Below are positions 1 through 64,000 of a stretch of DNA of 64,000 nt, piece by piece. The DNA comes from Oculina patagonica (Eukaryota): NCBI RefSeq assembly GCF_052425735.1, contig NC_135770.1, positions 28,024,001 to 28,088,000 on the forward strand, given 5' to 3'. The notes beneath the pieces are model-generated. The model searched no databases and had not been told where the DNA came from. It saw nothing but the letters and a program-made list of their open reading frames with translations. The first letter of the stretch is position 1. The number at the start of each line of letters is the position of its first letter. The position numbers and the translations under genes are program-made.

Positions 1-24917: not shown

Positions 24918-27900
24918 ATGGTAAGTGAATTTTACTTAACTCGTTCAACAGTTACTTGGTTATTAACTCCGCGTGCGGTTGGTTGTCACTTTCTAACGAA
25001 AATTTCATGCCGATGTTTCTGTCGATTTCACCGCTATATGTTGACAAAGCCGATGCGTAAAACCTTAAGGCTAACAGATTTATATAACAGTGTTAAACTT
25101 TCGTGGTAATCCTTGTATTTAGGGAGGCAGTGGATTAATTTCGACTTATTACAGAGATTCAAATTCGAAACAGACGATTTTCGATCCACGGTCTTCATCA
25201 CCACAGATAATCCACCGCCCTGAAATTAATTTTCGCTTTGGTTGTATACCTCACATACATTTCACTCTTTTGTAAATTAGAGAATTGTCTTTGGTACCCG
25301 TAAAATGCCTGGCAAATCGACTGCTATAAGTAGAAATTACTGATCAGGAAAATGTTTACCATTTAATAGCTGTACGGGCAAACAGCAAATTACTCTATGC
25401 ATGTTCAGTTCTCGATGTAGGAATGTAAACAATGCAATGATTTGGCGTGATTTTCTCGATTCTACAAGCTAGCGCCGTTCTTGGCTTTTGATCGCTGCAC
25501 TTCAAAACTCTTAACATTGAGCTAATGGTTTGGAGTAAAAGAAACAGTTATGAATGAAAATGTATGTATATTTCTTGGTAAATTCTGCCGTTGGCTAACA
25601 GATGTGTGAATGCCTAGTCAGACGGAGCGAAAACTCACTACTTTGTATCCATGTTCAAACTGATCAGTCTCTGCAGATCTCAAAGCAAAAGAGTTTCAAG
25701 AAATAAATCCCTGTTTTCAGTATCCATGTGGACTGAGATTAAAGAACAACAGAGAAGTTCGTTGTTTGTTACGATTTGTCTTTTGATCTGTTTATCTAAA
25801 AGTTCAATCGTTAAGGGACCGGATATTTATGTAGAGGGGGGGGGGAAAAAAAAGGGGGGGGGGGGCTAATTTCGTTCTTGTCGATTCTCAAAAATCACAA
25901 GAGTATAAACAGACGAAATATTGATGCAACACGTACAGCCTTATTTGTTCTCATTTCTTTGATTAACAAAAAAAGCAATGGAAAACTTAATTTCCTGTTG
26001 CCATATTTCAGTCCATAAATGGATATACCAGAATTGAAAGATACATACGAGTTTCACTGACACAAAAACTGAAATTTGATTAAGAAATTTGGGAATGTCT
26101 GTCGCGTGTCATGAAATAAGTCACGCAAAAATGTCGGTCAGTTTCGTTGTCAAAATACCACTCAAGTACTTATTACTGTACATTTAAACTTAATTTAACC
26201 GTCACTAATTTACAGGCGACGCCGTCCTAGCGTGTGTTTTGGGGTTTTTTTCTGTATATTTGTGCAATCCGAAAACACTTGAGCTTGCGGGTTATAATTG
26301 GATTTAACTTAAATGACATTGAAGTGGAGATACTTTTTTTACGCGTCAAAGTCCTCTTCAATTAACCTTTCTGTGCACCAGTTGTGCCAAAGTTTAGAAC
26401 TGAGTTTCATACATGATGCGTTACGCTGATAAGGCACTCACTTTATGTTGCGTGATGCTTACTTTGTATTTCTTAAAGGGAGGGGCTTATGTACGTTGCG
26501 TGACACTGACTGTGTATTTCTTTTTATTCCCCTTAGTCGGCGTCACTATCACCAGAGCAGCTGAAGGGTGAGAGCCGGTTTATGATCTGATATATTCGAA
26601 GGCTACTTCGTTATTAAACTGTTTAATAGCAGATGAAATGACTTGTCACTGTCAACAGAAATTAACTAACTTTCGTAGGTTTTTAACACTTGTTTCGGTC
26701 ATTATCACTATCATTTTGATAAGTACGGTAACGGCTCGGCTACAAACATCACAGGTGTTGCGATAAGTTCCAAATAATTATTCCAAATAATCGTAACTCG
26801 CCATAAAAACGAATAAAATCATTATTGACCCTAGCTTGGGTCGTCATGCAACCTCTGCGTGACCTCTCAAATAACGGCTGCGATGAAAACTACCACTCTT
26901 GCCAGAAGTCGATAACGGAATGAAAACCAATTCAAGACACTCGGGGGTTATTTTCGTATAACCCACTAAATTTCTGTCGTTTTATCATTCTAGAATTCAA
27001 AGATGCCTTCAAAATCTTTGATGTGGATAACAGCGAGACCATCACGACAGATGAATTGCTTCTCGTCATGAAGAATCTCGGAATGATGGCCACGAAGGAC
27101 GAGGTGAAGGAAATGCTGTCCGAGGTCGACGAGGATGGTACGTTACCGGAAATCGTAGAAAGAATTAGGGTTTGGGGTAACCTGGGGTCGGCTCCTTTAC
27201 CCTTTGCGTGACACATGGATTCCCACTCCCTTTTTTTCCCTTTTCTCTCTTTACTTCTTTCTCCTCTTTTTTTTCTCATCCAACTGGAAAAAGCGGGCAG
27301 GTTAGGGGAGGACTATTGCAGTTTTAAACTGAAGAAAAAAACCGGCACAGTTTGTCACCAGTTGCTGCTTTACACGCATTCGTCACGCAACACTCGAAAA
27401 CAAGTTTTTTTGCGTGACAAACTAAAAAAGTGGTTGCTGATGGCGCTTGTAGAGGGTTTAGCACTGAACTGCATGTTTTTATAAAGAATCTAAGAACTAT
27501 CGGTTCTCTCCTCTATTTTTGGGCATTTTTCGTCTATATCGGCTTTCTTTTCTCTATTTTTGGCCGGGCACTGTCAAAAACGTGTGAAGTAAAATAGTGC
27601 ACCTTCAGTTTGTGGGAAGATGTCGAACAACTGAAATTTGTAAAAGAAACAAAGTAGGGGGTGGATGAAAAGGTGTAGGTGACGGGATGCCATAGATACT
27701 CCCAGACTCTTTTAATTGTAAATAATTTTAACTTTATTAGTATTTTTTTTTTGTGTCCCCTTTTTTTTGTTTTCTTTTTTTTTTCCATGAAATTCCTTCA
27801 GTTTAAATCGCTAATTTGTGTTGCGCGCTTTCTTACAGGAAGCGGAGAAATCGACTTTGAGGAGTTTGCAGAGCTTATGGTCAAACAGATGAAACAAGGA

Positions 27901-28813
27901 AGTGAACAGGAAGTGAGAGAAGCGTTCAAAGCATACGACACCGACAACAAAGGATACTTTACGAAAGACGAGCTGCTGAAGCTACTCACGGCAGTACAAC
28001 AACAGAGCAAAGACATCAAGATCTCCAAAGACGAAATCGAGGATGTGGTGAAGTTTCTGGAGCGCAATGGTCGAATCGACTTTGACAGTAAGTGTGTCTG
28101 GAGAGATTAAAGTGTTTTTGAGTCAAATAAGTCAATGCGTCAAATGTGAAAACACAGTTATAAATTTGAAAATAGTGCTGCCCTTACTAACAAGTAAAAG
28201 CTAACCACAGGCAAACCGGGGCACCTCGTTTCTGGAAAGAAACTTTACTTTTGTAACATGTAAATTTTGCCAAAACTCTACTTACAATGTGCGAGGGGCG
28301 ATTGTCTTTATTTGGTTTAGGCGGTGAAAATTAAGAGTTTTATATTATTATTATTATTAACTGGGACTCTATTTAAAATCATTTAATATTTTTTAAAGGT
28401 GTATAAATGGGTGCTACAGAAATCGGGATAAGTTCTGGCCTGATGGGCCACTAGGCTCGACGCAGACTTTACCTGTGTAAAGAAATGAGTAGTTTATGCA
28501 CACAATTACCTTCAAAAGAAGTTGTTAAGAAAGGGAAACACCAGAGTGGAAATATTCAACCAAAGACGAACAACAGTGATGAACATTATTGTAGAAGATT
28601 GAAATTAATGAAGTTGACTGACGAATTTTAAAAATTTTATAAAAAGTTTCTTTTTCCAAGCCCTCCACCCGCGTTGCTCTTTAGTCGAGAAAGGGCGTTA
28701 GCCGTTATTTTTCAAATTTTCCAAGTCATGCATGTTCCATTAGTTCAGGATGAGTTTAAAGGAAAGCAATATTTTATTATTTTCCAGAGTTTGTTAAAGA
28801 GCTGATGAAGTAA
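24918..28813 (+). CDS. Calmodulin-like EF-hand protein 1 (divergent, 150 aa)
   Basis: Exons 24918-24920 (ATG only), 26537-26567, 26994-27137, 27839-28087 and 28788-28813. The 3/31/144-nt exon pattern is that of calmodulin. Protein: MSASLSPEQLKEFKDAFKIFDVDNSETITTDE...DEDGSGEIDFEEF...DTDNKGYFTKDE...FLERNGRIDFDKFVKELMK. Confidence 0.9.
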
Positions 28814-29691
28814 ACGATTATGCTTGTTGGGCTGAAACGCTGTTAGATGAAGACCTACTACACAGAGCTTCATTTGGGCACAAATGTTTATTTTTTGATG
28901 ACTTAAACAGCCAAACTTGCTGAGTTTATTTTAAGTTTATAAGGTATTTTGTAGATTTATTTTTCGTGTACGAATAAACTTCATTCACTTGCCTTGTAGT
29001 TTTTTGTTTTTCTAGACTTCATTGTGGTTTTCTATACCCGAGAGATTGCAAGGCAGCAATCGCTGAATTTGACGATGTTTGAAGCATTTGCAGGGCCCCT
29101 TACGTGATGCAGTTTCATAGAAAGCTGCCCATTGTATTAGGTGCGTCACGCAATCTTTCCTTGTTGAGAAGCTTTGAGTGAAAATGACGTCATAAAATTT
29201 GTTCGCTGCTGGATTTTTTTCTTTTATACTGGATTTTTTTCTTTCATTACAGTGCTTTGTAATGACCGTAAATATTCTAGAACCTAAAATCATTTTAATC
29301 AAGAACCGACGCGCCCGTTTTACTGCAAAAGCTCCTGTCAAAGCCTCCAATTAGGTCCCGTCTCTCTTTCAAGATCTTCGATATGTCACTTCCCTCTCCC
29401 TTCTCCCAATCCCACCCCAAAATGATCTAAATCTACACGGCGTTGTTCCTGTCCCTTTCAGTGAGATAGAGAAAAAAATAAAAAGAAGGATCTGGGAACG
29501 TGTATTAAATGTCGGCCAAGCCGCCGAGCAAGGAATAAAATCACTTGGGGTGAACAGAAACCTTTTGGATCTGCGGTCAAAGATACAGGGGGACAAATTT
29601 GCCGATGCATGCTTCACTGGCCTGGGTCCAAGTGGCAATCTACAGAATAGTTATACTTCAAAGAAAAAAGTCACTTAGGTTGTACAGTCCT

Positions 29692-29998
29692 GTCAAAAAA
29701 ATGGTCCGGACATAACCACTTTTGTAGAGAAACAGTCAAATCAAAACGGGGCCATAGGCGCCTATGGCCCCGTTTTGATTTGACTGTTTCTCTACAAAAG
29801 TGGTCAGGTCCGGACCAATTTTTTGACGGGTCCATACCCGAATTTTTCAGTCGTGTAAACGCGCCTTAAAAAAAAAATTTTGTATGGGCTTTTTGTATGG
29901 CCGCGTTTTGATTTGACTGTTTCTCTACAAAAGTGGTTAAGTCCGGACCAATTTTTTGACGGGTCCGTACTCCATTTTCTCTGTCGTGTAAACGCGCC
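29692..29998. repeat. Perfect 90-bp palindrome (29715-29804) with extended arms, plus a third tandem copy
   Basis: 45-bp arms meet with no spacer at ggc|gcc. The right-arm sequence is repeated again from about 29896. Confidence 0.9.
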
Positions 29999-30628
29999 TG
30001 TTAATAATAAAGCCGATGTTACAGTATTTAAGATTTTTAGCATCGAAAAGAGTATCAAAGAAACTACCATTGTGTGATTTGTATAAATAGGTATACAAAT
30101 TATGGTTGAAAAACTACAATACAACTACTTATATAATTGGTAAAACATTGCCCTGCTCTCAATAGAGGCTTTCTTAATATATGATTAATGCCCAAGAAAC
30201 TTGTAAAAAAGGTGTTTAATTATAAAACTATTAAAATTGTTGTTCAAGTCGCTTGCTGCAGTTTATGGGCTTGAAACTTCGTAAGATGAAATAACTAGCA
30301 AGAGCTTAGTTTAGCGTGTAAAGATCATGTTACGAGCGATTCTTTCCAAAATGAACAACGAAACAGCTGATTAAAAAATACAAAGCGTTCCCTTTAGCCA
30401 AACAAAATTTGCGTTGGTATTTACTAAAAAAGGTCTCTGATTGTAACGGTATGTGGCTTATTGTGTCAACACAAACGAGTAGATGACGTCACAAAGGCCA
30501 GATATTGACCAGGAAAGATTAGAATAACTATTGAATACCATGAAAGGCGTCCGGCAATAACTTCAAGTTATTTACATACGATTCGTTTACGATTACGGAT
30601 CAGAAAGTCATAAGTCAACAGAACAGTC

Positions 30629-33600
30629 ATGAGTGGTTTTCGAAGGGACAGCAAAACCAGGAAAATAAGTGACGCGGTAAGTCATTTTGACACTTAAATA
30701 CCGATTTATAACGAAACTAGAAGAAAAGAAATGAAGAATGTATTAAGCAATGATTTGATTACTGTAAAGGATTATGCAAACATTTGAAAGAAGTTCAGTT
30801 ATTTCAGTGAAATTGAACTTTCTTAGTGCAGTTTGTACTGAAGCACCAAGACCCGTGTTCCTCTGTTTTGCGTGACTAGTGATTTGTCCGAGGTTGTAGC
30901 TACCGTCAATTTGGGTTGTTCTTGGAACCGCACGTTCACGAGGCTCTCCAAAACGACGCGAATAAATTTATTGCTGTAGAACTGCGTATTATTCTGGCAA
31001 GCGAATATTCGGGCCGGGTCATGAGCCTTTCTGTCTTTTACATTCTCCTGCAGTAGAATAAAAACTAACGCGAGAATTCAAGGAAGCCTATGAGAATTAA
31101 GGTCGCGGGGGACACCTTAGGCTCATCATTATGCATTTATTTAAAGCGTATGCACGAAGTACAACGACGGACATCGACAACTTTACGAGATATTTATGAC
31201 TGGACAAAAATATGGGTGTGTGCGCGTGATTTGTAAAAAATCCCTGTTTCTTTGATATTTTAACCAATTTAAAACAACACTTAGCGATATACGTTCATAT
31301 AGATTGTAGGAAGTCTTTGAGCTTATTTTCATTTAAATTTGAATATTTCTGCAACTCAGAGTATTCACAAAAATATTCGGCATAAACAATCGTGTCCTTT
31401 TTAAAAACGCATTGTTCTCACCATAAAAGCGTGGAATATAATTATCATAATTACATCTCTCCTTGGCAAAATGATCGTATTTAGGTCGGTACACCTTCGG
31501 AAATCTCAAAGTTTGGACTTTTCCGACAATTTTGTGGCAGAGAATACAGCACGGATATAGAACTTCATGACTTGCCACTGCAGATAGGTAAACTATGAAT
31601 ACTGTAGTGTGTCATAACAGAAGCGGAATTTTAAAAGAGCGCTTTTAGAAAGAGGTAGAAGACATTAAATTCAAATTTGCGCACTTAAACCGCCATAACT
31701 TGCTGACAAACTTTAAATTAAAAAATCTGCTTCTGTTATGACACTCTAGAGGTATCGACTGATTAGTTTTTGACAAGATCACAGTGTGCTGTCTCCTACT
31801 CGTTCCGCAAACTCTGCCACAAAATCATGTTTTTCCCAATTTGGCACTCACGAGGCTATAACATCGCCGTTAAATGCAATCTACCAAATAAAAGATAACA
31901 TTCACCATCTTTCATTATTTCTTTATGTCTCTGTAAAATTTGAGCTTAATCGCACCAATAACAGCTGAGAAATAAGCGTTTTAAAAGATGCAAGTCAAGC
32001 AAAATTTCCCTTCATGAATTTATTCATGCTGTTGGTATCCCCCGCGACCTTAACTGTACAACAGTATCCCGAATGTAAAAGGGCTTTCAGTAGTTCCAGA
32101 TAGCTTGAGGCGCGAAACAACCGATTTTGGCATAAATGAATAAAACGCTGATGTGTGTGTTTTAAGGACTGCAGAATGTAGAAAATCTTATATGCAGTAG
32201 TGAGTTTATGGTAAGTAACAGTGTTAGGATTAGCTTGGCTAGCGAATCTTGGTTTAGATATATTTGTGTAGTAAGGTAGGGGCTATTTCTGCATTCTGGA
32301 TAATATTCCGCAAAACACTCATACCGGCAACTAATGAGACTGCTAGCCTGTGTACAGCCGTCCCGCGACTACATACCGTGGGGCCGAGAAATTCAGTAAG
32401 ATCAAACCGTTGCGTGTGTAACCTGCCGCAAAAGAGCGGTGTGTTTTCATGCATTATGATGTAAATTCCTTGCGTATTTTAATTACCACTTGAAAGAAAG
32501 GTACAAAATTAACCCATCAATTTAGCAGCAGTTTTTCAACCACTGCCGAATGTGGTGTACAAATTGTCAATTTGGGCATAGTGAACCCGCCAAAACAATA
32601 TGCAAGGATGTTAATAAACGAAATTGACTCATTGCTGTTTGTTGCTATTCTGAAGTGCGTCCATGATTCATTACTTTTAGAAAACTGTACTTGGCCTTAG
32701 CTTAATTTTGAATGCTTAATTTTGAATGCTTAATTTTGAATGTTTAACTGGATTTTATTAGAAAACCGACTCCTTTTTTCGTCACCCTCTCTTCTTGATT
32801 ACCGTTTTGAGAGGAGAGCGCTGATGCACACTGGATAGATTGAGCAAAATCTATAAAACAATATATTTACGTTGATTTCCTATCTGTACATATTGTTACA
32901 TACATATTATGATTAACACTTTCCTTATTGCATTTTTTCTATTTCACAGGGTGATCTAACTCCAGATTTGGTAGCAGGTATATTGAACTTCTGAAATTAT
33001 CAAATTCAACTTGCCCACAACTTGTCAACTAAACACCTTACAAACAAGTTATATATCCCACCGTTTGTGATAAAGTTCCTTCGTTATTTATTGCTACGAA
33101 AGGTGCTATTAAGAAAAATATAAAAAGTAGATAGCTAGAGGTTTAAATTTGATTTTGCACCACCAAAATGTTTAAAATGTGAAAAAGCGTCCTCCTTTAA
33201 TAGTGGAACTTGTTTTGCAAACTAAATTTATTAACGCCAGTAAAGCCGGATTTCACTAACGACGCAAGCACAAGCACAGATGCATGCATAACGGCTCTTA
33301 TTTCACCGTGAAAAACGGCCTTGATGCAAGCACAAACGAAAGCACAAGTACAAGGTTCTTTTTGTTTTCTTTTCTTGTGCTTGTGCTTGCGTTCAATTCG
33401 TGTTATGCCGGTGTGAAAACAAAATGAGACATCTGGCCCTGTCATTAAAGCGCTCGTTCTAGGTTCCCCCCGCGTCTGAGCATTTGAGCCTTGTAACTTA
33501 TAAACATCAAGTTCTTATGCTTGTGTTTATGCTTATGTCGACGTTCTTTTTCACTTTACACAAACTAATTACGTTTGGTTGCTTGTGCTTGCGCTAGTGC

Positions 33601-35123
33601 TTGCGTCGCTAGTGAAAACCAGGCTTAAGCAACTTTACTTTTCAAGTTTCAAGAGTTTGTCCTCTCCACCTCCCTTTCAAAATTTTAGCGCCATTTAATT
33701 TCACAAATTCAAACCACTATCGATACTGCATTTTCTACCATTAAAAGAAACAATTCACAACCAACGTTCTAGATCAGAAGGGATTAAACACCTCTTTTTT
33801 TCTGTCTCGTAGAGTTCCGTGAAGCGTTTTCTTTGTTTGACAGAGACGGTGATGGAACGATCACTACAGACGAGCTTGGAACAGTGATGGAAAGCCTGGG
33901 ATTGAGTTCAGACCAAGACGAACTCAACGAAATGATCAGAGAGGTGGACGCGGACGGTAAGTAGACGTAATTCCAAATTCTTGTTAGCGTCCAATTGAGC
34001 CAGAGAGACCCTGGAAACGAAGCAACCTCGTTCCCAGGGTTTTTCCCTTGGTAATTTGGGAACGAGGTTGGAAACGAAGTCATCGATCACTATGTCTCAT
34101 ATATAATAAACCACTGAATGCAATGGTCACACGACACATCTCCACGGTCTGGCCAGAACCTGTACGCATGCGCACAGCATTTATAATCCTGGACGAAACA
34201 AGCTGAGACCAATCTCGTTCCCAGAGTCCACGTTCCCCTTGACCAGCGGTCAAGTCAAGGGGAACGTGGACTCTGGGAACGAGATTGAGCTGAGACAAAC
34301 GAATGATATCACACAATTTTTGAGGATTGTTTGACTTAGAAGCGCGTAAAAAATATTTTTTTTCCCTCTCCCTCTGCTCCATGTTGCTTCATGGGGTTTG
34401 CAATTAACCGGGCTTTGTTTTGTCAACACGACAACATTGACTAAATTTAAAACGGGGAAGGAGGCGAGTTGCAGATATGAGCTGTTTGGCCACTTGAAGT
34501 GTTTATGTCTGAACAGATTTGTCCAAGCTTGTAGGTGCCGAGTTAAAACTATAAAAACAAGCTGTTATTTTGTTTAACTATGTTTTTTCACAGGAAGTGG
34601 TGCAGTGGATTTTGAGGAGTTTTGTGTGCTTATGCAGAAGAAAATTGCACAGGAAGCCCAGTCCGAAATCCTGGAGTTGTTTAGTATCTGGGACCTATCC
34701 GGTGAGGGGATCATTGAATCAGGAGAACTGAAGTGTTTGTTGAACAGAATCCCTGAACGACTGACGAGAAAAGAGATCGATTTACTGGTTGATCATGCAG
34801 ATAGAAAGAAAAATGGAAAAATCAATTTTGAAGGTATGTTCTTGATCTTTTGTGAAAAAAACGTGCACAGACGACCTGCTAGGCAGGCTAATTATAACCT
34901 TCAAAGTGGGGCTTAATGGGGACTGCCTATACAATAGGAATTCGTAATAAATACTCTTGATCTTGTGTAATTTTTCCTTCGAGTTCTTCCAGTTTTGTTA
35001 GTAGGTATTGAGTCAAGTCGACAGAAATTAGACTATTAGCTGAATCAAATAACATCAGAAGTATTAAACTATTTTTCGTTTAATTCACTATTTGTTTCAG
35101 AATTCGTCAAGATGCTATCTTAA
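30629..35123 (+). CDS. Calmodulin-like EF-hand protein 2 with basic N-terminal extension (160 aa)
   Basis: Exons 30629-30676, 32950-32977, 33813-33956, 34594-34833 and 35101-35123. Protein: [46 protein letters not shown]...[13 protein letters not shown]...[12 protein letters not shown]...[18 protein letters not shown]. Exon 1 is the least certain. Confidence 0.85.
31101..32049. mobile_element. Non-autonomous TTAA-TSD DNA transposon (Kolobok-like ends) with an internal inverted-repeat element at about 31605-31748
   Basis: TTAA-ggtcgcgggggacacc ... ggtatcccccgcgacc-TTAA. Confidence 0.75.
33243..33627. mobile_element. PIF/Harbinger-like MITE
   Basis: Inverted ends aagccggatttcactaacgacgcaagcac and gtgcttgcgtcgctagtgaaaaccaggctt, TAA-type flanks, (GCACAA) subrepeats. 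Confidence 0.7.
34023..34070. mobile_element. 48-bp hairpin micro-transposon with 9-bp TSD
   Basis: caacctcgttccca..tgggaacgaggttg flanked by gaaacgaag on both sides. Confidence 0.8.
34210..34287. mobile_element. 78-bp hairpin micro-transposon with 9-bp TSD
   Basis: caatctcgttcccagagtccacgttcccc..ggggaacgtggactctgggaacgagattg flanked by agctgagac. Confidence 0.85.
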
Positions 35124-36611
35124 AGCAAAGGAACCGAGTGTACTCCGAGTTGATTCACAGATTTGCCACAAACTGGGACTTGAAATTTAAATTAGTTAAA
35201 CGAGACGGACGTTTAGAAATGCAGCCTCGGCCCAGGAAGCGTTGAAATCCCACCTCGTTACCAGGGTCCTTAAGGAGAATTCCTATTTCAATCTCATGAA
35301 AAAGGGTTGAATAAGAAAATTGCGATATCCTTTACGTTGTTAATAAAGCATTTCAAGGCAATTTGGGTTGTTTTCCTGTGTGTTAGTTTGTTCGTTTGTT
35401 GGGGTTGGTTTGTTTCACTTCGTCGTTTTTTGTTGTATTTTTTCACTGATTTATTGAAACAGACCATAGCAGGTTCATTCTAATTGAGCTCGGAGTGGTC
35501 TGTCAAATGGACAGGCTCAATAATGAAGGGTTTGAAACGGAAGAAAAAAATACAAAAGAATAGTAAAGAAGTATTCGAATAATCTGAAAGAAGAAACCCG
35601 TCTCCCAGAATGCATTACCACACTTCATTCGGACCAGTAAAACTCGAGCATAGGTCAATTAGAAAGCGTTAAAACTGACGTGGTAATCCACCCCCCCCCC
35701 CCCTTTCATCTCATACTTAAATCCTGTTTAAAACACCTTGCTTTCACCCTCTCCCCTCCCCTCTTTAACCCTTCTTCCCCCCCCCCTCTGCCCTCCCCTG
35801 CCTTTTATTAAGCATATTTTGGTGTTTACAACATAATGTTGACAGCATTAACAAGGATCATGCTAAACAAAAATACTTGTTAAGTCTGAGAGATATACTT
35901 GTCAAAAGACAATGGTTTCGTGTCATCGGTGATGAAGAAATTAAAAACCAATGTGTCAGCATTACAATCCGGAAATTTTTGCCTCATTGCGCTGCACCGG
36001 AGAAGTGGAAAGGATGTGATGATTTGTTAGAGAGAAACTGTAATCATTGACAACATAATTATCTTATTACTTTTCGCGTGTATCCCCCAAATGCTATAAA
36101 GCGATGGGAAATGAATATTCTTTTCCAGCAGTCCGCAAAAGAAAGACAGAACTTGGAAAAGCTGTTTACTGATTATTCGTGCTTGAACTGCAATTGTAAT
36201 CACGATATCACGTCGACAGGCTCATTAGCTACGCTTTAGACTCCTTTGACTTTCTGTTCTGTCATTTGTTTGTAAATTCTTTGTATTGTGCTACACGGTA
36301 CACACACTGTGAGCACAAATAAAGTCGGCGGAAAGCTTCCCTAGTGTGACAAAATAATTAGCTCAACGTCACAGTCGTATTGAAGCCTCTTTCTAAAGCG
36401 CCGATTGTACTTATCTACTTGTTGGATACTTATCTCGCACGGTCATAAGTTAGCGTTATTGACTGAAATAACAGCGTGATTTGGTACCCCTCATTCTTGG
36501 ATCACATTTCTTTGCTGAAGTAAGCGATTGTTTTCTACTCATCGCTCTCGTGCGCAACCGACTAATAACCATTTATCTGGCACTGCTGCGGTCTGATAAG
36601 TAACTTGTTTC

Positions 36612-39600
36612 ATGGTAAGTACTTTAAGTTTTATGTGCAAAATTGTGTTTCATATGATTATGCGCACCTAGCTCGAGAGTAAATGGGCAAACTACTTATA
36701 TCAGAACGTAGGTACATACGTGACATGACAAATCACGTATGGAAACAACAATTTACACCACTAAGCGTACCGTAGTTGACGTACATTTATATTATATGAG
36801 GGTGGGTTTAGATTAGGTCTGAGAACAATTCCGAGGGTTATAAGCGAACTCTTCCTGAGTAACAAAGTCTTTATTCAAAATAATGTCCGGTAACCAAAAC
36901 AGCTTGTAATGGCGTATGAGTTCTGTTTCATTCTTAAACACCTTTGCCAGCGGCAATGTAACGAGGGACAACGCATTAGCGGTCAACATACAAGATAAAG
37001 GTGAATTGCTTAGTGGAAAAGACCTAACCAAAGAGAATAAACGCTGCCTTATAAACACACTGTACACAATACTTGAACAGTTATGGCAAAATGTCTAATC
37101 AAACGAAGGAACGTAACACTTGTTTTAGTCTGCCCTGTGTGAGATTCTTATCATGGCCATTGCTTTAAAACATTTTGTATTGAAGCAATTTTTCAGCGGC
37201 GAAATGTCGAACTGAGTGAGCTTTCCGCTCATTCCATAGATCTACATACCGAATTAGTGATTTCTTTCTTGTCTTCAATTCATTATGTATATTTTTGTAG
37301 GTTTTTTTGAACAAAAATATGCGGAATTACGTCAGCAACGTCAGCTTAGTTGACCTCTGAACGCGAGAATGTATTAACATAAGTCAGCGGTACACTTCTC
37401 TAATGTTTGGTACCGCTCGTCTCCCTCGAATCGTTTCCGGCCTGATCTTGAGTTCCTTAAGTGTAACATCTGCAGTGTTTGCCAATAAAATAACTTGGTT
37501 GTTACGTTTGGCATTGCCGCGGTAAAAAGTTCGAAGCGTCGCACAGCATGTTAATCCCTGACGCATGCAACAGTAAAACAACACATCGTCTTGAAGTTGA
37601 TAGAAAAAATGTTTTGTTTATGATCAATACCGCACTCTATACAGAACTGTTTAGTCTGTCCTTTCAAAAAGAGACAAAAAACGTGTTTTGTTATGATCTT
37701 TTGCAGGAATTGACGTTAACTGAAGGACAAATAGCAGGTAAGGGAATACAATCCAAGGGCAACAGGAAATTGTCGAAAATTGTTTTTATCAGATCCAATA
37801 TAAGAGCTATTGACGTGTATTCTTTTGACATGGTCGCCAGAGTCGAATTATACCTTCTAGATCCTTCGAATGGGATCTCGCTTATCTTATCAATTTTGAA
37901 ATGAACTTAGAGGTATGATCGTTATTTCCCTTGTCAATCGAGTCTTTATCGATAGATGTTTATGACGTCATGTTAAATAACAATCGATAAAGCGACAAGT
38001 CTCGCAAGTAACTTGAAGTACAAACTGCAACGTGTGCCAGGACCTTAAGTCCTTTAAGTAAGTGGGAACAGCGACATACATATAAAACGTGTCCACTTTC
38101 TCGATGTTCAACGGAGTGTATCGAATTTATGAGTTCGAGTTAGAAGTTTCGAGTTCGAGTTATGGGGTACATTTTCCCAGTTGGTCACGCATAGTGTCTC
38201 CCTTATCACCAATGAAAGCTAACCGCAAGCAAATAGGAGTGGAACTAACCGCAAGCAAATAGGAGTGGAACTACTAACCGCAAGCAAACCAGAGTGGAGC
38301 TAACCGCAAGCAAATCGAACTCGATATTTTAACTCGAACTCGAAATTCTAACTCGAACTCGAACTCAACTCGAAATTCTAACTCGAACTCGAACTCATAA
38401 AATGGACAGACCCGATGTTCAACCCGGCGTGCTGAAACGGTGCATTTTGAACAATCCCAACGTCGTCTCATCTTGAGAGCGAGGCGCAGTGACGATAATG
38501 GTGAGCGTGTTTCGGGATTCTGGAGGGTTGGGAGTCCCGGGTTTGAGACCTGGCGGTGATCGTTGTGTTGAGTGCTCACGGTGCCTCCCTCACTCAGGAA
38601 TATAAATGGTGGTCGGTACATTCATTAATTAAGGCAATTCTTATTGATTGTAACACATTTGGTTTTGAGAATTTGGTAGTTTGTCAAGACCACGCAATAT
38701 TCTTGTTTGTTTGACAAGTATATTGGCATTGAACTAACTTTCCTTAAAGGGACACTGTCACCAGCTTCACTTCAAAAACTCAAGAGCTTAAAGACATATG
38801 GAAACCACAATATGATCCAGTTGTGTTAAAAATTACTATGCCAGTGTACTGAAGCTATAAACAAGTGACATCATGTGATGCCATCAGGAACTTAGATCCA
38901 ACTTGAAAAAGTCAGAATTTTTCAAGTTCTGTTCTGTGGACTGAAAAAACATCTAAAAATTATTAGGGCTCCCTTCTTCCTCAACAACAATTTACTTTAT
39001 ATCTTCATCTTGATGTACTAGGCGAATCTCATGTTCAGAAGACTACTTCGCCAATTTTTATATATTACTTTTTACCGAAAAGTAGTAAAATCCCCATGAC
39101 AGTGTTCCTTTTATTCAATGTAAATACTAAGTTAATACTTTGTTCTATAGATTTCAAGGAAGCGTTCTCGCTCCTTGATAAAGACGGTGATGGCACGATT
39201 ACCACAAAGGAGCTTGGGATACTGATGAGGTCTCTGGGTGAAAACCCGACCGAGCAGGAGCTGGAAGAGATTATCTTAGAAATCGACATGGACGGTAAAC
39301 CATTACCATGTTTTAAATACACGTCAAGAGCATTTTATTTCTACTAGAGACACATTTTTGATGATCTGTGATCTTGTGCTAAAATTCAGATGGACCTCAG
39401 AGAATATTCTTAATCGCATGCTGTCTTAGCCTCCCACGCAGTCGTTCTTAGGGGCGATCGTGTTAGCCCCTAAGAACGACTGCGTGGGAGGCTAATGCTG
39501 TCTCAGCTCGAAATATTCTTTTTACTAAGTGCTTAATGACAATACGTGATTGTAATTCTGAGAATTTGGTAGTTCAACATGACAATGCTATGCCCCTATT

Positions 39601-41053
39601 TGATAACTTACTTATTCTCCTCTCTTGCCTTTATTCCGAAGGTTCAGTGATAAACATTTAATTTCTCCTTACATGCAGTTTCAATGCATAGTCATCTAGG
39701 CAGGTGAAGATCAAATAGGAGCACTGTGTTGTTGAATGACCAAATTCTCAGAGCGGAATAAAGGTGTAAGCTGTGCTTTCCGACACTTGACGTAATTCGT
39801 AGTAGCTTTTGTACAACCATCGTCAGGCGTTTAGAATTATAAACAAGGCACGAAAATATCTCTCTTGGCAGAACGTAAGACCAAACAGCCCCTTGCACAA
39901 ATGACAAAGTTCGCAGTTATCCACTTCCAAATGCTAAAAACGTCTTTTTTGTTTTGCCAAGGTAATGGTATCATCGACTTCAGGGAATTTCTTCACTTGA
40001 TGGAGACGCGAATGAAAGGAACCGACACGGAGGCAGAGATACGAGAGATGTTCAAAGTGTTTGACATGGATGGGAACGGCTTCATCAGCGCTGAAGAATT
40101 CAAGTGGACCATGATGAACCTCGGCGAGCAGCTGACGGAGGAGGAAGTCGAGGAGATTATCAAAGCGGCTGATTTGAATGGCGACGGACAAATTGATCTT
40201 GAAGGTGATTTACCGTTTTGTGCGTTTGAAACCTCATGTATCCCCGATGAGTTCCTCCGTCTCCCAGTAATTTGTTTCTTCTGAAACAAACTCATCCTCG
40301 ATGAGTTCCTCAGCGGTCTCTCTCGGGCGCCCCATGGATACCCCCGGTAATCATCAGTTGCTTCTTGCGAACCAACCTCATCCCCAATGACTTCCTCGAC
40401 GGTCTCCCACGGGTCCCTTATGGATACCCCTGAGAATTTGCTTCTTCTGAACATTTCGTCTTCCCATAAAAAAAAAAAACATCTAAATCAGTGCTCATTA
40501 AATCACGATTATTATTATTAATTTTTACACAGTTTAGTAGACATACGTCATGAAAAAAGAAAACTTTCTTTTATTATAAATGGATAAGACTGACGTCTTC
40601 TTTGTGTATTTCACTAATTACCTAATCGCGGACCAGTGGGACCCCCTCTGAGTAGGTAACAATGTGCTCCATGCTTGACATTTATTTTAACAATGGGCAT
40701 TTTTATTAGTTTTATACCTTTTGAAACAGTGTTGCAAAGTTGCGACTAAGGGATTAGAGAAAAACTATTTCACTTGGAGCAGTCACCTAAAGGGCTTCTC
40801 GTCCCCTTTCCGCAAAATCCCGGTGGGGGTTTCTTCCCCGGGAATATATTGGGTTGAGGGACGAGAAAACGACCGGCAATTCAGGTCAGGATCTTTTGCT
40901 CTATGTACAATACTACCCAAAGTGTCATGTTACTATATAAAATCGGTCGTATGAAGAAACACTGATTCTAGAAAAAACAACTATCTGGGACTTCCACTCT
41001 TTAATTTGCTCTATGCTTTTCTTTCAGAGTTCGTTAAAATGATGTCGTCATAA
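36612..41053 (+). CDS. Calmodulin-like protein 3 (closest to canonical calmodulin, 148 aa, four intact EF-hands)
   Basis: Exons 36612-36614, 37707-37737, 39151-39294, 39962-40204 and 41028-41053. Protein: [34 protein letters not shown]...[13 protein letters not shown]...[12 protein letters not shown]...[19 protein letters not shown]. Confidence 0.92.
38113..38413. mobile_element. MULE-like MITE with 10-bp TSD and an internal 26-bp minisatellite
   Basis: gatgttcaac on both sides, (GAGTTC)n/(GAACTC)n subterminal arrays, about four copies of ctaaccgcaagcaaataggagtggaa. Confidence 0.7.
39427..39494. mobile_element. 68-bp hairpin micro-transposon (TAGCC..GGCTA) with 9-bp TSD
   Basis: tagcctcccacgcagtcgttcttagggg..cccctaagaacgactgcgtgggaggcta flanked by atgctgtct. 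Confidence 0.85.
40230..40455. repeat. Degenerate tandem repeat (unit up to about 85 bp, about 2.5-3 copies) in intron 4 of calmodulin-like 3
   Basis: Recurring atccccgatgagttcctc..ggtctc..atggatacccc..ttgcttctt. Confidence 0.65.
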
Positions 41054-41788
41054 ACAGAATGTGTATATATGTGACATCAGCATCTTGTGGTGGTATCAGG
41101 ATGAATTTACCAATCAAGAAACAGTTCAATTTTCTTGGCCAGTGCACTGTACTATTCGTGTGTGTATATAATGTGGATTGATAACGATCCAAAACTTAAA
41201 AGACAACATCAGCACAATGGAATTGTCGACAACTGTAGACGTTGCCAAGAACATGCCAAAGAGCAGTTGAAATTCATATATGACATTTTAGCATTGCATT
41301 CAATGCACATTTACAAGAGAGGATAATCCTCTCTTGACATTTACTCTGCATTTTATTGCACATGGATAACAAATGACGAGAAAAAATGTACAGAAATAAT
41401 GTAAAAACTAATAAGGAATTTATTCTGCAACGTTTCTTTTCCTCGAAATCCAGACTTCAACTATGTTTAACGTTGTCTGAAATCAGTAAATTAATTATGT
41501 AGTAATTTTAAGTGCTGAAAATAAACCCATGAATTTCCATCTGAGCAACCTGGAAGTCGTGGGTTACTAAAAGCCACCTCCCTTGCCCCCAGGGAAGGGC
41601 GGGAAACAGGGAGCGCGAGGTTTTTGGTGGTAAGGCGGCGAAATTCATCTGACTTTGGGGGTGCAACAGGCCCACAACTCTAACTAAGGCGGGACGACTG
41701 GAGTTGAGACAGTAAAACTACCATAATAACCCACAAAGTGCTCTCGTCTGGTCTCGTAGCTCAGTCGGTAGAGCAGCGGTGAGCTAAT

Positions 41789-41905
41789 CTGGAAGTCGTG
41801 GGTTTCGAACCCAACCTAAATGAATTTTTCTTTGCCTCGACCCCCCATTTGCTTACTAGGACTCACTTCCAACAGTGAATTCGTGGGTTTCTTTTTAGCA
41901 CTTTT
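41789..41905 (+). repeat. tRNA-derived repeat head (pseudo-tRNA/SINE-like)
   Basis: gtagctcagtcggtagagc (A box) and gtgggtttcgaaccc (distorted B box), with no acceptor stem. Part of its downstream sequence recurs inverted at about 41508-41545. Confidence 0.55.
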
Positions 41906-43439
41906 CAGAAAATAAATACCGTGTTAATTTTCTAATTACCAGCTTGTATTAACCAGTCTCCCAGAACAAAAATATTGTGAGATATTTGCACTGGTTTTGA
42001 GCGTTTTTTGAACCTTACTAAATAAATAATAAACGACTGTTCAAGTTAAAAATATTAAGCCTGCTGTCTTTGTTGTTGTGTGCAGTTGTTTCTTGTTAGA
42101 TAGAGATGTGAAATTTCGGTTGACAATCCGGGTTGATATCGACTATATTCAATCGACATGTTTCATTTGGATGTACTTTAGAATTGGCTTAAACTGACTA
42201 CATTTTAGGCCAATGCACCTATCCATTTCCAATATGTATTGGTCAACTATTTTCGTGAAACATTCTCAAACTCATTAATAATTGGTCAAGTTAAAATAAA
42301 TGAAATAAGGACCGTGGGGTGGTTTGAATATGCGATCTTCATTAGTATCGATTTTTACAATTTTAATTTTTCCGTTTACCCCTGAACTTTAGTTTCGGTT
42401 GAGAAAATATATCAAACACTCAAGAGAGTGTTTCATCACATTTCCAATTCACCTCGAATTTCTTCAAAAATACTACAATGCGCGTCGTAATTTCAGCTCT
42501 CTTCTCGGTGTTTGGAAATGCGATGAAACACACTCTCTCTTGTTTGATATGCTAAATCAAAACTTACAAACACTTTTAATTGAATTATAATGTAGAAAGC
42601 TCTTGAGGCAGAAGAACAGTGTCAAAAAGTGTTTTAACAGTTTCCACCTTGAGCTAGACAGCATTCAAGTCACCAACCATGATTCGTGTAATTTAATTTG
42701 TTTCCTTGGAATCTGTATCCATCAATTCTGTCCCTTCTACTTCCAAGCTGCAACCTGGTGCCTCGATTCTGAAATAAAAGCTTTCATTAGTTTCTATTGT
42801 AAATTTGTCTTGCCTTTTTAATGCATAGCCTGGAATGTGAAGCTAAACAAATATGTTCATATTTATATATATATATATATATATATAAGAGAGACACAGA
42901 TTTATTTGTAAGTTGGTAAGGGTGAATGAATGAGTAAAACACTATCGGGTCAACAAGAAGGGTGGTTTTCTTTTGAAGTGGTTGCCTGCTAAGGAGGGTT
43001 GGCGGGAGGGGTTGGGTAAAATAAATATACGCTTTTTTGCTCAAAATGGGGTGGGCGGGGTGGAGGTGGTACCGTTCGTCCTTTAATGGGGCGAGTTGAT
43101 TTTTCTGTCCTTTCAGCCTTATATTTTCCTGCGATCATGAAGGAGGGAGTGGCACCCCCAGGCCACTCCCCTTGATTCGCCACCGGCCAATGTCAAAACA
43201 ACATAGAAAGTTAAATCTCGTTGAAACGCAAGGTGGTCGTGTTGCAAGCGAGATGGTATGGTCACTTGAAGAGCATGAGTTGAATTTCAAGACAGACATG
43301 GCTTACATCATTAACATTGGGATTCAGGCCGAGGTCGACTAGCTCAGCATCATGCTGGAGTCTCTGCAGTTTTAACAGCAATGAACTGCACCTGGTTTAA
43401 CTAAGACATTCTACGCAGACAAAACAGGCTACGTACAAG

Positions 43440-46400
43440 TTAGGTTGACCTATACTCACCTATTGTCCGTCTGACGTCAGCTCTGCGTTGTCTTGGCAAC
43501 TGTGCCCGAATCAGTCTTACGTTTGTGAAACGGAGGCCAACAGCTATGAGGGGCTCGTTAGGTGAACTTCCTATGCAGGTTGGTCGCTCTCCGATGTCCA
43601 TGACAGCTAGTACTTCACCAGAGGTAACACTGAACACTCGCACGTTACAGTCATATCTAAAGCAGACAACAGATTTACCATCGTTGAGAAACTTGCAGTC
43701 GGCGATGTCATAACAGTTCTCGAGGAAGACGTGGTTTCTTCGTCCTGTTCCCGCCTTAAGGACGTGCAATCCGTAGCCATTATTCAGAGTATTCCATGTA
43801 ACGAGCACATCCCCGTTAGGAGGAAACACACAATGCGGATGTCTCCAATAACAACCGCCCTGATAGATGGCGTCGTCTTTTTTCCAGGTGAACATCTCTG
43901 CCTCACCTTTGTAGAGGACCATTTGGCGTTTCTCACCGTCTTGTTCACTGCAGAAGACCACGTCTCTGTGAATGCTACATGCAACAGATTTCATTTCTGC
44001 TCTACCATTCAAAACCCTTTCAAGCACACCTTTCCACGAAGAAACATCCAGCATGGAAAGTTTCAATGGGTGTTGTCCTTCGGAAGAAGATGCTTTTAGA
44101 ACGCAACCAACAAAGTCCTTCGATACAGGAAACAGTCTCTCGATTTCACTTGACATGGTCAAAGACTGGACGCATTCAGACAAGTCGCTGTTCCATAATT
44201 CCAATGTGTTGCTGTTGGTCTGCAGAAGAACACCTCTCCCAACCGGTGAACTCAGAAGCCCATTTCTTACACGCCTTGTAGTGTGTTGAAGGCTCTTTTC
44301 TCCTTTGACGTCCCTTGACACTGTCAATGTCCCGAGCGGATAGTGTTACCGAACAACGTTTATCCAAAGGATCCTTAGGGCTGCAATTAGTCATGGTTGC
44401 ATACAAGTGCACGGTCGTGGTGTCCCACGAAAATGCAGCCTCTACTGTCCGTTGCATCATCTCACTTGCATTGTAGGGACCAGCAACATTCAACATTGTT
44501 AAGTAATTATCAGTTGGACCCCCAACCACTGCCACGTCTCCCGGCAACAAGGAACAAAACCCTACCATCAAGTCTGCTGAAACAAAGTGGCAAACTTTGC
44601 AAACGACTTGCAATCTGTCAAAGGAATCCACTGATTCCCAAGGCCACAAATAGAGTTTACAGGTGCAAGAACAATGTGATTGATGGTTTGCAACGAGGAT
44701 AGAATCAAACATAAATGTCGAGAGTTTGTACACATCACGGCCATCAGAGTGAGTGGACACAATGCTACCACAAACAAGACCTCCATTGGCTGTAAAGTGT
44801 AATAGTCCACAAGCCATGCCTTCGCCAGAAATATCTTCAGCCACTTGTCGCCAAACGGAACTTCGAGTGTTGTACACCAAGAGAGATCCTTTTGAATCTG
44901 AAATTGCTACAAGATTCCCATCTTGGGAGATAGCAAAGGAAACTATGTTATCTTCCAAATTGAAGCGTTTGATCTCTTCGCCATTGTCTGCATTCCACAT
45001 GACCACCTCTTTGCTGTTGTCTGGGCAGTCTGTTAGCATCTTGTTCTTGTCTCCGGAGAAAGCACAAACAGTGAAATGACACTGACTTGTTGGAAAGAGT
45101 GACGTCGCCTGTCCACCTAAGGTGTACACATTGGCCAGGTTTCCCGGCAGGATGAATTGCCCATCTGGATGAAAAACAACAGAACGATAAATCGAAAGTG
45201 TCCTGCCTCCATTCACACTGTTCGTGCCAATTCCTCGAAATGCAGTTCCGAGAGGAACATTGTCGTACGACTTTCTTGATTCCAAGGAACTGTCCTTCCA
45301 TTCCAGCTCACCAGTCTGGAGCGACCATAAATGAATCGTTCCATCTCGGCATTCGCACACCATGTGCTCCCCATCTGGTGAAACATCAAAGCAAACCACT
45401 TTGTCTGAACAGTAGAATCGCGCTTCAACAGGAGTCTGATGCTCGTTCTTGTCTACCAGCTCCAGATATGGCATCTCATTATGTTTAGTCGAAAGGAAAT
45501 TTGACACTTCACGAGATAGCTCTGATCCTCCTTCGATCAGTAAGTTTTGGAAAATCATCTGAGGAAGATCCCGAAGAAGACCTCCGTGCTTCTTGAACTG
45601 CAACAACAAACTCTGAAGTGTCCTTTTTGTTTCTTCGCTGAATGTACTTGAATTCCGATGTTCTTGCGCAGGAAGCAGATCTCTCAGCACATCGGCGTTT
45701 TTATCACACAGCTTAGCATAAACGAGTTCTAGATCCGTTACATACCCTTTCACCAGTTCTTCCAGCTGGTTGGGATCCTCCAATGCTTCTAGCATATGCT
45801 GAAAGCCGTGTTGCAAGGCATACCTTTGAGGGTTACTGAATGGTGCATCATTTACACAACATGTCTTCAGCTTGTCAAGCTCCGCTGTACAAAGTTCGGA
45901 AAGAATCTTGTGGCCCCCTTTTTCGTGGTTTCCAGAAGGTGAATTGCCAGTCAACCAATCTCTGACTGATTTGTGAAAGATGTGAACATGGCCTTCTCGA
46001 ATAGGAAAAAGAGATGAAATACAGCTGATAACATTGTCAACTTTTCCCTTAACACTTAGTCGATCATTTGCTGAGATGTTGGTGTAGCACTGTAGTATTT
46101 CGGACACAAAATCTTTAGGCAAGGGGTCCCTTGCCGCTGTTAAGGCGCACCGGAAATGGAACAGGAAATGGCCACAGTCATTCGCCAACTCTTTCTGGAG
46201 GTTATCCTCCATCCTCCTGAAACAGGTTGTGTAAAATTCTGAAATTCCTTGGGGGAAGCTCGAGCGAAGTTGCTCTGGTGTTGGTGGTGATGTGCTTTTT
46301 TCAATTAAATCTATTAGGAAGTAAGCATACAGCATCAGACCTTCCGACAGTTGCACCAGTTCTCTCATAATAGCAGGTCTTTCTTCTGGGGGTGTGCTAT

Positions 46401-47618
46401 CACGAATTCGCTCTTCAAAGAAGAGTTCTACATCTTCACGATTTCTGTCATCATTTTGTTTTAATTCCAAGGGGTTGAAACGTTTCAACCGGTCCAAGAT
46501 GTTTCTCTCCGGTCGTGTGGTGACTAGAAATCGGATCCAAGGTGGAAGCCTGCAGATGTGGTTGGTAATCACGTCAAGCAATTCATTCTGTCCTTGGAGC
46601 TCAGTTTCATCTAAGCCGTCTATCACCATTAGGATGTTTCTCCCAGGGTCAGCTACAGAGCTGAGTGGCTCCTTGAAAAGCAAAGCAAACAGATCCACCA
46701 CCCCCAGGTTGTTAAGTTCTTCGTCTATATCACGCCGCGAAAGCTGTTTGACGAGAGCTTTCTTGTACTCAGGCAAACTACTGCTCAGATGGAATGACAA
46801 TGACTGGAGCATCAGTTTGGGGTTTCGATAGCGGTAGCTGTTGTACTGGCAAAAATGGCTCCCCGACGATCTCTCTGCCTCTTGCATTTTCTTACAGATT
46901 ACTGCTGCTACTACTGACTTGCCTATACCTGCCCCTCCGGTGATAACCTTTGCTTGGTGTTGAGACCTTCTGTCGTCTAACCAATCCTTGACGCCGTTAA
47001 AGATCCATTCGCGAGTACCGTTCTGGAATCGATCTCTACATGCGTGATATTCTATTTCAGCTTTAAAGTCAAACCTTGTAAGTTTGTTGAGGGGATGAAT
47101 CTTCAAGGCGTCTATCTCATTTCTATCCTCCCCAAAGGCAACAAGGGCATCAGCGATTTCCTGCCAATGTAATTCAAAGTCTCGGGTGGATACCTCAGTG
47201 GTTGTCGGATGACTGATCAAATTTCGATAATGTTTGATACGAGCGATATTTGCCTCTGGTGATGTATCGCTTGAGGGTGGTTTGTTGTGCCATCCCGTTT
47301 GGGGTGGAGACAAGCCACAAATTTTAGTCAGAAGGATGCAAAGCAGCGAAATGTCAAATGTGCTAGAGTCTGGACGTCCTCCACCAGGTGGGAATAGTTG
47401 TTCCCACTGAGGATCTGTTCAGCACTTTGTTTCTGCAAGAGAGGTTCTAGAGTTTGTCGTTGGACACTGAGAACAGCAGCTAGGCTTGAAGGAGGGTGAA
47501 AACCATCGAATACGCGCCTTAAAGCTGATGTCCCCCCATCAAAGAGAAGCTGGTGTAATTTCGCACCATTCGATTTTTCTTCAGAACTGGCAAAAGGTGA
47601 TGTCGGAGGGCTTGCCAT
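43440..47618 (-). pseudogene. Intronless HEPN(DZIP3-like)-NACHT-WD40 STAND/NLR-like gene, frameshifted at about 47410-47432 and about 44320
   Basis: N-terminal LLFDGGTSALRRVFD..HPP..QWEQLFP..STFDISLL..CGLSPP..GW..RIKHYRNLISH, then GTREWIF, Walker A GGAGIGKS, HFC, Walker B ILMVIDGLDE, FLVTTRP, FHKSVRDWL and WD40 repeats (VVCFDVSPDGEHMVCECRDGTIHLWS). Three ORFs (47618-47328, 47313-44176, 44327-43440) join by frameshifts. It may be an intact gene if these are assembly errors. Confidence 0.8.
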
Positions 47619-47910
47619 TTTGAACGTTTACTGATGCATTGCTTTAAGGGTGTGTGGTCAAAATAGCTTTTTGCACTGAAAACAAAGGAGCAAATAGTAG
47701 ACTTCGTTAGCATGCCTCGTTATTTTCCCCGCATGTGGCATTTCGTTTGAAAATGCTTCAACTGTCCAAATAAAGAATCTACTACATTTGAAAATTTTGG
47801 AAAATTTTTAGTGATTTCTTTATAGTGTAAAAATTGTAAAACAATTTTGTGTCTTTGACAAATAGACCACATTTTTGCATGGTTTACACACTAATATAGA
47901 CCATAGTAAT

Positions 47911-48041
47911 GAGGGCCCAGGGGGGGGAGGGAACATGGAAGGGAACAAGCCAAGGGAACAAGGGAACAAAGAAAAAACAAACAAAAAGGGGGAACAGGGA
48001 ACAGGCAGGGGGGGGACAGGACCCCCCCCCGGGAGACCCTC
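47911..48041. mobile_element. 131-bp MITE with 6-bp TSD
   Basis: gagggcccagggggggg..cccccccccgggagaccctc flanked by agtaat, with (GGGAACA) subrepeats. Confidence 0.75.
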
Positions 48042-50449
48042 AGTAATGACGTCAAAAAAGGTTCAAAACTCAGGTGGAGCCAAAATCCCCCTGATGGCGC
48101 ATGGTTTCACTGTAAAGGTCTGGACATTTTATGGCGTAATTTTTATAGCCTATTATGGCAAATACATATATATCTAGGCGAATACGAATAGCTGAATGCA
48201 TTTAGCTGAATAAATATACCTAGCTGAACCTGTACTTTGTCTCAAAGCGATTTCTGTCATTTCTTATTCGAGATTTTATCTAAAACAGATCTGGTTCATT
48301 CAATAAATATTCAAAGTACATAGCCAAAAATACGACCTTTGAATTTACATACGCTGTCACAACAACTGTTTGAAGTTCCATGAAATAAAAAATACAGAAG
48401 GCAACGCACAGACCCAAGGAACCGACACACAAGACGGAATCATGAAACACGCCACCTTGGCGAATATCGTTAAGACACGTTTTCAAAACATTGAATATTC
48501 AACGAGCTTCAACGGCGGCCCTATTTGAACTTAGCCACTTCCAAACTTGCCCCATACGTTGCAGTTTAGCAACCTACACTGTCTTCTTACTCGACAAGTT
48601 CAAAGGACGTTAAACTAGTGGTGCTAACTCCAATAAATATGGACAAGGAACAGCATAATTTCTGCTATTTTAAAAATTGAGATGGCAAATCGAAGTCACT
48701 TAAACAGAATTTACATATTAAGGACTATTAAAATGTCAAAAGTGAAGATCAGTTTATTTCCTAGAAAACTGAAAACCGATCTATTTTTTTCTGCTACTTA
48801 AGGTTGTCGACGAAGGCTATTAAAGCAGCCTAATAAATTTTTTCATAAGTTTGGCCTTGAAAATGATCGAAGTTTTCCATTAGCGAAAGGCACTTGATTG
48901 AATACAGTTCTCGTGATATAATTCTGAATGATGTTCGACTGCTCACAAATACTGCATTTATCACCACTTGAAACGACCCTCGATTGCGTTATTTTCGAAG
49001 TGGCCGTTGTATGCGTTTTGATGCTTAAAAACTACCCCATTCCCAGAAGTGCACGACCGGATCACGGTCGGTAAGTCCTTATTTCATTGCCGGTTTGAAG
49101 TTCTTTTCGTGGTGTATAATAAAAATAATACAGTGATATGGCTGATCGCAAATCAGATTCCCAAAAGCACTTCAGATTTTCTACATCCAGATCGGAATCA
49201 TTAAAATACCCCACCTTAGGGGAACGGGATTCGTAGCTGCTACTGAAAGTAAAGAAGAGCAATTAAAATAAAAACGAGTACAACCTACCAAAGATCGACA
49301 ATTCCTTGTCTTCACTCGAGGCAGTCGGTGTGGACCGAGAATCTTTTGTGAAAATCCGTGCCTTCGTGCAGCAAAACACGTTCCACTTCCAACGTAGCGG
49401 AACTCAAACAGAAGCTGTAGATGAAACGGACAGTCCGCGAATGCGAGAATCTAATATAAATCTGCACTTCTTCGCTAGCAATTCAAGATTATATAGGATT
49501 GGTAACCAAGGTTAGATTTTATAGCGTGGTACGCTTCGTTGATACACATTTGCACACAGAAAGGTCAATTATACCGCACTGTAGACAGTCATGCTTAAGG
49601 GCCGTACTGTGACTGGCCATACGCCTTGTAGCCCAACGTCACAGAATTTGAAGTCTCCTCCTCCAACGCAGACTGGTCACACTTTGTCACGGGAACGAGA
49701 GATTTCGTGACGAGTAAAAGTTTTCGTGGAAACTCACTGAGTTCGCTTTCGTTCAAAATTCTACGAATCGCGAAGCTAGCTCGTTTGTTGTAGAGCGCGT
49801 CAACAAACGACTCACCATTGCTGGTATGTTGTGTCACAATGCAATGCGAATTGTTTTGGACAGCGAACGGACCAAAGATATAAAGAGTTTTCGGATTTGT
49901 ACATTAGAAGCAATCTTGTGGAATCAGCTATTTCTGTGGGAGAGGCATGAAGTAACGGAGATCCTTTCAAAATATCAGGATTTTTGACAGTTTATCTCAA
50001 GTTAGCAAAACAACTCAAGTAAGCCAAGGATCAAAAGCAAGCAAAGGATCTCAAACAAGTCGAGTAGAAGAAGGAAAGCAAAACAGGTAAGGAAGCAGGC
50101 AAAGAACGTAAAATCAATGAAGCAACTGAAGTACACTACAACAACATTACCGTCGATTCACTCGATTGCATCTACCTGTGAACGCACGCGCTAAAAACAT
50201 GTTTTCAAATGACGTCAAACGTAGGCTTTTGTACATTATGCATCAGTCAATTGAAATCCCGGCCCCCCGACCCCCGGGACTTAGCGGGGATTTAACGCGT
50301 CCAAAGCCGGGATTTAACGCACTTTTAACGGCGTGTTGGCCCCGGTGGGCGGTGGATTTAACAAATTGTCAATAGACCGGGGCCGTGGAGCGGTGATTTA
50401 ACAGCAAGCGATCACCTGAAGCGGGGACGACAGCTGGGATTTAATATGA

Positions 50450-52310
50450 AGGACTAATGTTTTCCTCAAATGTACATTGTGAGGAATTTGTTCAAAGAAG
50501 TCTTATAAGGCTTGATATAAAAGCCTTTCTTGACGCGTGATGGGTGAATAAAATGATGGATGAATAGAAATTCGTGTATTGAAACGGCTCTGTAGATTTG
50601 TAATGTGTTCGCACGCCAAGGATACCTTGTGGAATCTGTTGCTTTTGTGCGCTATCGTCTTCAAGCAAGTTGGTTTCTGTTTCTGATATTTCAGCCGTGA
50701 ATTCTATCGTAGGGTAAAAGCTGTTTGCCTTTAGAAAGTATTTTGTCTCTGTTTGTGTCCCACATTGAAAAGATGTCGTCAATAAATCGCTTCCAAACTC
50801 CCCGAGTCCAAAGGATGGGTTTATTGCTACTTTATCTTAGTTTTTCATTTTCTATTTTAGCCATAAAGACGTTAGCAGAGGCTACGGCCATTTTCGTGCC
50901 CATGGTCGTTCGATGGGTTTGAAGATAATCTTTTCCTTTGAATTGGAACGAGTTTTCTTTAAGGATCAGACTAAGTATTTCTCTTAAAAACCTGGTAGGT
51001 ACGGGAGGGTTTCCTTGATGAAGTTCTTCGTATGCCTACAGTTCTCAGGGGCGGATCCAGGGGAGGGGACGGGGGGTGGATTGGGTAGCTAGCCACCCCT
51101 CTTGATCCAAAAGAAAAGTTAAAATAAACACATTAAAATAAAAAATAAGGACAATGACACTGAGAATGGTGAAAAAAGTGTTAATATTTTTAGCTAAAGT
51201 TAAGTTGAAATTTTTGTTAACATCCGCCCCCTTAGCCACCGTCCAAAGTTAATGACAGTCCATTTTCAGAAATAGGGGATTTCGACGGCTTGTTTTGGGC
51301 GGCAATTTACGAGCTTCTATGCTTAAATGTAACAAAACATGTGTGTATAATTTTTAAAAAAAATACATTCCTTTTAGCTTCAAGAGTTGTTTTAGCCTTG
51401 CTGGCATGATTTTCTTCTCCATTTGCATCTTTTTAGTGAGTTTTCTCACCGTTTTCTTTGCATGGATCAAAATTGAACGAAGCGGTCTCATAAGCAAAGC
51501 ATTGACTCGCCAAGTTGTCCCCAGGCCACTTTGCCAGGAGCTAAAAATTTCCACGCTTGTGGGTGAACAAAACAACGCATATCTGTTCTTTCGTGTGAGT
51601 TCGTAAATTCATCTTCAAATTTCAATCACTGTTCGTAAGAACTAGAGTTTCTGTCCCCAAAAAATTCAATGGTAAACAAGGTAAGTGAAGGAAAGAATAG
51701 TTTTGTCAAATTATCAAGGAAAAACAGCTGTTAAATAGCTTAATAATTGACACACGTTTAGAGTTGCTCAGAATCACGGAAGTCACGTCTAAGAGGCTTC
51801 AGGTTTTTCAAAATTTTCTGGGGGAGCATACCCCCTGACCCCCCCTAGGGGCATGAAGACTGCGGCCCTATGACCTATGGGCCTTTGGCCCAGAATAATT
51901 TGGACTCCCACTTTAAACATCCTGCCTAAAAGACTGATATCCCCCATACAAAAATGGGGCTTAGACAAGTTAGTAAAGAAAAATATTTGTTAACATCCAC
52001 CCCCCTGCCTTTGAAAAATTCTGGATCCGTCCCTGGTTTTAATAACCACTTTTTGTGGTGTGTTAGTGTAAAGGCTGGTGACTTCCATAGAGACTAGGAA
52101 GGCTTTTTTAGGCAGTTTCGTCTTCTCAATCGATTCTCAATGAAGTAAATAAAGTCTGTTGCACGAAGCTTTCTTGGGCTTTCAGCTGTAGTAGATGCAG
52201 CGCTGTAGATGGTTGACAAAAGCTAAAATACATTCTGTAGGGCCATCACATCCCGATGTTATACGTCTTCCTACAAGTGTGTTCATAATAAGTTGTAGCT
52301 TGGCGCGATT
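50450..52310 (-). mobile_element. Decayed Penelope-like reverse transcriptase fragment
   Basis: Minus-strand pieces GRRITSGCDGPTE, LVSMEVTSLYTNTPQ, LILKENSFQFKGKDYLQ..MGTKMAVASANVFMA, WKRFIDDIFSMW, ANSFYPTIEFTAEISETE, HYKSTEPFQY and IRLL*TNSS, with stops and frameshifts. Confidence 0.8.
51046..52035. mobile_element. Non-autonomous DNA transposon (CAGGGGCGGATCCAG TIR) splitting the RT fragment
   Basis: caggggcggatccag..ctggatccgtccctg with an imperfect 5-bp TSD (gttct/gtttt). RT homology resumes on both sides. Confidence 0.75.
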
Positions 52311-52876
52311 GTGAGTTTGAAATTTTGCACATTTGTTACTCTGACCACGAAAACCGATTTTCTTAGTTTTCTTAAAATGAAAGGGCTTTTGGCGGAAACA
52401 AACTACATCAGGTTTGTTCTGTAGCTAGCTATATATAGACAACTTCTGCATCGAAATCAAGATTTTGCCCGGTTTTTCCTGAAGGCCGCTTTTGAGTTGG
52501 TTTCTTCATTTGGTTCAGATGGCCCTGCTATGCGGGGCTTTTAACAGTCGTCTTGGCCCCGGGGGCGGGGTAATCAGCCGTTTTTTAACACTTGGTAAAT
52601 GTTAAATTCCCCGCTAAGTCCCGGGGGTCGGGGGGCCGGGGTTTCAATTGACTGATGCATTATGCTTTTATTTCCCCACTAAAATGCTCCATCATAATGC
52701 TCCATTTTTCCCACTAAATTGCTTGGTCTCCCCCCAAAAAGTCACTAAAATGCTCGGATAATGCTCATTACGCAAACGGGTTTTTTTTTAAATTAATTTC
52801 AAAGTTTTCAACAAGGTGTTAAAAGTTAACACTTACAAAAATGTACAAGTGTTGCAAGTAACAACAACAATGTATA

Positions 52877-53885
52877 CAGTATGTTGCCCTATTACCGGAC
52901 TGACACTTTTTGCACTAACCGTAATATCTTACCTCAAAACAGCACTTACGAGCTGAAACTTACCCACAATGTAGCTTCCACTGCTGGTAAGTAGGTCGTG
53001 GAGTTTTATCTTCTAAATCTCTTTGGCTTCTTTGTAATCACGGAAAGAGTTGGTCAAATTTGGTGCCCTAATTCCGGACGAGTTGCCCTAATTCCGGACG
53101 ATCGTTACGGGGAAAACACTACCTTTCTCTCGGAAATATTATTCCCGATTATGGCAAAATATAAGTAATTAGGGCTAAATAAAGGATTATTCTTTTGAAA
53201 AATTGTCTTTCAGGCAAAATTTAAAGCATTTTCCTTTCAATTTTAGCGAGGTAATCATTAGGTTATTGACATAAACAATGTTCAGCGAATGTTTCGGCCA
53301 CTTAAAACGAAGTTCGCCAAGGAAGATTAATCAATACCAAAACAGGTATTGAAGCTTAAATACAGTACAGACAGTTACAAAAATGCTTGTTTTTCAAAAC
53401 CTATTCCATAAAATTGTTTTCAAATAGGTAAACAAGTTTGCTGTAGGTATGTGTCCGGAATTAGGCACACCTCATCAAAAATTCAACTTAACTCTTTGGT
53501 GACCGTGCTCGGAAATTAAGAGCGAAAACCGAAAATGTATTATATGCTGATAAACCTAGTCCTTTTACCTTTACTTTAATATATATATAAATATAATCTA
53601 TCGCACACTTTGCGAGAGCAGAGCGCTTTATTGAAACGATGTAGTTTGATGCGCTGTAAAAATCGGATTAACGAAGAAAAAAATTTTACCTACCTCCACG
53701 AAAACTTGAATTTTCCCGTCTAAACGGAGCGCAGCTCGGCCAAGAAAAGAGCAAACGAAAGCAGACTAATCGCTAAGTCTTCTGAACTTTTTGTTTAACT
53801 TAATTTTACTGTTACGACGATATACGAAATTGTTAAGTCGAAGTGTCCTGAAATAGGGGTGTCCGGGAAATAGGGCAACATACTG
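52877..53885. mobile_element. Non-autonomous pogo/Tigger-like element with TA TSD
   Basis: TA-cagtatgttgccctatt ... aatagggcaacatactg-TA, with internal (gccctaattccggac) repeats. Confidence 0.85.
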
Positions 53886-56800
53886 TACAAGTTCATAAAT
53901 ACAGCCAAAAAATATAATCAGTTCGAAATCATCTACGAGGCTAAGAACAGAAAGTAGTTGACTATCTATAGAAACTTATTTTTTGTTGGATTTTGAGTTT
54001 TAGTCTTCATTTTCTTTTAATTTCATTTTATTTTTTCGTAAAAAATCATTTTTTCCGGGAAAATGCCACTAAAATGCTCGAATAATGCTCGATGCTTTTG
54101 CCTCACTAAAATGCTCGAAAAAATGCTAGCATAATGTACAAAAGCCTAGTCAAACGTCAGCGTTTCAGGTGTCAAACTTTGAAGTTTAGCAGACCGTAAC
54201 GCGAACTTTTGCATTCAAAATACTCACCATAAACACTGAGAACGGGCGAAACTTTACACTAGAAATGATTCAAGTGAACCTGTGTATGCATATCGACACA
54301 GATCAGCATCAGTTTCTCAGAAGAAGTCTCTTTATCATATGACCCGTACGGACCCGCGCGCAATTTCCTTGGAAAATCATATGAAAACATAGGCACGCTA
54401 AGCGTGCAGGAGTTATTTTTTCAATTTATGGGGTGGCTTGGGGTGAAACTGGGTGATTGTCCTGTTGGGATGGTTTATGCCATGGGTTGAGCTATTTGTG
54501 TATGGCGGCCCACGGAGTCACTTTTTTGCACAATATTTGCTTGCAAACAAAATACCTTTTACGTGCATTTTGATACATCAGAACTGTTTTATTTAATACG
54601 TAAATTTTCATCATTTAATTGAAAAACAAAAACTAATTCAATTATCAAAATGTCACAAAATGGCACGTTCTTATTCTGTTTAAGCGGTTATTTTGTTGCT
54701 AGCTTTGTAGCAACCGTAACGTGTTACTTTTGTTTGTTACGGAATACTTTTGGCTTTTTGCCAATCACTGAAACATGATATTGTTGTTTTTCTCACTTTT
54801 GTGACATGAGACCTTTGTTTTTTAAAAACGAACGTAACACGATACCCTTGTTTTTCTCGAAAAAGCCACGTTTCCATATAGACATTGAACGAAAAGTACT
54901 ATAATAAACGAGTAATAAACGCATCAAATCAAAAACCACTTTCTTCGGGAAAGTTCTTTAAAGCGCAGTACACCTGGAGTATTTTTTTCCTGTCAGAACT
55001 GTTCAACAAAGATTTTCGTTCATTCAAAACCTAAATTCTGTTCAACAAACAAGAACTAATTGAGTTATCAAATTGTCACGGAATGGCACGCTCTTATTTT
55101 GTTTTTGCTATCGATCGTAGTTGCTTTTAACAGCAAAGTTAAAACTTGTACCGGTTCATTAAATGTTTGAACGAGATGTTTTACAGTTGATTTCAGTTTA
55201 CTTTGGCCGCCCGCTTTGCGAAGTTTGTTGGGAAATTGGAAACTTTGTTATGAAGTTGCCAATTACGTTGCGAGTTTGCGAATCAAATTGCGAACTTCGA
55301 TAAGTTCCCAACTCAGTCGGCCCGACTGAACTTTCGAAGTTTTGGTGGTTGAGGAGAAACAAGACATGTTGCTCGAAAGTCATGGCGATTTCTCGAAGAT
55401 TTTAGAGCTTGTCAAGGAAAGTTGAAGTAGCTTGAAGTGCAAGACAACGTTTCGCATCAGCGATCACGCAAGTGATTTGCCGATAAATAAATTTTATGCA
55501 GGTAGAAATTTGGTCAAATTTTAAATTTTTTTGTATGAAATCACATATTGAACGATTTCTGTGAGGCACAATCTTCACTGTCTTCAATTTCAAGTCTTTT
55601 GCGTTTGTAAACCGGATGAAACTGGATGGTTTACCCATATGTAAAATTGATTTTAATCGAAGCCGACGCGACGCGACAGACTAATTTGTTCCGGACAACA
55701 TGTTTACGGTTCGCTGAACCTAAAAGTTTTTTAATTTTTATGACATTTGTTTCCAACAGTTTAGCGTAGCAAAGCCCTTTTTGATAACAAAATTATAGAA
55801 GGTTTTATTAATTTCGGGCCGAAGTTGGGAACTTTGTATCGAAGCTCACAATTTGATTCACAAACTCGCAACCTATTTGGCAAAGCAGACGGTAAAAGTA
55901 ATGACAACATTATTCTTCAAATCTGCTTCGTGCAAATGTTATATGTTATTTTTACACTGGTAAGGAAAGCTAGCCGAAAAAGCTAGCTAATAAGACGAAT
56001 AACAAGTTAGTGTTGGGCCTTTTGCTCACGGCGTGTGCATTGTAAGCAGGCGAGCGTTAAGCAAAATACGTTTCAAATCCATGATAATTCTCAACTCACC
56101 AATTAATCGTCGAGCTAAAATCTTTCAACGAAAACGAACTGCGACACATAATTTCGTCAGATTACTTCGCCTTTATAAACTGCAATTTGATTGGTTCTGA
56201 TAGTACCTGAAATCTGATTGGTGTGACAAACAAACATACTTCACCCACTGACCCACTGACTGATTCACGGGACATCCTGGCGACTAAGAGCTATTTTGAA
56301 AAAATAACTCAAAAAAGTCCCGTATGAGGGCCGTACGCCTCGCTCTAGCAGGGCCGGAAAAAGCCTTACGGTCCTACTAGAAAAGCGTACGGCCCCGCTA
56401 CTGCCGCGAGATGCCGAATTGGAACCAGTTGATTCCACAGCTTTGAATTCAGATGAACGATAGTTAAGATTTTTCCCTTCGGCTTCAAGTAAAAGCAAAA
56501 AATGTCCAACATGTTTATTAAAACTTTACTATCTAGAAAGCGAGGTAGTTTGCAGGCGCAAAAATCAAAACAAAACGTGTTTAAACTTGGCAATTGATGA
56601 AGAAATACTCCTGACAACAACAATAAAAAAAAATCCAAATAAAAGCCTTCAAAAAAACAACATAATCGGACAAAGACGTGTCCTGGTTTAAAGTCATGAT
56701 AAACATTGAAGAAAAAACGCAAATGCGAAGTAAACTCAAATTTCTCTTTCAGTCACAACAAATGCGAGTACATGTTTACGTCGACTAACCTGATAATGAC

Positions 56801-56922
56801 ACAGTTTCCCGCTTGTTTTCACAAAGCATTTTAAGCACAATTTGGACATCAACTGTAATGTAGACCTTAACGTCGAAGAACTAACGAATCAAGGACTAAG
56901 CAGCAACAGCAGACGTTCATGA

Positions 56923-56958
<36 letters not shown>

Positions 56959-57212
56959 TAATTGACGCCTTACTTACAATAATAAGTACACTTACAATAA
57001 CAGCTAGCACAATACTTACAATACTTGAACATTAGTAAAGACAACACTAATACACGATAGCCGAATTTTTTTTTTTTTTTTACAATACTTGTAATAATAC
57101 GACGGAAGAAGAAGAAGAAAAAAAAAGTACACTAGAAGCGCAAAAGAAAGGTATACAACTACACACACACAATATATAGCAAGCAGCTGGCTTTGGGTAA
57201 CAACAAAAGAAA

Positions 57213-60200
57213 TTATGTGTTTTCACTGCTACAAAGGGTGGTCCACTTGTTCCTATGTTTATTATAATTACCATTTCTGATAGCAATCTCTCTTTCTGAT
57301 TGAATTTTACTTTTATTGCGCTTTTCAGTGAAATGCGAACTCTGAAATTCAATCCTCAACCAACGGTTTACGCTTTTCGCTGCCGTCAATCATCTTTGCG
57401 GACCTCTCGGGAAACAGACGCTCACTTCACCTGGGTCAAAAGGTCACGTCTCTCGATTGTGATTGGTAGATTTCGATCCATTTTGTTTGTTTCTGTTTTT
57501 CATGGTTCGCTAGCTGTCGCCATAATTATGATTGACGGCAGCGAAAAACGCAATCATTACAGTCAACTCTCGTTATAGCGGACACGCTCGGGACGTCGTT
57601 TTGTGTCCGTTATATAGCGAGAGTCCGTAATAGCGGGAGTCATTTCCAGTCAAACCTCTTTCGCCGGGGATTTGGATTTTGTCCGTAATAGTAAGTGTCC
57701 GCAATAGCGGGGTGTCCGCAAGGCGAGAGTTGACTGTAGTTGGATTTTGAATTTCAGAGTTCGCATTTCACTGAAAACCGCAATAAGCAAACAAAGAAAG
57801 ACCTCAAACATTGGATTTTCAGACTTGATTTTTGAAAGGTAAATGTGATATTTGCCTATTAAAAAGAAGTGGTTTAGCGCATAAAAACTAGAAGATCCTG
57901 GTTTATAGCCATAAAGAATTTCAATAGGTTTTGGATTTATGTTTTCAAAGCGTTTTACGTTCCACCATTCGATTGCCATTATCCAAAATTGTTTCACGAT
58001 AGGACACTCGCAAAACATGTGTTCTAGTGTTTCATTTACATAATTACACAACTCACATACTGGTGAGGCTTTTATCTTCATTTTATATAGTCTTTGGTTT
58101 GTAGGGAGAATGTTATGGATTAATTTGTACTGAAAGCTTCTTAGTTTATTTTCTATTGTGATTTTGAAAGGTAGTTCATAGATGGCTTCCAAGTCCGTAG
58201 CATTTTGATTCTGTAGGCGGCGTTCTACAGTGGGTGGGCGAAAGGACTTTCCGACGAGCAGAGAGCGAGCTTTTTTGGCAGAAACATTATCTGCTGTTAA
58301 GACGTTTTGCGTTCTTTGATTACCTGAAGGAGTATCGAGGATTGCGGTTTTCCAGGCTTTTGGGATTGCGGCGATCACGCCTGCGTAGTCCAAAAAAGTT
58401 GTACGGACACCGAACTTGGCCTTAAAATGTTCGAAAGATAGAAAGTTTCCCTGCTCGGTTAGAAGGTCACGAATCTTTACGATTCCATTTTTATGCCACG
58501 ATTTGAAATAAAATGATTTACCGCAAATCCTTATGAAACGATTGTTCCATAAGATCTCTTCTTTAAAATCTGTGGAATTAACTGGGTCATTTGAGTGAAT
58601 TTCTTGCCAATTTGACAGAATCTCTTTATAAAAAATTGGAATGTTTTTTAACTCTAGGTAATTTAGATTGAAATTGCACTGAAACAGGAAAGCACCTCCA
58701 TATTTTAACAAAAACGAATTAAGAAAGGCGCACCAGTTGTTTTCAGGCTCATCACAGAAACGTTTTACCCAAGCAATTTTTAGGGACTTGTTGACGTCGT
58801 TGAAATTGACCATATTGAGCCCGCCTTTGTTCACCGGGCCGATTAACGTACTTCTTTTAATTTTATCAGGCTTAAAATTCCAAATAAAAGCAAAAATTGT
58901 TTCATTTACTCTTTTGATGAAATCTGATTGAACGTGTAACACCGAAGAACTGTAAACAAGCTTAGAAAGGGCTAACGTTTTAATAATGGTTACTTTCCCT
59001 AAAATCGTTAAATGCCTACCAGTCCAGAGATTTAAAACTTTTTGAAGCTTAGAGAGCTTTGTTTCAAAGTTCATGTGTTGGCGAACTAGAGTATCGTAAG
59101 CAAAGACGACTCCAAGAGTTGTAACGTATTGTTCTGGCCATGATATTCCGAACGGACTGTACTTACCAAGTCTGCCTTTCCAAGCACCAAGCCACATTCC
59201 CTCGGTCTTGTGTCTATTTATTTTGAGTCCGGAGCACGTACCGAATTGCTCAAGAAGGGTGAATAAATTGGAAGCAGAACTGTCATCCGGCAGAAAGGAA
59301 GTAGTGTCGTCGGCATATAGGCTAAGTTTAACTGTTTTATTTCCGTTATGAAGACCTCTGATTGATTCGTCAAAACGAATTTTATGTGCAAGTGGTTCTA
59401 CGGCAAGTATAAAGAGTAGTCCAGACAGTGGACAGCCTTGTCTGACTCCTCTTTGAAGAGTAAAGAATTCTGATGCGTAGCCATTGTTAATGACGCAGCT
59501 GTTAATGTTGTTATAAAAAGTGCGAATCCAATTTCGAAAACTTGGTCCAAAGTTCATAGCCTCAAGTGTCGTGAAAAGGTATTCCCATTCTAGAGAGTCG
59601 AACGCTTTCTCGACATCTAAGAAGAGAATCATTCCTTGTTTGTTTGGATTGCTATACTGTTCTATAATATCTGAAATTAATCGTATATTTTCACCAATAT
59701 ATCTACCTTTAATATAGCCCGTCTGATCTCTTTCTATTAAGTGAGGGAGCACTTTTTCTAAGCGTCTTGCTATACATTTGGTCGCTATTTTATAATCGGT
59801 GTTTAAAAGTGAGATAGGGCGCCAATTTTTGAGCTGAAGAAGCTCTTTGCTTTTTTTGGGAATTAGCGAAATAATTCCTCTTTTTTGTGAAATAGATAAT
59901 TCGCCAAAAACTGCCGCTTCATTAAAGCAGAGAACCAGATGACTAGAGATTTCGTTCCAGAATCGGAGGTAAAACTCAGCCGTTAAACCATCTGTTCCGG
60001 GGGTTTTGTTCTTTTGAAAGGTTTTTAGTGCATCTAAGCATTCTTCTTCGGTTATTAGTCCTTCGCACACGGTCTGCATGTCTTCATTTAACTTTGGAAG
60101 TGAATTAGATTGGAGAAAAGTCGAAGATCGCGCAGGAGTATCCTTCGGGAATTGAGAGGTGTAGAGATCACTATAAAATTTTTTCATTTCATTGAGAATA

Positions 60201-61419
60201 ACTTGCGGGTCTTGTGTGGTGAAGCCTTCGGACGTTTTCAATTTTGTGATGTGTCGTTTATTGTAGCTTCTTTTTTCGAGATTGAGGAAATATTTATTAC
60301 ATTTCTCTCCAGCTTCATACCACCTTGCCCTGCTTCTAACAATACAACCTTTTGTTTTCTTTTCTGCGATTTGATCGAGCTCAATCTTAAGGGTTTTTAC
60401 TTCTTTTTGAAGATCTTGGTCCTCTGGATTTTGGTCAATAAGGCTGTTAATATTGTTCAAATTGTCGAGTAGTTTAAATTCTGTAGATTTTTTTTCTTTA
60501 CCTTTCTTTTTGAGAAACGGATTGCAAATATGCGAATTTCCATTTTTATCATTTCCCAAAGGAGCCGTTTGTCAAGTGTGGTTTTATGCTTCTGAGCAGC
60601 ATTTCTTATGATGAAAGACATTTTGTTGACGAATTCTTCGTCCTCGAGAAGAGAATTGTTGAACTTCCAGAAACCTGGACCTTTTTTTTCCTGAGAATCT
60701 TCAGGGTTGATCAAGAGGGTGATCGGAGAGTGGTCGGAATCATAATAAGATTTGATGTCACTGCTTTCGACTTGTTTAATTAATTGTTTTGAAATTAGCC
60801 AGTAGTCTAGCCTGCATTTTATCTTTCCGGAACTGTTGCTCCAGGTGAAACGGGCATCAGTTGGGTGAAGATTTCTCCAAACATCCACAAGGTTGAAACT
60901 ATTGCGGAGATTTTCTATAGATTTCAAAACGTTGTCTTTGTGGTGAATATCTTTTCCGCCGAACTTGTCAAGAGCGGTTAGCGGGCAATTGAAATCTCCG
61001 CCGACGATGATTTTTTCATTTGTGAATCGACGGATAACGTCCATGAGCTTAGTAAAGAAGTTGACTTGCTGCGTTTGGTCGTTTGGTGCATATATGTTGA
61101 CGAGACAGAGCTCTTTTTGATTAATGTTTGCGCTTATAATCAGAGATGTACCATTTTTTCCCAAATGAACGTCTGAAATATTAGCGTTTAGAGAAGGTCG
61201 AAATAAAGTCATGACGCCTCTACTATGTTTCGAACCGTGAGAAAAATATATATCTCCTCCCCACTCCGCTCGCCAAAAGTCCTCTATGGCCGAGTCACTG
61301 TAGGATTCTTGAAGGAGAACGATATCATATTTTCCTTGATGAAGCCATCTGAACAATTTTCGCCTTTTGATTGATTTGTTGAGGCCTCGAACGTTTAAGG
61401 AGATAATGTTTAAAGACAT
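57213..61419 (-). CDS. LINE ORF2 (APE endonuclease, reverse transcriptase, C-terminal zinc motif), disrupted
   Basis: SLNVRGL, LLQES, NIYAP, GGDFN, RLDY, SDHSP, GPGFWKFNNSLL; KTPGTDGL, NWRPISLLNTDYKI, GVRQGCPLS, YADD; CELC..ETLEHMFCEC. There is a frameshift in an A8 run at 60488-60495. The true C-terminus (LLKSKIQSEREIAIRNGNYNKHRNKWTTLCSSENT*) is restored by removing the MITE at 57316-57783. Confidence 0.9.
57316..57783. mobile_element. TA-TSD MITE inserted in the 3' end of LINE ORF2
   Basis: TIR ttgcgcttttcagtgaaatgcgaactctgaaattcaa against its reverse complement (1 mismatch). TA at 57314-57315 and 57784-57785. Confidence 0.9.
57560..57736. mobile_element. 177-bp Tc1/pogo-type MITE nested in the previous MITE
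   Basis: TA-cagtcaactctcg ... cgagagttgactg-TA. A second copy lies at 4336-4492. Confidence 0.9.
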
Positions 61420-61827
61420 TTCTTTGGAATACGAGATTTTTTTCTGAAGTGTGTGTTCGCACCTTGTGCAGTGGGATAGGTGAAAACTGGTAAAAGCTTG
61501 CGTCTATCAAGCCAGCCTATTTGAAACGAAATAACGATGTACATATGCCAAAAGTGTAAACACATACCAAACACGAACCGAATAACACTAATGAAGTATA
61601 GAAGGGAAAAAAGAAGCTAATTATGCTAACTTTGTGAATTAAGGTGTGACGCAAAAAAATTCCCTCCTACAATTCCCCAGCGATTCGGAACTTTTAAGAA
61701 AACAAAGTCGGAATTCTTTGATATTTGACAAAAGTTTACGCTGTTATTTGCATATGTTTAAGCTACGGCTAAATGTTTGTTTTGTTTTGTTCTTTCGTTC
61801 ATATATCTGCTGCAACTAAATAATTAT

Positions 61828-62745
61828 TTAACTAATGTTGAGGTCTTCAGCTTTAAGGATACGAATGGGCCGCTCATCCACGGATCTTTTAATAAATATT
61901 TTTCCATCGATGGTCCACGCACTATGCCATTCTTTGTCGTCTTTTGCTTTCCTTGCTTTTCCAAAAAGTTGGCGTCGCGACTTGGTCAAGTTTTCGTTTA
62001 TAAAGACTTGTGTGGTACCTGGAAATACTTGATTTACGTCGATGCGTCTGAGCTGCTTACGCGCAGAGTAGAGCTCCTTCTTTGCACGATATGATCTAAA
62101 TCGTACTATGATAGGTCGAGGCTTGTGTGCAAATCGCGGGTTTTGAGCCATCCTGTGGCAAATATCAATATCACCTTTTGCAATTTTGACGTTTAACAGA
62201 TTTCCGAGTTTAATGATGAGCTCAGAGATATTTTCGTCGTCTTCTTCGGGAAAATCGTGAAATTCTAAATTGTACTTTCGAGTATATTGTTCGAGGTCGT
62301 CTAGATTAGAGTTTGTTGATTTTAAATCATTGCGAAGTTTACTCACTTGGTCAGCCTCTTTGTTCAGAGCATTTTGTAATCTCGTCACCTCGGTCTTGAG
62401 GTTTACATTTTCTTTTTCCACTTTCTCCAGCTTTTCGACGTGGAACTCCAAAGATGTTCTCAGCTCTGCGTACTGCTCTTTGAGGTCTTTGTTTTCCTTC
62501 AAGAGTTGGTCCGTATTCTCTTGTATTGTCTTTAGTATTTTCCAGATTTCCTTGTTGGAGACCGCCTCGCCGCTTTCGTCAGCCGAAGCGCTGCCAGGCG
62601 ATGCGCTCATTTTTGAAGTTTTGGAGGGAGGCGAGCCAGTATTTCGTTGTTTTCGTTTCTTTCTATTTGCACCCATTAAAAAGGGCGCATTTTGAAGTCC
62701 CAAATACCAAAGATAACGCTTTGCTGGGGAAAAAGAAGGCCACAC
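61828..62745 (-). CDS. LINE ORF1 (coiled coil plus L1-type RRM/CTD RNA-binding protein); true start probably a downstream ATG (about 62676 or 62610)
   Basis: Long heptad coiled coil followed by LEQYTRKYNLEF..PE, IDICHR, PRPIIVRF, VFINENLT and WTIDGKIFIK. Confidence 0.88.
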   Translation of the reverse strand: MWPSFSPAKRYLWYLGLQNAPFLMGANRKKRKQRNTGSPPSKTSKMSASPGSASADESGEAVSNKEIWKILKTIQENTDQLLKENKDLKEQYAELRTSLEFHVEKLEKVEKENVNLKTEVTRLQNALNKEADQVSKLRNDLKSTNSNLDDLEQYTRKYNLEFHDFPEEDDENISELIIKLGNLLNVKIAKGDIDICHRMAQNPRFAHKPRPIIVRFRSYRAKKELYSARKQLRRIDVNQVFPGTTQVFINENLTKSRRQLFGKARKAKDDKEWHSAWTIDGKIFIKRSVDERPIRILKAEDLNIS

Positions 62746-63386
62746 TGAAAATCAGCCTCCGGTCGCCATGAGACTCGTCCCAGGTCGACGTTCATGAATC
62801 CTACTGATCCTACGATCCGTGGTAAACAAAACAACTTCAACTTGAAGCCGAAGGGAAACGATGCGAAGCAAAATCCTGAACTGCCAGTACAATCCCTTTC
62901 CAAGTCTTTATGTAGTTTCATAGATAAAGACCTAATGTTGTTGTTAACATCCAAAATCCTTCTTGGTGGAAAATTAATTAATCCTCTCGTTCAAACCAGT
63001 TGTGAATTTCGGCTCAGAAAAAACGTCACTGAGTTGTTCAATCAGGTTCAATTCAGTCTTTGCTGAGACGAGCACGACTAGCCGAAACGTCCTTTGTTGT
63101 AGTCCTCCACAAACGTTTTCTTTGAAATTTCTACTAACTGCAATCCTGTACGAGGAATTTAGTGGGATTTCAATCTTCTTGGAATCCGATGGAGCTAAAC
63201 TCGGAGATTTGGTTGACAATTTTTACAGAAGTTTTAAAACTTTGTACGCACATCGCAGTTGAAATGCACTTTACTGGCTTCCCAAACAAATTACGAGCTA
63301 CCATTGGCTTTTCAAAATGCGCGCGAAACGGGCAGCCGCGTCTGCATCCACGAAAGAAAAACAATAAAAAATTCAGTGGCCATATG

Positions 63387-63424
<38 letters not shown>

Positions 63425-63436
63425 TCCTGACCTTGA

Positions 63437-63487
<51 letters not shown>

Positions 63488-64000
63488 TTTCCGCCATTTC
63501 GAAACCGGAATGTGTTGAACTAAACTTTCGGCGCGAAAGTTGCCGTTACGGTCTGCTAAAACTTCAAAGTTTGACACCTGAAACGCTGACGTTTCACGTC
63601 ATTTGAAAACATGTTTTCGGCGCGTGCGTTCACAAGTAGATGCAATCGATGGTATCAGGGTACATTAAATTTACCATATATGAAGTACCTACCTTAGGTC
63701 GCCCAACTACCGCTGACAGAAGAGCTTGCGGACTCCAGGCTCGTTTCCTGGGGCTCGAGATTGTTGTCCGGAGCCAAGTTGTTGTCTATTAGGTTTGAAC
63801 ACCGATATTAGAAATTAGATAATAAAACTTATGAATATTTTTTATAAGAAATGAACTGGAGGTGACCAGCCAATTTTGTTGCTCCAAGAATCCTTTCCTG
63901 ATTAAACCAGTGGCTTATTCTCTCTTACTCCTGGGGAAGGGGAACAAATTAACCGGCCTTCGAATTAATTCAGGTCGAAGGACGCAGTTGCAACTATTTC

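Follow-up and report, generated by a model that had tools for sequence, protein, structure and literature searches.

The gene studied here, on the minus strand at 43460–47618 of the window (the whole 64,000-nt stretch of DNA analyzed, from the Oculina patagonica genome), is by sequence comparison the O. patagonica copy of an orthogroup conserved among 'robust' stony corals. The orthogroup itself is placed by its domains in a large HEPN-NACHT family expanded in anthozoans. The explanation we judge best, and consider reasonably probable, is that the orthogroup encodes a HEPN-NACHT-WD40 STAND ATPase with the logic of a ligand-gated RNase, and that the copy in the window is likelier a recent null allele.

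Reading frames, exons and three single-base insertions

The locus contained three overlapping minus-strand frames (47328–47618, 44176–47313 and 43440–44327) and no single ORF; the middle frame encodes 1045 aa. Three window-specific insertions of one base, at about 47429, 47412 and 44316, emerged on alignment of the window with two intact, single-ORF orthologous loci: L013, at 92.7% nucleotide identity, and L014, at 86.2%. The first lies in GAAACAAAG (47427–47434, minus strand) and is extra relative to both orthologs, the second (47411–47415, minus) reads CC against C in the orthologs, and the third, in the WD40 region (44312–44318, minus), reads AA against A. Contigs of runs X1, X4, X10 and X12, which do not come from the assembled individual, omit one base at these sites: at 47434 in X1 and X4, at 47415 in X1 and X12, and at 44312–44318 in both X1 haplotype contigs, X10, X4 and X12. 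Both X1 contigs have 399 nt across 401 window positions. The first two insertions fall inside the HEPN domain, upstream of its RNLISH motif; therefore, the start codon is out of frame with the motif, the NTPase and most of the WD40 region. Judged from these frames, the window copy as assembled is unable to encode the full protein. The first-pass annotation had described HEPN, NTPase and WD40 as fused and intronless, but the three +1 insertions split them over three frames; effector, NTPase and sensor can be translated as a single protein in orthologs P0002 and P0003 and not in this assembly. The annotated 903-aa product, P0001, contains neither the HEPN domain nor Walker A and is therefore not to be read as the product of the gene.

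The ATG (47616–47618, minus) aligned with the start codons of L013 and L014. It is preceded by 57 nt of 5′UTR (47619–47675, minus) in a large exon beginning at 47675, and upstream of this a polypyrimidine tract and CAG acceptor (47676–47700, minus; ctcctttgttttcag joined to TGCAAAAAGC) mark the putative end of a 5′UTR intron. An X12 contig of 3659 nt and an X10 contig match up to the acceptor at 47676 and continue in sequence unlike the window; the flanks were covered by the DNA runs X1 and X4 and by neither X10 nor X12. X10 and X12 contigs exit the window at two consensus splice sites: this acceptor, at 47676/47675, and a donor at 43460/43459, the latter opening a predicted phase-1 intron of 691 nt at the 3′ end (42769–43459, minus; GTGAGT ... 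tttatttcag). X10 record 9 exits at 43464 and carries about 1 kb past the junction. In a 12-mer search, the X10 loose end, as its reverse complement (CGAG joined to AATCGTGGCACC...), aligned to the window downward from 42768, differing at 4 of 26 positions and preceded by a second acceptor; with no more than 3 mismatches allowed, the 26 nt matched nowhere in the window, in the fetched loci or in the genome at large. The coding part of the last exon (from 42768 to 42737, minus), whose frame was read by eye, would end the protein in ...RRTI-ESRHQVAAWK-stop, followed by the 3′UTR, and the 3′ intron, as modeled, shifts the last 11 codons into this separate exon. We infer both introns from the spliced contigs of relatives, in which the orthogroup gene appears to be transcribed and spliced, judged by the RNA-like character of these contigs. 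The earlier description of the gene as intronless thus remains valid for the large coding exon and not for the gene as a whole, the model of which was corrected by adding the 5′UTR intron and the 3′ intron with the last 11 codons.

The frame breaks represent a null allele of very recent origin or else consensus error, and we slightly favor the null allele. Were all three frameshifts errors in the assembly consensus, the animal would, like its relatives, carry the gene intact and express it, a reading to which we give a substantial chance, somewhat under one half. All three changes are insertions of a single base and two are base doublings (C to CC and A to AA), as such errors would be, yet their contexts are not long homopolymers, and unique mapping of polishing reads is expected because the nearest paralog is just 45% identical. 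Moreover, about 30 paralogs of 4–4.6 kb read through without a frameshift, in uninterrupted frames of 1250–1640 aa, so the assembly is not generally indel-ridden and its per-base indel error is low; nonsense codons in several paralogs of this genome indicate that the family decays there. On the side of an intact gene, the extra bases are absent from both X1 haplotype contigs and from contigs of three other runs, the sequence has no stops beyond those the shifts produce and no other decay, and ω on the window branch (~0.26; N:S 57:64) is the lowest of three branches. The same ω and lack of extra stops led us to reject an old pseudogene under relaxed constraint. Real frameshifts would make the sequenced O. 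patagonica haplotype a natural knock-out for the orthogroup protein. The locus is flagged in the reference as either a possible naturally occurring null allele or a local error of the assembly.

Domains of the encoded protein

The N-terminal part of the locus (47086–47618, minus) was assigned by Pfam, tblastn and fold models to the DZIP3/hRUL138-like HEPN family (PF18738), broken by two of the frameshifts. HEPN_DZIP3 matched the middle frame with 75.3 bits (cut-off 27) at profile positions 60–137 only; the part before position 60 is missing because the two shifts place it in other frames, and the intact ortholog P0002 matched positions 1–137 with 153.8 bits. The sequence evidence for a DZIP3-type HEPN domain in the window gene is therefore strong. 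The RNLISH motif, the Rx4H form of the HEPN Rx4-6H motif, is encoded exactly from 47226 to 47209 on the minus strand, as previously reported. In an alignment of 97 homologs (~45–88% overall identity), R131 and N132 were invariant and H136 was present in at least 90% of the rows, and a pattern count found RN...H in 119 of 119 homologs. A large clade of paralogs has RNELYGH (Rx5H) in place of Rx4H, a spacing still within Rx4-6H.

The AF2 model of the HEPN domain (pLDDT 90) comprised eight helices and superposed on residues 381–556 of predicted DZIP3 with a TM-score of 0.80 (E 2e-9); profile and predicted fold thus both agree with the HEPN identity proposed at first pass. Foldseek of this model against the PDB returned nothing at E ≤ 0.001; nor did the HEPN alignment or the NACHT region match any PDB entry when used as queries in sequence and profile searches. 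Exhaustive structure alignment (VIA) placed HEPN proteins at or near the top (Z 7.2 and 6.1 for Csm6, 6.5 for AbiF, 5.7 for AF_0298, 5.5 for Cas13 and 5.2 for sacsin, Swt1 and 1wwp), although Z values of 5–7 are common among helical bundles. Given the empty Foldseek search of the PDB, the support from solved structures is moderate. A predicted HEPN homodimer scored an ipSAE of 0.45, compared with 0.13 for the best of three controls, a score that is the output of a structure predictor and may echo its memory of solved HEPN dimers. Among proteins solved as same-chain pairs, 21 of 30 attained the same mark (17 of 29 for eukaryotes, 7 of 16 for animals), against 0 of 23 solved as single chains. 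At least 91% of the contacts were common among the runs, with a partner pLDDT of at least 86, and the predicted interface includes residues 137–140, directly after H136. The models support a DZIP3-type HEPN fold and a predicted symmetric HEPN dimer.

The HEPN domain is followed by a NACHT-type STAND P-loop NTPase (46474–47019, minus), which was recognized in the middle frame by NPHP3_N (PF24883, 90.1 bits) and NACHT (PF05729, 34.3 bits), both above their cut-offs. Walker A (GGAGIGKS, 46915–46938, minus) and Walker B (LMVIDGLDE, 46606–46632, minus) are intact, as the earlier reading had it, and so is the sensor-1 Arg (FLVTTRPE, 46507–46530, minus). The region between the NTPase and the propellers (45472–46473, minus) appears to be helical and winged-helix, with weak TANC1-like lid/wHTH matches (PF25520 and PF25521, both below threshold); the paralog P0051 attains the PF25521 cut-off.

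The remainder (43460–45471, minus) is a WD40 region, modeled with the aid of AF2, Foldseek and Pfam as two β-propellers of ~57 strands. The AF2 model of residues 700–1386 of P0002 reached a pLDDT of 83 and a pTM of 0.82, and Foldseek against the PDB matched it to tandem WD40 propellers, with Apaf-1 (3shf; TMq 0.48) as the best match by TM-score. WD40 (PF00400) scored 32.4 bits in P0002, and many WD40 and β-propeller models matched the middle frame below threshold. These models support two consecutive propellers C-terminal to the NTPase, and the order of Pfam matches (DZIP3-like HEPN, NPHP3_N/NACHT, WD40) is the HEPN-NACHT-WD40 architecture originally proposed.

Conservation and possible function of the orthogroup

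HEPN_DZIP3 loci number at least 150 in the O. patagonica genome, and intact HEPN-NACHT-WD40 paralogs about 30, in line with the earlier remark, shared by the literature, that HEPN-NACHT fusions are expanded in cnidarians and that the architecture is not new. The window copy lies outside the tandem clusters and is the only O. patagonica member of the orthogroup common to Orbicella and Pocillopora; the named orthologs are from Orbicella faveolata and Pocillopora, and the intact orthologs compared with the window are 1384 and 1386 aa long. A convergent EF-hand gene lies downstream in the window and L014 alike. The clustered paralogs have a HEPN-NACHT linker of ~100–170 aa, which is absent from the window orthogroup. 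This longer linker, not an intron, is why the HEPN and NACHT-WD40 pieces of paralogs were split in the genome search; the pieces share one open frame, with P0051 collinear at 100%, and the idea of the window copy as a retrocopy was rejected. Substitutions at the locus show purifying selection, with ω of ~0.3 overall and 0.29–0.37 in every domain. An orthogroup with a short linker, a single copy and slow evolution is an easier object of study than the tandem clusters.

By analogy with known systems, we infer that the orthogroup protein acts as an RNase gated by a ligand and has a role in immunity. The intact protein would be a STAND ATPase of ~1395 aa composed of the DZIP3-like HEPN, an NPHP3_N-type NACHT with helical and winged-helix modules, and the two WD40 propellers. 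The propellers would keep the NTPase closed until a ligand binds, whereupon nucleotide exchange would trigger oligomerization, and oligomerization would pair neighboring HEPN domains into symmetric dimers. The paired Rx4H motifs could then create metal-independent RNase sites that cleave viral and/or cellular RNA, in the manner of RNase L or of the Avs proteins of bacteria. In its full form, this proposal makes the intact orthogroup protein an adaptor-free animal NLR-type receptor in which a ligand at the propellers oligomerizes NACHT and turns paired HEPN heads into RNases, with the O. patagonica haplotype a natural knock-out if the frameshifts are real; we advance it tentatively, as possible but rather doubtful. 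For no animal HEPN-NACHT protein did the searchable literature yield an RNase assay, a ligand or a phenotype.

The HEPN domain may instead be no nuclease but an RNA-binding, nucleotide-binding or homotypic oligomerization/adaptor module that signals via other proteins, which we regard as unlikely, though of real weight. DZIP3, the founding member, is known to bind RNA and to act as a ubiquitin ligase rather than as an RNase, and inactive or binding HEPN families (sacsin, the Swt1 C-terminal domain and Roquin) appear among the structural matches. The invariant Arg and Asn, the His in at least 90% of 97 homologs and the spacing within Rx4-6H form, by contrast, the pattern expected of an active site. 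In agreement with this pattern, 194 of 202 such domains of the pearl oyster keep the motif (PMC9646362), whereas Anantharaman et al. described the catalytic residues of the family as only 'mostly conserved' (PMC3710099) and Noel et al. labeled the domain 'RNA-binding' (PMC10236652). A role as a HET-E-type determinant of allorecognition (self/non-self at colony fusion) with hypervariable WD40 repeats, an option raised at first pass, appears very improbable for this orthogroup. NACHT and WD40 are combined as in HET-E, corals do display allorecognition and heterozygosity across the locus appears high in run X1; however, the orthogroup has one-to-one orthologs in different coral families, and ω in WD40 (0.31–0.36) is the same as in the other domains. 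This conservation across families, together with ω of ~0.3 in all three domains without a WD40 excess, is why allorecognition is disfavored. Nor is WD40 identity within the orthogroup (59–80%) below that of HEPN (51–82%). Tandem Repeats Finder detected no internally similar repeats at the DNA level, whereas HET-E-type repeats are near-identical to one another, and HET-E-like repeat identity, like WD40 diversification, was rejected.

Comparison with known systems

The family is already known, and the window gene is one more copy of a catalogued coral family. HEPN-NACHT fusions have been described since 2013. Anthozoan, bivalve and amphioxus proteins of the DZIP3/hRUL138-like HEPN-NACHT type are known from comparative genomics catalogs only (Anantharaman 2013, PMC3710099; Emery 2021, PMC8260672; Noel 2023, PMC10236652; Takeuchi 2022, PMC9646362). 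The orthogroup shares with them the identity and order of its Pfam families and an N-terminal HEPN with RN...H. WD40 is likewise among the C-terminal repeat types reported for them, and the large expansion specific to the lineage is here seen in the genome as a whole. The window orthogroup is single-copy in this genome and spans coral families; it differs from the clustered paralogs in its short linker and in carrying Rx4H, and its window copy is frameshifted. In corals and bivalves, HEPN-NACHT genes rank with the most abundant NLR-like genes, and this locus adds little on their activity, ligands or phenotypes.

Apaf-1 likewise has a STAND NTPase followed by two WD40 propellers, and ligand binding at these propellers relieves its autoinhibition. 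Its NTPase, however, is NB-ARC, not NACHT/NPHP3_N, and its head is a caspase-recruiting CARD adaptor in contrast to the putatively enzymatic HEPN; no sequence match between the orthogroup protein and any solved chain was detectable. Fungal HET-E/NWD2-type proteins share an NPHP3_N-like NACHT followed by WD40 repeats, but their N-terminus is HET or prion-forming and not HEPN, and the orthogroup lacks the highly similar, concertedly evolving WD repeats of HET-E and any sign of diversifying selection.

In RNase L and Ire1, which carry KEN-type HEPN domains, the RNase is active only once ligand-driven dimerization pairs two Rx4-6H motifs. The combination of a repeat or sensor module with a HEPN RNase is the shared feature; unlike the orthogroup protein, RNase L and Ire1 dimerize via a (pseudo)kinase and respond to 2-5A or unfolded-protein stress. 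This analogy was drawn in PMC3710099. Bacterial Avs/bNACHT systems resemble the orthogroup protein in logic only, with an N-terminal nuclease effector, a STAND NTPase, a C-terminal repeat sensor for a pathogen protein and oligomerization, and HEPN-like effectors have been noted on related sensors (PMC13581612). PADLOC defense profiles gave no defense-family match to the ortholog, the sole match being a marginal HEAT-ARM (E 1e-3); Avs/bNACHT sensors are mostly TPR-like, unlike the WD40 of the orthogroup, and the homology detected is limited to shared superfamilies. If the proposed gating is true, the orthogroup protein would be to eukaryotes what Avs nucleases are to bacteria, and an analog of RNase L driven by a STAND module.

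Reading frames, motifs and exon structure

On the minus strand, the locus is covered by three long open frames with overlapping ends: a 96-aa frame with an ATG start (47328–47618), a middle frame of 1045 aa (44176–47313) and a 295-aa frame (43440–44327). Pfam searches of the middle frame detected HEPN_DZIP3 (75.3 bits; cut-off 27) at profile positions 60–137 only, NPHP3_N (90.1 bits), NACHT (34.3 bits) and many beta-propeller models, all sub-threshold; the third frame gave more propeller matches. The translated minus strand contained the R-N-L-I-S-H motif (47226 to 47209), Walker A GGAGIGKS (46915–46938), Walker B LMVIDGLDE (46606–46632) and a sensor-1 stretch FLVTTRPE (46507–46530); thus the first-pass annotation had placed its motifs correctly. 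Full-length relatives found by protein search comprised 1384–1427 aa with HEPN_DZIP3, NPHP3_N/NACHT and WD40. The closest orthologues, P0002 and P0003, were 88% and 78% identical, and each is one uninterrupted frame on its own contig, that of P0003 being genomic (727 kb). The protein on record for the window gene (P0001, 903 aa) begins after Walker A and reads the middle frame in truncated form.

Contigs from the sequencing runs X10 and X12 span 43464–47676 only, without flanks, and those from the DNA runs X1 and X4 include the flanks. The X10 and X12 contigs diverge from the window at two points. The first is 47676, with a consensus acceptor (ctcctttgttttcag/TGC on the gene strand) that precedes the ATG by 57 nt; the second is 43464, where the window reads ACAATAG/GTGAGT, a consensus donor one codon ahead of the stop of the unspliced frame. 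Beyond the donor, a 30-nt loose end of X10 resumes at position 42768 (4 mismatches over 26 nt), immediately after tttatttcag. The minus-strand gene thus has a 5'UTR intron (acceptor at 47676) and a 691-nt phase-1 intron (42769–43459) near its 3' end, and its earlier description as all intronless holds only in part. After splicing, the protein ends in ...RRTI-ESRHQVAAWK-stop; the 1384–1386-aa "proteins" are unspliced ORF calls. These contigs identify X10 and X12 as RNA and show, for at least two relatives, transcription and splicing of the orthologous gene with its frame intact.

Three breaks in the window copy as assembled

Alignment of the window with the two orthologue loci (92.7% and 86.2% nucleotide identity) revealed three single-base insertions that only the window carries (~47429, ~47412 and ~44316); other differences were in-frame 3-nt changes and a 2-nt change at the unspliced stop. 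Two of the insertions (~47429 and ~47412), separated by 17 nt, fall within the HEPN domain, upstream of RNLISH, and the third within the WD40 region. As assembled, the window gene is broken. With the three shifts set aside, no premature stops other than shift-caused ones were found in the window coding sequence. Pairwise NG86 omega was 0.29–0.37, alike in the HEPN, NACHT-helical and WD40 parts, and the window branch, with 57 non-synonymous and 64 synonymous codon changes (38:33 on the branch of L013, the P0002 locus), had an omega of ~0.26, derived from three pairwise distances. Constraint has thus not been relaxed for any long time, which leaves breaks of very recent origin or errors.

Between these readings, we lean slightly towards three real breaks. 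An assembly artefact is nevertheless quite conceivable: every break is a +1 insertion, two are base doublings, and contigs of the four public runs compared at the locus, X1 (two haplotype contigs), X10, X4 and X12, have one base fewer than the window at each covered site. None of these runs derives from the assembled individual, and X1 carries homozygous differences from the window that recur in the runs of other species. An artefact sits poorly with the ~30 paralogues of the same genome that read 1250–1640 aa without a shift, and with several others that have single nonsense codons, so that decay of the HEPN-NACHT-WD40 family does occur in this genome.

At synonymous sites, the terminal branch of the window is about twice that of L013 (64 versus 33 codon changes; dS ~0.11 versus ~0.055), which neither sequencing error nor relaxed constraint would give. 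X1, a diploid DNA sample and the nearest one to the window, yielded two haplotype contigs across 43300–47800; they differ at many sites, several per 100 nt in places, with 1–5-nt indel differences in the flanks, a polymorphism read at this locus only.

Subfamily, paralogues and neighbouring genes

Profile search of the genome yielded at least 150 HEPN_DZIP3 matches above cut-off from 264 candidates. About 30 HEPN-NACHT-WD40 paralogues were found, with clusters on contigs 9 (12.4–13.5 Mb) and 7 (5.05–5.22 Mb). The whole of P0051, an O. patagonica protein by its NCBI name, matches contig 9 at 100% identity, which places the window in this species. The window copy lies on contig 13, shares only 42–47% identity with the clustered paralogues and is, in this genome, the only member of its subfamily, whose other named members (Orbicella faveolata LOC110043126, Pocillopora verrucosa and P. 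meandrina) are all "uncharacterized". The subfamily lacks the ~100–170-residue HEPN-NACHT linker of the clustered paralogues (Walker A at residue 227 versus 288–427) and has Rx4H (RNxxxH) spacing versus their Rx5H (RNELYGH), both within the Rx4-6H definition (PMC3710099, PMC9646362). A convergent EF-hand gene lies downstream of the HEPN-NACHT gene in the window (39.1–40.3 kb) and beside P0003 (L014), supporting the orthology of the two.

Most of the HEPN_DZIP3 matches sit in 200–320-aa open frames on contigs C8, C12, C2, C4 and C6, in dense clusters such as C8 26.6–27.1 Mb, C8 29.5–30.5 Mb and C12 29.9–30.0 Mb; these are HEPN exons or HEPN-only genes, apart from the single-exon C9 and C7 clusters. 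Four C9 paralogues (13144397–13147732, 13163015–13164970, 13211010–13214210 and 13459343–13461919) are likely pseudogenes, since each is interrupted by one in-frame stop (TAG or TGA). Part of the C9 cluster recurs, at identical scores, on contig C1490, which is probably an unplaced haplotig. Within the window, calmodulin-like EF-hand genes lie at 39096–40284 (plus strand; at least two exons) and 27679–28110 (plus strand). A three-part LINE-like retroelement (57650–62745, minus strand) contains a 969-aa ORF (reverse transcriptase PF00078, E 4e-40; zf-RVT), an overlapping 320-aa ORF (exo-endo-phosphatase endonuclease) and an upstream 305-aa coiled-coil ORF with a Baculo_FP_2nd-like domain; this copy looks frameshifted too, because its endonuclease and reverse transcriptase occupy different frames.

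Predicted structure, proposed mechanism and known relatives

AF2 modeling of P0002 residues 1–180 from a 97-sequence alignment gave an eight-helix domain (pLDDT 90) with TM 0.80 and 0.79 to the mouse and human DZIP3 models (residues 381–556; 30% identity), so that a DZIP3-type fold is predicted for the HEPN assignment. Foldseek of this model against PDB returned no significant match, and by sequence search, this HEPN family has no member among solved structures. The best rows of an exhaustive VIA-align search included the HEPN proteins Csm6 (Z 7.2 and 6.1), AbiF (6.5), AF_0298 (5.7), Cas13 (5.5), and sacsin, Swt1 and 1wwp (5.2), as well as Roquin and MtlR/YggD; because such Z-scores are modest for helical bundles, the HEPN enrichment outweighs any one of them. 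Two-copy prediction gave ipSAE 0.45, and the highest of three controls had 0.13; among proteins of solved structure, this mark is reached by 21 of 30 one-chain pairs and by none of 23 single chains (eukaryotes 17/29, animals 7/16). The runs had at least 91% of contacts in common (partner pLDDT at least 86), and the predicted symmetric interface, including helix 1, residues 85–88 and residues 137–140 just after the motif His, would fit the canonical HEPN dimer. The C-terminal 687 residues were predicted with ~57 strands (pLDDT 83, pTM 0.82), which amounts to two propellers; structural matches of this region were tandem-propeller proteins, with the highest TM for Apaf-1 (0.48).

A mechanism of Apaf-1, RNase L/Ire1 or bacterial Avs type has been proposed for HEPN-NACHT fusions (PMC3710099). 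By analogy with these proteins, ligand binding by the propellers would most likely free the NTPase and let the NACHT module oligomerise; adjacent HEPN heads would then pair, bringing their Rx4H motifs together as RNase sites that may cut viral and/or host RNA. What the data establish is confined to motif conservation, fold, a predicted dimer and purifying selection, and the main rival is a non-catalytic HEPN domain with an RNA-binding or adaptor role. Prokaryotic defence profiles gave no match. The HET-E-kind allorecognition role also offered by the first-pass annotation is disfavoured by one-to-one orthologues in different coral families and by the WD40 region, which shows no sign of diversification: its NG86 omega is no higher than in other parts, it is conserved as well as HEPN within the orthogroup, and no internally similar repeats were found at the locus.

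The present analysis adds the positions of the three breaks and the finding that other sequences lack them, the source species, the orthogroup with its degree of conservation, a corrected exon structure, and fold and dimer models of the HEPN head. No biochemical study of DZIP3-like HEPN-NACHT proteins was found in the literature searched. The architecture itself, as already recognised, is not new: the fusion of DZIP3-like HEPN to NACHT has been known since 2013, when it was reported together with its expansions in Nematostella and oyster (PMC3710099); HEPN is the commonest non-LRR NACHT partner in anthozoans, with 17–83 genes per species (PMC8260672); many coral NACHT proteins carry DZIP3-like HEPN at the N-terminus (PMC10236652); and pearl oyster HEPN-NACHT proteins have WD40 or TPR C-termini and keep Rx4-6H in 194 of 202 domains (PMC9646362). 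Since this family has already been described, the locus was recognised correctly but is an ordinary representative of proteins that are known and uncharacterised, in a copy disrupted as assembled.
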